A stretch of DNA of 63,735 nt, the filler included, from Coriobacteriales bacterium (lineage in GTDB: Bacteria > Actinomycetota > Coriobacteriia > Coriobacteriales > UBA8131), in the NCBI GenBank assembly GCA_031263105.1. It is 6 parts of 6 records of this genome, joined end to end, with 100 filler letters (N's around TTAATTAATTAA, not from the genome) between each part and the next. Parts side by side here need not be neighbours in the genome. Positions count along the whole stretch, not along the records: positions 12,756 to 36,928 come from JAISGJ010000056.1; 5 more parts are not named here. One strand, 5' to 3'. How positions within the stretch are numbered: position 1 is the stretch's first letter; every line of letters starts with the position of its first letter. Shown piece after piece: positions 1-63,735 of the stretch. The notes under the pieces were generated by a model that was given only the letters and a program-made list of their open reading frames with translations, had not been told where the DNA came from and did no database searches. The position numbers were made by a program, and so were the translations under genes.

Positions 1-132
1 AATCTTCGACCGCGAAGCGGTCGACCGTAGGTCGAAGGCCCCCTCCGACCTACTGTTGGTCGCTTCGCGACCAAAGATTCCTCGACTCCGCTTCGCTGCG
101 CTCGGAATGACAGTGGGGGCGTGAACAGTAAC
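1..132. mobile_element. Family A MITE, right part (window starts inside it)
   Basis: GATTCCTCG...GCTCGGAATGACAGTGGGGGCGTGAACAGTAAC right terminus matches the TSD-bearing copies at 14893-15127 and 51939-52050. Confidence 0.8.
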
Positions 133-231
133 CCTACTTCGGGCACCCGGCGCCTCGGCCTGATCCCCAAGGCGGAGGAGCCGCCGAAGAGGAAGCGGGG
201 CAGGCCGCGAAAACAAGTGGTATAGTCTCAC

Positions 232-327
232 TCATTGGGAAAGTTCTATATAATTCCACCTGACATTTACCCAACCATTCTCCCCGTACTTGTTGCGGAG
301 GTCCGTGCTCGGTTTGATGACTGCCAT
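232..327 (-). pseudogene. Truncated Phd/YefM-type antitoxin N-terminus
   Basis: Translates MAVIKPSTDLRNKYGE..., resembling the Phd N-terminal IxPxxDLRN motif; RBS AGGAAGG upstream; diverges after ~16 codons and ends at 31 aa. Confidence 0.45.
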
Positions 328-686
328 GGCTGCCTTCCTCTAGGCGGTTCCTTGGGCTATTCTATCGTCTTTCTGATAGCTTGACCGAGACGAAGCCCGA
401 GAGCGCCTTGCCGTGCAGCCGAGGCGTTAGCGTTCACACCCCACTGGCTTTCGTCAAGACATCGGCTATAAATAGGATTATTGCACCACGTATAGCCGAA
501 CTTACGTACAAGATGAGGGTGCCTTTCTAAATGACAGAAGCATGAAAACTCATCATATAAACTGCGAAAACAATCCTATATGAATCTTTACTTACGGTAC
601 GGCAGCCAAAGTTCAATAACGGCTTGCGGCTATATCTGCTAAAATTCCATGAGTTGTAGCCAAAACAAGCGAAACGAGGGCAGGCC

Positions 687-2105
687 ATGCAGGCACATAT
701 CGTCGGTCGCGAAAAGGAGATAAGCGCATTGCTGGGCTGTTACGGCTCCTCCGAGTCGGAGTTCGTAGCCATTTACGGACGTCGTCGTGTGGGCAAGACC
801 TACCTGGTCAAAGAGCTTTTTTCGCACGAGCTCACGTTTCTCGCCGAAGGCATTTTGGAGGAGGGCCATGCAACACAGCTGCAGAACTTCAACGACGAGC
901 TGGCGAATCACGGTGGCGTTCAACCGCCTGCCAAAGACTGGCTTGCGGCTTTCAACAACCTTGCGAGGCTTATCGAGGCATCGCCCGCAGAGGGCAAGAA
1001 GGTCGTCTTCCTCGATGAGGTCTCCAGCATGTGCACGGCGAACTCCGGCTTTCTTGCAGCATTGGCGCATTTTTGGAACAGGTGGGCCTCGCCGCGCCGC
1101 GACGTGCTGCTGATCGTCTGCGGCTCAGCCACTTCCTGGATCGTCAAGAACATCGTCGGCGACAAGGGCGGCCTGCATAACCGCATCACCAGGTCCATCT
1201 TGCTGCAGCCTTTCACGCTCAGGGAATGCGAGGATTTCTACCAGCGGCACAACATCCGCTACACGCGGTATCAGATTGTCGAGGCCTATATGGTCTTTGG
1301 CGGCATCCCTTACTACATGCGGCTCATGAGGCCGCAGTTCAGCCTGCAGCAAAACGTGGATGCGCTCTACTTCGAGGACGGCGCCCCGCTGCGCGACGAG
1401 TACGAACATCTCTTCAGGTCGCTTTTCACGGATGCCGGAAGGCATGTCAGAATCGTCGAGGCGCTCGCGACGAACGGCAAGGGGCTGATGCGCAAGGAGA
1501 TAGCAAGACAGACCGGCCTCCCCAACAGCGGCAGGCTCACCGAGCTCTTGCAGGAGCTCATCCAGTGCGGCTTTGTGCGGGAATACCTCTACTTCGGCCA
1601 GAGGAAACGGGATCGGCTTTACCAGCTTATCGACCCGTTCAGCATCTTCCATCTGCGTTTTGCGGCCAAACAGCGAGCGTATACGAGCGACTATTGGCTG
1701 CATTTCAGCACCACGCCGGCGCACGGGGCTTGGAGCGGGTTCGCCTTCGAGCGCGTCTGCCTCTGGCACGTTCCCCAGATAAAGCACGCTTTGGGCATAT
1801 CCGGCGTGCATACGGAGGTGTCCGCCTGGCGCAGCAGGTCGGCCGACCCGGGTGCCCAGATAGACCTCGTCATCGACCGCGCGGACAGCGTCATCAACCT
1901 CTGTGAGGCGAAGTACGCGTCCGGTGCCTACGGCATTGACAAGACGGAGTCCCAGCGCCTGCGGGAGAAGCGCGGCGCGTTCATGGCCGAGACGGGCACG
2001 CGCAAGCTGGCGCACATTACCATGATCACCACCTTCGGATTGAAAAGGAACGCCTACGCCGGCGAGATCCTGTTTCAGCTGACCCTGGACGACCTGTTTG
2101 GGTGA
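687..2105 (+). CDS. AAA-type ATPase (archaeal ATPase-like) with C-terminal PD-(D/E)XK-like domain, paralog 1
   Basis: Walker A GRRRVGKT, Walker B VVFLDE, CGSATSW, GGIPYY, C-terminal QIDLVIDR...NLCEAK. Confidence 0.8.
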   Translation: MQAHIVGREKEISALLGCYGSSESEFVAIYGRRRVGKTYLVKELFSHELTFLAEGILEEGHATQLQNFNDELANHGGVQPPAKDWLAAFNNLARLIEASPAEGKKVVFLDEVSSMCTANSGFLAALAHFWNRWASPRRDVLLIVCGSATSWIVKNIVGDKGGLHNRITRSILLQPFTLRECEDFYQRHNIRYTRYQIVEAYMVFGGIPYYMRLMRPQFSLQQNVDALYFEDGAPLRDEYEHLFRSLFTDAGRHVRIVEALATNGKGLMRKEIARQTGLPNSGRLTELLQELIQCGFVREYLYFGQRKRDRLYQLIDPFSIFHLRFAAKQRAYTSDYWLHFSTTPAHGAWSGFAFERVCLWHVPQIKHALGISGVHTEVSAWRSRSADPGAQIDLVIDRADSVINLCEAKYASGAYGIDKTESQRLREKRGAFMAETGTRKLAHITMITTFGLKRNAYAGEILFQLTLDDLFG

Positions 2106-2306
2106 GTCATGCCTAGGGCAAGGCTGTTCGCGCTGCTATTCTGTGTGTTCTGGGGGCAGATTGGTTGACAACGGCTGCGGCGTGCTGTCTGCGAGTGCTA
2201 GAATGGTGCGAGGATGCCAAGAGTGCGGCCCAGGAGGCGGTAACGGGGTCGCACGAGGCGGCATACGACGACAGAGGGCGGCACAGGGCAGCAGAGGAGC
2301 GACTTG

Positions 2307-4154
2307 ATGGAAAACCACCCGAATTCTCCCAATCCCCCGATCAGGCGGGTCTTGCTCTCGGTCACGGACAAGGCTGGCATCGTGGACTTCGCCCGCTCCC
2401 TGGCGCAGGAGTTCGGCGCGGAGCTCGTCTCGACCGGCGGCACGGCACGGGTTCTGGAGGAGGCGGGCATCAAGGTGCGGCCCATCGACGACCTCACGGG
2501 GTTTCCCGAGATGATGGACGGTCGCGTGAAGACCCTGCACCCACGGGTCCACGGCGGCCTGCTCGCCCGGCGCGACCTTCCTGCCCATATGGCCGCCGCC
2601 GCAGAGCATGGCATCGGCATGATCGACATGGTGGTCGTGAACCTCTACGCCTTCGAGGCGACCGTCGCACGCGAAGGCGTGACCTTTGGGGAGGCAATCG
2701 AGAACATCGACATCGGCGGCCCTTCCATGCTGCGCAGCGCCGCGAAGAACCACGCCTCCGTCACGGTCGTCACCGACCCCTCCGCCTACCCGGCCGTCCT
2801 TGAGGAGATGAGGGAGAACAACGGCGCGACCACGCCGCAGACGCGTCGGCGCCTGGCGCAGGAGGTCTTCCGCCTCACGAGCGCCTACGACAACGCCATC
2901 TACACGTGGCTTGCGCAGGAGGGGGCCGGGGCCGCCGCCGCCGGGGCAGCCGCCGCCGCCGCCGGGGCAGCCGCCGCCGGGGCAGTCGCATCCGCCGCCG
3001 TATCCGGGGTCGCTGCGTCAGGAGACGGGGCGTCGAGGACGCCGCCCCCTACGGGCGTTGCGGGTGCGGGTGCGGGCGCTCTGGGCACAGAGGCCTCTCC
3101 CTTCCCCGAGGAGTGCCGCCTCTTCCTCACGAAGGAGAGCGACCTGCGCTATGGGGAGAACCCCCACCAGCGTGCGGCCTTCTACCTCAACCCGTACACG
3201 GGTGCGTCTGCCGCCCGCCCGCCCGCCTCGCCTGCCGCCCGTCCGCCCGCCTCGCCTGCCGACCCCGCCGACCCGCCGCCCGCCGCCCGCCCGCCCGCCG
3301 ACCCCGCCCACCAGCTCGCCCATGCGCACCAGCTTCAGGGCAAGGAGCTCTCCTACAACAACTACCTCGACCTCGATGCCGCTTGGAGCGCGGTCCGCGA
3401 GTTCGACGCTCCCACCTGCGTCATCGTCAAGCACCTCACGCCCTGCGGCATCGCGAGCGCCGAGGACCTCACGGATGCCTATCGGCGCGCCCACGAGGTC
3501 GATCCCGTGAGCGCCTTCGGCGGCGTGATGGCCTTCAACCGCCCGGTGCCCAAGGCCCTCGTCGAGGCCGTCTATGCCAACGGCCAGTTCATCGAGGCGC
3601 TCGTCGCGCCGGCCTTTGACGGGGCCGCCTGCGAACTCCTCGCCCAGAAGGAGAACGTGCGCGTGCTTGAGACGGGGGGCATCAACCCGCCGGGCGGACG
3701 CCTCGACTTCCGCAGCGTCGAGGGCGGCATGCTCGTCATGACGGCGGACGTGGTGCAGGAGGACCCCGCAGGCTTCACGGTGCCCACGAGGCGTGAGCCG
3801 ACGGCGGAGGAGCTCGAGTCCCTGCTCTTCGCCTGGAAGGCCTGCAAGTCCGTGAAGTCCAACGCCATCGTCATCGCGAAGGACAGCGCGACGGTGGGGA
3901 CCGGTGCAGGGCAGCCCAACCGCGTCAACTCCGCGCGCATCGCCGTCGAACAGGCGGGGGAGAAGGCCGCAGGCGCCGTTGCTGCCTCCGATGCCTTCAT
4001 GCCCTTCGCAGACTCGCTCGAAGTGCTCGTCGCCGCCGGCGTCACGGCCGTTATCCAGCCCGGCGGCTCCATCCGCGACAACGAGGTCATTGCGGCGGCC
4101 GACGCCGCCGATGTGGCGCTCGTGTTCACAGGGCATCGTCATTTCCGACACTAG
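2307..4154 (+). CDS. purH: Bifunctional AICAR transformylase/IMP cyclohydrolase
   Basis: LLSVTDKAG, GRVKTLHP, ENIDIGGPSM, LRYGENPHQ, ASDAFMPF, IQPGGS, GHRHFRH motifs; two low-complexity insertions. Confidence 0.97.
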   Translation: MENHPNSPNPPIRRVLLSVTDKAGIVDFARSLAQEFGAELVSTGGTARVLEEAGIKVRPIDDLTGFPEMMDGRVKTLHPRVHGGLLARRDLPAHMAAAAEHGIGMIDMVVVNLYAFEATVAREGVTFGEAIENIDIGGPSMLRSAAKNHASVTVVTDPSAYPAVLEEMRENNGATTPQTRRRLAQEVFRLTSAYDNAIYTWLAQEGAGAAAAGAAAAAAGAAAAGAVASAAVSGVAASGDGASRTPPPTGVAGAGAGALGTEASPFPEECRLFLTKESDLRYGENPHQRAAFYLNPYTGASAARPPASPAARPPASPADPADPPPAARPPADPAHQLAHAHQLQGKELSYNNYLDLDAAWSAVREFDAPTCVIVKHLTPCGIASAEDLTDAYRRAHEVDPVSAFGGVMAFNRPVPKALVEAVYANGQFIEALVAPAFDGAACELLAQKENVRVLETGGINPPGGRLDFRSVEGGMLVMTADVVQEDPAGFTVPTRREPTAEELESLLFAWKACKSVKSNAIVIAKDSATVGTGAGQPNRVNSARIAVEQAGEKAAGAVAASDAFMPFADSLEVLVAAGVTAVIQPGGSIRDNEVIAAADAADVALVFTGHRHFRH

Positions 4155-4188
4155 GGAGACGCTGACTAATGCTTGTGTGCCGGAAGAC

Positions 4189-4475
4189 GATGTTGTTCAC
4201 ACCTCTCACTGTCATCCCGAGCCTGTCGAGGAACCTTTGGGTTCGAGCGCCCGGAGAACAGTCCGGCGGACTGTTCTCAGCGAGAACGGGCCGACAGGCC
4301 CACGGAACGCGAAGCGACCAACTGCGATTGGGAGGCGCGTCTGCCCGCAGTCGGCTGCTTCGCGTTCCGTGGGCCTGTCGGCCCGTCCTCACTGAAAACG
4401 CGGTGCGTTTTCCGGGCGCTCGAACCCGAGGATTCCTCGGCAGGGCTCGGAATGACAGTGAGGGGTGTCAGTAGC
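4189..4475. mobile_element. Family A MITE, full-length with degenerate ends
   Basis: CACTGTCATCCCGAGC...GCTCGGAATGACAGTG arms; flanked by CGGAAGAC (4181-4188) and CGGAAGGC (4476-4483), a 7/8 TSD. Confidence 0.75.
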
Positions 4476-4530
4476 CGGAAGGCGGTACGCAATGATTGAT
4501 CAGCGTCTCCCTAAGATGAGGTAAAGGGGC

Positions 4531-6222
4531 ATGGAGGCACGGCAGGCAGATACGAGGAAAGATGGGGCGCGGCAGCCCTCGGTCTGGCTGTCGAGGCTCC
4601 TCAGTGCGCTCTTTGTTCTCGTGCTTGCAAGCAGCGCCTTCGCCCTGTTGCTGCAAAGCCCCTTGAGCCCCCTCAGCATCCAGTATCCCGGCTCCGAGTC
4701 CTCGCTGTACCTCTACAGCGCCACGCAGCTGCTGGATGGGAACGTGCTCTATCGGGACATCTTCGACGTCCACGCCCCGCTCGTCTCCTTCATCGACACC
4801 TTCGGCCTCTTTGTCGGCGGGCCGACGGGGGTCTGGGCGCTCGAAGTTGCCTTCCTCGTCCTCACCTTGGTCCTCATGTTCGCTGCGCTGAGGCCCTATG
4901 TCGGTGCCCTCGCCACGTTTCTTACCTGCCTGTTCTTTGTGGCGCTCGTGGGGTACAGCCTGCAGGGTGGCAACCAGGCGGAGGAGTACGCGCTGCCGTT
5001 CCAGGTGCTTGCGCTGGCGGCTTCCATGGACTGCATCGTGAGGCGCAGGATCACCCTTCCCAGTATCTATCTGACGGGGATAAGCGCGGCCCTGACCTTC
5101 TTCCTCAAACCGGATCTGGTGCTGTTCTGGCTTCCCTTCGTCGTGGTCATCTGCGTGATGGCGATCAGGCAGGAGGGTTGGGCGCTCGCGTTGGTGCACC
5201 TGGTGACACTCGTCTTCAGCGCGGCCCTCGTCTTTGTCATCATCCTCCCGTGGCTCTACGTGAACAACGCCCTGGCCAGCTGTTACGAGCAGGTGGTCTC
5301 CTTCTATCGCGACTGCCTTTCCCTTGTCACGCCGCAAGAGCGCCTCGATGCCCTGCTTTATTTCGTCGGACGGCCCTCCTTCGTCCTCACGGTGGTCATC
5401 TCGCTGTTTGCCCTCGTCAGGCAGCTTCTGCTTTGTCGTTCGCGCCCCACTGTCATTCCGAGCGGAGGCGCTGCCGGAAGCAGCGCCGCAGCCGAGGAAT
5501 CCTTGGGTCCGAGTGCGCAGGCATCGGGTGCCGGGTCGCAGCTGCTGGACTCAGGGTCGCCCGCGCCAGCCTCCCGGTCGCAGCTGCCTGGCGAGGAGGG
5601 CTCGCTCTTCGGGCGCAGCACCCTGCCCCTCCTCATGGCGAACCTCGCGGCCACGCTCCTGGTCTTTGCGGCGATGGCCTATTCGGGGCGGCCTGACGAG
5701 CACCTGGCCCTCCAAGGGCTCGTCTGCCTGGTCGTCCCGCTTGCCTACCTCATCGACCTTGCGGTGCGCAGGGTGCGGGAAGGCCTCGGCCTGCGCGCCG
5801 TGCTCGGCCTGGCGCTCGTGGTGCTCCTTGCGCTGTCGTTGGCGGTGCCGGGCGTGGTGACGGGCGCCTCGCGCATACAGGAGCAACGGACGGAGGATGC
5901 GGCCCTCGTCGAGCAGAGGGAGGTGGTCGAGGCGGTGCGGCGCAACCTTGCTTACGACGAGCCCATCATCGTCTTTGGCGATGACTGCTGGGTCTACACG
6001 GCGGCAGGCACCTACTCGGCGACCAAATACCCCGCCCAGCCCTTCAGCGCCTCGTTCAGGCCCGACCTGGACAGCGACTTCTACCGCCAAGTGGGCGTGG
6101 CGGAGGCGGCCCTGCTCGTCGGAAGGCTCGACGAAGGCAGCATCGAGCGCTATCCGGGCATCGGGGACTATCGCCTGGTGTTCAAGAACGCCCGCTACGA
6201 GGTCTACGCCCACTCCGAGTGA
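4531..6222 (+). CDS. Polytopic membrane protein, probable GT-C (PMT-like) glycosyltransferase
   Basis: Many TM segments; N-terminal LYRDIFDVHAP loop and EEY motif resemble GT-C-like proteins; next to sugar genes. Confidence 0.55.
   Translation: MEARQADTRKDGARQPSVWLSRLLSALFVLVLASSAFALLLQSPLSPLSIQYPGSESSLYLYSATQLLDGNVLYRDIFDVHAPLVSFIDTFGLFVGGPTGVWALEVAFLVLTLVLMFAALRPYVGALATFLTCLFFVALVGYSLQGGNQAEEYALPFQVLALAASMDCIVRRRITLPSIYLTGISAALTFFLKPDLVLFWLPFVVVICVMAIRQEGWALALVHLVTLVFSAALVFVIILPWLYVNNALASCYEQVVSFYRDCLSLVTPQERLDALLYFVGRPSFVLTVVISLFALVRQLLLCRSRPTVIPSGGAAGSSAAAEESLGPSAQASGAGSQLLDSGSPAPASRSQLPGEEGSLFGRSTLPLLMANLAATLLVFAAMAYSGRPDEHLALQGLVCLVVPLAYLIDLAVRRVREGLGLRAVLGLALVVLLALSLAVPGVVTGASRIQEQRTEDAALVEQREVVEAVRRNLAYDEPIIVFGDDCWVYTAAGTYSATKYPAQPFSASFRPDLDSDFYRQVGVAEAALLVGRLDEGSIERYPGIGDYRLVFKNARYEVYAHSE
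5435..5505. repeat. Family A left-arm fragment inside a CDS
   Basis: CCCCACTGTCATTCCGAGC...GCCGAGGAATCC in frame, encoding PTVIPS...AEES. Confidence 0.7.
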
Positions 6223-6294
6223 CGCCGCCTCCGCGCCCCCCCCCCCCCCCCCCCCCGGCGCTCCCACCGAGCCTCCGTCCGCACAGCCCCTTGC

Positions 6295-6610
6295 GCCGGA
6301 CACGTCCGTCCCCTTTCTGTCCCCGTGAAGAATTCTCCTCCTTCGGAGGGGTGGCGCGAAGCGCCGAGGTGGTTCCAAGGCGGCGGGCCTAGGCCCGCCG
6401 CCTTAGCGCAGTGAGCGCAAGCGAACGGAGCGTCGCGCTGACAAGCGGCGGAGCCGCGTCGCACGCCGCGAAGCGGCCAACCGTGACCGGGAGACGCTTC
6501 TGATTGCAGTCGGCTGCCTTGCAGCCGAAGATTCCTCGGCTTCGGGGCTTCGCCCCTGCGCTCGGAATGACAGTGAGGTGTGAGCATTGACCGAGGTGTG
6601 AACATTGACG
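6295..6610. repeat. Mosaic of palindromic repeats (family B-like arm, CTCCTCCTTCGGAGGGGTGG unit, family A right arm)
   Basis: CCGTCCCCTTTCTGTCCCC (~6307-6325), CTCCTCCTTCGGAGGGGTGGCGCGAAGCGCC (~6335-6365), GATTCCTCGG...GCTCGGAATGACAGTG (~6530-6575). Confidence 0.6.
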
Positions 6611-6717
6611 CTTCGAGCAGCGGCGAGTGACAGCAGTGCGCCCCTAATCGAGTAGAATGGAACGAGGCATGCGCGTCCCTTGAGTCCGCCCGCCCGTCCA
6701 ACAGCAGGAAGGCATGT

Positions 6718-7989
6718 ATGAGGGTAGAGTTCTCCCCACCTGATATCACCGAGGCCGAGGTGCAGGCGGTGGCCGACGCGCTGCGTTCGGGCTGGATAAC
6801 CACGGGCCCCAGGGTCGCGCGCTTCGAGCAGGAGCTCGCATCCTGGTGCGGAACCTCGCGGGTCGCTTGCCTCAGCTCCGCGACCGCTGCGCTGGAATGC
6901 GCGCTCCACCTGCTCGGCATCGGGCCCGGCGACGAGGTGATCACCTCGGCCTACACCTATACCGCCTCTGCCAGCGTCATCTGCCACGTGGGCGCCACGC
7001 CCGTGCTCGTCGATACGGCGCCTGGCTCCTACGAGATGGACTACGAGGCCCTTGCCGCGCATGTCAGCACGCGGACAAAGGCGGTCATCCCGGTCGATGT
7101 CGGCGGCGTCATGTGCGACTACGGCGCGCTTTTTGCTGCGCTCGATGCGGTGCGTGGGCGGTTTGCCCCCACGTCCGGCACCCTGCAGGAGGCCTTCGAC
7201 CGCGTCGTCGTCATTGCGGACGGGGCGCATTCCTTCGGCGCGTCCTGCCAAGGCAGGCCCAGCGGCGCCGTCGCGGATCTCACCGCCTTCAGCTTCCATG
7301 CGGTCAAGAACCTCACCACTGCGGAGGGCGGTGCGCTCACCTGGCGCACGCGAGCAGGGAGCGGGGCCGCAGACGGGGCTACGGGCGCAGGCGGTCCCGT
7401 CCCCGCCGACGACTTCGACAGCGACGAACTGTACCACCAGGTCCGGCTGCTTGCGCTGCATGGGCAGGACAAGGACGCGCTTGCCAAGTCCCGGCAGGGG
7501 GCGTGGGAGTACGACGTGCTCGCCCCGCTCTACAAGTGCAACATGACCGACATCGCCGCCGCGCTCGGGCTGGCGCAGCTCGAACGCTACCCCGCGCTCC
7601 TGGCACGGCGGCGCACGATACTGAAGCAGTATCGGGAGAGTTTGCCGCAGGACACCCTCGAACTTCTCCCCCATTACACCGAGAAGGGCACCTCGAGCGG
7701 GCACCTGTGCCTGACGCGCCTGACAGGCAGGGACGAGGCGTTCCGCAACCGCTTCATCGAGCGCATGGCGGCGCGGGAGGTCGCCTGCAACGTCCACTAC
7801 AAGCCGCTGCCGCTGCTCACCGCGTATCGGCGGCTCGGCTTCGACATCCGGGACTTCCCCCACGCCTTTGCCCAGTACGCGAACGAGGTGACGCTGCCTT
7901 TGCACACGGCCCTGACCGATGCGCAGGTCGCCTACGTGGTCGCCTCCGTCGAGGCCTCGTATCGGGAGTGTGTGCGCTCCGGTGTATAG
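6718..7989 (+). CDS. DegT/DnrJ/EryC1/StrS family PLP-dependent sugar aminotransferase
   Basis: SGWITTGP, DGAHSFGA, FSFHAVKNLTTAEGG (PLP lysine), YKCNMTDIAAALG. Confidence 0.93.
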   Translation: MRVEFSPPDITEAEVQAVADALRSGWITTGPRVARFEQELASWCGTSRVACLSSATAALECALHLLGIGPGDEVITSAYTYTASASVICHVGATPVLVDTAPGSYEMDYEALAAHVSTRTKAVIPVDVGGVMCDYGALFAALDAVRGRFAPTSGTLQEAFDRVVVIADGAHSFGASCQGRPSGAVADLTAFSFHAVKNLTTAEGGALTWRTRAGSGAADGATGAGGPVPADDFDSDELYHQVRLLALHGQDKDALAKSRQGAWEYDVLAPLYKCNMTDIAAALGLAQLERYPALLARRRTILKQYRESLPQDTLELLPHYTEKGTSSGHLCLTRLTGRDEAFRNRFIERMAAREVACNVHYKPLPLLTAYRRLGFDIRDFPHAFAQYANEVTLPLHTALTDAQVAYVVASVEASYRECVRSGV

Positions 7990-8785
7990 ACGCGTCGTCA
8001 AGCGGCTGCTCGATATCGTGTTGGGCATCGTCGCCTTGCCCCTCGTTGCGCTCATCGTGCTGATTGTTGCCCCCTTTGTCTATCGGGAGGACCACGGGCC
8101 GGTCTTCTATAACGCCCTGCGCGTCGGCCGCGGCGGCCGCCCCTTCAGGATGCTCAAGCTCCGCACGATGCGCATGGGCGCCCCCGACCTCAAGTGGGAG
8201 GACGGCTCGACCTACAACGCGCCGGACGACCCGCGCCAGACCAAGGTGGGGACCTTCCTGCGCAGGACGAGCCTCGACGAGCTGCCCCAGGTGCTGAATG
8301 TGCTCAAAGGCGACATGAGCCTCATCGGCCCGCGCCCCGACCTCGCCGAGGAGGTCGCGCTCTATCGCAGCGGGGAGGAGCGCAAGCTCGACGTGCGTCC
8401 CGGCATCTCCGGCTACGCGCAGGTCTACGGCCGCAACGCCCTGCCCTGGCACGACCGGCTCGCCCTCGACGGCTACTACGTGGATCATCTGGGCTTTGCG
8501 CTCGATGCGCGCATATTCCTCAAGACCTTCGCCGTGGTCTTCTCGCAGCAGGGCGTCTATGGCGAGGACAGGGGCGGCGTCGAGGAGGGCGGCGCCGTCG
8601 GGAATGCGCGACCTCCCGCCGCGTCCCCGCCCCCCGCCCCCCGCCCCGCATCCCCCTCGGCACCTTCAGCGACCAGCAACACGACCAGGACAAGGGGGGA
8701 CACAAAGGGGGACGGTACGATTTTGTCAACTTCAGGCGCCCCCTCGGCACCTTCAACGACCAGCAACACGACCCGTAAGGAGTGA
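7982..8785 (+). CDS. Bacterial sugar transferase (initiating phosphoglycosyltransferase) with repeat-derived C-terminal tail
   Basis: [51 protein letters not shown] start overlaps the upstream stop. Confidence 0.9.
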
Positions 8786-8793
8786 CACACGTC

Positions 8794-9897
8794 ATGTACG
8801 ATTACCTCATAGTGGGCTCAGGGCTTTTCGGCGCGGTCTGCGCCCGCGAGTTGACGGACAAGGGCAAGCGCTGTCTGGTCATCGACCGGCGCGACCATCC
8901 GGCCGGCAACGTGTACACCGCGACGCAGGACGGCATATGCGTCCATGTGTACGGCGCCCACATCTTCCACACCGACGAGCGCGCCCTGTGGGACTACGTC
9001 AACCGCTTCGCCGAGTTCAACAACTTCGTCAACTCGCCGATCGCCAGGTACCACGACGAGGTCTACAACCTGCCGTTCAACATGAACACCTTCCGGCAGA
9101 TGTGGGGGATAGCCACGCCCCAGCAGGCGCGCGAGATCATCGAGGCCCAGCGCCGCGAGATACCGGGCGAGCCGCGCAACCTCGAGGAGCAGGCGATATC
9201 GCTGATCGGCCGCGACCTCTACGAGAAGCTGGTCAAAGGCTATACCGAGAAGCAATGGGGCCGCCGCTGCGACGAGCTGCCCGCCTTCATCATCAAACGG
9301 CTGCCCGTGCGCTTCACCTTCGACAACAACTACTTCGACGACCGCTACCAGGGCATCCCCTTGGAGGGCTACACGGCGCTCGTCGAGGCCCTGCTTGCGG
9401 GCATCGAGACCAGATGCGGCGTCGACTACCGCGACCTCGGAGGCCCAAAGGAGCTTGAGGGCCTGGCGAGACGGACGATATTCACCGGCCAGATCGACGA
9501 GTTCTACGGCTTCCGTTTCGGCGCGCTCGAATGGCGGAGCCTGCGCTTCGAGACCGAGACCCTTGAGACGGACAACTACCAGGGCGTCGCCGCCGTCAAC
9601 TACACGGACAGCGAGACGCCGTTCACGCGGATCATCGAGCACAAGCACTTCGTGTACGGGACGCAGCCGCAGACGGTCGTCTCCCGCGAGTACCCGCTCG
9701 ACTGGGAGAAGGGCCTCGACGCCTACTACCCCGTGAACGACGACAGGAACCAGGCGCGCTTCTGTCAGTACGCAGAGCTGGCCGCCCAAGAGGAGGCCTT
9801 GGTCTTCGGCGGCCGCCTCGGCACCTACCGCTACTACGACATGGACGACGCCATAGCCGCCGCCCTCGCCCTGACGCAACAGGAGCTGCAGCGGTAG
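8794..9897 (+). CDS. glf: UDP-galactopyranose mutase
   Basis: YDYLIVGSGLFG, YGAHIFHT, YTEKQWG, TRIIEHKHF, YYPVND, GRLGTYRYYDMD. Confidence 0.97.
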   Translation: MYDYLIVGSGLFGAVCARELTDKGKRCLVIDRRDHPAGNVYTATQDGICVHVYGAHIFHTDERALWDYVNRFAEFNNFVNSPIARYHDEVYNLPFNMNTFRQMWGIATPQQAREIIEAQRREIPGEPRNLEEQAISLIGRDLYEKLVKGYTEKQWGRRCDELPAFIIKRLPVRFTFDNNYFDDRYQGIPLEGYTALVEALLAGIETRCGVDYRDLGGPKELEGLARRTIFTGQIDEFYGFRFGALEWRSLRFETETLETDNYQGVAAVNYTDSETPFTRIIEHKHFVYGTQPQTVVSREYPLDWEKGLDAYYPVNDDRNQARFCQYAELAAQEEALVFGGRLGTYRYYDMDDAIAAALALTQQELQR

Positions 9898-10136
9898 CGT
9901 GGGTCGGGGAGGGGGCTGAGGGCTGAGGGAAGATGCTACAAGCTGGCCGAGTCGAGCGCATCAACAGGCCCTTGAGGTCGACCGGTCGTGCCCTATCGTT
10001 TTCGCGGAATCTACCATATTTATAACGATTCCGCATAAACGTTTTTGTCATTTTTGAATTTCCCCATGTCGCTTTGCGCAAAGGGTTGCGGAATCGTGGT
10101 AGAATATCCCATATTCCGCACTGTCGAATGGGAGTA

Positions 10137-11564
10137 ATGATGGAATCGAACATCTTTGGCAGAGCCAAAGAGATCGACATACTTAAACGCAGCCTGGTAT
10201 CGACAGGCTCTGAGTTCATTGCTGTCTACGGGCGTCGACGCGTTGGAAAGACATTCCTCGTCAAAGAACTACTGGGGAACAGTTTTGTTTTCTATGCTAC
10301 GGGAATTCTCGATGGGAACATGGCCGTTCAACGGGAAAACTTCAATGACGAGATTGAGAACTTCGGCGGGAGAAACCTACCTCGGGCAACGGATTGGCGT
10401 GGGGCCTTTGCGAACCTGAACCGACTGATCGAGCAATCGGACCGTGAAGCCAAGAAAGTCGTTTTTCTGGACGAGATGCCGTGGATGGCCACAGCGAACT
10501 CTGATTTTCTTTCGGCGTTGGACTATTTCTGGAACCGTTGGGCCTCTACGCGTCATGACGTTCTCCTGATTGTCTGCGGCTCCGCAACATCCTGGATTAT
10601 CGACAAGATCGTGAACGGTGTCGGTGGGTTGCATAACCGCCTGACGCGTCAGATGATGCTCCGTCCGTTCTCACTGGGAGAAAGCGAGGGCTTCTGCCAG
10701 AGCAGAGGCATTTCGATAAGCAAATACCAGCACATCGAAGCCTATATGATGTTTGGGGGGATACCATACTATCTCAGCCTTATGGACGAGCGCCTCAGCC
10801 TGTATCAGAATATCGACACCCTGTACTTCGAGCATGATGCGCCTCTGCGAAACGAGTACGATAACCTCTATCGCTCCCTCTTCAGAAAAGCGGACAGGCA
10901 CATACAAGTCATAGAGGCCCTCGCGCAGAAGGGCAAGGGACTGACTCGTGAGGAGCTTGTCGGCGCCACAGGACTGACAGACGGAGGCGGTCTGACAAAG
11001 GTTTTGGAAGATTTGGATAACAACGGCTTCATTCGTGTGTATCGGGCATTCGGAAAAAAGGCAAAAGGACGCATCTATCAACTCATGGATCCTTTTACCC
11101 TTTTCCATCTGCGCTTTGCGGAGAGGCGGGCGACCTTCAGCGATCGGTATTGGCTCCAGTTCGTTCTGACGCCTGCCTACCATGCCTGGAGCGGCATAGC
11201 GTTCGAGAGGGTCTGCATGCAGCATATCTCCCAAATCAAGCAGGCGCTCGGTATTTCCGGTGTGCTCACGGAGATCTCAGCGTGGCGGAGCAGGGAGGAA
11301 GACCCCGGTGCCCAGATAGACTTGGTGATCGACCGTCATGACAGGACAGTCAACCTCTGCGAAATGAAGTTCGCTTCAACCGAACTGACGGTAGATAAGC
11401 GTTTGGCAGAATCTTTGCGGAGCAAACGCGCCGCGTTCCTGTCCGAGACCGGCACGGATAAGTCGGCGGCAACGACGCTCATCAGCCCGCTCGGGATAAG
11501 GTCAAATAAATATTCAGGCGAGATTCACTCATCCGTCAGCGCTGCGGATCTGTTTGCGAACTAG
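10137..11564 (+). CDS. AAA-type ATPase with C-terminal PD-(D/E)XK-like domain, paralog 2 (lower GC)
   Basis: Same motifs as 687-2105: GRRRVGKT, VVFLDE, GGIPYY, QIDLVIDR...NLCEMK. Confidence 0.8.
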   Translation: MMESNIFGRAKEIDILKRSLVSTGSEFIAVYGRRRVGKTFLVKELLGNSFVFYATGILDGNMAVQRENFNDEIENFGGRNLPRATDWRGAFANLNRLIEQSDREAKKVVFLDEMPWMATANSDFLSALDYFWNRWASTRHDVLLIVCGSATSWIIDKIVNGVGGLHNRLTRQMMLRPFSLGESEGFCQSRGISISKYQHIEAYMMFGGIPYYLSLMDERLSLYQNIDTLYFEHDAPLRNEYDNLYRSLFRKADRHIQVIEALAQKGKGLTREELVGATGLTDGGGLTKVLEDLDNNGFIRVYRAFGKKAKGRIYQLMDPFTLFHLRFAERRATFSDRYWLQFVLTPAYHAWSGIAFERVCMQHISQIKQALGISGVLTEISAWRSREEDPGAQIDLVIDRHDRTVNLCEMKFASTELTVDKRLAESLRSKRAAFLSETGTDKSAATTLISPLGIRSNKYSGEIHSSVSAADLFAN

Positions 11565-11622
11565 CCGCCTTCTTTGGTGTGTCATATACCGAAGCTCTTG
11601 AACTGAGGCTTATTCTGTGATG

Positions 11623-11656
11623 TTGCAATTTCGCTCAAAAGGTGTAAAATTACACC
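11623..11656 (+). promoter_or_regulatory. Putative promoter with overlapping operator palindrome
   Basis: TTGCAA (11623)...TAAAAT (11645); GGTGTAA-aa-TTACACC palindrome (11641-11656) overlaps the -10, upstream of an HTH gene. Confidence 0.5.
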
Positions 11657-11698
11657 AGAGAAGCACTCAATCGGTGCTTCTCTGAGCGAAAGGCAGGC

Positions 11699-12142
11699 AT
11701 GGACAGAGCGGGGTTCATAGCGATCTGTGACTCCAAGGTGAAGCTGGTGCGGGTGGAGCATGGCTTCAGTCAGGAGAGGATGGCCTCTGCCCTCGGCCTG
11801 TCGAAGAAAACCTTGGTCGATATCGAGAAGGGCCGCCGCTCGCTCGGTTGGATGGGCTCCGTCGCCCTCTGCACGATCTTCGCCGAGAGCGAGGTGCTCT
11901 CCGGGGTCTTCGGGGGAGGCGCAACGGACATCGTCCTGGCGCTGGCCTTCGAGGGCAGTCAGCCGAGCTACCGCAAGACGACAGGGGTGCGGATATGGTG
12001 GCAGGTCCTTAAAGAGAACGAGCAGTACGTGATCCAGCAGAACATCCTCTCGCAGCATTATCGGCTTTTGGACAGGGAGGGGCGGCGCATCGTCTCGTCG
12101 TTCGACATCGACGACCTGCTGCCCCTGTTCCAAGAAAGGTAG
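11699..12142 (+). CDS. XRE-family helix-turn-helix regulator
   Basis: VRVEHGFSQERMASALGLSKKTLVDIEKGR HTH. Confidence 0.8.
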   Translation: MDRAGFIAICDSKVKLVRVEHGFSQERMASALGLSKKTLVDIEKGRRSLGWMGSVALCTIFAESEVLSGVFGGGATDIVLALAFEGSQPSYRKTTGVRIWWQVLKENEQYVIQQNILSQHYRLLDREGRRIVSSFDIDDLLPLFQER

Positions 12143-12148
12143 GACGAG

Positions 12149-12655
12149 ATGTACTCAGGCAACATGTTCCTGACCCTTATGCTCTATGCAGTACCGGTGA
12201 TGCTCGTCGTCCTCATCGTGGTGCTTGTGGAGGTTTCGAGGCTCAAGAGGGAGATAAGCGAGCTTCAGGGGCGGCAGGACGACTTGGAGGCCCTGCGCGG
12301 GCAGCCTGTTGTCTCGCCCGGGCGGCCCGTTTCCCCGCAGCCTGTCGGGCAGCCCGGGCAGCCTGTTACCGGGCAGCCCGCCCCCCAGCAGCCCGCCCCG
12401 CCGCCTTGGCCCGCCGCCCCGTCCGGGCAGCCTGTGTCCGGGCAGCCCGGGCAATCTGCGGCCCCGTACCCCGCGTCCTCGCAGTTCGCCCCCCATCTCG
12501 CCCCTCAACGGCCCGCCCCCCAGCCCCAGCTCGCCCCCCAGCCTCAACCTGCGGCCCCGTACCCCGCCCCCCAGCCCCATCTCGCTCCCCATCCTCAGTC
12601 CGCGCATCAGCCTTTCCCGCCTCCCCACACCTCCGCCCAGCCTCCCTCCCTTGAG
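12149..12655 (+). CDS. Membrane protein N-terminus (TM, coiled coil, Pro/Gln-rich; DUF2339-like), cut by gap
   Basis: N-terminal TM, RLKREISELQ coil, PQ-rich linker; ORF open into the N spacer. Confidence 0.5.
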
Positions 12656-12755
12656 NNNNNNNNNNNNNNNNNNNNNNNNNNNNNNNNNNNNNNNNNNNNT
12701 TAATTAATTAANNNNNNNNNNNNNNNNNNNNNNNNNNNNNNNNNNNNNNNNNNNN
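12656..12755. other. Artificial contig-joining spacer (also 36929-37028, 42326-42425, 50203-50302, 57803-57902)
   Basis: Identical 100-bp N-run/TTAATTAATTAA/N-run with stops in all frames. Confidence 0.97.
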
Positions 12756-12871
12756 CCCCGCGGGGGGGGGGGGGGGGGGGGCAGCGGGACGCGAGGCGGC
12801 AGCGGAGTGTGGGCACTCTTGCCCTGCTGCATGCCATGCCTTGTCGCAGCTTCGCCAAGTGCGGTGCGCGA

Positions 12872-13597
12872 TCAGGGTGCGAACAGGGCAAGGGCCTGTT
12901 TGTTGGGTTCGACGAAGCGGGGCTTCACCAGGCGTTCCAGGGCGGTTTCGAAGGCCGACCGGGGCAGGTCGATGGCTCCGGTGGACAGGGCGGCTCCGAG
13001 CAGGACGACGTTGAGGGCACGCGGCAATCCGACGGCGGCGACGGCGCGTGCGCCATCGACGGCAAGGAGCCTCCCGATGCGGCCGCACGCCTCGCAGGCA
13101 TGCAGATAGTCGAGCTCGGCGGTGCCGTCGTAGGCCACGGTGCCGAGGGTCGCCGTCACCGGCTTCTGCGTCTGCCTTGCGGTTACGACGGTGCCGCCTT
13201 CGCGCAGGTAGGCGAGGGCGCGCACGGTCTCTCCCGGCTCGAAGCCGAGCAGCAGGTCGGCGTGTCCCAAGGGCACGAGGGGGCTGAGCGGGTGAGCGTG
13301 ACAGTGAGCGTGACAGCGGGGACGGTACTGTTTTGTCACCGCCCGCGCATGCGCGGGCTGTGACAAAACAGTACCGTCCCCGCTGTCACGCTGCACCGTC
13401 CCCCCTGTCACACCCTCCCCCTGGTGCGGCGGCGACCCGATGCGCACGTGGCCGAGGACGCTGCCGCCGCGCTGGGCCATGCCGATGGTCTCGGCGGTAC
13501 GGACTGTCCGCCCCTCAAGCAGGGCCGCCTGTGCGAGCAGCTTGGAGGCGAGGACCGTTCCCTGTCCGCCGACGCCGGCGACGACGAAGTCGCTCAT
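12872..13597 (-). CDS. iorB: Indolepyruvate:ferredoxin oxidoreductase beta subunit
   Basis: GVGGQGTVLAS, AETIGMAQRGGSVLGHVR, ADLLLGFEP, NVVLLGA; directly downstream of iorA. Confidence 0.92.
   Translation of the reverse strand: MSDFVVAGVGGQGTVLASKLLAQAALLEGRTVRTAETIGMAQRGGSVLGHVRIGSPPHQGEGVTGGTVQRDSGDGTVLSQPAHARAVTKQYRPRCHAHCHAHPLSPLVPLGHADLLLGFEPGETVRALAYLREGGTVVTARQTQKPVTATLGTVAYDGTAELDYLHACEACGRIGRLLAVDGARAVAAVGLPRALNVVLLGAALSTGAIDLPRSAFETALERLVKPRFVEPNKQALALFAP
13307..13392. repeat. Family B 86-bp near-perfect palindrome inside iorB
   Basis: 33-bp perfect arms AGCGTGACAGCGGGGACGGTACTGTTTTGTCAC around an 18-bp palindromic centre; one mismatch overall. Confidence 0.9.
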
Positions 13598-15951
13598 CGC
13601 TTGCCGCCCGCCGTCGAGCAGGCCGCCCCCGCCGTCTCCGCCCCGCCCGCCGCCGTGTCAGGAGCGCCTCCGTTCGTCCCGCCCGCCGTCCCGCCTTTGT
13701 CGGCAACGGGCGCGATGGCATCAAAGGCACAGAGGGAGGCACAGAGGCCGCAGCCATAGCAGAGCGCCTTGTCGACGGCGACCTGGTCGTCTTGCACCAT
13801 GAGCGCGGGGCATCCGATGCTGCGGAAGCAGACGAGGCAGCCGGTACAGGCCTCATTCGAGACGGCCATGCGCGGCTTCGGCGCAGCGACCGTGATGCAG
13901 GGGGCCCGGAAGACGACCGCGCTCGGCCCTTTGAACGCAACGGCGGCCCGCACCGTCTCGATGGCGCTGCGCGTCTCAAAGGGGTCGGCCTCGGCGACAT
14001 GCCCCACGCCCAAGGCACGCAGGATACCGGGTATGCGCAGCGCGCGCTCCGCGTCCCGCGCGGAGGCGTCGGCGCTCATGCGCATGCCGGTTCCGGGATG
14101 GGGCTGGGAGCCGGTCATGGCGGTGGTCGAGTTGTCGAGTATGCAGAGGGTGACGTCCGCCTGGTTGTAGGCGGCGTTCACCACGCCGGTAAGCCCGCTG
14201 GCAAAAAAGGTCGAGTCGCCGACGAACCCAAGGTGCGCCACGTCGGGCTGCGCCCAGTCCATGCCCTGCGGGATGGTGAGTCCCGCCCCCATGCACACGC
14301 AGGTGTCCACCATGTCGAGCGGCAGGGCGTTGCCGAGGGTGTAGCAGCCGATGTCCCCGCTGAACACCGCCTTGCGGCCCCGAAGGGCACGCTTCACCGC
14401 GAAGAACGACGCCCGATGGGGGCAGCCGGCGCAGAGCACGGGCGGCCTCGCAGGGAGCGTTGGCGCAACGGGCGTGTCGGATGCGGAGGGAGCGGGCGGG
14501 GCGGCGGATGTGGTGGGAGCGGCGGGCGCAACGGAGGCTGTCTGTGGGGAGAAGTTCGGGCCGTGCGGGACGGCGCCGCCCCGCATGCCCCCGCTCTTCT
14601 CCCCAAGCTGCTCCTGCAGATACGCCCTGAGCTGCTTCTCGATCGAGGCGACCGAGTTCTCGCCCGCCGTTGCCGCATGCCCCGTGAGCTTGCCGTGTAT
14701 CTCGACGGGCAGGTGGTGCCTGCCCGCGCATTGCAGCAGCTCCCGCTCGATGACCGGCTCAAGCTCCTCGAAGACGAGCACTTTGTCGAGGCCTTCGAGG
14801 AAGGCGCGGGCGGCCGTCTCGGGGAAGGGGAAGGGCGTGCTGACCTTGAGCAGGCGCAGCGGAACCCGCGCGGCAGGGGAGTCCTCTTGGGCGTTACCGT
14901 ACACCCCCCCACTCACCCCCCCACTGTCACCCCGAGCCACCCCCCCACTGTCATTCCGAGCGAAGCGAAGGTCCTTCGCTGTGCTCAGGATGAACTCCGC
15001 CGAGGAATCCTTGGGCGCATCAGCGCCCAACTGCAGCCGGGGGGACGCATCTGCCCGCAGTCGGCTGCTTCGCAGCCGAAGATTCCTCGGCTTCGCTCGG
15101 AATGACAGTGGGGGCGTGTACAGTAACTCTTGGGCGAGTTGCGCGAGTGCGTCGTGCAGGTAGGCGTAGCTGATGCCCCCTGCGGCGATGCCGATCGTCG
15201 CATCTTCCGCCTCGAGCTCGCGCCCCGCCTCCGCCTCGCAAGCGCCCGCCGCCGCACCGGCCCCCAGCCCGCTGAACTCCGCAGCAATCCTCGCCAGGCG
15301 CTCGTTGATCTCGAGGTGCCCCTCGAAGGCGCGGCGGGGGAAGACCACCCAGCGCGGCCCCCGGGAGAAGCCGTCTATCGCATGGGGCACGAAGGCGACC
15401 TCGGTCTCGACCGGTGCCGTGCCATGGCAGATGCGGGTGGTGGGGCGGACGATGACCGGCGTCGCGTAACGTTCCGAGAGGTCGAAGGCGTAGGGCACCA
15501 TCGCAAGGGCCTCCTCGGGGGTCGAGGGGTCGAGGAGGGGCACCTTGGCGAACTGCGCGTACTGCCGCGTGTCCTGCTCCGTCTGCGACGAGATGGGCCC
15601 GGGGTCGTCGGCGACGATGAGGACGAGGCCGCCCTGCACGCCGAGGTAGGGCAGGGACATGAGGGCGTCGGAAGCGACGTTGAGACCCACCTGCTTCATG
15701 GTCACGAGGGCGCGTGCGCCTGCGAATGACGCCCCCGCCCCCACCTCGAGCGCGGCCTTCTCGTTCGTGGACCACTCGACGTGGACGGCGGGTCGGCCCG
15801 TGCCGTCAAGGCCGAGGGCGGCAACGTGCGCCGCCATCGCCTCGAGCACCTCGGAGGACGGGGTGCCGGGATAGCCGCTCACCACGTTGACGCCCGCCCT
15901 GAGCGCACCAAGGGCAAGCGCCTGGTTTCCCATGCAGAGCTCGAGGCTCAT
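13594..15951 (-). CDS. iorA: Indolepyruvate:ferredoxin oxidoreductase alpha subunit
   Basis: GYPGTPSSE, WSTNEKAA, SSQTEQD, RPPVLCAGCPHR, GDIGCY, GDSTFF, LDNSTTAMTG, two C-terminal 4Fe-4S motifs. Confidence 0.95.
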   Translation of the reverse strand: MSLELCMGNQALALGALRAGVNVVSGYPGTPSSEVLEAMAAHVAALGLDGTGRPAVHVEWSTNEKAALEVGAGASFAGARALVTMKQVGLNVASDALMSLPYLGVQGGLVLIVADDPGPISSQTEQDTRQYAQFAKVPLLDPSTPEEALAMVPYAFDLSERYATPVIVRPTTRICHGTAPVETEVAFVPHAIDGFSRGPRWVVFPRRAFEGHLEINERLARIAAEFSGLGAGAAAGACEAEAGRELEAEDATIGIAAGGISYAYLHDALAQLAQELLYTPPLSFRAKPRNLRLRSSRLRADASPRLQLGADAPKDSSAEFILSTAKDLRFARNDSGGVARGDSGGVSGGVYGNAQEDSPAARVPLRLLKVSTPFPFPETAARAFLEGLDKVLVFEELEPVIERELLQCAGRHHLPVEIHGKLTGHAATAGENSVASIEKQLRAYLQEQLGEKSGGMRGGAVPHGPNFSPQTASVAPAAPTTSAAPPAPSASDTPVAPTLPARPPVLCAGCPHRASFFAVKRALRGRKAVFSGDIGCYTLGNALPLDMVDTCVCMGAGLTIPQGMDWAQPDVAHLGFVGDSTFFASGLTGVVNAAYNQADVTLCILDNSTTAMTGSQPHPGTGMRMSADASARDAERALRIPGILRALGVGHVAEADPFETRSAIETVRAAVAFKGPSAVVFRAPCITVAAPKPRMAVSNEACTGCLVCFRSIGCPALMVQDDQVAVDKALCYGCGLCASLCAFDAIAPVADKGGTAGGTNGGAPDTAAGGAETAGAACSTAGGKR
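14893..15127. mobile_element. Family A MITE, complete 235-bp copy in frame inside iorA
   Basis: Starts GTTACCGTACAC, ends GTGTACAGTAAC; perfect 8-bp TSD TCTTGGGC at 14885-14892 and 15128-15135. Confidence 0.92.
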
Positions 15952-16005
15952 GTTGTCCTGCTCGGGCGGGCGTGCGGTCGTTGCGTGCGGCCTGTCGGAC
16001 GCGGC

Positions 16006-17895
16006 CTACTCGCCCGCGCCCGCAGCGCCCGCATCGGCGCCCTCGGCACCTGCGTCGGTGCCCGCGTCGCCCTCGCCCTCGGCTGCGCCCTCGCCTGCGT
16101 CAGCGCCTGCGTCAGCGCCCTCGCCTTCGGCGCCCGTGCTGTCCCCGTTGACGGAGAGCAGCTCGATGTCGAAGGTCAGGGTCGCGTTCGCAGGGATGCT
16201 GCCCTGGCCGGCCTCGCCGTAGGCGAGCGACGGCGGGATGACGAGCTGGCGCGAGCCGCCCACCCTCATGCCGGGAAGGCCCTGGTCCCAGCCCTGGATG
16301 ACCTGGCCTGCGCCGATGGTGACCGGATAGGGCTCGCCCCTCTCGACGGAGGAGTCGAAGACCGTCCCGTCCTCCAGATAGCCGGTGTAGTGCACCATGA
16401 CCTCGTCGCCCTCTTTGGCCTCCGGCCCGGTTCCCACGACGATGTCGGTCTTCACGAGCTCGCCTGTGTCGGTTTCCGTCCCTTCGTCCCCGGCCGTGTC
16501 GGCGAGGGCCATGTCCACTGCGTAGGAAAGCCCTTCCGGCATGGGGTTGATGACGACCTCGTCCGAGTTGACAAGGTCGTCGAAGTACGTCTGCTGCGCC
16601 TCCGACTTCTTCTGGCTGACGAAGGTCTCGGTCAGCTTCTCGACGAGGCTTGTGGGAACGGAGGCGAAGTCGATCGTCGGCTCGGGTGTGGTCGTGACGT
16701 CGCCCTCAGCGCCGCCCTCGGTCCCGGCCTCGCCCTCACCCTCGGTCGCCGCTTCGGCTTCGGGAGCATCCTCGCCTTCGGTCCCGCCCTCGCCCTCGGT
16801 TGCAGGCGTGGCATCGGGCAGGACGAACTCCTCGGTCCACTTGACGATCATAAAGGCGTACTGCGGCGTGGTCTCGTCCCCAAAGTTCGTCTCGAGCACC
16901 TCGGATATCTCGTTCACGGGAAGGGCGTCAAGGGCCGCCTGCACGTCCACGGGAAGCGTCTGGGCGGCGCCCCAGCCGAGGTCGCCTCCGTCGGTCTGGG
17001 CATTGGCGGCTTGCGAGTACTCCTTGGCGACCTCGTCGAAGTCGGTGCCCTCGCGCAGCTTCGCGAGGGCCTCGTCGGCCTTCGGCCTCACGACGTCTGC
17101 CGTGTTGGCCGACGTTTCGACCGCCGCGTCCCCGTCACCGGCATCTGCGGTGCCGTCTCCGGCACCCTCCGTGCCGGCATCCCCGGCCGCCGCGTCCCCG
17201 GTGTCCCCAGTACCCTCGGTGCCAGTGCCGTCCCCGGCATCTGCGGCCCCTTCGCCCTCCGTGCCCGTATCCTCGGCAGCAGGCGCGTCGAAGGGCAGGT
17301 AGATCACAGAGACGCGCTTGCCGGCATAGGGGGAGGCGTTCTCGACCACATAGGTCTCGATCTCCTCCTGCGTGGGCGTGGCATCGGCGACCTGTGACTC
17401 CACGAGCTGCTGGGAGACGTTGCGCGCCTCGAGCTCCGTGCGGTAGGCGGCCTCGCTGGCGTAGCCCATGGATTTCAGATAGTCCTCATAGGTGCCATCG
17501 GAACCCTCGATGCTCTTCTTGCTGTCCTCGATCTCCTGGTCGATCTGCGCGGCGTCCGGCGTGATGCCCGCCGCCTCGGCCCTCTGCAGGATGAGCGTGA
17601 AGATGGCGAACTGGTTGCGGATGACGAACTCCCTGATCGTCTCGGGGGTGAAGTTCGCGTTCTTCAGCAGCTGCGCCCATGCGACGTCGTCTCGGGGCTC
17701 CCCTGTGGTCTGGTCGAGCCGGAAGCTCTCGATGCGGACGGTCACGTCGGCCTCGGATATCTCGGTGCCGTTGACCGTTGCGGCGACCAGTGACACGGGG
17801 TCGGCGGGCTTTGCGCAGCCGATGAGCGCTACGCTCAGGAGCAGGGAAAGCACCAGTGCACTGGCGGTCGTTATGACGCTTCTCGTGAATCTCAT
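16006..17895 (-). CDS. Lipoprotein foldase: SurA-N/PrsA-like, parvulin-like and C-terminal FKBP PPIase domains
   Basis: Lipobox LIGC; AATVNGTEI; FDEVAKEYS...GGDLGW (parvulin-like); VHYTGYLEDGTVFDSS, QVIQGWDQG, IPPSLAYG (FKBP). Confidence 0.85.
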   Translation of the reverse strand: MRFTRSVITTASALVLSLLLSVALIGCAKPADPVSLVAATVNGTEISEADVTVRIESFRLDQTTGEPRDDVAWAQLLKNANFTPETIREFVIRNQFAIFTLILQRAEAAGITPDAAQIDQEIEDSKKSIEGSDGTYEDYLKSMGYASEAAYRTELEARNVSQQLVESQVADATPTQEEIETYVVENASPYAGKRVSVIYLPFDAPAAEDTGTEGEGAADAGDGTGTEGTGDTGDAAAGDAGTEGAGDGTADAGDGDAAVETSANTADVVRPKADEALAKLREGTDFDEVAKEYSQAANAQTDGGDLGWGAAQTLPVDVQAALDALPVNEISEVLETNFGDETTPQYAFMIVKWTEEFVLPDATPATEGEGGTEGEDAPEAEAATEGEGEAGTEGGAEGDVTTTPEPTIDFASVPTSLVEKLTETFVSQKKSEAQQTYFDDLVNSDEVVINPMPEGLSYAVDMALADTAGDEGTETDTGELVKTDIVVGTGPEAKEGDEVMVHYTGYLEDGTVFDSSVERGEPYPVTIGAGQVIQGWDQGLPGMRVGGSRQLVIPPSLAYGEAGQGSIPANATLTFDIELLSVNGDSTGAEGEGADAGADAGEGAAEGEGDAGTDAGAEGADAGAAGAGE

Positions 17896-18102
17896 GGAAC
17901 AACCTTTCGTATAAGACCTTGGCGGCACAAGCCCCTCATCAAAGGTGCGCCTGCCAACCCCGGCCTCGCGCCGTGAGGCACGCAGACGAATCGGGCGACA
18001 GGTCCCCTGTGAAAGCCACTCACCTCGACCGAGGAGACAGACAATCATATATTGTCTCACAACCCGCCCCCTCCTGTCATCTTGCGTCCCTGTGGTACCA
18101 TC

Positions 18103-18285
18103 ACTACTGTCATTCCGAGCGCATCGGAGCTCCACTGTCATTCCGAGCGCAGCGCAGCGGAGCCGAGGAATCTTTGGACACGCAGTGTCCAACCGGGCCG
18201 GTCGGACACTGCGTGCCCGAGGATTCTCACGCTGTGCGCCCTTGCGGGTCCTCCGCTCAGAATGACAGTGGGGAGCGACCAGTAA
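18103..18285. mobile_element. Family A MITE copy with duplicated left arm; no clear TSD
   Basis: Two ACTGTCATTCCGAGC arms, internal GGACACGCAGTGTCCAAC module, right arm CTCAGAATGACAGTGGGG. Confidence 0.7.
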
Positions 18286-18322
18286 GCGACCAGCAACTAC
18301 CCGAGAAAGGAGGGGAGGCCGC

Positions 18323-20155
18323 ATGTCGGACAAGAGCACAGCCAAAACCACGGCAAGGCCCGCAGCAAAGCCTGCATCGCCCTCGCCCACCATGCGGACG
18401 CTGCACTTCTATTGGCAGGTCACTGCGGCGCAGATGCCCCTGTTCGTCCTCGCGCTCGTCTCGACGCTCGGCTTCGTCTTCCTCCTGTCGTTCGCCAACC
18501 CCTGGGTCGTCGCGCAGGTCATCGACCGGGTAAGCGCCTCCTCGGTCGCCCCCGACGAGGTGCTTGCGGTCTTCGGCCCCTCCATCCTGCTGCTCATCGG
18601 CGTCAATGTGCTGGGGCAGCTGAGCAGCAAGCTCCAGGACTACAGCGTGTGGAAGCTCGAGATACGCGCGAACTACCTGCTCGCGACCCGCGCCTTCGAC
18701 ACGCTGTCCAACCAGTCGATGACCTTCCACTCCAACCGCTTCGGCGGCTCGCTCGTCAGCCAGACCCAGAAGTTCCTGAGCGCGTACACCATGCTCATGG
18801 AGAACCTCGTCTATGCGGTCATCCCGGTCGTCATGACGGCCGTGTTCACCGTGATGATGCTCGTGGGCACCGTGCCCCTGTACGTCGTCATCCTCGCCGT
18901 GCTGCTCGTGGTCTATGTGACGGTCGCCTACCTCATGTACAAACGTGTGCTGCCGCTCAACAGCCGCGCCGCCGCAGCGCAGAACGCGCTTTCCGGCGAG
19001 CTCTCCGACAGCATCACGAACATCCTTGCGGTCAAGACCTACGGACGCGAGGGCTACGAGCGCGGGCTGTTCGATGCCGCCAACCGCGACGTGGTGCACG
19101 CGGACTCGGTGCGCATGCGCTCCTCCACCCTGCGCGGGGCGATAACCAGCACCATCATCGTCGTCATCATGATGCTGGCCGTCGTCTTCATCACGGGCGG
19201 CAACGCCTGGTTCGGGATAAGTGCGGGCACCCTCGTCATGATGTTCACCTATACCTACGCGCTGACGATGCAGTTCAACCGCATCAATCTGATGTTCCAG
19301 ATGATAAACCGGGGCTTCGGCGACGCGCACGACATGACCCTCGTCCTCGACGAGCCGACGCTCGTGGCCGACGTGGACGGCGCAGCCGCGCTTTCGGTCG
19401 CGCAGGGGAGCATCGACTGCGACGATTTGACCTTCTGGTATGCGGACGCGAACGAGGAGAGCAAGGTCTTCCGTAACTTCTCGCTGCATATCCCTGCGGG
19501 CCAGAGGCTCGGGCTCGTGGGGCGCTCGGGCTCGGGCAAGACGACGCTGACGACCCTGCTGCTGCGCCTGTCCAACCTCCAGGCGGGCAGCATCCGTATC
19601 GACGGGCAGGACATCTCACAGGTCACCCAGGTGAGCCTGCGCCAGCAGATCGCCTACGTGCCGCAGGAGCCGCTGCTGTTCCATCGCACGGTGCGGGAGA
19701 ACATCGCCTACGGCTGCCCCCATGCCTCCGACGACGCGATACGCGAGGCGGCCGTCAAGGCCAACGCGCTCGAGTTCATAGAGCAGCTTCCCTACGGCTT
19801 CGAGACCGTGACCGGCGAGCGCGGCGTGAAGCTCTCCGGCGGGCAGCGCCAGCGCATCGCCATCGCCCGCGCCATCCTCGCCGACCGTCCCATACTGGTA
19901 TTGGACGAGGCCACCTCGGCCCTCGACTCGGAGAGCGAACGGCTCATCCAGGATGCGCTGCGCAACCTCATGGAGGGGCGCACGGCCATTGTCGTGGCAC
20001 ATCGGCTTTCCACCATCGCGAGCCTCGACCGCATCGTCGTGCTCTCCGACGGCTGCATCGTCGAGGACGGCACCCATGCCGACCTCGTGCAGGCCGAAGG
20101 CGAATACGCCTACCTCTGGAGCCGACAGACCGGCGCCTACCTCACAGACGAGTGA
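18323..20155 (+). CDS. ABC exporter, fused permease/ATPase
   Basis: TM domain plus GRSGSGKTT, LSGGQRQR, LDEATSALD. Confidence 0.93.
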   Translation: MSDKSTAKTTARPAAKPASPSPTMRTLHFYWQVTAAQMPLFVLALVSTLGFVFLLSFANPWVVAQVIDRVSASSVAPDEVLAVFGPSILLLIGVNVLGQLSSKLQDYSVWKLEIRANYLLATRAFDTLSNQSMTFHSNRFGGSLVSQTQKFLSAYTMLMENLVYAVIPVVMTAVFTVMMLVGTVPLYVVILAVLLVVYVTVAYLMYKRVLPLNSRAAAAQNALSGELSDSITNILAVKTYGREGYERGLFDAANRDVVHADSVRMRSSTLRGAITSTIIVVIMMLAVVFITGGNAWFGISAGTLVMMFTYTYALTMQFNRINLMFQMINRGFGDAHDMTLVLDEPTLVADVDGAAALSVAQGSIDCDDLTFWYADANEESKVFRNFSLHIPAGQRLGLVGRSGSGKTTLTTLLLRLSNLQAGSIRIDGQDISQVTQVSLRQQIAYVPQEPLLFHRTVRENIAYGCPHASDDAIREAAVKANALEFIEQLPYGFETVTGERGVKLSGGQRQRIAIARAILADRPILVLDEATSALDSESERLIQDALRNLMEGRTAIVVAHRLSTIASLDRIVVLSDGCIVEDGTHADLVQAEGEYAYLWSRQTGAYLTDE

Positions 20156-20564
20156 GCACGTGGGCACCTCAGCCCAGAGAAGACGAAGAGAGCACAAGAT
20201 CCACCGTCCCCTGTGCGTTCCTCTGCGTTCCGCCGTCCCCTTTGCGTTCGTCCCCTTTGCGTTCCGCTCGCCCCAAGACCTGTGGACGAGCGGAGGGTTC
20301 TGCCTGTTGAAAGGAGGGTCTGCTGGTCGGGATGTCCGCCTGTCCAGGGGAGCAGGCCGCTCACGAAAATGAGATGCGCTTTGGGGCGCGGGTGTGTGCT
20401 TAAATAGGGCTGCGGAAGAAATGAATATTCAAGATTTCTCAAATTTAATACATCGCTTGTACGAGGCTTGGTTAAAATAACCGTAAAAGTTAATTTTTTC
20501 CTCCTTGTACTCAAATGTTTGTTGGTGCTGGAGCTGTACATATTCATTCAATTGGAGAAGCGTC

Positions 20565-23500
20565 ATGAATACCCCCACCCTATCCAAGGCAGTCGTCTAT
20601 TCAAAACCTGCAAGGGGGCAGGATCCTTCGACCGGTCGTCCGGCACAGGAGGGTTCCACAGATTGTATGTCGTCACGCCCGCCTGCATCGGTGAGGGACA
20701 CGGCCGTCCGCGTGCGCAGGAGCGCACGCGGAAACGGGCCTTGGGGCCGCGCGGCGCTCTCCGTCCTCCTGTCGCTGCTGCTTGTGTTCGGCCTGTTTCC
20801 CGGTGCGGCGGCCTTTGCCGGGCCGCAGTCCGCCCCTGGGTCGCAGACCGCTCTCGGGCAGCCCTCCGAGCAAACGCCCGCCCCTGAGCCTCCGGCGGCA
20901 GGGGGCGGCTCCCCGTCGCCTTCCGTCCCGCCTGTGACCGCCGCCCCCGCCGACCCCGGCGCAGGCGCACCCGGCTCGCAGCCCCCCGCCTCCTCCGCTC
21001 CTGGTGCAGGCGATCCTCCCTCCCCGCCTCCCGCCGCCGCCCCGCAGCCCCCCGCCCCGCCCGCCGACCCCGGCGCAGGCGTCCCCGCCTCGCCCGCCGA
21101 CCCCGGCGGCACCCCCGCCCCCGCCCCGCCCGCCGACCCCGGTGCCTCCGCCCCTCTCGTCCCGCAAGCAGCCCCCGCCCCCGCCCCGCAGCCCCCCGCC
21201 CCCTCCCTCCCCTTGGGCCCCCAGGCCGCGACGGCCACCACGGTGAGCACCCAGTTCCATGACGTGCGCATCGGCGGCTCCCTTGCCGACCCTGACACCT
21301 CCTCGGTCGTCAAGACCGGCGACAGCTCGCTCATGCGGTACGTCTTCACGGTGACGACCGACGGCACGGTGGAGCCGCAGCGCTTTGCGTTCCGCGTGTG
21401 CCTGGACGACCCAAAGGGCCTGATATCCGTGAGCCCGAACAGCAACTACACGCTTGTCCGCGGCGGCCTCAACGGGCCTGCGGACACCACGGACAGCCCT
21501 GGGCGCTACTGGTGGGTCCAATGGAAGGCGCCCTTCAGCGGCACGTACACGGCAGAGGTGCAGCTGAACGTCACGCCTTTCGAGAACTTCGTCACGGCCG
21601 ACAAGGCACAGAGCGGCTTCGTGATACAGCCCTTCGACATGGGTGGCGCCGCGCCAAAGGCCGCAGGCCTGCCCTACGAGAGCAGTGCCACGGGTGCCGT
21701 CTTCGTCGCCCAGGCCGACAGCTGGGCCTTCGGTGACGCGACGACCACGACCGCGCCTACGCACGTCATCCGCCCGGGCGCCTACGGCACCGCATCGGTT
21801 CCGGGTCTCCGCATAACGCTCTCCGCCCAAGAGCGCGCCTTCGACGCCGCAGCCAAGGGACGCGCCTATACCGACACCGTGAACCTTGCCCAGAACTTCG
21901 TGGTCCCCACCGACAAGGGCGGGGAGCCGCTCGTGCTCATCGCCCCTGCGGACCTCAGGGACGCAGGCGGCAGCCCCCTGCCCGCAAGCGCGTATGCCGC
22001 CACGTACTTCGCCAGCCCCTACGACGGCTACCTCAAGGACTTCACGCTCAAAGGCACCGTGAGAAACCCCACGCTCGGCGCGCAGGACCCGGGCGACCTC
22101 GTGCCCGACGCCCCGATGGGCACGGCCTCGCTCACCTTCGCCATACAGGGGGCACGCTACAACAAGGCGCTCATCGAGACGCTGTTCAACGGCGCGGACA
22201 CGTCCCAGACCCCGAGCTTCGGGCCCTTTTACCTTACGACGGACCCCACGGCGGTGGCGGGCATGAACAACGCCGCCCCCAATGTGGCGGTGAGCCCCCT
22301 CGCGTCGGCATCCGGCCCGCAGCCCACGTATTCGCAGGGCAGCCCGCTCCTCATCGGTGCGGGTGCGCGCGCCAACGCCTTCGCCTTCGTCTACGACAAC
22401 CAGAAGCGGCCGACGGAGGACGCCAGCCGGACCTTCAGGCAGCACGCCTTCGTCAAGGCCATCACGCGCATCGCCGACATCCCTTCCAAAGGCACGCTTT
22501 CCGAGGAGTTCGGGGCGCTCTCCGGCAACCTCGTGCGCTACCAGCTGGGGCAGGACATCAGGAACGAGCAGCAACGGTCCCTGGACAGCCTCACCATCAC
22601 CGAGGGCGGCTTCGACCCGCTCTACCTCAACCCCCGCGTCCTGCATCCGGGCACCTATGCCCGAGGCCCCGTCCCCGATGCCGCTGCCAAGCTGCGGGTC
22701 GTCATCCGTGAGGGGACGTCCTCCCGAGTACAGGAGTACACCGACTTCAAGGGCACGCTCCCCGACCTCACGATAGCCGACCCCTCGAAGGTCACCTCCA
22801 TCGAGCTGGTCTACACCGACATCGAGCCGGGCTTCAGCTTCAGGAACGGCCCCGAGATCGACTTCCAGGTCGCCGACAACATCCCCGACAGCATGGAGAA
22901 CGAGAAGATCGTCAACAGCGCCACGGCCTCCTATGCCTATACGCCGGAGAACTCGACCCAGCAGGTGGTGACGGCCGGCAAGGCGCTGAACCCGAGGCAC
23001 TCCCCTGTGGCGAGCTTCCGTTACAAGAAGGTCAACGACCTCATCGGACGCTACAGCTTCAACAAGACCGGCGACAACGTGACGAGGCCGGGGGCGTTTC
23101 CCGCTGCCGGCGACCAGCTCTCCTATCGGGTCAACCTGCGCAATGCCACCGACGCGAACATGCATATCGGCCGTTTCGTCGATACGCTCTACGGCCTGCA
23201 GAGCTATGTCGACGACCCTCGCAACGTGAGGCTGCTTCTGCGGGAGTTCGATGCCTCGGGAAAGCCGACAGGCGCGCCCAGTGTCGTCACCGACACGATG
23301 CTCAAGGACCTCGGCTGGATCAACGACGGCCAGACGCTTGCCGACATCCTCACGATAAAAAACGAGGCGCGTCCCGCCACGGGCGCACGTTCCGGCACCT
23401 TGACCATCACCCCTGTGAAGGCCGATGCCCACCTGCCCCCGCGCAGCAAGCTCGACATCTCCTATCAGACCGTCGTCCGTCCGGGCTTCAGCGCGGCCGA

Positions 23501-26500
23501 CCCGAAGAACCGGGCGCTGCAGAACCGCTTCGTCCTGTACGCGCCTGACGGGGTCACCGTCCTCGGCAAGGGGCGTGCCGGCTGGGCCCTGTCCGACGCC
23601 TCCCAGGGCCCCGGCGTCGTCACGAAGAGGGTCGTCAACGCGTCGCCCGGCTATGTGGGCCAGAACCCCGTCCCCGGCGACGTCATGTTGTTCACCATAG
23701 ACGTCTGGAACACCACCGGCAGCACCCTCAAGGGCTTCATGGTGCGCGACAGCTACTTCAACCCCGGCGTCTTCCTGCCGCATGGCGACCTGAGCGGCAT
23801 AGACCCCCAGACGCCCTTGCCGGGCAGCGCGGCCTCCAAGGCCGGCTCGGGCTACGCGGCGCTGGTGGAGGGCAGGGACAGCACGAAGCCCCTCCATATC
23901 AGCGATGCGAACGCACGGGCCGTCAACCTTGCCATCGTGGACACGAGCGGGCTGGGCCCTGCGAGCACCATCAGCGGTGCGGGCGTCACGGCCAGCCCCG
24001 TCGACCTCCGCAAGGGCATCTTCGAGGTATACTTCCCCACCAGCTGCGAGCTTGCGCCCGGCGACAAGTTCACCATCGCCTACACCCTCAGGACGACGGA
24101 GAAGACCGAGGGCTCCACCGGTGCCGTCAGGCCTGAGGGAGGGGACACCGCCTTCAACAGCTTCGAGCTGCTCGACCTTCCGGGCCGGCCTGTCGGCAGC
24201 GGTGCCGTGACCCTCGAAGTGGACGCGTTTCTGGACAAGGTCGGGCAGGTCAGCGTCCTTAAGTCCGTCAAGCTCAAGGAGGGGACCGGCAGCCTCGGCA
24301 ACCTCTCCGTGGGCGACAGGCTCACCTACTCCATCGACGTCAGCAGCTACCACACCCGCAACAACACCGGGAAGGCCGTGCACGTCTCCAAGGTCATCGA
24401 CGACCTGCCGCGCTACCTTGTGCCGGACCTCGGCTCGGTCAAGGTCTACGACCGCATCATACAGGGGAGCAGCGAGAGCCTGAGCGAGACCGCCTTTCCC
24501 TGGAAGGCGCACGGGACCCCTCCGACGCCCGACGACGACCCGAGCGACGCGGCGCTCACGCCTGCGAACGCCAGGCTTACGGTGGACTTCTCCCCCTCCT
24601 GCAAGTTGGAAAGCGGCCATGCGGACAACAACCATGCCCGCCATCACCTCGTGGTGACCTTCGATGCCAAGGTCGATGCAGATCCCTCGCTCTTCCCGCC
24701 CATGACCGTTGCCGCCACAGGCGCCAACCTGGCGGAGGTGACGGCCGTGAACAAGGCGACGGCCGTCTTGGACGAGGGGGCGAACGACCTGTACGTCATC
24801 AACGGCACCAACCCGAGCGCCAACGACTACACCTATGCCTCGCAGACGGGCAAGGGCTGTCACGTGAGCTCGCATTCCGGCGGGGTCGTCATCAAGAACA
24901 GCCAGTACGGCGAGCTCGCTGTGAGCAAGAAGGTCGTCGGCGGGGCAGGGCTCGACCTTTCGGGCAGCGCCTCACTCCGGCGCGACTACACCGTCACCAT
25001 CACCAACAGCGCCCTGAGCCCCGTGCCGCTCGACGCCCTCGTAGACCTGCTGCCGCGCTACGAGAGGCTCGACACCGCGGTCACGCCCCAGATAAAGCTC
25101 GTCAAGCCCGGGATCGACCCTGCAACGGCGGTCTCCTCCGACCTCGCCTACACGCTCATGCCGGACTTCACCGAGCAAGGACGCGGCTTCGCGTCCAAGC
25201 GCGTCCGCTTCGACAACCCGGGGACGCTTGCGGCGGCCACGAAGGCTGGCTCGGCCATCAGCTCCTCGAAGGCGCTCATCACCTACTCGACGGTGATAGA
25301 CGCCAACGACAGGGCGGCCGCGCGCCAGGACTTCCGCAGCGACGACGTCAACGCCTCCGCATACGAGAACCAGGTAGGCGTCTACGTGTCCAAGCCCCAG
25401 GACAACATAAAGCCCGGGGCAGGCGCGAGCCTCGTGACCGAGGACGACACGAACAACTGGTTCGGGAGCCCTGAGGACGGCTATCGCTACCGCATCACGA
25501 GCAAGGCAGGGGTGACCCTCACCGACCAGTCGCTGGCGCCCTTCGTGGGCCTGGCCCCCTATACCATCGTGAGCACGACGGGCCAGCCCGACAAGCTGAA
25601 GGCCTATGTCCAAAGCAGCAGCCTGTTCCCCCATTCCGAGCTGAGCCTCAAGGTCGATCTCGGCAACTCCTCCGTCACCAAGGTCAACGGGGTTCCCTTC
25701 CGGGTGACGACCATGGCGCCGGGCGCCCATCTCGTGGTCGAGCTTCCCGAGCACCTGACGTACCAGGGCTTCCAGGTGGACGACGGAAAGGCGGGCGCGC
25801 ACCCCGTCCCCACCTACCTCGACGGCCTGAACGGGGAGGCCGGCCATGCCCCCACGGTCCTTACGGGCGGCGGCAGGACCTGGCTGGTGTGGAAGGTCAA
25901 CCGCAGCTTCGATGCGGGCGCAGGCACGGACTTCTATCTGCGCATCGGCACCGGCGGCGCCTATATGAGCTACGCGGTCAACGCCTACCTCGTCCCGCTG
26001 CAGGATGCCGGGCAGTTCTTCTACGACAAGCTTGTCGAGTCCTCCGACGAGTTCCGCCATCGCTTCGACTTCATGCCCGACACGATGGACCTCTCGGCTG
26101 CCGGCGTGCCGGGGCTTGCGGGCCCGCAGCACCTGGTGCGCACGAACGCAGGCTTCTACACCTTCGGCGACCTCGGCATCGACACCGTCATGCAGGTGAA
26201 GCAGCTTACCGGCGCAGGTGCGGGCCGCATGGTCTCGACGCAGGGCGGGAACCGCACGCTGACCGTGTCGGACCGCGACGAGTCCTTTGCCTATACGATG
26301 GCCCTCAACGTGCGAAGCTCGACCGGCAGGGGGGTCAGGAACCCCGTCTTCATCAACCGGCTCCCTTCGGTGGGCGACGTCGCGGTCCGTTCGGGCAGCC
26401 ATGATGCCCGTGGGAGCGAGGCGACGGCGCGTCTGGCGGGCACCGACGGCCTGGGCGACGTCACGGTGGATGTCGTCAACGCCTCCGGCGTCCGGCTCGC

Positions 26501-28292
26501 GGGCTTCGACCCGAAGGACTGGAAGGTCGGCTTCTGCACCGCTCCTGCGACGACGGCGTTCGACGCATCGGACTGGAGCGGCGCCGACAACGGCAGATGG
26601 GCCGGCACCGTCCCCGACCCCTCCGCCGTCACTGCCCTGCGCGTCGCGCGCACGTCCACGTCAGGCCCCGACTTCGAGCTGCCGCCCGGCTACAGCCTCA
26701 AGGTGACGGCGACGGCCAAGCTGCACGGATACGCCGTGCCGCTGCGGACGGCCCTGGACTCCTTTGCCTTCGACGGCTACATCGGCACAGGCAAGCACCC
26801 GACGCACGTCAACGCGGAGGTGCTCCCGCTCGGCGTGCGCGCCGACGTGCCCTACGACCGGGCCGTCATCACAAAGGTGCTGGACGACCCGACGCCGAGT
26901 CCCCGCATGACCGGCCCCTACCTGCTGGACCTCATAGGCATCGACCGGGACGACAGCTCCCAGACGAAGGTCATGGGCGGCGGCCCCTATGGCCTCAAGG
27001 TGGAGAAGGCAGGCGACGGGAGATGGTCGCAACGCATCGAGGTGGACGACCTGCCCCGTACCATGCGCTACACCGCCGTCGAGACCAACAACCCCGCAGG
27101 CTTCAAGGATCCCGTGGTGGACGTGAAGGAGGTGCCGGGGCCTGCGGGAAGCACGCTCTATGAGATAACCGTGACCAACGCGCCGAACCTGCATACGGTG
27201 CGCTATGACGCCAATGGCGGCACCGGCTCCCAGAGCGACCCGCAGACCTATTACCGTTACGACAAGGCGCAGGTCAAGGGCGCAGGCACGGTCAGCCGCG
27301 ACGGCTACGACTTCCTCGGTTGGAACACCCGGCCCAACGGGAGCGGCACTGCGCACCGTCCCGGCAGCAGGCTCGTCCTCGACGACACGGTGACGCTCTA
27401 TGCCCAGTGGGCCCCTGTGCCCCCGCCCCCGCCCGGTGCGCCGCTTGCGCCCGGTGCGCCGGTTGTGCCGCCCCGTCCGCCCGCCCCGCCTGCGCCGGCC
27501 GCGCCCACGCCGCTTGCGCCGCCGTGCAACCCGCTCTGCGGGCAGGCGGGTGCCGCGCCCTGCGCCTTTGGTTCTCCTACGTCGTCGGCAAGGGCGGACA
27601 CGCCTGCGCCTGCGCCCGCGCCCGCACAGGGCAAGGGCCAAGGCCAGGGCCAGGGCTCCAAGCAGGCCTCCAAGCCCAAGCCGCCTGTCTCTCCGGGCAC
27701 GGCGGCCGACGCAACGGACGCCTGCCCCTCCGACGACGGCTTCGGCATGGTGCCGCTCGGGGACTTCGGCCTCGTCGGGGCCTGGTCGCTGCTCAGCCTC
27801 GTCCTGTCGTTGGTCGCGCTCGTCCTGTCGGCGGTGCTCCTCCTCACGCTGCTGCGCCGCCGGCGCAGGCAGGACAAGGACGCGACGGGGCGTGCGGCGA
27901 GAGGCGCGACGGGGCGCGCGACGGCCTCCGTCGCCCAATGGCCGCAGGCCCGTCCCGCAGACGACGGGGTGCCGGCAGACGCCTCCTTGCAAGACGGGCT
28001 GCCGGATGCCCTCGCGTCCGCCCCCGCGTCCGATGGGGAGGAGGACGGGCGGCCGCGCGAGCGGCGTTACCGCCTCCGTGCCCTGAAGGTGGTGGCGGCC
28101 TGCGCAGGCATTCTGGTCGCCGTGCTGTTCCTGCTGCTCGACGACATGCGTCTCCCGATGGTCTGGGTCAACTGCTGGACCCCCCTCATAGGCGCGGTCT
28201 TCCTCCTCCATCTGGTGCTTGCCATCGTCCAATGCGCGGTCAAACGGCCGCGCACGGACGACGATGTGGATGCAGACAGCGAACAAGCGTAG
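20565..28292 (+). CDS. Very large surface protein (Pro-rich N-terminus, repeated beta-sandwich/DUF11-like modules, InlB B-repeat-like domain, C-terminal TM anchor); start may be 20668
   Basis: Signal peptide ...LFPGAAAFA; repeated K...GD.L.Y.I.V.N modules; VRYDANGG...GYDFLGWNT...TLYAQW; three C-terminal TM segments. Confidence 0.8.
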   Translation: MNTPTLSKAVVYSKPARGQDPSTGRPAQEGSTDCMSSRPPASVRDTAVRVRRSARGNGPWGRAALSVLLSLLLVFGLFPGAAAFAGPQSAPGSQTALGQPSEQTPAPEPPAAGGGSPSPSVPPVTAAPADPGAGAPGSQPPASSAPGAGDPPSPPPAAAPQPPAPPADPGAGVPASPADPGGTPAPAPPADPGASAPLVPQAAPAPAPQPPAPSLPLGPQAATATTVSTQFHDVRIGGSLADPDTSSVVKTGDSSLMRYVFTVTTDGTVEPQRFAFRVCLDDPKGLISVSPNSNYTLVRGGLNGPADTTDSPGRYWWVQWKAPFSGTYTAEVQLNVTPFENFVTADKAQSGFVIQPFDMGGAAPKAAGLPYESSATGAVFVAQADSWAFGDATTTTAPTHVIRPGAYGTASVPGLRITLSAQERAFDAAAKGRAYTDTVNLAQNFVVPTDKGGEPLVLIAPADLRDAGGSPLPASAYAATYFASPYDGYLKDFTLKGTVRNPTLGAQDPGDLVPDAPMGTASLTFAIQGARYNKALIETLFNGADTSQTPSFGPFYLTTDPTAVAGMNNAAPNVAVSPLASASGPQPTYSQGSPLLIGAGARANAFAFVYDNQKRPTEDASRTFRQHAFVKAITRIADIPSKGTLSEEFGALSGNLVRYQLGQDIRNEQQRSLDSLTITEGGFDPLYLNPRVLHPGTYARGPVPDAAAKLRVVIREGTSSRVQEYTDFKGTLPDLTIADPSKVTSIELVYTDIEPGFSFRNGPEIDFQVADNIPDSMENEKIVNSATASYAYTPENSTQQVVTAGKALNPRHSPVASFRYKKVNDLIGRYSFNKTGDNVTRPGAFPAAGDQLSYRVNLRNATDANMHIGRFVDTLYGLQSYVDDPRNVRLLLREFDASGKPTGAPSVVTDTMLKDLGWINDGQTLADILTIKNEARPATGARSGTLTITPVKADAHLPPRSKLDISYQTVVRPGFSAADPKNRALQNRFVLYAPDGVTVLGKGRAGWALSDASQGPGVVTKRVVNASPGYVGQNPVPGDVMLFTIDVWNTTGSTLKGFMVRDSYFNPGVFLPHGDLSGIDPQTPLPGSAASKAGSGYAALVEGRDSTKPLHISDANARAVNLAIVDTSGLGPASTISGAGVTASPVDLRKGIFEVYFPTSCELAPGDKFTIAYTLRTTEKTEGSTGAVRPEGGDTAFNSFELLDLPGRPVGSGAVTLEVDAFLDKVGQVSVLKSVKLKEGTGSLGNLSVGDRLTYSIDVSSYHTRNNTGKAVHVSKVIDDLPRYLVPDLGSVKVYDRIIQGSSESLSETAFPWKAHGTPPTPDDDPSDAALTPANARLTVDFSPSCKLESGHADNNHARHHLVVTFDAKVDADPSLFPPMTVAATGANLAEVTAVNKATAVLDEGANDLYVINGTNPSANDYTYASQTGKGCHVSSHSGGVVIKNSQYGELAVSKKVVGGAGLDLSGSASLRRDYTVTITNSALSPVPLDALVDLLPRYERLDTAVTPQIKLVKPGIDPATAVSSDLAYTLMPDFTEQGRGFASKRVRFDNPGTLAAATKAGSAISSSKALITYSTVIDANDRAAARQDFRSDDVNASAYENQVGVYVSKPQDNIKPGAGASLVTEDDTNNWFGSPEDGYRYRITSKAGVTLTDQSLAPFVGLAPYTIVSTTGQPDKLKAYVQSSSLFPHSELSLKVDLGNSSVTKVNGVPFRVTTMAPGAHLVVELPEHLTYQGFQVDDGKAGAHPVPTYLDGLNGEAGHAPTVLTGGGRTWLVWKVNRSFDAGAGTDFYLRIGTGGAYMSYAVNAYLVPLQDAGQFFYDKLVESSDEFRHRFDFMPDTMDLSAAGVPGLAGPQHLVRTNAGFYTFGDLGIDTVMQVKQLTGAGAGRMVSTQGGNRTLTVSDRDESFAYTMALNVRSSTGRGVRNPVFINRLPSVGDVAVRSGSHDARGSEATARLAGTDGLGDVTVDVVNASGVRLAGFDPKDWKVGFCTAPATTAFDASDWSGADNGRWAGTVPDPSAVTALRVARTSTSGPDFELPPGYSLKVTATAKLHGYAVPLRTALDSFAFDGYIGTGKHPTHVNAEVLPLGVRADVPYDRAVITKVLDDPTPSPRMTGPYLLDLIGIDRDDSSQTKVMGGGPYGLKVEKAGDGRWSQRIEVDDLPRTMRYTAVETNNPAGFKDPVVDVKEVPGPAGSTLYEITVTNAPNLHTVRYDANGGTGSQSDPQTYYRYDKAQVKGAGTVSRDGYDFLGWNTRPNGSGTAHRPGSRLVLDDTVTLYAQWAPVPPPPPGAPLAPGAPVVPPRPPAPPAPAAPTPLAPPCNPLCGQAGAAPCAFGSPTSSARADTPAPAPAPAQGKGQGQGQGSKQASKPKPPVSPGTAADATDACPSDDGFGMVPLGDFGLVGAWSLLSLVLSLVALVLSAVLLLTLLRRRRRQDKDATGRAARGATGRATASVAQWPQARPADDGVPADASLQDGLPDALASAPASDGEEDGRPRERRYRLRALKVVAACAGILVAVLFLLLDDMRLPMVWVNCWTPLIGAVFLLHLVLAIVQCAVKRPRTDDDVDADSEQA

Positions 28293-28454
28293 GCAGGACG
28301 GGGCCGCGCACGGCACATGAATCTATGGTAGGCTGGTAGGCGGCAAGAATCGTGGCGTTGTATTCCGACGACGGCATGTTCAGGATTACGCGCAAACACG
28401 TAACCGACACTCCCCTGGGGGGCGCGAGGTTATCTGAAGTAGTTACAGCAGGAC

Positions 28455-29882
28455 ATGAAGCACGCGAAAGAGGCATTCAATTTCAAGCGGTTGTGGCTTG
28501 TGCTGGGCATCGTCTTTGGCGTGCTCATAGCGGCCTACGGCGGCATGGCGTACTACTTCTCGTCCCACTTCGGCATCAACACCTCCATAGACAACGTCGA
28601 GTGCGCCTTCAAGACGGTCGAGGAGGTCGAGCAGACCATCAGCGCGCGCGTCGGCACCTATGAGCTGCGCATTGTCGGCCGCGACGGGCTGGCACGGACC
28701 ATCGAGGCGGCGGACGTCGCCTTGGCCTACGTGTCGGACGGGCAGGTACAGGCGATACTGGACGAGCAGAACCCGCTCCTTTGGGTCGCCCGCCTCTTCC
28801 GCAGCCCGCGCGAGGCAACGACCCATGCCAGCGTCGACTTCGACAAGGGGAGCTTCGCCGCCATGATGCGGAGCATCGATCTGTTCGACGAGAAGGCGAT
28901 GCGCGCGCCGGTCGACGCCTACCTGACCTTCGAGGAGCCCCGCTACGTCGTTGTGCCCGAGAACCTGGGCAGCACCTTGGACGAGGGGCGGACGACCGAG
29001 GCCATCGACGAGGCCCTGCACTCCTTGGTCGAGACGCTCGATGTCGACGAGGGCGGCTGTTACGTCTCCCCAAAGGTCTTCTCCAACAACCCCGACCTGC
29101 TCGCCGAGGCGGAGCGGTACAACGCCCATGTCCCCTTCGAGATCGTCTATACCTTCGGGGACGAGACCGAGGTCCTGGACACGCGGATCGCCCTTGACTG
29201 GATGGTCGTCGCCGAGGACGGCACCGCGACGCTCAACGAGGAGGCCTTGGCGGCCTGGGTGCAGGATTTCGGCCTGCGGCACGACACGGTGGGGAAGCCC
29301 CGCACCTTTACGTCCATAACCGGGGAGCGCTCGAGCGTCGAGGGCGGCAACTACGGCTGGGAGATCGACGAGGAGGCCGAGATAGAGGCGATACAAGCGG
29401 CCATCGCGAACCACAGCGGCCAGCGGCGCGACCCCTCTTACGTGCAGGTCGGTGCCGTCCACGCTCCTGCGGGCGAGCCCGACTGGGGCACGACCTATAT
29501 CGAGCTCGACCTGACGAAGCAGCATATGTACTACATCGAAAAGGGCACGGTCACGTTCGAGACCGATGTCGTCACCGGCGCCCCCTGGGGCGGGAGAGCG
29601 ACGCCGGCCGGCGTCTTCCGCATCCTGGAGAAGCTCAGCCCCACCGTCCTCAAGGGCGACATCATGCCCGATGGGAAGCGCGAGTACGAGACTCCGGTGA
29701 AATACTGGATGCGGATCACCTGGGGAGGGGTCGGCTTCCACGACGCGACCTGGCAGCCCGCGTTCGGCGGCGACCGCTACACCTATGCAGGGTCGCACGG
29801 CTGCATCAACATGCCGTACAACGATGCCCAGACCCTGTACGGCATGCTTGAGATAGGGACCCCGGTCGTCAGCCATTACTAA
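28455..29882 (+). CDS. L,D-transpeptidase (peptidoglycan-binding region plus YkuD domain)
   Basis: N-terminal TM; DVVTG...TPAG; GFHDATW...GSHGCIN catalytic motif. Confidence 0.92.
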   Translation: MKHAKEAFNFKRLWLVLGIVFGVLIAAYGGMAYYFSSHFGINTSIDNVECAFKTVEEVEQTISARVGTYELRIVGRDGLARTIEAADVALAYVSDGQVQAILDEQNPLLWVARLFRSPREATTHASVDFDKGSFAAMMRSIDLFDEKAMRAPVDAYLTFEEPRYVVVPENLGSTLDEGRTTEAIDEALHSLVETLDVDEGGCYVSPKVFSNNPDLLAEAERYNAHVPFEIVYTFGDETEVLDTRIALDWMVVAEDGTATLNEEALAAWVQDFGLRHDTVGKPRTFTSITGERSSVEGGNYGWEIDEEAEIEAIQAAIANHSGQRRDPSYVQVGAVHAPAGEPDWGTTYIELDLTKQHMYYIEKGTVTFETDVVTGAPWGGRATPAGVFRILEKLSPTVLKGDIMPDGKREYETPVKYWMRITWGGVGFHDATWQPAFGGDRYTYAGSHGCINMPYNDAQTLYGMLEIGTPVVSHY

Positions 29883-29942
29883 GGAACTGCAACGAATCTG
29901 AGAAATGCCCTGAAGGCACGGGGAGGAAGCGAGGGACACGGC

Positions 29943-31985
29943 ATGAGCAGGAACGATCAGCAGAGGGAGGAGGGCGACCGCCGCCCCTTGGGGCCGACGC
30001 GGCGCGACTTCCTCAAAGGGGCGGCGGCGACCGGCGGGGCCCTCGTCGGCGCGTCGTTGCTGGGCGCGTTGGGCGGCTGTGTGCCCCTGCTCCGCCCGAG
30101 GGCCGCTGCCGACGACGCAGCACCCGACCGGGAGCCCGGCCAGGAAGCCGACCAAGGGACCGGCCAGATGCCCGGCAGGGAGGGAGGCAGCCTTGCCGTC
30201 GCGAGCCACTGGCCGTATGCGATCGACCCCTTCTTCCTTCAGGAGAGCGCCGGCATCCAGATAGCGAACTGCCTCTTCGACCCGCTGGTGCGGTACGACT
30301 ATCGGGAGAAGAAGCTCGTCGGTGCTGCGGCGCAGAGCTGGGAGGCCAACAAGGAGGGCACCGTGTTCACCTTCAGGCTCGCTTCTGGCGCGCGCTTCCA
30401 CAACGACGATGCGGTGACCGCCGCCGACTTCAAGTATGCCTGGGAGAGGATACTCAGGCCCGACGCGAGCGGCGGGCGTTCGACAAACGCCTCGTCCCTT
30501 GCGGTGATACAGGGTGCCGATGCGCTGGGGGCGGGGGAGGCCGACGCGGCCTCCGGCATCAAGGCCGTCGACGAGCTGACGCTCGAGGTCACGCTCGCCC
30601 TTCCCTTCCATGAGTTCCCCTTCGTGCTCAGCTATCCGGCGTTCTCGCCGGTGCCTTCCAAGGTCTTTGCGGACGACGGCAGGGACGCCTCGGTCTTCTC
30701 CGTGATGCCGATAGGCAACGGCGCCTTCATGTTGAAGGACGTCTCGACCTACGAGGACGACATGCTCAGGCTGGTGCGCTTCGATGGCTACGGGGGAACG
30801 CCTGCGCTCCTGCAGGCGGTCGAGTTCAGGTTCTTCGAGGCCGACTCTGCGCAGCAGGAGCCGTCCGAAGGCGGGGGACAGGTCTGGGAGGTCGCCGCCC
30901 GCCCTGCCGCCCGCCCGCCCGCCCGCCCGGCGGCGATGCGTCCGGCGGTTCCGGCGGCCGCCCGTCCGGCAGCGGTGCGATTGGCAGTTCCGGCGGTCGC
31001 TCGTCTGGCGGCTGCGCAGTCGGTGGCAGCGGCTCCCCCGGCGCTCCGCCCGGCAGCGTCGCCGATGCTGCACCCGGTGGCCGACGAGCCCCTGCAAAGC
31101 TATGAGGAGAAGGCCTACGAGCGCTTCCGCCTGGGAGGGCTCGACCTTTCGTCGGTTCCCGTCGCGGAGATCGAGGACGCGCGGGCGCGCTATGGGGAGG
31201 CCGCCGACGGGCACACCGTGGAGTCCGGCGAGGGACTCCTTCTCGGCTCGGAGGCCTGCGTCGAGTTCCTGTGGGGAAGCCTTGAGCGCGAGCCCCTCGA
31301 CAACGCCCTCGTCCGCCAGGCGCTCAGCCATGCCATCGACCGCGAGGCCATCTGCAAGGAGCTGTTCGCCGGTGCCTTCTCGGCGGCCACAGGCATCATC
31401 CCTCCCGAGGTGGAGGGCTTCAGGACGGGGGCTTGGCCCGCGACGGCCTTCGACGCCGCCAAGGCACAGGCGCTCCTCGACGAGGCGGGCCATCCGGGAG
31501 GCAAGGGGCTCGCGCCCCTGACGCTCCTTGCCGCGAACAGCACGCTCGAGCGCAGGCTCTTCGAGATGATAGAGGCAGGCCTTACGGAGGCAGGCTTCTC
31601 CGTGAAGCTCGTGGTGGGCGCAGACAACGCCCGCTACTGGGACATGCTGCAGCAGGGAGCGGTGCTCACGTCCACCGGCTGGATAGCCGACTTCCCCCTC
31701 ATGGAGAACCTGCTCGTCCCGCTTTTTTCAGGCTCCGGCAGCAACAACCTGTTCGGCTACCGCAACGCAGAGGTCGACGAGGGCATTGCTGCAGCGCGTG
31801 CCGTCGCAGAGGCCGACGAGCGCCAGCGCGCCTTCCACAAGGTAGACGACCTCATCGCCGCCGACATGCCCGTCATCCCCCTGTTCTTCACCACGCACGC
31901 CCTCGTCTGCTCCGACCGCACGAACGACCTCTACGTCGCCCCCGACGGCCTCATCGCCCTCCCCAAGGTCTGGGTGAGCTTCTAG
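29943..31985 (+). CDS. Family 5 (peptide/nickel) ABC substrate-binding lipoprotein, Tat-exported
   Basis: TRRDFLK Tat motif, LGGC lipobox, FTFRL...FHN..VTAADF, IGNGAF, VRQALSHAIDRE; internal PAAxR-type insertion. Confidence 0.88.
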   Translation: MSRNDQQREEGDRRPLGPTRRDFLKGAAATGGALVGASLLGALGGCVPLLRPRAAADDAAPDREPGQEADQGTGQMPGREGGSLAVASHWPYAIDPFFLQESAGIQIANCLFDPLVRYDYREKKLVGAAAQSWEANKEGTVFTFRLASGARFHNDDAVTAADFKYAWERILRPDASGGRSTNASSLAVIQGADALGAGEADAASGIKAVDELTLEVTLALPFHEFPFVLSYPAFSPVPSKVFADDGRDASVFSVMPIGNGAFMLKDVSTYEDDMLRLVRFDGYGGTPALLQAVEFRFFEADSAQQEPSEGGGQVWEVAARPAARPPARPAAMRPAVPAAARPAAVRLAVPAVARLAAAQSVAAAPPALRPAASPMLHPVADEPLQSYEEKAYERFRLGGLDLSSVPVAEIEDARARYGEAADGHTVESGEGLLLGSEACVEFLWGSLEREPLDNALVRQALSHAIDREAICKELFAGAFSAATGIIPPEVEGFRTGAWPATAFDAAKAQALLDEAGHPGGKGLAPLTLLAANSTLERRLFEMIEAGLTEAGFSVKLVVGADNARYWDMLQQGAVLTSTGWIADFPLMENLLVPLFSGSGSNNLFGYRNAEVDEGIAAARAVAEADERQRAFHKVDDLIAADMPVIPLFFTTHALVCSDRTNDLYVAPDGLIALPKVWVSF

Positions 31986-32274
31986 GAACCACCGATTAAT
32001 CCAGTCGCAGCCCTTTGAATCGTGTCATGCGACCCGCTAAGGCGGGTCGCACTGTCTATGCTTCGCGTCTTTGTCAGTCCACAACCTGGGGCGCTCGTCC
32101 CAAAGGCCATCGAACTTGGACGAGGCGCACAGGCTCGTCAGAGAAGACGACGAGGTGGTTGAAAAAGCGGCGGAACTGTCATATCAATCGGTGGCTCCCT
32201 AGCGTCTACCGCTCGTTTTAGTACAATAGGCCAGTAAAGGTTAACGATGAGCAGAGAACGGAGTCTGAATCCTA

Positions 32275-33471
32275 GTGAGCGTTGTAGCAGAAAGAGAGGT
32301 TCGGAAGAAATCGTTACTTGCTGTCCCAGCGAATGTGGCCGATATTTCTCAAGACAAGCTGAACATTGAGAACAGAACAAGAACTAACCTCTTCGCTTGG
32401 AACGGTCAGTTTTCACCTCAATTAATTGAGGCTATTGTTGAGCACTATGCTTCATCTGATGATAAGGTGCTTGACCCCTTCGCTGGTTCTGGAACGACTC
32501 TTTATGAATGCGCTCGAAAGGGAATCTCAGTTTGTGGAACGGAGCTTAATCCTGCTGCCTACTATATGGGCAAGGTATATCAGATATGCTGTATGAAAAA
32601 AGGCGCACGTGACAGCCTCATTGACTCAATCAACACTCTGGTCAATACATGCATGGAGCAACAAGACCTTGTGAGGTACCTTGTTGATTACTGTGAGGAG
32701 AACCGAAGGACTGCCACTGGCTCAACGGCGGCTCTGCTTATTATCCTGCTGGATATTTTTCATAATGACGTTACAAGACGGCTTCTTTATGAGAAGTGGA
32801 GCAAGCTGCGGGAAATCATCAGGGATTTGCCCTATTCGGCCAAGCCAGTGGTTATGGAACTAGGCGATGCCCGACATCTGAAAATCTCAGACAGCACGAT
32901 TGACTTGGTCATAACGTCACCTCCATACATTAATGTGTTTAATTATCATCAGAATTATCGTCGCTCAGTTGAAGCACTTGGGCATGACGTACTTGGGATA
33001 GCAAAACAGGAATTTGGGTCAAATCGAAAGAATAGAGGAAACCGACTTTATACAGTTGTACAATACTGTATTGACATGGCCTTGGCAGTTCAGGAAATGG
33101 CAAGGGTTTGTAGCTCTGGAGCACGTATCGTATTGATAGTAGGCAGAGAATCCAATGTACTAGGATACTCTTTTTATAATAGTGAACTGATTTATGAAAT
33201 CTGTCATCAGGTACTTGACTTCGACTTAGAATTGCGTCAAGAGCGGGTGTTTAAAAACCGGTTCGGTCAATTAATCTATGAAGACATACTGCACTTTTCA
33301 AACGACAAGGAATGCTTGCTGAAAGAGGAGAGCGTAGTTGTTGAGGAAGCGCGAAGGATAGCCAAACAAGCCCTAATCGACAAGCTTGCTATTGAGAACA
33401 AAAACAGAGGCTTGCTGCAAGTTGCCATTGAAAAGGCCCACACAATCCAGAAGTCGGAGGACAATCAATGA
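32275..33471 (+). CDS. Amino-type (probably N4-cytosine) DNA methyltransferase
   Basis: LDPFAGSGTT (motif I) precedes ITSPPY (motif IV); low-GC island. Confidence 0.85.
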   Translation: MSVVAEREVRKKSLLAVPANVADISQDKLNIENRTRTNLFAWNGQFSPQLIEAIVEHYASSDDKVLDPFAGSGTTLYECARKGISVCGTELNPAAYYMGKVYQICCMKKGARDSLIDSINTLVNTCMEQQDLVRYLVDYCEENRRTATGSTAALLIILLDIFHNDVTRRLLYEKWSKLREIIRDLPYSAKPVVMELGDARHLKISDSTIDLVITSPPYINVFNYHQNYRRSVEALGHDVLGIAKQEFGSNRKNRGNRLYTVVQYCIDMALAVQEMARVCSSGARIVLIVGRESNVLGYSFYNSELIYEICHQVLDFDLELRQERVFKNRFGQLIYEDILHFSNDKECLLKEESVVVEEARRIAKQALIDKLAIENKNRGLLQVAIEKAHTIQKSEDNQ

Positions 33472-34388
33472 GGGGCGTACACGGAGAAAAACTGGTAGCT
33501 GCCCTCGAAAGCGACAAGCTGCCGGTTTCTGATAAGCCCAGGCTAAGCGAAGCGATAGTGAGATACGATACGTGGATTGACGACCTTTCCAAGGTAAGCG
33601 GCACTGTAGTGAGCGAGTGCATTGAAGAAATGGTCGAGATGCTCAATTCCTACAAAAACTACATCGACATAGACTTGATATTTGATAGCCCAGAGAATTT
33701 CCTCTATCGCCAAAAGGGTCAACTGAAACTCGACAACACCGTTATTGAGGAATTCCTGCCTATTATGGTTAAAGCTTGTTTGGAGAGGTCTGTGGGCGAC
33801 GTTGGTCTTGATATCGGTGCCCAGGTCCCCACGTTCTCGTCGGCCTTTTTTGAGTCGAGTATAGGCACCCCGGCTATTGGCGGCGGACTTACGATAAGGG
33901 CCAAAGACCAAGACTTCTCCATGAGTCGTAAGCTATACATACAATCGTCGTATGAGCCTGACTTCATTGACGAAGACACGCTAACGATAACCACTCATGT
34001 CGGCTATGTTCTTGCGGAGCTTAAAACCAATTTGGACAAAACAATGTTCCAAGAAGCATCAGCGACTGCTCATGATGTGAAGCTTGCCGTCTCAGGTGCG
34101 AAATACTACCTACTGTGCGACTTCTTGGACATGACGCCCATAAGCACGGGCGTTACCGACATCGACGAAATTCTGATTGCCCGGAAAGCCAAACGCATCA
34201 ATTCAAACATACGCAAGAATTTCAGCACCTACGAGGGCCGTTTGGCAAACCGCAACTGGTACGTAGAGTACCTTCAAGGCAATCCATACTACTCGGATGT
34301 CTTTGAAAGATTCATGGATCACATACTTTCTCAAATTCAAAATGAAGATTTAGTCGAAGAGAGTGTGCTGGACATGGGATACTTCTAG
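33468..34388 (+). CDS. Bpu10I-family restriction endonuclease
   Basis: HGEKL N-terminus, QLKLDNTVIEEF, KDQDF, ELKTNLDKTMFQEA; ATGA coupling to the MTase. Confidence 0.8.
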   Translation: MRGVHGEKLVAALESDKLPVSDKPRLSEAIVRYDTWIDDLSKVSGTVVSECIEEMVEMLNSYKNYIDIDLIFDSPENFLYRQKGQLKLDNTVIEEFLPIMVKACLERSVGDVGLDIGAQVPTFSSAFFESSIGTPAIGGGLTIRAKDQDFSMSRKLYIQSSYEPDFIDEDTLTITTHVGYVLAELKTNLDKTMFQEASATAHDVKLAVSGAKYYLLCDFLDMTPISTGVTDIDEILIARKAKRINSNIRKNFSTYEGRLANRNWYVEYLQGNPYYSDVFERFMDHILSQIQNEDLVEESVLDMGYF

Positions 34389-34458
34389 TTTACCTACTCT
34401 GGTGCTTCCCTGCTGTTCCTCCCTCACTCAATAGGCGTTACGAAAAGCCTGCTTTGCC

Positions 34459-35916
34459 TCACATGCTCACGGTGAAGGTGGTGCCGTGGGTTGCGTCGCT
34501 GGAGACGGTGATGGTGCCACGGTGGGACTCGACGATGGATTGGGCGAGGGAGAGGCCGAGCCCTGAGCCTTCGGAGCTGCTGTGTGCGCTGTCTGCGCGG
34601 TAGAAGCGTTCGAAGAGGTGGGGGAGGGCGTCGGGTGCGATGGGCTCGCCGCTGTTCGTGATTTTGAGCAGTGCGTGCGTTAGGGGCTTGGCACCGCCTG
34701 TTGCCGTCCCTGCGCCCGTCGTCGCTCCTGTCGCACCGCCTGCGCCGGGGTGCAGGCTGACGTGCACAGTGGGTCGGGGCGGGGGCATTGGCGCGTTCCC
34801 CTGACACCCTGCATCGCCCGGTCTTCTCCCCATGGCCGCACCCGGCGTGCCTGCGTACTTGCTGGCGTTGTCGAGGAGTATCTGTGCCAGGCGCTCCAGC
34901 TGCTCTGCGTTGCCGGTGACGGTGACGCCTTCGGCGAGGTCGGTCGTCAGTGTGATGCCGCGCTCGAAGAACACGGCCTCGAACTGGAGCAGGCCGTGTC
35001 TGAGGAGGGCCGAGAGGTCGACCGTCGTCCACGGGGCCTTTTGTGCGGGAGGGCGCCCGTCTTCTTCCTCGGTCTGAGCGAGGAGGAGCAGGTCGCGCAC
35101 GAGGCCGTCCATGTGCTGTGCCTCCAGCTGCGTGCTCTCGACCCACTGGTGCTGTTCGGCGACGGTTCGTTCGGGGTGGGCGGCAAGCAGGCTGTTGTTC
35201 GCGAGTATGACGGCAAGGGGGGTCTTGAGCTCGTGGGAGGCGTCGGCGACGAAGCGCCGCTGCCGCTCCCATGCCGCCGCGACCGGGCGGGTGACGAGGC
35301 GGGAGAGCAGGAGGCTGACGAAGAACAGGGCGACCATGGCGCCCAGCCATATGAGCGCCGAGGCGCCGGCTTGGAGGAAGGTGCTTCTGAGCAGCTCGGA
35401 CGCATCGGCAAGCGCAATCGTCAGGCTGCCGTCGCCGGGGGCCCCGAGGCGATAGAAGAGCTGCTGGTCGAAGAGGAGGCCGGTGAGGCTCTTGCTGGGC
35501 ACCAGGCCCTGGCGGGGCAGCTTCTCCAGGACGGCGCTCACCGCCTTCTGTGCGACCGAGCTCTCGATAAGGACGACGGAGCTGTTGTCGGCGAGCACCG
35601 TGAGGCTTGTTGCATCGAGGATGACGACGTAGACCGGTATGAAGCGGTCGCCTGACTGGGCAGAGGTCTCCTGATGGGGGATCAACAGGTCGAAGAGCAT
35701 TCCCGGCAACGAGCCGGCATCCTGGTTCGGCTCCCCGATCCAAGGGCGCTGCTCGTTGTCGATGCCGGCCCCCACGGCCCTGTCGAGGGCGCTTCTGATG
35801 GTGCCCGCCGTGGCCTGGTAGCTGAACACGACGCTTGCCGTGAGCATGGCCAAGAGCATGAGGCCCACTATCCCCATCGTGATGAGTATGAAGCGGCGGC
35901 GCAGGCTAGCGAGCAT
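34459..35916 (-). CDS. Sensor histidine kinase
   Basis: Two TMs, FVADASHELKTPL, LLDNASKY, FERFYRAD, GSGLGLSL. Confidence 0.93.
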   Translation of the reverse strand: MLASLRRRFILITMGIVGLMLLAMLTASVVFSYQATAGTIRSALDRAVGAGIDNEQRPWIGEPNQDAGSLPGMLFDLLIPHQETSAQSGDRFIPVYVVILDATSLTVLADNSSVVLIESSVAQKAVSAVLEKLPRQGLVPSKSLTGLLFDQQLFYRLGAPGDGSLTIALADASELLRSTFLQAGASALIWLGAMVALFFVSLLLSRLVTRPVAAAWERQRRFVADASHELKTPLAVILANNSLLAAHPERTVAEQHQWVESTQLEAQHMDGLVRDLLLLAQTEEEDGRPPAQKAPWTTVDLSALLRHGLLQFEAVFFERGITLTTDLAEGVTVTGNAEQLERLAQILLDNASKYAGTPGAAMGRRPGDAGCQGNAPMPPPRPTVHVSLHPGAGGATGATTGAGTATGGAKPLTHALLKITNSGEPIAPDALPHLFERFYRADSAHSSSEGSGLGLSLAQSIVESHRGTITVSSDATHGTTFTVSM

Positions 35917-36706
35917 CGGATGCACCTCCCTCCGTGGGCCTTGCGCCTTCCAACCGGTAGCCCATCCCGCGCACGGTCACGATGCGCTGGTCGCTTTCCA
36001 GGTAGGCGAGCTTCTTGCGCAGGAACGACACGTAGGCCTCCACGCTGTTCTCGTCGGCATCCGTGTCGAGTCCCCAGATGCGGGCGAGCAGGGTCGCCTT
36101 CGTCAAGGTCTGCTCGGGATTGGTCATGAGCAGGCGGCAGAGCTCGAACTCGCGCTGCGAGAGGTGGACGCGCAGCCCTGCCTCCGCCTGCGCGCCTGCG
36201 CCCGTCCCGCCAGCCGCCTCGTCGTTTGGCGTGTCTTCCACCTGAGCCGTCCCTCTCCCCCTGCTGAAGAGATCCGCGCTTCGCAGGTCGAGGCTGGTAT
36301 TGCCGAGCGTGACGACCTCGAGGTGCACCGTGCCGCTGCGCCGCGTGAGCGCGCGCAGGCGTGCGAGCAGCTCTGCCGGCTGGAAGGGCTTGGTGAGGTA
36401 GTCGTCGGCGCCCGCGTCGAGCCCCGTGACCTTGTCGCGCAGGGTGTCGAGGGCGGTGAGCATGATGAGGGGCACGGCGCTGCCCGCCCGCCTCAGCTCC
36501 CGTGCCACCGCAAGGCCGTCCAGTATCGGCAGCATCACGTCGAGGACGATGGCGTCGTAGGGCGTGCCGGTCTTCTGTGCGCTCAGGGCGTAGTCGAGCC
36601 CGCTGCGCCCGTCTCCCACGGCATCGACGTGGTGGCCCTCCTCCTCAAGGATGGCGCAAAGGGCCTGTGCGAGCCGTTGCTGGTCTTCGACGAGCAGTAT
36701 GTTCAT
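35906..36706 (-). CDS. OmpR-family response regulator
   Basis: MNILLVED, LDVMLP, GADDYLTKPF, VEAYVSFLRKKL, TVRGMGY. Confidence 0.93.
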   Translation of the reverse strand: MNILLVEDQQRLAQALCAILEEEGHHVDAVGDGRSGLDYALSAQKTGTPYDAIVLDVMLPILDGLAVARELRRAGSAVPLIMLTALDTLRDKVTGLDAGADDYLTKPFQPAELLARLRALTRRSGTVHLEVVTLGNTSLDLRSADLFSRGRGTAQVEDTPNDEAAGGTGAGAQAEAGLRVHLSQREFELCRLLMTNPEQTLTKATLLARIWGLDTDADENSVEAYVSFLRKKLAYLESDQRIVTVRGMGYRLEGARPTEGGASDAR

Positions 36707-37028
36707 GGTCGCCTTCATGTTCGGACGGGCTGCGGACGCCCCCGGCGGCGGGCTGCGGGCGGGCCGCTGTGTCGCGGCCCGAGAGTCGGACACTACCATT
36801 GTAGGCCAAAGTGGAGATTCCGGGCTGGCGGTAACGCTGTTCTGAAATTCGGGTAACGCAATTCCGCGAAGCGGGTAACAGCGGCGCGGCACTCTTTGCT
36901 GTATCAATCACTGGTTATAAAGCCGCACNNNNNNNNNNNNNNNNNNNNNNNNNNNNNNNNNNNNNNNNNNNNTTAATTAATTAANNNNNNNNNNNNNNNN
37001 NNNNNNNNNNNNNNNNNNNNNNNNNNNN

Positions 37029-37167
37029 CCGGGCGCGCGGCCCCCTGGGTGCCGGGGGGGGCTCGGGGTGCGGGGGGGGGCTCGGGCTGCCGGGGGGGGC
37101 TCGGGGTGACCGTGGGGGCCCGGGATGACAGTGGGGGCTCGGGATGACAGTGGGCGTGAACAGTAAC
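37029..37167. mobile_element. Family A MITE right end at a contig start
   Basis: Tandem GGGATGACAGTGGG units ending GTGAACAGTAAC. Confidence 0.75.
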
Positions 37168-37176
37168 TTCAGTCTT

Positions 37177-38259
37177 TCAGTCGTCGAACGGCAGGTGAAT
37201 ACTCGCGGCGAAACCGGGGTCGGCGTTCGCGCACGTAAGGCCGCCGCCCATGCGCTCCATGAAGGCACGGGAGATGAACAGCCCCAAGCCGTAGCCGTTC
37301 TTGCCCTCGGCCCCCTTGCCCCGGAAGTACTTGGAGAAGAGGCGCGGCAGCTCCTCCGGGGCGACCCCCGGCCCGTGATCGCGCAGGATGAGGGTCAGCC
37401 CGTCGCCGTCCATCTCCGCCGACACGTCGATGGCGGTATCGGCGTATTTGTACGAGTTGGCGACGAGGTTGTCCATCACCTGCGAAAGCCGTGCAGGGTC
37501 GGCCCGAAGCAGGCAGCCGGGAATCTCACAGGGCCTCGCCTTTTGCCGGTAATCGGATTTCCGTATGATCTCGTCGAGCCTGCTGCTTGGGAAGGGGATC
37601 GGACTGACGTTAAGGGAGTCCAGCTCCTCCAAGGTGGTGTGGAGCAGGTCGGAGACCAGCGTCTCGATCTGTGCGGCCTTTTGCTGGATGGTTTGCAGCT
37701 TCTGCCGCTCCGGCGCGGCGGCGCTCATCTCCATCAGCTCTGCGACCGCCTTGACGGAGGCCACGGGGGTCTGGATGTCATGGCTCAAAGAGGCGACGAG
37801 CTCCCGCTTGGACTGCTCGGTCGCCCGCTCGCTCTCCTTTGCCCGACGCAGCTCCTCCCTCATGAGGTCGAAGCTCTCGGTGAACGCGCCGAACGCGTTG
37901 TCCCTGTCCATCTCCAGCGAGGCGTCGAGCTCGCCGGCCGCCACCCTCTGCGCGAACCCACGCATGGCATCAAAGGGACGCAGGATGTTCCGGTAGAGGC
38001 TCGCCAAAAACAAGGCCGCGACAACGACTGCGAGGAGAAGGAGCACAATCGCCCCAGCCTGCAGCTGCGCCCGGTAGGCCTGCCAGCGCTCCAGCGTGTC
38101 GGCAAAGGCGGAGCGGTCGATCGTCTGCCCGCTTTGTGCCATGTCGTTGATTCTGGCGAAGTCGACCGTGTCCTTCGGCACGGGGAACAGGAACAGGATG
38201 CCCCCTACGCCAAGAACCGCTATGACCAGAAGCACGGCCGCATACCGTTTGACCTTCAT
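37177..38259 (-). CDS. HAMP-domain sensor histidine kinase
   Basis: SLSHDIQTP, NLVANSYKY, DHGPG, GYGLGL. Confidence 0.92.
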   Translation of the reverse strand: MKVKRYAAVLLVIAVLGVGGILFLFPVPKDTVDFARINDMAQSGQTIDRSAFADTLERWQAYRAQLQAGAIVLLLLAVVVAALFLASLYRNILRPFDAMRGFAQRVAAGELDASLEMDRDNAFGAFTESFDLMREELRRAKESERATEQSKRELVASLSHDIQTPVASVKAVAELMEMSAAAPERQKLQTIQQKAAQIETLVSDLLHTTLEELDSLNVSPIPFPSSRLDEIIRKSDYRQKARPCEIPGCLLRADPARLSQVMDNLVANSYKYADTAIDVSAEMDGDGLTLILRDHGPGVAPEELPRLFSKYFRGKGAEGKNGYGLGLFISRAFMERMGGGLTCANADPGFAASIHLPFDD

Positions 38260-38939
38260 GACGGGTCGTCCTCGAAGACATAGCCCGTTCCCCAAACCGT
38301 CCTGATGTACCTAGGGCTGTTCGGGTCGCGCTCCAGTTTCTCGCGCAGGCGGCGGATGTGGACGTTCAGGGTGTTGTCGCCGACGATGGAGTCCTCCCAC
38401 ACCTTGCGGAACAGCTCCTCTTTGCCGATGACCCGCCCCCGGTTCCTCATCAGGTGACAGAGCAGCTTGAACTCCATCGTCTTGAGCTCGACCCGCGCTC
38501 CGTCCAGCATGACCGAACGGCCGTCCTCGTCCACGGTCAGAGCGCCGACGGAGAGGGGCGGTGCGGCGGCGGGCGCACGGTAGCGCCCCAGCACCGCCTT
38601 CACCTTTGCCAGCAGGACGGAGAGGGAGTAGGGTTTTTGGATATAGTCGTCGCCGCCGATGGAAAGCGCCAGCAACATGTCGTCGTCACTTCGCCGGGCG
38701 CTGATGAACAGGATGGGGACCGTGGTGAGCTCCCGCAGGCGTTTGCACAGCTCGAAGCCCGACGAGGTGCCCAGATTGATGTCCAGCAGGATCAGGTCGG
38801 TCGTATGCTCGCGGAAGAACCGCATGCAGCCGTCCGCATCCGCCGCCCAGAACGCACTGACGCCGAACAGGCCGAAATACTCGCAGGTGGACTCGGACAG
38901 CGCCTCTTCGTCGTCCACAAGCAGGCAGTCGTAGTTCAT
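38256..38939 (-). CDS. OmpR-family response regulator
   Basis: LLVDDE, LLDINL, GGDDYIQKPY, LNVHIRRLREK, TVWGTGY. Confidence 0.93.
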   Translation of the reverse strand: MNYDCLLVDDEEALSESTCEYFGLFGVSAFWAADADGCMRFFREHTTDLILLDINLGTSSGFELCKRLRELTTVPILFISARRSDDDMLLALSIGGDDYIQKPYSLSVLLAKVKAVLGRYRAPAAAPPLSVGALTVDEDGRSVMLDGARVELKTMEFKLLCHLMRNRGRVIGKEELFRKVWEDSIVGDNTLNVHIRRLREKLERDPNSPRYIRTVWGTGYVFEDDPS

Positions 38940-38982
38940 GTTCCGCTCCTTGCCCTACGGCGCTCGCCTTGCCGTGCGGCGC

Positions 38983-40291
38983 TCACCTTGCCGTGCGAGG
39001 CAGAAAGGGTCCCGCCACGACCTTTCCCTCCTCCAGCGAGGCATAGCCCCCTACGAACACGTCGCTCGCGCGGCCCGTGAGCACGCGTCCGAGGAAGGCC
39101 GAGTTGCCTGCCTTCGACTCGAAGCTGCGGGCGGTGACCTCCCAGGTCGCCGCAGGGTCGATGACGGTCAGGTCGGCAACGGAACCCGCCGCAAGCGTGA
39201 CGGGCCCAAGCCCGAGTATGCGTCGCGGCGCGTGGGCCATGCGCTCGACCAGCGCGCCCCAGCCGAGCCTGCCGGTCGCGACCAGCTCGGTCAGCACGAG
39301 CGCAAGCGCCGTCTCCAGGCCCGTGGTGCCGAAGGGCGCGGCCTCGAACTCCAAGGCCTTCTCGTGCGGCGCATGGGGGGCGTGGTCTGTGGCGATGCAG
39401 TCGATGTCGCCTGCGACGAGCGCCTCCTGCAGGGCCTCGACATCCGTGCGCGGGCGCAGCGGCGGGTTCATCTTCAGGTTCGTGTCGTAGCCCTCGTCGA
39501 GGTCGTCCTCGCACAGGAACAGATGGTGCGGCGTGACCTCGCAGCTCACAGGCAGGCCCTGCTCACGGGCGGCCTTCACGAGGGCGACGCCGGCGGCGGT
39601 CGTGATGTGCTGGATGTGCAGGGCACAGCCCGTGAGCGCGCAGAGCGCGATGTCACGGGCTATCTGCACCTCCTCGCCCACGACGGGCCAGCCCGCCATG
39701 CCGAGGCGCGTCGAGGCGGCCCCCTCGTTGACGACGCCCGGGCCGACGAGGTCCTCCATCTGGCAATGGCTGAGCACCGGCTTTGCGAAGGGCAGGGCGT
39801 ACTCCATCGCACGACGCATCATGCCGCCGTCCTGCACGCCGCGCCCGTCGTCGGTGAAGGCGACCGCTCCCGCCTGCACCATGTCGCCCATCTCGCTCAG
39901 GGCCTCGCCTTTGAGGCCCTGCGTCAGCGCCCCGGCAACGTGGACGCGCGTCCGCGTGGCCTCGTGCGCCTTCTCGAGCACGTAGCTCACCGTGGAGCCG
40001 CTGTCGCAGACGGGCGCCGTGTTCGGCATCGCGAGGACCGCCGTGAAGCCGCCACGGGCCGCCGCCGCACCGCCGCTCGCGATGTCCTCCTTGTACTCCT
40101 GCCCGGGCTCGCGCAGGTGCACGTGCATGTCCACAAGCCCCGGCACGAGCACCTTGCCCGCGAGGTCGCGCTCGACGCCCTTGACGAGCACGACGCTGCC
40201 GGGCTCCCCTGTCTCGACGATGACGCCGTCCCTGACGAGGACGTCCCTCTCCCCGTCAAGGCCCACCGCAGGGTCGACGCAGCGCACGTTC

Positions 40292-40308
<17 letters not shown>
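38983..40308 (-). CDS. pyrC: Dihydroorotase
   Basis: DMHVHLREPG, MPNT, CEVTPHHL, KMNPPLR, ATDHAPH. Confidence 0.95.
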
Positions 40309-42120
<1,812 letters not shown>

Positions 42121-42195
42121 TTCGGGTGATGATACGCCTGCACCGGAAACTTGGCAAGCGCACGCACCGTGCGGGGAGCAATGGCTGACGAACTC

Positions 42196-42325
42196 GTTAC
42201 ACATCACACCCCACTGTCACCCCGGGCCCCCACTGCCTGAGCCCCACTGTCACCCCGAGTCCCACTGTCACCCCACGCCCCCAGTGTCACCCACGCCCCC
42301 AGTGTCACCCACGCCCCCAGTGTCA
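42196..42325. mobile_element. Family A MITE left end with tandem subterminal units, cut by gap
   Basis: GTTACACATCACACCCCACTGTCACC followed by repeated CCCCA(C/G)TGTCACCC units. Confidence 0.7.
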
Positions 42326-42646
42326 NNNNNNNNNNNNNNNNNNNNNNNNNNNNNNNNNNNNNNNNNNNNTTAATTAATTAANNNNNNNNNNNNNNNNNNN
42401 NNNNNNNNNNNNNNNNNNNNNNNNNGGGGGCGAACAGCAACGAACGCTGTCGAAAGAACAGTGGGAGCAATGCCGGACGAGCGGGGCTGACGCCGTTTCG
42501 CCGCAGTGGCATTTATCACCCTTTTGGGGGGCGAAGAGGAGGGCTGGCCCTCCTTACACTATTCAATAATGAGCACGGTCATCGCTCGCTGTGCCAGAAC
42601 AGATTGTACGCAGCACAAAAGAGGAAGCCATAAGGAGTTTTTTTGC

Positions 42647-45600
42647 ATGTTCAGGACTTCATTGAAAAAATCGCTGCTGTCGGTATTGGTGCTTGCGCTT
42701 GTGCTCGCTTCGACCGGGATAACCCCTGGAGGAATCAGTGCCGCGCAGGCAGCCGACGCGTATGAGCAGGAAACTGCGGACATCGATGCCGTCGAGTTGG
42801 AAGCGGACCATCCTGTGCAGACGGATGCACCGACAGGGGAGAGCGATACGCAGCTGGCAGACGCCGATCAGCCGGCAGGCAGCGACCAAGCGGCAGGTGC
42901 CGATCAGCCGACAGCTGCCGATCAGCCGGCAGAGCCCGCGCAGGCGGCAGAACCCGCGCAGCCAGCAGACGCCGACCAGTCGGCAGACACCGACCAGTCG
43001 GCAGGCAGCGAGCAGCCAGCAGACGCCGACCGGCCGAAAAGCGACAAGCAGCGGGAAAGCGACAACCCAACAGTGCTCCCCCTTGCTTCGAAGGGCAGGG
43101 CGGAAGAGGAACGCATCGCAGCACAGCAGCAGGAACCGGGCGGCGTGATAGTCTCTGTTCCGACAAAATTTGAAAACAACTCGAGCTACCAAGTGTTCTT
43201 GCCGGTGTTTCACTATCGTCCGCAGGGAACGGAAACCTGGATATCGGTCAATGTGGACACAGACACGGCAGGGCATTTCCGGTTCTATGTTGACGCGCAA
43301 AAAATCACGGCCGACACGACCTATGAGTATGTGACGACCTATCGTCTCGCCAACTCCTCCAGCAATACGTCTTTTCAGCTATGCAAGCTGATCGGGACGT
43401 TTCAAAGAGACGCGTCCGGACAGTGGGCGCACGTCAACAACAACCAGGAAAACGTCACCACGCAAAGAGCAGTAGACGACAGAGACGGCTATAGCTTTAT
43501 GATTGAGAACAGTTCGCGCATCAAATCATTGGTCTACAGCGGTCGCGCTTTTTGGTTTTATCCCAGTGTGCCGGGAACGAATGTCTATATGAGCGCGACC
43601 GACCCGTTCGATGGGACCCCGGTGCCCGTTTCTTATGGAGGGAGATTCTCTGCGGCTGTTCATGCCATCGTAAAAGGCGGGCCGAGCCAGCCCATAGGAG
43701 TGTATAAAGCGGTCACCACGGACGGAAGCGCAACGGACGGCGCAGGCATCTCGTATCGCGACTTGGCGTACCCGTACCGCATCGATGTCCCCGATTATCT
43801 TAACGCCAGTGGCACGTACTATCCCCTTTTGGCTTCCGACGGCAGCTACGATGCCAAAAACGGCGGCAGTGTGGTCGTCGAGGGAAACACCCACACGATG
43901 ACGCACACGGGACTCGGGGTGCCCGGTCGGTGGGACATCGGGTTGAAATACGCAGTCCCCGGCATCACGATTCAGAATCTTTTGGAGAACACAGAGATCA
44001 CGTTGATCGAAGGCGACCAGGGCAGCTTTGAATACAACCCATCGCCAAGCGGCATGGTGTTGCAATTCAGGAACCTGCCTCCCGGCGAGAACAAAGTGGT
44101 GGTAGAGTTATCCGCAGAAGGCCTGTTCACCGTACCGCTGCGTCTTACCATTGACGCCGATACGGCGACGTTGAAATTGACCAACATGGATGAGATCGCG
44201 GAACTGACCTCTTCCGCAACGTATGACGAGCCCAAAGGCCTGTTGACTCTGACGCAGGTCATCAAGATGGACATGGAGCGTGAGAACGGCGAAGTTTTCG
44301 CCAAGTCCCCCTCGATCTTCAAGTCCATATCCAACAACCGTCTGGTGCCGGGCGTCCCTGCCACAAGGCAGTTCCGTGTTTACAACGGAAGCGGGACGGC
44401 GTCATACAAGGTGACCGATTACTATATGAGCCCTCAGTACACCAGGCTCTCCACACGGAGCGTCATCCGTGCCCTGCCCAATGGGGATTCAGCGATTGAC
44501 AAATATATGCAGAAATACAATCCCGACGAATTGGCCAAAACCCCCATGCGGTACGTATACGATTTTGAAGGGGTAAACGGCGAAAGCCTGTATGACGGCC
44601 TGCTGCGCTACTACAGGGAACTTCCGGGCGACCCGTATCCCGGCTTGGAAAAATTGGAGGACCTGCCTGCGACGGTGATCGGTCAAGAGATATTCACAGG
44701 CCCTCATCCGTACTATACGCTGTCCCAGGTGGATACCGCCAATGAGAACGTCACGCAAACATCCACGAATGCCTATGTCGTCTGGGAATATGACCCAAAG
44801 ATGATAGACCTTGCCAACCATCTGCTGTACGAACATGCCCTGTACATCAGTTTCGACAGCAGTCCAGATGCGTATCCGTGGTCAAGTTCAAACGCGGCGG
44901 AGTCCTACGGCGCATATCGCGACAGGACACCGGAGAACAAAGCGATGATGGACGACATCATCCGCGGAGTGCCCGCCATGGCGCCCGGGAACTATGCGGC
45001 CTTTGACAATTTCTCCTTCGGTGTCAGCGGCACTCTGATCAACAATCCCTACCTGTTCTCACGTTACAATTTTGGATTTGACTTCAGGTTGTTGCTTTCT
45101 GTGGTCGGCGTGGAAGGCGTTGCGTTCGAGGACGTCAATGCAAACGGCGTATACGACAGCGGCATCGACCGCCTGCTGCCGGGCACCAGGGTGCAATTGT
45201 TCCGTGACGGGGAATCGGGTCTCACTGCCGAAACCACAACCGATGAGCATGGTCGCTATGAGTTCGCGAGTGTTCCCCATGGAAGCAGCTATTACCTGTC
45301 GGTGGAGACTCCTGCCGGCATGGAGTTGATACAAAAGGGAACGAGCAAGGTATCCAGCCATTTCGATCCGGGCAGCAGCAAGACCGAGACGTTCCTTGTG
45401 GAGAAAGACGAGGCCTACCGGTACAATGCGGGCTTTGTGGCAAAGCAGGACAGTTGGACCGTCACGTACCATGGCAACGGTGCAAGTGGCACGGTGGTTG
45501 ACGGGAACAGCCCCTACTCCGGAGGCACCGCAACTGTCCTGCCGCATGATCACACGCATGCAGGAGCGCCGGTCAGCACAGGGTTCGAGTGGGCCGACCG

Positions 45601-46192
45601 CTCTTTTACCTCCTGGAACACCGCAGCTGACGGAAGCGGAACGAGGTATCTGCCCGGTGACAAGGTGACAATGAACCAGAATTATCTCCTCTATGCACAG
45701 TGGGAGATAGAGGGAGCCGAGACGCTCTGCCGGGTGGACTTTGACTCCAATGGCGGCAGTCCGGCGTTCGAGTCCTATGAAGGACTGCGCCATGACAGCC
45801 GTATCGACTCTCCGGGAGAGCCTTCTCGCGATGGATATGTTTTCCAAGGGTGGTATCTGGGAGAAGAGAAGTGGGACTTCAACACGGATACGGTCAAGCA
45901 GGACATCACGCTTGTAGCGCACTGGAAACCTCGGGAGGAGCCTTCGACCCCCCTGCCGGAACCGGGGGACAATACCCCGCCCCCCTGCCCGAAGCCCGGC
46001 TGCGACGCCCCGCCCCCCTGCCCGAAGCCCGGCTGCAACGCCCCGACCCCCTGCCCGAAGCCAGGCTGCAACGCCCCGACCGCATTGCCGAAAACAGGAG
46101 ACTCCAGCTCCCCATGGCTCTTTGCCCTATTGGGAACAACGTTGGCCGCCGCCGCCGTCTTGTTGGTGCGCAAGATACGACGAAGCGACTGA
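42647..46192 (+). CDS. LPXTG-anchored surface protein (SdrD-B-like and InlB B-repeat-like domains)
   Basis: Signal peptide, 18-bp ADQPA repeats, FEDVNANGVYD...TTTDEHGRYEF, two B-repeat-like modules, LPKTG + TM + RKIRR. Confidence 0.9.
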   Translation: MFRTSLKKSLLSVLVLALVLASTGITPGGISAAQAADAYEQETADIDAVELEADHPVQTDAPTGESDTQLADADQPAGSDQAAGADQPTAADQPAEPAQAAEPAQPADADQSADTDQSAGSEQPADADRPKSDKQRESDNPTVLPLASKGRAEEERIAAQQQEPGGVIVSVPTKFENNSSYQVFLPVFHYRPQGTETWISVNVDTDTAGHFRFYVDAQKITADTTYEYVTTYRLANSSSNTSFQLCKLIGTFQRDASGQWAHVNNNQENVTTQRAVDDRDGYSFMIENSSRIKSLVYSGRAFWFYPSVPGTNVYMSATDPFDGTPVPVSYGGRFSAAVHAIVKGGPSQPIGVYKAVTTDGSATDGAGISYRDLAYPYRIDVPDYLNASGTYYPLLASDGSYDAKNGGSVVVEGNTHTMTHTGLGVPGRWDIGLKYAVPGITIQNLLENTEITLIEGDQGSFEYNPSPSGMVLQFRNLPPGENKVVVELSAEGLFTVPLRLTIDADTATLKLTNMDEIAELTSSATYDEPKGLLTLTQVIKMDMERENGEVFAKSPSIFKSISNNRLVPGVPATRQFRVYNGSGTASYKVTDYYMSPQYTRLSTRSVIRALPNGDSAIDKYMQKYNPDELAKTPMRYVYDFEGVNGESLYDGLLRYYRELPGDPYPGLEKLEDLPATVIGQEIFTGPHPYYTLSQVDTANENVTQTSTNAYVVWEYDPKMIDLANHLLYEHALYISFDSSPDAYPWSSSNAAESYGAYRDRTPENKAMMDDIIRGVPAMAPGNYAAFDNFSFGVSGTLINNPYLFSRYNFGFDFRLLLSVVGVEGVAFEDVNANGVYDSGIDRLLPGTRVQLFRDGESGLTAETTTDEHGRYEFASVPHGSSYYLSVETPAGMELIQKGTSKVSSHFDPGSSKTETFLVEKDEAYRYNAGFVAKQDSWTVTYHGNGASGTVVDGNSPYSGGTATVLPHDHTHAGAPVSTGFEWADRSFTSWNTAADGSGTRYLPGDKVTMNQNYLLYAQWEIEGAETLCRVDFDSNGGSPAFESYEGLRHDSRIDSPGEPSRDGYVFQGWYLGEEKWDFNTDTVKQDITLVAHWKPREEPSTPLPEPGDNTPPPCPKPGCDAPPPCPKPGCNAPTPCPKPGCNAPTALPKTGDSSSPWLFALLGTTLAAAAVLLVRKIRRSD

Positions 46193-46307
46193 CACCGTGT
46201 GACAAGGGGCGGCATGTGACAAGGGTGCGGCAAGGGTGCGGCAAGGGACGGCGCTCTGGTCACATGCATAACCTGTGAAAAAATCTCAAAAAACTTTCAA
46301 AATGCCC

Positions 46308-46338
46308 TTTACTATGACCTAGGGTCATAGTTTATCGT
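46308..46338 (+). promoter_or_regulatory. MerR-type promoter/operator
   Basis: -35 TTTACT, 19-bp spacer, -10 TATCGT; palindrome ACTATGACC-tag-GGTCATAGT (46311-46331) overlaps the spacer. Confidence 0.8.
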
Positions 46339-46406
46339 GAGGTTTGCGTTGGGAAACCTGCAACGAAGGAACGACGACGAAGGGCTGTTGTGAGAGGAGG
46401 CCTGCT

Positions 46407-47192
46407 GTGAAGAGTGCGGAGCTCGCCCGTTTGGCGGGCGTTACGGTCAGGAGCCTGCGGCATTACCACCAACTCGGCATACTCGCCGAGCCGCAGCGCG
46501 ACGAGAACGGGTATCGCCACTATTCCGTCTCCGATTTGTTCAAGGTGGTGAGAATAAAGAACCTCGCATCTGCCGGCGTCTCCCTTCGGGAGGTGGCGCA
46601 GCTCCTGCAGGAGGAAGAGGGGGTCGATTTTGGCGAGACCCTCAGGCGCGCCGACAAGGAGCTTGCGAAGGCCATCGAGCGCCTCAACGAACAGCGTGCG
46701 CTCATTGCGCTTGCCCTCGAGACCGAGCTGCTGCCGGACATGCCCGGCGAGGCCCTGCCCCTCGTGCAGCGCCTCATGGCCAGCGACACCTTCGTGCTCG
46801 ACCAAGAGTCCAAGGAGGCGTTGCCCACCCTTATCAACCTGATGGACTTTTCCAAAGGCGGAACGTTGGACGCGTTCATCGATCGGGTGGTCGACCCTGC
46901 GCTCAACGAGCGTTACGCACGGATCTGGGAACGCTTCGAGCGGCTGACCGAGGACAGCGATGCGGCTGAGATAGGGGCGGTGATCGAGGAGATGGAGGCG
47001 GCTCGGGGCGTCATGGATGCGGACGGCCAGCTCGAAGGCCTGATAGACACCACCGACATGCGTGCCTTTCTCACCCTGTACGCGCAGGAACACCTGAACA
47101 GCGCACAGCGCATCGCGGCCACAGCCTTCTCGGAGGATGGCGGGCGGCCCACAAGAGGCACACAAGACACGCACGTACCGGAAAGAGGGTGA
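46407..47192 (+). CDS. MerR-family transcriptional regulator
   Basis: ELARLAGVTVRSLRHYHQLGIL...NGYRHY. Confidence 0.9.
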   Translation: MKSAELARLAGVTVRSLRHYHQLGILAEPQRDENGYRHYSVSDLFKVVRIKNLASAGVSLREVAQLLQEEEGVDFGETLRRADKELAKAIERLNEQRALIALALETELLPDMPGEALPLVQRLMASDTFVLDQESKEALPTLINLMDFSKGGTLDAFIDRVVDPALNERYARIWERFERLTEDSDAAEIGAVIEEMEAARGVMDADGQLEGLIDTTDMRAFLTLYAQEHLNSAQRIAATAFSEDGGRPTRGTQDTHVPERG

Positions 47193-47197
47193 CAGAC

Positions 47198-48079
47198 ATG
47201 ATGAGTGCGATTCTGGTTCTTCTGTTGCTGGTCTACATGGCCCTGAGCGTGGTCATGGGATTGCGAGAGGTGAGAAGCGCACGGCAGGCGCAGGAACCGG
47301 GGCAGGCGCAGGCGTCGGCGCAGCCCGCTGTGCGCGCTGAGGAGACGCGACGTCTCCGCTTGTACCGGGCGACCATCCTTCAGTCATGGGGGGTGACGCT
47401 TTGCCTGGGCCTTGTCGCACTGGCAGGTGGCTTCACCTTGTCGCAACTGGGCCTGGGCGCGTTTTCACAGGCGTCGTTCGGGGTAAACCCGGTGTTTGCC
47501 ACGGTAGCCTTCGTCGTCTGCGGCGGCTTTTGCGTGTACCTGGTGGCTCAGTGCATCTATTTGCAGCGAAACCACGAGGCCCTAAGCCGCGCCTGGCAGC
47601 AGACGGAAAAGGATGCCGTCGCTGCGATGCTGATACCACGCTCCCTGCGCGAGCGTCGGCTGTTCCTCCTTGTCGCGCTGACCGCCGGCATCTGCGAGGA
47701 GTTCGTCATGCGCGGCCTGGCCTTCGCGCTTCTGCAGGACTTCTTCCCGGGCATGAGCGTCTACCTGCTCCCCGTGGTCGCGGGCCTCGTGTTCGGTGCG
47801 ATGCATGCCTACCAAGGGGTTGCGGGAGTCGCCAAAACCGGTGCGCTGGGTGCGCTGTTGGGCTGCCTGTACCTTGCGACGGGCACCCTGTATCCTGCCA
47901 TGCTCGCACACTTCGTCATCGACGCGACAAACTGCCTCATCGCCCCACCCGAGAGAGCCGCAGACACAGACGGAGCCCACGAAGCATCCGAGAGCCTTGC
48001 TGTTGAGCCTGTCAATCCTTTTGAAGCTCCAACACCGCATGTCGTCATCATTGACGAAGGGCTAACCGACAGACGGTGA
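47198..48079 (+). CDS. CPBP (CAAX/Abi) family intramembrane glutamic endopeptidase
   Basis: [26 protein letters not shown] motifs. Confidence 0.9.
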
Positions 48080-49507
48080 AGCAGTCTCCTCGTGTGTGGC
48101 AGGGAGCGCCTTCTTCTTGCCCTTCTTGCCCTTCTCGTTCTTCTCGCCCTTCTTGCCCTTTCCGTCCTTCCCGTCCGTCTCGTCCGTCTCGTTGCCATCC
48201 TCGAGTTCTGCGAACTTCGCCTTCATGGTGGGGTTTCCTCGGGTCAGGCGCTTGATGGTCAGGTCCTCGGCCTTGTTGTTCGCGAGGCGGAGGTTGTTCT
48301 CGGAGCTCAGGAGGTTCTCCTTGATCTTCTGGAGGTGGTCGATGCTCTTGTCGATCTCGTCGACGGCGGCCTTGAACCTGCGGCTCGCCAGGTCGTAGTT
48401 CTTGGCAAAGCCCTCCTTGAACCTGGTGATCCGCTCCTCGAAGTCGGTGATGTCGATGTTCTGGTTCCTCACGAGGGCGAGCTCCGAGCGGTACGCAAGG
48501 GAGTTCAGCGCCGCATTGCGCAGGAGCGTTATCATGGGGATGAAGAACTGGGGGCGGATGACGTACATCTTGGGGTACCGGTGCGAGACGTCGACGATGC
48601 CGGTGTTGTAGAGGTCGCTCTCGGCCTCGAGCAACGACACCAGCACGGCGTACTCGCAGTTCTTCTCGGTGCGGTCCCGGTCGAGCTCCTTGAAGAAGTC
48701 CTCGTTCCTGCGCTTGACGCTGTTGGTGTCGGATTCGTTCTTCATCTCGAACATGATGGAGATGACCTCGGTGCCGGACTCGTCGGCCTCGCGGTAGATG
48801 TAGTCCCCCTTGCTGCCGCCGCGCACGTCGTTGTCCTTCTCGAAGTAGGCGTTCTGGAACCCCGTCGCACGGAGCTTGTTGAATTCGACCTCGCAGTGCT
48901 GCTCCAAGGTCTCCCCGAGCATCTTCGTCGAGAGCCTCGTCCTCATGTCCTTGAGGCGTTCGATCATCTCGTCCTTTGCCTCGATCTCTCCTTGGTACCT
49001 CTCGCTGAGCGAGACCCGCAGGGTCTCCTTCTCGCCCTCTTGGGCTGCCAGTTGGGCGAGAAGGGCGTCGCGTTCCTTCTCGACGGCGCCCACCGCCTCG
49101 GCGAGGGCGAGCTTCTTCTCGGCCTCGGCGAGCTCGACCTTCGACCTGAGGGCGGCAAGCTCCGCGTCCTTCTGGGCCCCCAGCTCGGCAAGCCCCGCGT
49201 CTTGCTGGGCCTTCAGTGTGGCGAGCTCTGCATCCTGCTGGGCCTTCAGCTCGACGCGCTCTGCGTCCCGCTGGGCCTTCAGCGTGGCGATCTCGATGTC
49301 CCGTTTCGCGAGGTCGTCGCCCAGGGCGTTTCTGGCTGTGGCCTCCGCGAGCTTGACGGCGGCCTCCTTGTCGGCCTGCAGAAGCGCCTCCCGCTCGTGC
49401 AGCTCCCTGGCGAACGCGGAGTCGCGAACCTGCTTGAGGATGCCCGCGTAGTCCGCCTCATCGACCTGGAAGACGCTCCCGCACTTCGGGCACTTGATCT
49501 CGTTCAT
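48062..49507 (-). CDS. DUF2130-family coiled-coil protein
   Basis: [47 protein letters not shown]; 33-bp LKAQQDAE repeats. Confidence 0.8.
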
Positions 49508-49524
49508 CGTCGCTTCTTGCCCTT

Positions 49525-49824
49525 CTATCCGACACAGGCAATCAGATCCGGGACTTCTTCCGCATGAATCTTCTCCAAGTCAACGGTTCTCATCCTGTAG
49601 GTGATCTCCAGGTTCATCCAGAACTGTGGGCTTGTCCTCAGTGCACGCCCGAGCAATGTCGCCATCTCTGGAGTGATTGCCCGCGTGCCCTTGACGATCT
49701 CGGAGACGGCCGACTGTGGCTTCTGGATGGCCTTCGCCAATCTATACTGAGATATCCCCAAGGGATCCAAGAACTCCTCCTTGAGAATCTCGCCCGGGGT
49801 GAATATACAGCTTGTTTCTGTCAT
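49525..49824 (-). CDS. higA: HigA-family antitoxin (orphan)
   Basis: [24 protein letters not shown]...AITPEMA...PQFWMNL. Confidence 0.85.
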
Positions 49825-49930
49825 ACGATAATACTGCTGTCTTGCGATAGTAATGTCAAGCGCCGCATGCCTGCCGCCGCACAGAGGCACATATACGCAT
49901 GCCGTTAGCCCTTGCATGCACTCCGTTGCC

Positions 49931-50202
49931 GTTACACGTCACACCCCGCTCACCCCGACCCCACCGTCACCCCGACCCCACCGTCACCCCGAGCCCCCAC
50001 CGCCACCCCGACCCCACCGCCACCCCGACCCCACCGCCCCCCCGACCCCCACTGTCATTCCGAGCCCCGCCGAGGAATCCTTGGACACGCAGTGTCCAAC
50101 GGCAGGCCAGGGGGCCCCTCGACCTGTGGTCGACCGCTGGCGCGGCCGAGGATTCCGCGCCAGGCTCGGCATGCCAGTGGGGCACGGGGTGGCGGTGGGG
50201 TC
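49931..50202. mobile_element. Family A MITE with amplified subterminal units, cut by gap
   Basis: GTTACACGTCACACCCC start, repeated CCCCACCGTCACCCCGA units, CACTGTCATTCCGAGC, GGACACGCAGTGTCCAAC module. Confidence 0.75.
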
Positions 50203-50302
50203 NNNNNNNNNNNNNNNNNNNNNNNNNNNNNNNNNNNNNNNNNNNNTTAATTAATTAANNNNNNNNNNNNNNNNNNNNNNNNNNNNNNNNNNNNNNNNNN
50301 NN

Positions 50303-50344
50303 CCTCGGCGGGGCTCGGAATGACAGTGGGAGGCGTACAGTAAC
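50303..50344. mobile_element. Family A MITE end fused to the 3' end of a CDS
   Basis: GCTCGGAATGACAGTGGGAGGCGTACAGTAAC. Confidence 0.75.
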
Positions 50345-51116
50345 TCCCAAGTCCTTCCCAGGTCTCCTGCTTGTCGAGTTCGTCCAGCACCGTCGTGGTC
50401 ATGTCGTTCACGGACTGACCCGACGTGACCGTTCGGACGGATCCGAGCAGTTCGGACAGATCGGTGTTGCCGGTGCGCTGCGCCGCTTGGGTGATGCGCT
50501 CCATGTCGTGACAGTAGAAGCCGGAGGAGGTGGACATGAAGGCGTCCAGTCCGCGCAGCAGCAGCTCGCGGCGCAGGTCGAGCAGGACGATGATGTCCTG
50601 CACTGAGGCGGGCAGTCCGGCGAACTGTGCGGAGGCGAGAAAGTCGTCGGGTTGCGCGGGGCGCGCGAACCATAGGAACTCGATCTTCTCCAGACCGTCA
50701 TACTCGGCCACTGCCGCAGCTGTGATGCGCATGCGATCCGACAAGACGACATTTCCCGGATCGAACCTGTGGTCATGCTGCGCGTCTATCTTTTCCAACT
50801 CCCGTGCGAGCCACGACTGCGCCAACCGGGTCGTGGACAAAACGAGTGACGGCTGGCTGACATCCTCGTGTCTTTTGTTGTAGCTGCGCACAACGACGTA
50901 GGCGACCGCCACCAAGACAGCGCCGGGTATGAGGCTGACCGCCCGAAGCACGGTCGAGCCTCCCCATCCGGAGTCCTCGCCCACGCTCAGAATGAGCACC
51001 GAGACGCCAATGAACGCCAGCAGCCAGCCAAGGATGCTCGTGATCAGGGACTTCAGGCGCGTGCCGAGCGGCTGGCGTTCCTTGGGGGGCCTCACTGCGG
51101 CAGGGTCAGCGTCCAC
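50303..51116 (-). CDS. Membrane protein with possible DMP19/DUF4375-like C-terminal domain; 3' end runs into a MITE and the gap
   Basis: Two N-terminal TMs; ELLLRGLDAFMSTSSGFY loosely resembles DUF4375. Confidence 0.45.
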
Positions 51117-51604
51117 AGGTGGTCGACGCCGCCCTTGATCGCGACCACGGCCACGTTATACTCGAAATCGGAAGGGGCCATGACCTGATTGGTGCAGGCA
51201 TACACCCCGAAGCGCTCTTGGAACCACTGGCACAGCGCACGCGACCGCATGCCCTGCCAGACGAAGAAGGCATTCTGCTTCTTGTCCCGGCCCTTCCAGG
51301 TCGCCTTTCCGTCATCTTTAATCATCTTGACCGGTAAAGCGGTATTGATCGCCACCCGGATAGCCTCCAGATCGGGAGTCACCTCGGCGGGGTTCCAGTG
51401 GACGTAGATAACCAGTCCCGTTCCCGTGCCGCCGGGCGCCGGCATGGGGGCGACGGCGCCCACGAAGCGCTCGTCGGCTGAATCCCACAGCTCATAGGCC
51501 GCTTGGGCCTGCTTTTTCGCGCCGAAGATTCCCGGTTCATCAGTCAGCGACAAGAATCCCTCGGCCGATGTCAGTTGCACCGCAATCGCATTGGAATCAA
51601 TCAT
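51092..51604 (-). CDS. Hypothetical protein
   Basis: RBS AGGGAG, normal amino-acid composition, overlaps the next gene start. Confidence 0.6.
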   Translation of the reverse strand: MIDSNAIAVQLTSAEGFLSLTDEPGIFGAKKQAQAAYELWDSADERFVGAVAPMPAPGGTGTGLVIYVHWNPAEVTPDLEAIRVAINTALPVKMIKDDGKATWKGRDKKQNAFFVWQGMRSRALCQWFQERFGVYACTNQVMAPSDFEYNVAVVAIKGGVDHLWTLTLPQ

Positions 51605-51737
51605 GGCTCCCTCTTTCTGAAATTCGGTGAAGCGAAATTGCGTTATACGGATCCTGCCTGAGACTCATAGAGCTGTTGTTTGGTGGAGCGGAGTTATCGC
51701 TCTACGAACCCAAGACAGGGTTCGTAGAGAAGTTGTT

Positions 51738-51813
51738 TGGTGGAGGTAAGGGGGCTCGAACCCCTGACCTCATGGCTGCCAGCCATGCGCTCTCCCAGCT
51801 GAGCTATACCCCC
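51738..51813 (-). tRNA. tRNA-Ala (GGC)
   Basis: GGGGGTA/TACCTCC acceptor stem with G3:U70, anticodon arm CATGG-CTGGCAG-CCATG, GTTCGA T-loop, encoded CCA. Confidence 0.97.
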
Positions 51814-51938
51814 ACGTTGTCAAATCGCCCGCACGCGGCTCCTTGCCCCGGGCGGCGCGAATTCGAAGTATACCATATACCCTTGGGTCGTTTGCAAGAG
51901 AAGAGGCCGGCGCATCAAGCACCAGTAACCGTCCTTTG

Positions 51939-52050
51939 GTTACTCGTCACACCCTGTCATCCCGAGCCCTTCGGCTGCGCTCAGGGTAAACTCCGGGGCG
52001 AAGCCCCGCAGCCGAAGGGCTCAGGTAGATGACAGGGTGTGACGAGTAAC
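51939..52050. mobile_element. Family A MITE, minimal 112-bp copy
   Basis: Perfect 23-bp TIR GTTACTCGTCACACCCTGTCATC; perfect 8-bp TSD GTCCTTTG at 51931-51938 and 52051-52058. Confidence 0.92.
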
Positions 52051-52171
52051 GTCCTTTGCCGATACGATAAAAATATCCTGCCGTGCGCTATATTGAGCGG
52101 CAATAGTTTGCTACAATGTATGCCGCAGAGGACATGCTGGAAAAGGATTCATAACTCTGGAAAGGTGAGCC

Positions 52172-52924
52172 ATGGACGACGAGACCGTAGTGACCGACCA
52201 AGAACCGAAGGACGCAGAGGAGCCCTCTGCCGACGAGGCAGCGCCCGCCGACGAGACGGCACCGACTGACGAAAGCGCCCCCAAAGCGAAGAAAAAGGGC
52301 AAGCTGGGGATCAAGATCCTGATTGCGGTCGCAGCCGTCATCGTGGTGCTGGGAGGCGGCGGCGGCGCTGCCTATGCCATCTTCCACAGCAATCCCGCCT
52401 TCTGCAACTTCGTCTGCCACACCCCCATGGACCCCTATGTCGAGAGCTACCAGTCAGGTACCTCGATCAATGCCGCCCAGGTGGATTCCGGGGCACGTTT
52501 GAGCGTGACCCTCCACAAGGAGAGCGACCAGCAGCTCAACTGCCTCAGCTGCCATGTCCCCGACATGGCGGAGCAGATCCAAGAGGGCATCAAATGGGTG
52601 ACCGGCGACTATGAGCTCCCCCTTGAGATGAAGCTCGCTGTCCAACTCAAAGAAGGAGTGGACGGCAAGGACGGCACGGCCTTCTGCCTGCGCGAAGGCT
52701 GCCATGAGGGCATCACCACACTTGACGAGCTGAAGGCGGCGACCTCCGACCAGCACCGCAACCCCCACGACTACCACGGCGGCAAGCTGGACTGCGACAC
52801 CTGCCATCAGACCCATGAGCAGTCGGTCCTGATGTGCACGCAATGCCACAACGACATAGATCTGCCCGACGGCTGGCTGACCTACAAGGAGGCCTTGGAC
52901 CAGAAGAAGGCAGCCGGGCAGTAG
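52172..52924 (+). CDS. Membrane-anchored multiheme cytochrome c
   Basis: One TM; CLSCH, CDTCH, CTQCH plus CNFVCH and CLREGCH. Confidence 0.88.
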   Translation: MDDETVVTDQEPKDAEEPSADEAAPADETAPTDESAPKAKKKGKLGIKILIAVAAVIVVLGGGGGAAYAIFHSNPAFCNFVCHTPMDPYVESYQSGTSINAAQVDSGARLSVTLHKESDQQLNCLSCHVPDMAEQIQEGIKWVTGDYELPLEMKLAVQLKEGVDGKDGTAFCLREGCHEGITTLDELKAATSDQHRNPHDYHGGKLDCDTCHQTHEQSVLMCTQCHNDIDLPDGWLTYKEALDQKKAAGQ

Positions 52925-52964
52925 CACACCGGGCCCGGACGGGCCTCTCAAGCGCCTTTCTTGC

Positions 52965-52999
52965 AAAAGCGCCCCCGAGGACAAGGTCCTCGGGGGCGC
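52965..52999. terminator. Intrinsic terminator between convergent genes
   Basis: GCGCCCCCGAGGAC-aag-GTCCTCGGGGGCGC perfect stem with an A-tract on the left. Confidence 0.7.
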
Positions 53000-53032
53000 A
53001 TGCTTTCAGGGGCAACGGCGGGACGGCGTCTC

Positions 53033-54166
53033 TCAAAGGGGGATGCTGACGAGGTCGTGGGGGGAGCGGGTGAAGTCCTCGAAGCCCTCGGAGGTGACGA
53101 GGCCGTAGTCCTCGATGCGCACCCCGCCGATGCCTTCGAGATAGACGCCCGGCTCGACGGTGACGACATTGCCCTCCTCGAGGACGGCCTCCACCTTGGG
53201 ACCCAAGGTGGGAAGCTCATGGATGTCGATGCCCACCCCATGCCCGAGCGCATGGATGAGCCTCCCCTCGAAGCCATGCGCGGCGACGGCCTCGTCGGCG
53301 AGCGCCTGTGCCTCAAGGCCGCTCACTCCGGGGCGCAGCATCGCCATGACGGCGGCCTGCGCGGCGCGTGCCGCCTCGTGCATCGCGCGTTGCTGTCTGC
53401 TCGGAGCGCCCATCACGACCGTGCGCGTCATGTCGGAGCGGTAGCCCTCGAGGCGGGCCCCGAAGTCCATGAGCACGAGGTCGCCACGGTCGATGGCGCG
53501 CCCGCCGGGCACCGCATGGGGAACCGCGCTGTTCGGCCCTGTGGCGACGATGGTGGGAAAGGCCGCCGCATCGGCGCCCGCACGCCGCATGAAGGTCTCG
53601 AGCTCGTTGGCTGCGTCACGCTCGCTCAGCCCCGGCCTGAGATAGCCGAGCATATGCCCAAAGGCCGCGTCGGTGATCTCCTGGGCGGCCTTGAGGATCT
53701 CTATCTCCCGCGCGTCCTTGCACGCACGGAGCCCGCGCACGAGGCCGGACGTCTCGACCAGCCTGTAGGCAAGGCCCTCGATGCCGTCGAGGGCCGTAAC
53801 AAGGGCACGGTAGGAGTCGAGCCTCAGGTCGCCCTCGATGCCGATGTGCAGCGGCCTGTCCTGTGGACGGGAGCCGAAGAGCCCTTTGACGCGCTCGGCC
53901 ACATAGGCAGGGCGTGGCCTGCGCTCGTCGAGGATGCGCCAGCGCCCCTGCACGTCAAGGCGGGCAAGCGCCCCGGAATAGCGGGTGTCGGTAAAGAAGA
54001 GGGGGCCATGGTCCGCCGCGACGAGCGCGAGATGGGCCTGCTCCTCGTCAAAGACCCCCGAGAACCCTGTGAGCCAGTGGATGTCGGCGGTATGCGTGGC
54101 GAGATAGACGTCGATCCCCTGAAGGGCAAGCGTATCGAGCAGACGGGCGAGGCGAGAGGCGACCAT
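53033..54166 (-). CDS. Xaa-Pro peptidase (M24B)
   Basis: NSAVPHA, DFGA...YRSDMTRT, HALGHGVGIDIHE, TVEPGVY, GVRIED. Confidence 0.93.
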   Translation of the reverse strand: MVASRLARLLDTLALQGIDVYLATHTADIHWLTGFSGVFDEEQAHLALVAADHGPLFFTDTRYSGALARLDVQGRWRILDERRPRPAYVAERVKGLFGSRPQDRPLHIGIEGDLRLDSYRALVTALDGIEGLAYRLVETSGLVRGLRACKDAREIEILKAAQEITDAAFGHMLGYLRPGLSERDAANELETFMRRAGADAAAFPTIVATGPNSAVPHAVPGGRAIDRGDLVLMDFGARLEGYRSDMTRTVVMGAPSRQQRAMHEAARAAQAAVMAMLRPGVSGLEAQALADEAVAAHGFEGRLIHALGHGVGIDIHELPTLGPKVEAVLEEGNVVTVEPGVYLEGIGGVRIEDYGLVTSEGFEDFTRSPHDLVSIPL

Positions 54167-54170
54167 GGAC

Positions 54171-54662
54171 TCAGCCCCTGTCCCCCTGGGCATCGAGATG
54201 CCCGACGAGGGCGTCGAGGGCGTCGCAGTAGGAGAGCGCACCTCTCCCCTTGAACTGTGCGAGGCAGACCTCCTCCATGACCGAGACGGCGCGGAAGCCC
54301 TCGCGTGCGGCGATGTCGCTCAGATGCACCTCCACCACCGGGATGGGAATCGCAGCGATGGCATCGCGCAGGGCGATGGAGTAATGCGTGTGCGCGGCAG
54401 GGTTGTACACGATGCCCTCATAGCTGCGCGGGGCGCCTTGGATCGTGTCGACGAGCACGCCCTCATGGTTCGACTGGTAGAAGTAGAGCTTGATCCGCTC
54501 CCCTTTCTGCATTCCTTCCCCGATCCCGCGCAGCCTGTCCAACTCCTCACCGTGCCGGGCAAGCTGCTGGTTGATCTCATGAAGGGTCAGCGCCCCATAG
54601 ACGTCCGGTTCGCGCTGCCCCAAGAGGTTGAGGTTCGGCCCGTTCAGCACCAGTATCTTCAC
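54171..54662 (-). CDS. aroQ: Type II 3-dehydroquinate dehydratase
   Basis: LNGPNLNLLGQREPDVYG, QSNHEG, NPAAHTHYSIALRDA, EVHLS. Confidence 0.95.
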   Translation of the reverse strand: MKILVLNGPNLNLLGQREPDVYGALTLHEINQQLARHGEELDRLRGIGEGMQKGERIKLYFYQSNHEGVLVDTIQGAPRSYEGIVYNPAAHTHYSIALRDAIAAIPIPVVEVHLSDIAAREGFRAVSVMEEVCLAQFKGRGALSYCDALDALVGHLDAQGDRG

Positions 54663-55777
54663 AGCTCCTCCTGTCGTTTGCCCATACGGGCCTGCTCCCA
54701 AAGAATGAGATAGATCTTCACAAGGTCGGGGTCCACGGCGACGGCCTCCCACGCCCCGGGAGAGGCGAGGAGCACGAAGCGGAGCCCGCCGTTGCGGACC
54801 TTCTTGTCGGAGAGCATCAGCCCATAGAGGTCGTCGGCGGCGAACGGCTCGGTCACCGGCCCAAGGCCGAGCCGGTCGAGCAGGGCGTCCTGGGCGTCGG
54901 CGAGGGCGGCGGGCGCACGGGCCGCCTCGACGGCGAGACGGGCCGCGAAACGCATCCCCTCCGCGACGGCACGGCCGTGCGGGATGCGGTATCCCGATAC
55001 GGCCTCGAGCGCATGGCCGAAGGTATGGCCGTAGTTGAGGCACTCGCGCACGCCCTTCTCCTTCTCGTCGGAGGCGACGATGCGCGCCTTGAAGGCCAGC
55101 GAGCGCACGACCGCCTGCTGCACGGCGCCCCCGTCCTGCGCGGCGAGGGCGTCTGCGTGGCCGTCGAGCCACGAAAGGAACTCCCCGCCGTCGACGAATG
55201 CGGACTTCGCTATCTCGGCAAAGCCGTTCCCCCACTCCTCGGCAGGCAGGGTGCCCAAGGCCTTGAGGTCGGCCGTCACGTAGGCCGGCTGCTTGAAGGT
55301 CCCGACAAGGTTCTTGCCGCCGTCGAGGTTGAGTGCGGTCTTGCCGCCGACGGACGAGTCGACCATTGCAAGCAGGCTCGTGGGCAGCTGGACGAAGTCG
55401 ATGCCGCGCATATAGGTGGAGGCGACAAAGCCCGCAAGGTCGCCTATCACACCGCCACCGAGCGCGACGAGCAGGCCGTCCCGTCCGATGCCGAGCAGGG
55501 CGAGCGCGTCCCAGAGCTCGGCGGCGACCGCAAGGCCCTTGCTTGCCTCCCCTGCGGCGACGGTGAGGTCGAAGGGCTCGAAGCCCTCTTGGGCAAGCGC
55601 CGAGCGCACCTGCCCGAGATAGTGCGGCGCGACGTTGCTGTCGGTGACGATGACGGCCTTTTTGGCCTCCGTCACCTCGCGCAGGTGAGCGCCGAGCCTG
55701 TCGAAGAGGCCTTCGCCCACACGGATGTCATAGCTGTCGTCCCTGCCGAGGACGACCTTCAGGCGCTGCGTACCCAT
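54659..55777 (-). CDS. aroB: 3-dehydroquinate synthase
   Basis: GGGVIGDLAGF, PTSLLAMVDSSVGGKT, LNYGHTFGHALE, HGRAVA. Confidence 0.96.
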   Translation of the reverse strand: MGTQRLKVVLGRDDSYDIRVGEGLFDRLGAHLREVTEAKKAVIVTDSNVAPHYLGQVRSALAQEGFEPFDLTVAAGEASKGLAVAAELWDALALLGIGRDGLLVALGGGVIGDLAGFVASTYMRGIDFVQLPTSLLAMVDSSVGGKTALNLDGGKNLVGTFKQPAYVTADLKALGTLPAEEWGNGFAEIAKSAFVDGGEFLSWLDGHADALAAQDGGAVQQAVVRSLAFKARIVASDEKEKGVRECLNYGHTFGHALEAVSGYRIPHGRAVAEGMRFAARLAVEAARAPAALADAQDALLDRLGLGPVTEPFAADDLYGLMLSDKKVRNGGLRFVLLASPGAWEAVAVDPDLVKIYLILWEQARMGKRQEEL

Positions 55778-55849
55778 GGTATGGACATCGCTTCCTTTCC
55801 TTGAGGATGCCCCTGAGGGGCCGGACCCTACGACTTCCCCACAGCTTCC

Positions 55850-56380
55850 CTACAGCTTCCCCGCCGCACGGAGCATGCGCCGCACGGCGACAACGACCTG
55901 GCCTATCGAGCGCCCGCTCGTATCGACGGTGAGGTCGGCCACGTCCTCATAGTAGCGCAACCGCGAGGAGAGTATCTCGTCGGGCCGGAGGCCGCCCGCC
56001 CCCTCCGCAAGCAGCGGCCTGCCCTCAGGGCGCGGGATGCGCGAGACGGCCTCTGCGGCATCCACCACGAGGTAGACCACCGTCCCCAGGCATTTGAGGA
56101 GGGAGCGGCTCTCGTCGCGCACGACGACGCCGCCGCCGCAGGAGAGGATGCACCGGTCGCGGGCGGGCATGGAGCGCAGGAAGTCGAACTCCCGCAGGCG
56201 AAATCCCTCCTCCCCTTCGGCGGCGAAGATCGCAGGGATGTCCCGGCCCGCCTCCCGCTCGATGAAGATGTCCATGTCGATGCTCGTCATATGCTCGAGG
56301 CGGGCAAGCCGACGGGCGACGCTCGACTTGCCGGAGCCCATGAAGCCTATGAGGATGATATGGTCGGCGAGCTTGGCCAT
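55850..56380 (-). CDS. aroK: Shikimate kinase
   Basis: GFMGSGKS, GEEGFR..E, SCGGG, RPLL. Confidence 0.94.
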   Translation of the reverse strand: MAKLADHIILIGFMGSGKSSVARRLARLEHMTSIDMDIFIEREAGRDIPAIFAAEGEEGFRLREFDFLRSMPARDRCILSCGGGVVVRDESRSLLKCLGTVVYLVVDAAEAVSRIPRPEGRPLLAEGAGGLRPDEILSSRLRYYEDVADLTVDTSGRSIGQVVVAVRRMLRAAGKL

Positions 56381-56390
56381 AGGGATGCGC

Positions 56391-57569
56391 TCAGCGCACC
56401 GCTATGCGCGCGACGTAGGACTCGAAGGCCCGCAGCGCGTCGTCGAGGGCATCATGCCCGAACTTGTCCCCATAGGCACCGGCCAGGACGAGGGCGACCT
56501 CGGCCTCCGCCACCACGGCGGCCGCAGGGACGGCACAGACGTCGCTGCGCTCCGTGGATGCGTCCGTGGCCTCGTGCGTCTCGAGGTCGATGGTCCCAAG
56601 CGGCCTCATCAGCGTGGGTATGGGCTTCATGACGGCATGGACGACGAGGGCCTCGCCAGTGGTCATGCCGCCTTCAAGGCCGCCTGCGTTGTTGCGCGCA
56701 CGGCCGATGCGCCCAAAGGCGCCGGGCTCCTCCCGGTAGACGATGGGGTCGTGCACCTGTGAGCCCGGCAGCGTGCCCGCCCTGAAGCCGAGGCCGAACT
56801 CCACGCCCCTGATGGCAGGGATGCTGAGCAGGGCGCCGCCGATGCGGCCCGTCAGGCGCTCGCCAGCCTCCGCATAGCCGCCGAGGCCGGGCACCAGGCC
56901 CTGCACGGTGACGGTGAACCAGCCTCCCAGGCTCTCGCCCGCCTCGCGGGCTGCATCGATGGCGGCCGTCATGCGGGCGCCGGTCTCCTCGTGGGGGCAC
57001 CGGACAGGCGACGACTCCACCTTTGCAGAGGCAAACACGCCGCCCTTGCGCTCGACCTCTGCGGCGGGAAGCATCACGTCCCCGATGCGCGTCACATAGG
57101 AGCCGACCTCGACCCCGAAGGCCGCGAGGCAGGCACGGGCGACCGCCCCTGCCGCCACCCGCGCGGCCGTCTCTCGGGCGCTCGCGCGTTCGAGCACGTT
57201 GCGGCAGTCCTGCGTGCCGATCTTGAGCGCACCCACCAGGTCGGCGTGGCCGGGACGGGGCGAGCGCTCGGATGCCAGGTCGTGAGGGGGCCTGCCCTCC
57301 TGCGCCATGCGCTGGGCCCAGTTCTCCCAGTCGCGGTTCGCGATCTCGAGGGCGACGGGGCTGCCCAGCGTCCTGCCGAAGCGCACGCCGGACAGTATCC
57401 TCGCCCGGTCATGCTCTATCTGCATGCGCCCGCCGCGCCCGTAGCCGCCCTGGCGGCGCGCAAGGTCGCTGTCGATGGCGGCGCTCGACAGCGCAAGCCC
57501 CGCCGGCACCCCGCTCACGATGGTGACGAGGGCCGGCCCATGCGACTCGCCTGCGGTCCGATACTCCAT
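56391..57569 (-). CDS. aroC: Chorismate synthase
   Basis: TAGESHG, RRQGGYGRGGRM, PRPGHAD, ERASARETA, NNAGGLEGG, ERSDVC. Confidence 0.96.
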   Translation of the reverse strand: MEYRTAGESHGPALVTIVSGVPAGLALSSAAIDSDLARRQGGYGRGGRMQIEHDRARILSGVRFGRTLGSPVALEIANRDWENWAQRMAQEGRPPHDLASERSPRPGHADLVGALKIGTQDCRNVLERASARETAARVAAGAVARACLAAFGVEVGSYVTRIGDVMLPAAEVERKGGVFASAKVESSPVRCPHEETGARMTAAIDAAREAGESLGGWFTVTVQGLVPGLGGYAEAGERLTGRIGGALLSIPAIRGVEFGLGFRAGTLPGSQVHDPIVYREEPGAFGRIGRARNNAGGLEGGMTTGEALVVHAVMKPIPTLMRPLGTIDLETHEATDASTERSDVCAVPAAAVVAEAEVALVLAGAYGDKFGHDALDDALRAFESYVARIAVR

Positions 57570-57918
57570 CTCGCTGCTCCGTTACGGTAAGGGGGGACGA
57601 GGCCGAGCCGGCACCTTCCCCGCTGCATGTACGATGAGCCTTGATTGTACCATGATGTGATACCCTATCAGGGAACAGAGTGCGCCGGGGCGGCGCCCGC
57701 CGGCCGGGGCGGCACCCGCCGGCCGGGGCGGCGGGCGCCGGCCGGGGCGGCGCCGACCCCCACTGCCACCCGGCCCCCACTGTCATCCCGAGCCTGCCGA
57801 GGNNNNNNNNNNNNNNNNNNNNNNNNNNNNNNNNNNNNNNNNNNNNTTAATTAATTAANNNNNNNNNNNNNNNNNNNNNNNNNNNNNNNNNNNNNNNNNN
57901 NNGCCGCTTAGGGAGATG

Positions 57919-58121
57919 GTTACTGAGCTCGCACCCCACTGTCATTCCGAGCCCCGCCGAGGAATCTTTGGACACGCAGTGTCCAACGGTAGGTCAGGGG
58001 CCCCTCCGACCTGCGGTCGGCTGCTGGTGCGGCCGAAGATCCCTCGGCTGCGGGGGCTTCGCCCCCTTCGCTCGGGATGACAGTGGGGCTCGGGATGACA
58101 GTAGGGTGTGAACATAGTAAC
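57919..58121. mobile_element. Family A MITE, both termini present but no TSD match
   Basis: GTTACTGAGCTCGCACCCCACTGTCATTCCGAGC...GGGATGACAGTAGGGTGTGAACATAGTAAC; flanks GGGAGATG and CTTTGTGC differ. Confidence 0.75.
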
Positions 58122-58131
58122 CTTTGTGCTG

Positions 58132-61023
58132 CTAGAGCACGCCTCGGAAGAAGTGGCCGGTGGTGTGGCCTTCGCGTTTGGGGAGGCTGCCTGCCCCTTT
58201 GACGGCGAGGTCGCGGGCTCGCACCGTGCGCTCGATCGCCGCCCTCAGGTCTCGGGCCGCAAGCAGCGTGCCGTCCACGACGAGGGTCGAGACCCCCAGG
58301 CTCACCAGCTCGGGCATCGAGGGGACAAGGTCGAGCGGCACGGCGTTGAAGAGGTGGCTGCGCCCGGCGTCGTCGGTCCGTATGGGGAGGCGGTAGCCCT
58401 TGCGGTCCTCCAAGAGGCGGGGCGCGCGCCGCCGCACACAGGTCTCGCAGCGTTGGTCGCAGGGGCCCTGTGCCATGAGGACGCAGTGCTCGGTCACCAT
58501 GACCTCCTGCTGCCCGAAGACGGTCAGGGCGAGGGGGAGCGGTGCCGTCGGTGCGACCTGCGCGATGTCCCGCTGGCTCAGCTCGGGGCTCAGCCATGCC
58601 TGCGAGGCGCCGAGCCGCGCCAGCAGCCCCAGCGTCTCGCCGTTGCAGATGCCGAGCGAGGGGCCGGCCTCCCACGCCGCTTCCGCCTGCCTGAGCGCCT
58701 GCAGCCCGCCGAGGTTGTTCGCCACGGCGGGCGTCCCTTCCTCGACGGCCCTTTGGATGCAGGCGGTGTCCTTCTCATGCGTGACGGCGGGCAGGAACCA
58801 TCGGACGGGCAGGCCCTTGGGCAGCCCTAGCCCTGCGATGGACAGGCTCGGGCTCGAAGCGGCAGGCGACCCATCCGTGCCGTGCGGCCCCATGGCGGCC
58901 TTCCGCCCTGCCTCCCCGGTGATCTCGAAGCGCAGGCTGTGCAGGTAGACGAGCTCCGCCCCGCCTTGGGCGGCGGCACGGGCGCCTGCCGCGTCACGGA
59001 CGAGGGCCGCCACGCGCGGCCTGCCCTTCCGTGCGGGCGCGAGTGCCGTCGGCTCCTCGTGCGGCGTGAGGTGCCGGTTGCGCCACGGGGCGAGCAGCGC
59101 CTCCGTCAGGGCCTCAAGCGCCTGGGAGCGCAGCCGGTGCAGGCTCGAGAAGCCCATCCCGACCCCTTCGTCGAGCCGGATGTCCCAGCTTCGGATGGAG
59201 AAGGGCGTGCCGCCGACACGCCCGACCTGCTCGCGTATGTCCTCGGCGCTCAGCGGCTTCGTCCGCGCCGCCTCGACCAGAGGGCCGGTGACGGCGACGG
59301 CGAGGGGACGCAGGGGGACGGGACACAGGGGGACGGTTCTTTTGTGCAGCCGTATCGGCTTCGCCCCTCTTTCGGTAGCACAAAAGAACCGTCCCCCTGT
59401 GTCCCGTCCCTCTGCGTCCCCTCGCCCCTCCGTGCCCTTCTGTTGGCACACCTCGAACGTGAGCTCCCACGCCTCGCCGAGGCGGGCCGAGACCTGCGCG
59501 TGGAGCGCCACGATGCCGTTGTTGCCTTGGAACACCGTGTTGTCGAAATCAGGCCCCATGCGGGAGGCAAGTGCGGCGCTGCGCACGCGGAACACCCGGT
59601 CGCCCTTGTGGATCGCCTCGGCGGTTCGCAGGTAGACGCGGGTATGCCCGCCCGAGTCGTCCAAGGAGGAGCCGTCCTGCCCTGCGCCGTCCGCCGTCGC
59701 CCAAAGGCCCTCAAGCATGAGGGTGCAACGCCCGCGCGAGGTCCAGAACTCGAGCACGTCGCCACGGCTCAGCGGCTTCGTGACCTCGATGCCCGCCACG
59801 CCGCGTCCGACCTCGGCGATCCTGCCGACGGCGACCCCCCGGTTGTTCGGTCGCGTGTAGCTCATCATGGCGTTGTCGCGCCTGCCGTCGAGGTAGGCCG
59901 TCGTGAAGCCCCGTGAGAAGCTCTCGGCAAGCGTGTCCAAGGGCGGGCCCTCCTGTGCGCTGCCCCGCCCGCCTGCTCGGCCCGCCTGGGCCTCGGCCCC
60001 GCCACGCCCGTTTGCCTCCCCATTCGTCTGCGTCCCGCCACGCCCGCTTGCCTCCCCATTCGTCTGCGCCCCGACTCCGCTTGTCTCCGGGGCGATCAGG
60101 GCATCGAGCGCCTCGCGGTAGGCGTGGGTCGCGCTCGCGACATAGAGGGCGGACTTCATGCGCCCCTCGATCTTCAACGCAGTGACGCCGGTGGCGAGCA
60201 GCTCGGGCAGGATGTCTACGGTCGCCCGGTCGGCGGGGGAGAGCAGGTGCTCGCCGGGGGTCCTGATGCCCTTGCCGGTCGAGGTGTCGATGAGACGGTA
60301 GGGCAGGCGGCATGCCTGGGCGCACAGGCCTCGGTTGGCGGAACGCCGCCCTACGAGCGAGGAGAACAGGCATTGGCCCGAGTAGCAGACGCAGAGCGCG
60401 CCGTGGGCGAACACCTCGACCGGCACGCCTTCCTGGGCGATGCTGCGTATCTCTGCCATCGAAAGCTCACGGGCCAGGGTGACCCGCGAGGCCCCCAGCT
60501 CGGCGGCAAGGCGCACGCCGGCGATATTGTGCAGGTTCATCTGCGTGGAGGCGTGCAGGGCAAGCTGCGGCATCTCGTGGGCGAGCCGTGCGAGCAGCCC
60601 CAGGTCTTGGACGATGAGCGCGTCGATGCCGGCCTCCCATGCGCGGTGTGCGACCTCCACGGCACGCCCCACCTCGCTTTGCAGGACGGCGGTGTTCAAC
60701 GTGAGGTAGATGCGCCTGCCTGCGACGTGCGCAAGGTCGCAGGCCTCGGCAAGCTCTCCGAGGCTGAAGTTCGTGGCGTTGCGGCGTGCGTTGAGGTCCT
60801 CTGTCCCCAGGTAGACCGCGTCCGCCCCTGCGCTCAGCGCGGCGAGCAGGGCGTCCCGGTCGCCTGCGGGGGCAAGGAGCTCGGGCAGGGGGCCCGCCGG
60901 CCCCGTGGTGACCCCTGATGCGGTTCCCGCCGCGCCTGTCTCCGGACCCTCCGGTGCGGCCACCGGCGCGTCCGCCCTTGCAGCCTCCGGTGCGGCCCCC
61001 GATTCATTCCCTGAAGTAATCAT
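58132..61023 (-). CDS. U32 family Fe-S protein with DUF3656-like region (RlhA-like RNA hydroxylation factor)
   Basis: PELLAPAG, GADAVYLG, HASTQ, HGALCVCYSGQC...NRGLCAQACR, LKIEGRMK, terminal TTGHFFRGV. Confidence 0.85.
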   Translation of the reverse strand: MITSGNESGAAPEAARADAPVAAPEGPETGAAGTASGVTTGPAGPLPELLAPAGDRDALLAALSAGADAVYLGTEDLNARRNATNFSLGELAEACDLAHVAGRRIYLTLNTAVLQSEVGRAVEVAHRAWEAGIDALIVQDLGLLARLAHEMPQLALHASTQMNLHNIAGVRLAAELGASRVTLARELSMAEIRSIAQEGVPVEVFAHGALCVCYSGQCLFSSLVGRRSANRGLCAQACRLPYRLIDTSTGKGIRTPGEHLLSPADRATVDILPELLATGVTALKIEGRMKSALYVASATHAYREALDALIAPETSGVGAQTNGEASGRGGTQTNGEANGRGGAEAQAGRAGGRGSAQEGPPLDTLAESFSRGFTTAYLDGRRDNAMMSYTRPNNRGVAVGRIAEVGRGVAGIEVTKPLSRGDVLEFWTSRGRCTLMLEGLWATADGAGQDGSSLDDSGGHTRVYLRTAEAIHKGDRVFRVRSAALASRMGPDFDNTVFQGNNGIVALHAQVSARLGEAWELTFEVCQQKGTEGRGDAEGRDTGGRFFCATERGAKPIRLHKRTVPLCPVPLRPLAVAVTGPLVEAARTKPLSAEDIREQVGRVGGTPFSIRSWDIRLDEGVGMGFSSLHRLRSQALEALTEALLAPWRNRHLTPHEEPTALAPARKGRPRVAALVRDAAGARAAAQGGAELVYLHSLRFEITGEAGRKAAMGPHGTDGSPAASSPSLSIAGLGLPKGLPVRWFLPAVTHEKDTACIQRAVEEGTPAVANNLGGLQALRQAEAAWEAGPSLGICNGETLGLLARLGASQAWLSPELSQRDIAQVAPTAPLPLALTVFGQQEVMVTEHCVLMAQGPCDQRCETCVRRRAPRLLEDRKGYRLPIRTDDAGRSHLFNAVPLDLVPSMPELVSLGVSTLVVDGTLLAARDLRAAIERTVRARDLAVKGAGSLPKREGHTTGHFFRGVL
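59299..59426. repeat. Family B 128-bp palindrome in frame inside the U32 gene
   Basis: 49-bp arms (1 mismatch) containing GGGGGACGGTTCTTTTGTGC / GCACAAAAGAACCGTCCCCC. Confidence 0.88.
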
Positions 61024-61113
61024 TCGTTTACATTCACCACGTATCGGTCGGTCATACGAGCAGAGCATCCGTGTTTATGGCACTATAGTACCCTACCCTG
61101 ATGGGAGGTCCGT

Positions 61114-63459
61114 ATGTCATCTCGCAAGAAACGGGCGAAGCAGCAGCCTAAACGCCACCTTGTACCGTTTGCGCTCATCCTCATAGTCTCCATAGCCGTC
61201 GGGCTGGTCGGCTTCTCGGCCGTCGGCGCCTTTGCACTCGTCCAGTCCTGGCTGGAGGACGTGCCGTCCCTGGAGGGGGTGGACGCCTTCAATGTGAGCC
61301 ACAAGACGCGCGTCTATGCCGCCGACGGGGTGACGGAGATCGGGTCGTTCTTTATGTTCGACCGGGAGCCCGTGACCGCCGAGCAGGTGTCCCCCAACGT
61401 GTTCGACGCCACGGTCGCCGTCGAGGACGAGCGCTTCTGGGGGCACCACGGCGTCGATTACTACGGCATCGCCCGTGCTGCGGTCAACGACTTCATGGGC
61501 GGCGACCTCCAGGGCGCCTCGACCATCACCCAGCAGCTCGTGCGCCAGACCGTGCTGACGGAGGAGGCGAACGAGACCACCATCAGACGCAAGGTGCGCG
61601 AGGTCCATCTCGCCACCGAGCTCGAGAAGAAGTACTCGAAGCAAGAGGTGCTGATGATGTACCTCAACACCATCAACTACGGCGACGGCGCCTACGGCAT
61701 CCAGTCCGCCGCGCAGCACTACTTCTCGAAGAACGCCTCCGAGCTCACGGTTTCCGAGGCGGCGCTGCTCTGCGGCATCCCGCAGAGCCCCACGCACAAC
61801 AACCCCGTCGTGTATCCCGACAACGCCCTCAAGCGCCGCAACGTCGTATTGGACCGCATGTACGTCAACGGCTACATCGGCACGGAGCAGGAGCTCGCCG
61901 CCCTTAAGGCGACCGAGCTCAACCTCAACGTCCGCGACACGACGCTCGACGGCATCTACCAGCAGCCCTACTTCACCTCCTTCGTGCGCGACGAGCTGTT
62001 CAAGAAGTTCCCCAAAGACCAGATCCTCAAGGACGGCCTGACGGTCTATACGTCCATCGACCTCGCCATGAGCGCCTATGCCGAGGAGACCTGCGCCGCC
62101 AAGGAGGCGAACCTGCCGGAGGGCGTCGAGGTCTCCCTCGTCTGCGTCGAGCCCGGCACCGGCTACATCAAGGCGATGCGCGGCGGCACCGACTTCTACG
62201 CCGACCAGTTCAACACCGCCACGCAGATGATGCGCCAGGGCGGCTCGACCTTCAAGGTCTTCGCGCTCGTCACCGCGATAGAGCAGGGCTACTCCCCTCA
62301 GACGCTGGTCTCGGGCGCATCGCCCGTCTCCATCGACATGGGGGACGGCTCCCCGCCTTGGCCCGTGTCGAACTACGGAGGGGCGAGCATGGGGACGATG
62401 TCGCTTGCCCAGGCGACCTGGTCCTCCTCCAACACCGCCTACGCCCGCGTCGTGCGCAAGCTGGGCGCCAAGCCCGTCCAGGACACGGCCATACGCATGG
62501 GCGTCGGGAGCCTCGACCCCGAGAAGGCCGACAACCCGGACCAGAAGAAGCTGTTGGAGCAGATCGGCCCCTCCGTGGTGCTGGGCGGCTACGGGGTGAA
62601 CACACTCGAGATGGCGTCGTCCTTCTCGGCACTGGCGACGGGCGGAGTCCTCCACGAACCGACCGCCATCGTGAAGGTCGTCGACCACGAGGGCAACGTC
62701 ATCTACGACCATACGAACGAGGCGGAAGGCAACCGGGTGCTCGCCCCGGAGGTCGCCTATGCCGCCAACCAGGTGCTCAAAGGCGTGGTGAGCGGCGGCA
62801 CGGGCACGTCGGCGAACCTCGGCTGGCAGGTCGCCGCCGGCAAGACCGGGACCGCCGACAACTACACGGACTCCTGGTTCGTCGGTTACACGCCGCAGCT
62901 CTCGACCGCCGTCTGGATAGGCATGCGGGACAAGATGGAGTACATCCCGGACAACGTCGGCGGCTCCAACTGCTGCCCGGTGTGGCGGGAGTTCATGAGC
63001 AACGCGCTGCAAGGCGCCGAGGCCCAGGACTTTCCCTCTGCGAACAACCCTGCCTACAACGCCAAGGCGACCTTCCTAAGCGCCGAGGAGCAGAAGAAGC
63101 TCGAGGAGGAGGAGGCCAAGAAGAAGGCCGATGAGGAGGCCGCCAAGAAGGCCGAAGAGGATGCTGCCAAGAAGGCCGAGGCCGATGCCAGGAAGAAGGC
63201 ACGGGAGGACGCCAGGAAGAAGGCCGAGAAGGAGGCCGAGACTCCGCCTGCGTCCGAAGGCGGGAGCGGCTCCGGCTCCGGCGGCGCGAGCAGCGGCGGC
63301 GCCGCAGGCAGCGGCTCCGGCTCCGGCGGCGCGAGCAGCAGCGGCGGCTCCAGCGGCGGCGCCTCTGACGACGACGGCTCCGGCGGGAGCGGCGCGGGCA
63401 GCGGCGGCTCCGGCGGCGCGGGCTCCGGCGCGGGCGACGGCTCCGCCCGTGCCGGCTGA
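61114..63459 (+). CDS. Class A penicillin-binding protein (PBP1A-type transglycosylase/transpeptidase)
   Basis: EDERFWGH.G, GASTITQQL, RKVRE, STFK, SSN, KTGT; KKAE- and Gly/Ser-rich tail. Confidence 0.94.
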   Translation: MSSRKKRAKQQPKRHLVPFALILIVSIAVGLVGFSAVGAFALVQSWLEDVPSLEGVDAFNVSHKTRVYAADGVTEIGSFFMFDREPVTAEQVSPNVFDATVAVEDERFWGHHGVDYYGIARAAVNDFMGGDLQGASTITQQLVRQTVLTEEANETTIRRKVREVHLATELEKKYSKQEVLMMYLNTINYGDGAYGIQSAAQHYFSKNASELTVSEAALLCGIPQSPTHNNPVVYPDNALKRRNVVLDRMYVNGYIGTEQELAALKATELNLNVRDTTLDGIYQQPYFTSFVRDELFKKFPKDQILKDGLTVYTSIDLAMSAYAEETCAAKEANLPEGVEVSLVCVEPGTGYIKAMRGGTDFYADQFNTATQMMRQGGSTFKVFALVTAIEQGYSPQTLVSGASPVSIDMGDGSPPWPVSNYGGASMGTMSLAQATWSSSNTAYARVVRKLGAKPVQDTAIRMGVGSLDPEKADNPDQKKLLEQIGPSVVLGGYGVNTLEMASSFSALATGGVLHEPTAIVKVVDHEGNVIYDHTNEAEGNRVLAPEVAYAANQVLKGVVSGGTGTSANLGWQVAAGKTGTADNYTDSWFVGYTPQLSTAVWIGMRDKMEYIPDNVGGSNCCPVWREFMSNALQGAEAQDFPSANNPAYNAKATFLSAEEQKKLEEEEAKKKADEEAAKKAEEDAAKKAEADARKKAREDARKKAEKEAETPPASEGGSGSGSGGASSGGAAGSGSGSGGASSSGGSSGGASDDDGSGGSGAGSGGSGGAGSGAGDGSARAG

Positions 63460-63489
63460 CGGCCGGAGCGGCCCGCCCCTCTCCCTGCG

Positions 63490-63660
63490 GTTACTGTACA
63501 CGCCCCCACTGCCACGTCACGCCCCCACTGTCACGTCACACCCCCCCTGTCATTCCGAGCCTGTCGAGTAATCTTCGCCCGCGCAAGCGGTCGACCGCAG
63601 GTCGAAGGGCCCCCTGACCTGCCGTTGGACACTGCGTGATCCGTGGGCCTGTCGGCCCGG
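63490..63660. mobile_element. Family A MITE left part at window end
   Basis: GTTACTGTACACGCCCCCACTG start, tandem subterminal units, CTGTCATTCCGAGC; internal module shared with the copy at 1-132. Confidence 0.78.
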
Positions 63661-63735
63661 GGGCGGGGGAAAAAACCGGGGGTTTTTGGGGGGGCCGGCC
63701 CCCACAAACAACCGCGGGGGGCGGGCAGACCCGGG

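Follow-up and report, generated by a model that had tools for sequence, protein, structure and literature searches.

How does a conserved enzyme gene come to carry a mobile element within its coding sequence and still read through in a single frame? The question is raised by iorA, which lies in the window examined here, a stretch of 63,735 nucleotides with its filler included. The host genome (G000) is a MAG from a termite-gut metagenome, with 2.9 Mb in 250 contigs, 86% completeness and 6.5% contamination. IorA itself is recognized by its domains and its neighbour: it carries POR_N (residues 15-182), TPP_enzyme_C (533-680) and 4Fe-4S ferredoxin domains (Fer4-type matches, 697-748), its gene adjoins iorB, and its orthologs share this architecture. 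All of the Pfam domains fall in one frame, in keeping with the claim of a first-pass annotation that the TPP-binding and Fe-S motifs downstream of the insertion stay in frame. Structural neighbours in the Atlas carry the IorA name, and Actinomycetota is where the nearest IorA clusters occur most often. Among solved structures there is only a weak match, of residues 6-176 to 1yd7 (2-keto acid:ferredoxin oxidoreductase alpha subunit), which does not place the inserted segment.

The element that interrupts iorA (Table 1) starts with GTTACCGTACAC, stops with GTGTACAGTAAC, and has the inverted ends GTTAC...GTAAC. A repeat search reads the flanking direct repeat as 10 nt (CTCTTGGGCG, 14884-14893 and 15127-15136, spacing 243), so that each boundary of the element is uncertain by one base. 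Its tandem subrepeats explain most of the 36 bases that it has in excess of its closest copy, C230, which is flanked by an 8-bp TSD of its own (GTATCATC). The terminal motif CACTGTCATTCCGAGCGAAGC, allowing up to three mismatches, has 13 matches in the window and none in 100 shuffles. The only ORFs over the element are read-through frames, and there is no transposase gene. REP/BIME-type palindromes are imperfect, extragenic sequences of 20-40 nt without a TSD, and an intragenic 235-bp element with TIRs and a TSD is not one of them. By its size, TIRs, TSD and dispersed copies, the insertion is a complete, genuine MITE, as the first-pass annotation had proposed. Its arithmetic also stands: element and TSD together add 243 nt, or 81 codons, without a stop in the iorA frame (two of the six frames are open), and the predicted duplication of AQE appears in the protein as LAQE-LLYTPPLSFRAK...VYGN-AQEDSP, where the insert makes up residues 276-356.

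Table 1. Coordinates of iorA, iorB and the repeat elements around them (positions along the window).
Feature	Position	Strand	Remarks
iorA, indolepyruvate:ferredoxin oxidoreductase alpha subunit	13594..15951	-	785 aa; host of the insert
MITE	14893..15127	.	235 bp; read on the iorA strand as 78 codons plus the duplicated AQE
Left TSD copy, TCTTGGGC	14885..14892	.	on the gene strand GCCCAAGA, codons A-Q-E
Right TSD copy, TCTTGGGC	15128..15135	.	
Left terminal inverted repeat arm	14893..14913	+	partner 15107-15127; 21 nt, 90% complementary
Right terminal inverted repeat arm	15107..15127	-	partner 14893-14913
Sub-terminal inverted arm with family core CACTGTCATTCCGAGCG	14938..14971	+	partner 15085-15118; 34 nt, 91%
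Two tandem 24-nt terminal subrepeats	14906..14953	+	88% alike
iorB, POR family	12872..13597	-	241 aa; next gene of the operon
Second, different palindromic repeat	13297..13410	.	in frame in iorB
Further copy of the iorA-type MITE family	18104..18270	.	same contig

Comparison with orthologs points to the segment as an addition to this gene. All ten aligned orthologs, from the same family or order, lack it, as had been expected of homologs, and the alignment resumes exactly on both sides. The insertion falls in a linker whose length and sequence differ from one of these proteins to the next; the orthologs are at most 75% identical locally, and their linkers are not alignable at the DNA level. 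A metagenome scan gave a top identity of 65%; among the best 80 of 279 relatives, none carries the insert, as judged by match length, and none is a near-identical allele with an empty site.

Contigs from sequencing runs bear out both junctions, which the first-pass annotation had proposed to check by read mapping. Three runs were examined, including one from the probable source sample (X1) and one from a second sample (X2). Assembly of X1 yields a 668-nt contig over 14305-14972 and a 588-nt contig over 15089-15676, each without a single difference and with depths (21.4 and 24.2) that match the flanks. From X2, contigs with 23 and 46 differences enter the element by 21 and 30 nt, one on each side; their flanking gene sequence is diverged by about 6-8% from the MAG. 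A joint that skips the element was found in none of the three runs. Because the diverged X2 contigs also cross both junctions, the insertion in iorA is not very recent.

The interior of the element is less directly covered. No listed record, whether contig or read, spans it whole, and its middle occurs only in unitigs of 70-82 nt that are also repeat sequence; its interior length, and hence the frame, therefore rests on the path taken by the MAG assembler. An assembly artefact, in which the repeat interior is mis-threaded or other DNA separates the two halves of the gene, could further appeal to the fragmented and partly contaminated MAG, in which a terminus motif is no more than 300 nt away from 188 of the 500 contig ends, and to one X1 contig with a joint from 14507 to 14941, although the shorter side of that joint is just 21 letters. 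We nonetheless consider an artefact very unlikely, given long error-free contigs at flank depth over both junctions, their recurrence in the diverged strain of a second sample, and a perfect TSD with exact continuation of the ortholog alignment, which is unlike a chimera.

The gene around the element is conserved. IorA retains 177 of the 180 columns that are invariant in the ten orthologs, including the TPP-binding and cysteine motifs, and its three changes are conservative; the 785 codons are free of frameshifts, with a GC3 of 0.80-0.93 in the gene frame; and an IorA query finds no second iorA in the MAG, the best other match being 32% identical over residues 5-181. All of this argues against the idea that iorAB is decaying and unexpressed and that the open frame is mere luck in a GC-rich genome with few stops. 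Stop codons are indeed scarce at 64.5% GC, and iorB also bears a repeat insert, a palindrome that is missing from the orthologs in G008 and G007 (a gap of about 40-44 aa). Moreover, just half of the codon changes between the X1 and X2 strains are synonymous (16 synonymous and 15 non-synonymous in 31 changed codons, among 37 differences listed of a set that includes 37 more), but this half exceeds the proportion of roughly a quarter that we estimate for a gene without constraint. Decay is the least probable of the readings weighed here, and we give it hardly any credence.

The MITE in iorA is one copy of a hitherto undescribed repeat family, which has burst in this one genome and overrun it. 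The MAG contains 308 paired copies plus another 216 clusters of termini, which makes at least 524 loci, and 1242 occurrences of the 16-mer terminus at up to two mismatches; the paired copies alone amount to 2.2% of the assembly. The inner size of the paired elements peaks at 120-139 nt, the terminus follows the logo GTTACnGTTCACACCCC, and the ends are of the GTTACnGTTCAC type with an 8-bp TSD. Of 276 testable copies, 75 are bordered at the symmetric position by perfect direct repeats of 7 nt or more, most often as a TSD of 8 bp; random re-pairing of left with right flanks gives about 6.2 of 276 on average. The family motif was counted 992 times in G000 and 0-11 times in each of 120 other genomes of the order. 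Literature searches for termite-gut MITEs and for further work on Rickettsia palindromic elements returned nothing relevant, and one by sequence string returned only unrelated primer coincidences. The earlier description of the element as recently mobile suits the family, which has young copies: 271 elements align with a partner along 80% or more of their length, and for 85 of these the identity is 96% or higher. It suits the iorA copy less well, as that copy shares 92% identity with its nearest relative and both of its junctions are already present in the diverged strain. The further family copy on the iorA contig lies upstream of the probable start (MRFTRS...) of a lipoprotein/FKBP-like ORF.

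Elements of this type would be non-autonomous DNA transposons that depend on a transposase acting in trans, with cuts staggered by 8 bp. Transposase families that give 8-bp duplications include IS66, IS256, ISL3, IS1595 and IS6, and Pfam searches for the IS66, IS256, ISL3, IS1595 and IS6/IS240 families (PF03050, PF00872, PF01610, PF12762 and PF13610) gave no match in the 86%-complete MAG. Nor did the MAG yield an autonomous IS with the same ends as the MITE: no two GTTACnGTnCAC ends at a distance of 600-4000 bp form a TSD-flanked pair, and core termini are spaced at 400-3000 bp in only four pairs, none with an obvious transposase ORF. Repeats are often missing from MAGs, and an autonomous partner is usual for MITEs without strictly defining them.

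Could the family, then, have an adaptation to coding sequence of the kind argued for Rickettsia palindromic elements (RPEs), with selection for open frames and for lengths divisible by three that lets its members add peptide modules, so that iorA is one case of a systematic remodelling of proteins? In-frame family sequence also occurs in rpe, dapF, a class-V aminotransferase gene, mfd, and, at two sites, a giant surface-protein ORF of 3,793 codons; these inserts, like that of iorA, are absent from relatives where compared. Counting iorB, whose repeat is another palindrome, at least six genes besides iorA thus hold in-frame repeats that their relatives lack. The forward terminus, read directly, is free of stops in every frame, and all three forward frames are used (PLSFRA, HCHSER and TVIPSE). 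The family as a whole, however, does not show the corresponding properties. The lengths of 70 TSD-delimited inserts are spread over the three residues modulo 3 (28, 22 and 20), and such inserts have a mean of 1.46 open frames out of six, below the 2.71 of random genomic segments of equal length. Only a handful of loci, about 1% of the 524, lie inside Pfam-verified genes, and most copies are intergenic; among 251 testable paired copies, both flanks are non-coding in 187 and one flank is coding in 60. The spread of lengths, the few open frames, the small share of loci in verified genes and the rarity of coding flanks fit random insertion followed by selection; chance alone would leave about 10% of inserts open and in frame. 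Accordingly, the first-pass term "coding-tolerant" does not suit this element, and a coding-adapted family seems to us unlikely.

These counts depend on how intragenic copies are recognized. Screens for ORFs that span a copy in frame are blind to out-of-frame intragenic copies, and the frame-independent flank test, which failed to pick up rpe, is not fully sensitive. A relaxed form of that test for disrupted genes, with offsets up to 140 nt, was set aside since it mostly catches neighbouring genes on the same strand. Several candidates were likewise rejected. A copy that the flank test suggested to be intragenic (C176:10498-10833) starts right behind a stop codon, and a motif match in TatC (C216:4267-4282) lies inside one continuous Pfam match and is most simply taken as a 16-mer matched by chance; we estimate that about 1.5 such matches are expected. 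At alr, dnaB, a class-I tRNA synthetase gene, a GT2 glycosyltransferase gene, an ADH-like gene and enolase, the Pfam match begins only downstream of the element, and we read these copies as upstream and intergenic.

The inserted segment might still be absent from the mature protein if it were removed or skipped after transcription, by an intron-like process, hairpin excision or translational bypass, leaving IorA without the 81 residues. The predicted RNA fold, a rod of great stability (-146 kcal/mol, z = -7.4), is compatible with such a scheme, and the 8-nt direct repeats could in principle serve as take-off and landing sites. Against it, an Rfam scan of 13000-19000 (E up to 1) found no intron or ribozyme, only sub-threshold matches to microRNA models caused by the iorB hairpin, and Pfam (E up to 1e-3) found no intein or Hint domain in IorA. 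All intragenic copies found are open and in frame, which removal would not need, though the ORF screen favours such copies. The available portions of PMC10969869 and PMC3184786 contain no precedent for such removal among bacterial MITEs. We regard post-transcriptional removal as highly improbable. If the predicted RNA structure forms in the iorA mRNA, it could impede translation; a promoter and terminator scan of 14600-15400 found nothing. As for the translated segment, AlphaFold, a kind of check that the first-pass annotation had proposed, places residues 277-361 between a confident helix (259-277) and a confident strand (365-370) as a low-confidence coil without secondary structure, at a pLDDT of about 26-33.

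We propose, with considerable confidence, that a MITE inserted at random into the iorA linker, which follows the N-terminal TPP domain and leads to the next one, was kept by selection, and is translated as a loop in a functional IorA. Since element and TSD together span 243 nt without a stop, and the site tolerates changes in length, this allele survived purifying selection. The insert is most likely translated as an 81-residue, basic and probably disordered loop in an enzyme that would remain active. Its in-frame state would reflect selection acting on many random insertions of a bursting family, and not an adaptation of the element to coding. In-frame insertion of MITEs is a documented but thinly sampled way for proteins to acquire loops, and this genome offers a natural test bed for the survival rate of insertions, the sites at which proteins tolerate them, and the gain of function by basic disordered segments. 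Family repeats also fragment the MAG at the contig ends that they adjoin, and annotators should be aware that they give rise to long spurious ORFs and "hypothetical proteins".

The inner core of the element, CTGTCATTCCGAGCG...CGAGGAATC, is also present outside this genome, in many phyla, where the outer GTTAC shell is missing. The exact core 19-mer occurs in MAGs labelled Dehalococcoidia, Acidobacteriota, Bacteroidales, Patescibacteria, Nitrospira, Phycisphaerae, Clostridia and Coriobacteriales, and also in a Luteimonas isolate. Tentatively, and with more doubt than conviction, we suggest that this core marks an undescribed cross-phylum superfamily of palindromic mobile repeats. In the termite-gut lineage the core would have gained a GTTAC-type shell with an 8-bp TSD, burst to more than 500 loci, and become a recurrent source of peptide loops in conserved enzymes. 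If true, this would place RPE-like "coding palindromes" in a gut bacterium, beyond the obligate intracellular lifestyle.

The in-frame landing of such an element is an event type already known, as in Rickettsia, while the repeat family itself is undescribed. RPEs are palindromes of about 105-150 bp that lie in frame in unrelated metabolic genes (Ogata et al. 2000, via PMC10969869; also listed in PMC3184786), and the accessible part of PMC10969869 describes the peptide segments they encode as compatible with the fold of the host protein and in-frame fusions of small repeats with ORFs as "not unusual". The iorA family likewise is a short palindrome with many copies in one genome that adds peptides to several unrelated protein genes. 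RPEs belong to an obligate intracellular alphaproteobacterium, whereas the iorA family is found in a termite-gut MAG, probably of Actinomycetota, and has clear TIRs and an 8-bp TSD. Moreover, about 1% of its loci fall inside genes, whereas nearly half of those RPEs that are reported in R. conorii do so (PMC10969869, in the part available). Other small repeats that enter protein genes include BRE of Bordetella (about 9 genes) and the pneumococcal BOX, RUP and SPRITE (PMC3184786), as well as QMITE1/2 of Coxiella, where the affected genes that are functional bear their inserts at the 3' end (PMC5896051). As far as the available portions of these sources extend, all of these resemble the iorA family in being mostly intergenic with an occasional in-frame fusion, internal or at the 3' end; the iorA family differs in its far higher copy number of at least 524 loci in 2.9 Mb and, from the QMITEs, in that its inserts are internal and in conserved enzymes. 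With IS-derived MITEs that have an 8-bp TSD it shares size, TIRs, TSD, non-coding nature, high copy number and a lineage-specific burst, and it departs from such MITEs generally in having no parent IS found in the MAG.

Rereading the sequence, we confirm the observation of the first-pass annotation that iorA, the gene for the alpha subunit of indolepyruvate:ferredoxin oxidoreductase, carries a complete MITE in frame with its target-site duplication (TSD) at 14885-15135; the interpretation placed on it is partly supported. A repeat search returns a 10-nt flanking direct repeat (CTCTTGGGCG) at a spacing of 243, terminal inverted arms of 21 nt (90% complementary) and sub-terminal arms of 34 nt (91%). 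The 243 inserted bases are free of stops in the iorA frame, with two of six frames open overall, and correspond to IorA residues 276-356, with 13 K/R versus 8 D/E.

The host gene is shown to be intact. Structural neighbors of the protein in the Atlas carry the name IorA. A protein search covering the window's own genome and 30 relatives finds a match in 29 of the 31; the ortholog matches split into query residues ~1-272 and ~364-780, two pieces separated in the relative by no more than a few codons. None of ten aligned orthologs (50-67% identity) has the segment, and the site is a linker of already varying length in this alignment, immediately ahead of the conserved RLLKVSTPFPFPE block. IorA retains 177 of the 180 columns invariant in the ten orthologs, the three exceptions being F/Y, V/A and V/I. 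In an AlphaFold2 model built from an 11-sequence alignment (mean pLDDT 67.9), residues 277-361 have pLDDT ~26-33 and lack secondary structure, flanked by a helix (259-277) and a strand (365-370) that are both modeled with confidence. The model fits a tolerated loop, low confidence being no proof of disorder. The next gene in the operon, iorB, contains a different near-perfect palindrome, also in frame, that adds ~40-44 residues missing from the orthologs of two relatives (G008 and G007) and is repeated in the genome (83 BLAST segments); thus, both enzyme subunits carry repeat inserts.

Records matching the iorA site come only from termite-gut metagenome runs of one study, three of which we compared. 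Both element junctions are crossed by metagenome contigs in the best-matching run (X1), which is possibly the source sample and hence not independent, and also in a second run (X2), with the whole element in no single contig. The X1 contigs of 668 nt (14305-14972) and 588 nt (15089-15676) show 0 differences and have depth as in the flanks, and the element's interior is represented by 70-82-nt unitigs only; no joint skipping the element appears in the three runs. A separate X1 contig (depth 20.6) runs directly from 14507 to 14941, leaving out 433 nt, and its shorter side comprises just 21 letters. Since the 668-nt contig passes both places without a difference, this joint is probably a repeat-driven mapping effect. 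The X2 contigs, with 23 and 46 differences from the window, enter the element from its left and right sides by 21 and 30 nt, showing that a strain ~6-8% diverged has an element at the same iorA site. Among the differences listed, 16 of 31 changed codons are synonymous (37 further differences are outside this count). The proposal that the element is recently mobile thus holds for part of the family, in which 85 of 271 partnered elements are at least 96% alike, but not for the iorA insertion itself, whose presence in the X2 strain argues that it is not very recent.

The element is a real transposon-derived repeat whose relatives fill the window's own genome (G000, a MAG of 250 contigs and 2.9 Mb, 64.5% GC, 86% complete, 6.5% contamination). 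The core terminus CACTGTCATTCCGAGC occurs 1242 times with up to two mismatches, forming 308 inverted pairs 50-400 nt apart (modal inner size 120-139 nt) and 216 additional clusters without a pair; beyond the core, family ends read GTTACnGTTCACACCCC. Perfect direct repeats of at least 7 nt lie flush with both ends in 75 of 276 testable pairs, versus a mean of ~6.2 when flanks are randomly re-paired, and the TSD mode is 8 bp. For the 271 of 308 elements to which a partner aligns over 80% or more of the element, the median identity to the best partner is 93.7%. The copy closest to that in iorA lies on contig C230 and is 92% identical over 190 nt. It is flanked by an 8-bp duplication of its own, and most of the 36 nt by which it is shorter fall in the terminal-subrepeat region. 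Paired copies total 64,099 nt (2.2% of the assembly), and 188 of the 500 contig ends have a terminus no more than 300 nt away. The burst is lineage-specific: allowing one mismatch, the terminus motif occurs 992 times in G000, versus 0-11 times per genome in a sample of 120 others of its order, eight of which have any match. The assignment as a MITE is borne out by terminal inverted repeats, TSD, a multi-copy family and absence from orthologs, but not by an autonomous partner: no transposase for the family was found in the MAG, which is weak evidence given its incompleteness.

Element termini carry short tandem-amplified subrepeats (units include 18, 19, 24 and 39 nt; up to eight motif copies on one side). 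The unit is 24 nt in IorA and Rpe, a 6-residue peptide in an aminotransferase and 39 nt in a giant ORF, all multiples of three. Long C homopolymers followed by G adjoin termini at contig ends (for example C44, C49, C93 and C220), and are probably assembly artefacts at repeats. In a 795-aa ORF on the minus strand (16006-18393), MITE-derived residues (HCHSERRTRKG...) make up the upstream part; judged from its sequence, the protein probably starts at an internal MRFTRSVITTASALVLSLLLSVALIGCAK with a lipoprotein-type signal, illustrating how MITE repeats inflate ORF calls.

Locations of the iorA element and of related features in the window and other contigs (C numbers) of the MAG
Feature	Position	Strand	Description
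Left TSD copy	14885-14892		TCTTGGGC
MITE	14893-15127		235 bp; start GTTACCGTACAC, end GTGTACAGTAAC
Right TSD copy	15128-15135		TCTTGGGC
Tandem pair of 24-nt subrepeats	14906-14953		left end of element
iorA ORF	13594-15951	minus	785 aa; POR_N, TPP_enzyme_C and 4Fe-4S Pfam matches, all in one frame
iorB	12872-13597	minus	next after iorA
iorB palindrome	~13297-13410		GTGACAGCGGGGACGGTACTGTTTTGTCAC ... inverted; in frame
Contig C204	12756-36928		part of window
Further family termini	95-115, 4440-4460, 5448-5468, 6555-6575, 18105-18270, 50050-50328, 57937-58085		13 motif matches in all
N runs joining contigs	12656-12755, 36929-37028, 42326-42425, 50203-50302, 57803-57902		
Tandem terminal subrepeats (examples)	window 14906-14953; C16:2886-2991; C11:9980-10072; C8:4714-4790		
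rpe	C8:678-813		extra query residues ~102-185, missing in 19/19 matching relatives (20 searched)
dapF	C103:2163-2277		~60 aa extra, relatives without
Class-V aminotransferase	C117:1646-1661		~125 aa extra, relatives without
mfd	C225:1178-1436		~100-155 aa extra, relatives without
3,793-codon ORF	C3:680-719 and 1949-2042		GC3 0.87-0.97; terminus-derived repeats at two sites

All ORFs that traverse an element and extend at least 50-60 codons to either side of it were scanned with Pfam: 43 at paired copies and 68 at unpaired clusters, the latter including one duplicate listing and three scanned earlier. The resulting in-frame counts are lower bounds, and the screen is blind to out-of-frame copies. 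The repeat either has Pfam domains to its left and right or interrupts a single domain in iorA, rpe, dapF, a class-V aminotransferase gene and mfd; besides iorA, the other four and the 3,793-codon ORF are real genes with in-frame family sequence. Judged from the peptides, translation uses all three forward terminus frames: IorA, Rpe and the aminotransferase have PLSFRA...ARNDSG, DapF and Mfd the HCHSERSEAKPRNPW type, and the giant protein TVIPSE.

Coding tolerance, suggested earlier as the element's own property, finds no support in the wider family. The lengths of 70 TSD-delimited inserts spread 28/22/20 over the remainders modulo 3, and these have a mean of 1.46 of six frames open versus 2.71 in random genomic segments of equal length, so that about 1 in 10 random insertions into a gene would stay open. 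In a frame-independent test of flanking GC3 on 251 testable paired copies, both flanks are non-coding in 187, one is coding in 60 and two in four (two opposite-strand, two same-strand). The same-strand cases are iorA and a copy on C176, which we rule out as intragenic as it sits directly after a stop codon. We propose that a transposase acting in trans made 8-bp staggered cuts, and that the iorA allele survived owing to a 243-nt addition open in the gene frame, at a site tolerant of extra length, its insert being translated as a basic, flexible loop. Predicted mRNA structure (-146 kcal/mol, z = -7.4) is strong enough to count against smooth translation. No terminator-like or promoter-like site was found in 14600-15400, and the alternative that the insert is removed at the RNA level finds no support.

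The exact core 19-mer CCCCACTGTCATTCCGAGC occurs in at least 46 genomic stretches (L090-L135), with MAG labels, among the matches listed, of Dehalococcoidia, Chloroflexota, Acidobacteriota, Bacteroidales, Patescibacteria, Nitrospira, Phycisphaerae, Clostridia and Coriobacteriales, and also in a Luteimonas isolate. At five of ten loci inspected an inverted partner motif lies within 400 nt, and at two of these (Luteimonas and Nitrospira) the arms make ~80-nt palindromes; judged from printed flanks, the inspected loci lack the outer GTTAC shell. The 19-mer often sits in such ~80-nt palindromes or in tandem arrays (for example, six copies ~150 nt apart at L097). Its spread across many phyla and these shell-less palindromes suggest, as a lead rather than a result, that the core may belong to a repeat superfamily that is widespread and apparently undescribed, with G000 holding a shelled, amplified version. 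A text search with four core sequence strings found no paper containing them.

In a passage of a 2024 review of prokaryotic MITEs (PMC10969869), in-frame fusion of intragenic MITEs with genomic ORFs is called "not unusual", with Rickettsia palindromic elements (RPEs) as the extreme case. Repeats within protein genes mentioned by Delihas (2011, PMC3184786) include RPEs, the Bordetella BRE (~9 genes) and pneumococcal repeats, and Coxiella QMITE fusions are described, in a section of PMC5896051, as mostly at the 3' end. The iorA element has the defining features of a MITE apart from an identified autonomous partner, and its insert is RPE-like in the way it works. In-frame MITE insertion is thus a known phenomenon, and the main interest of this system lies in how far the family has multiplied and how many conserved genes it has hit.
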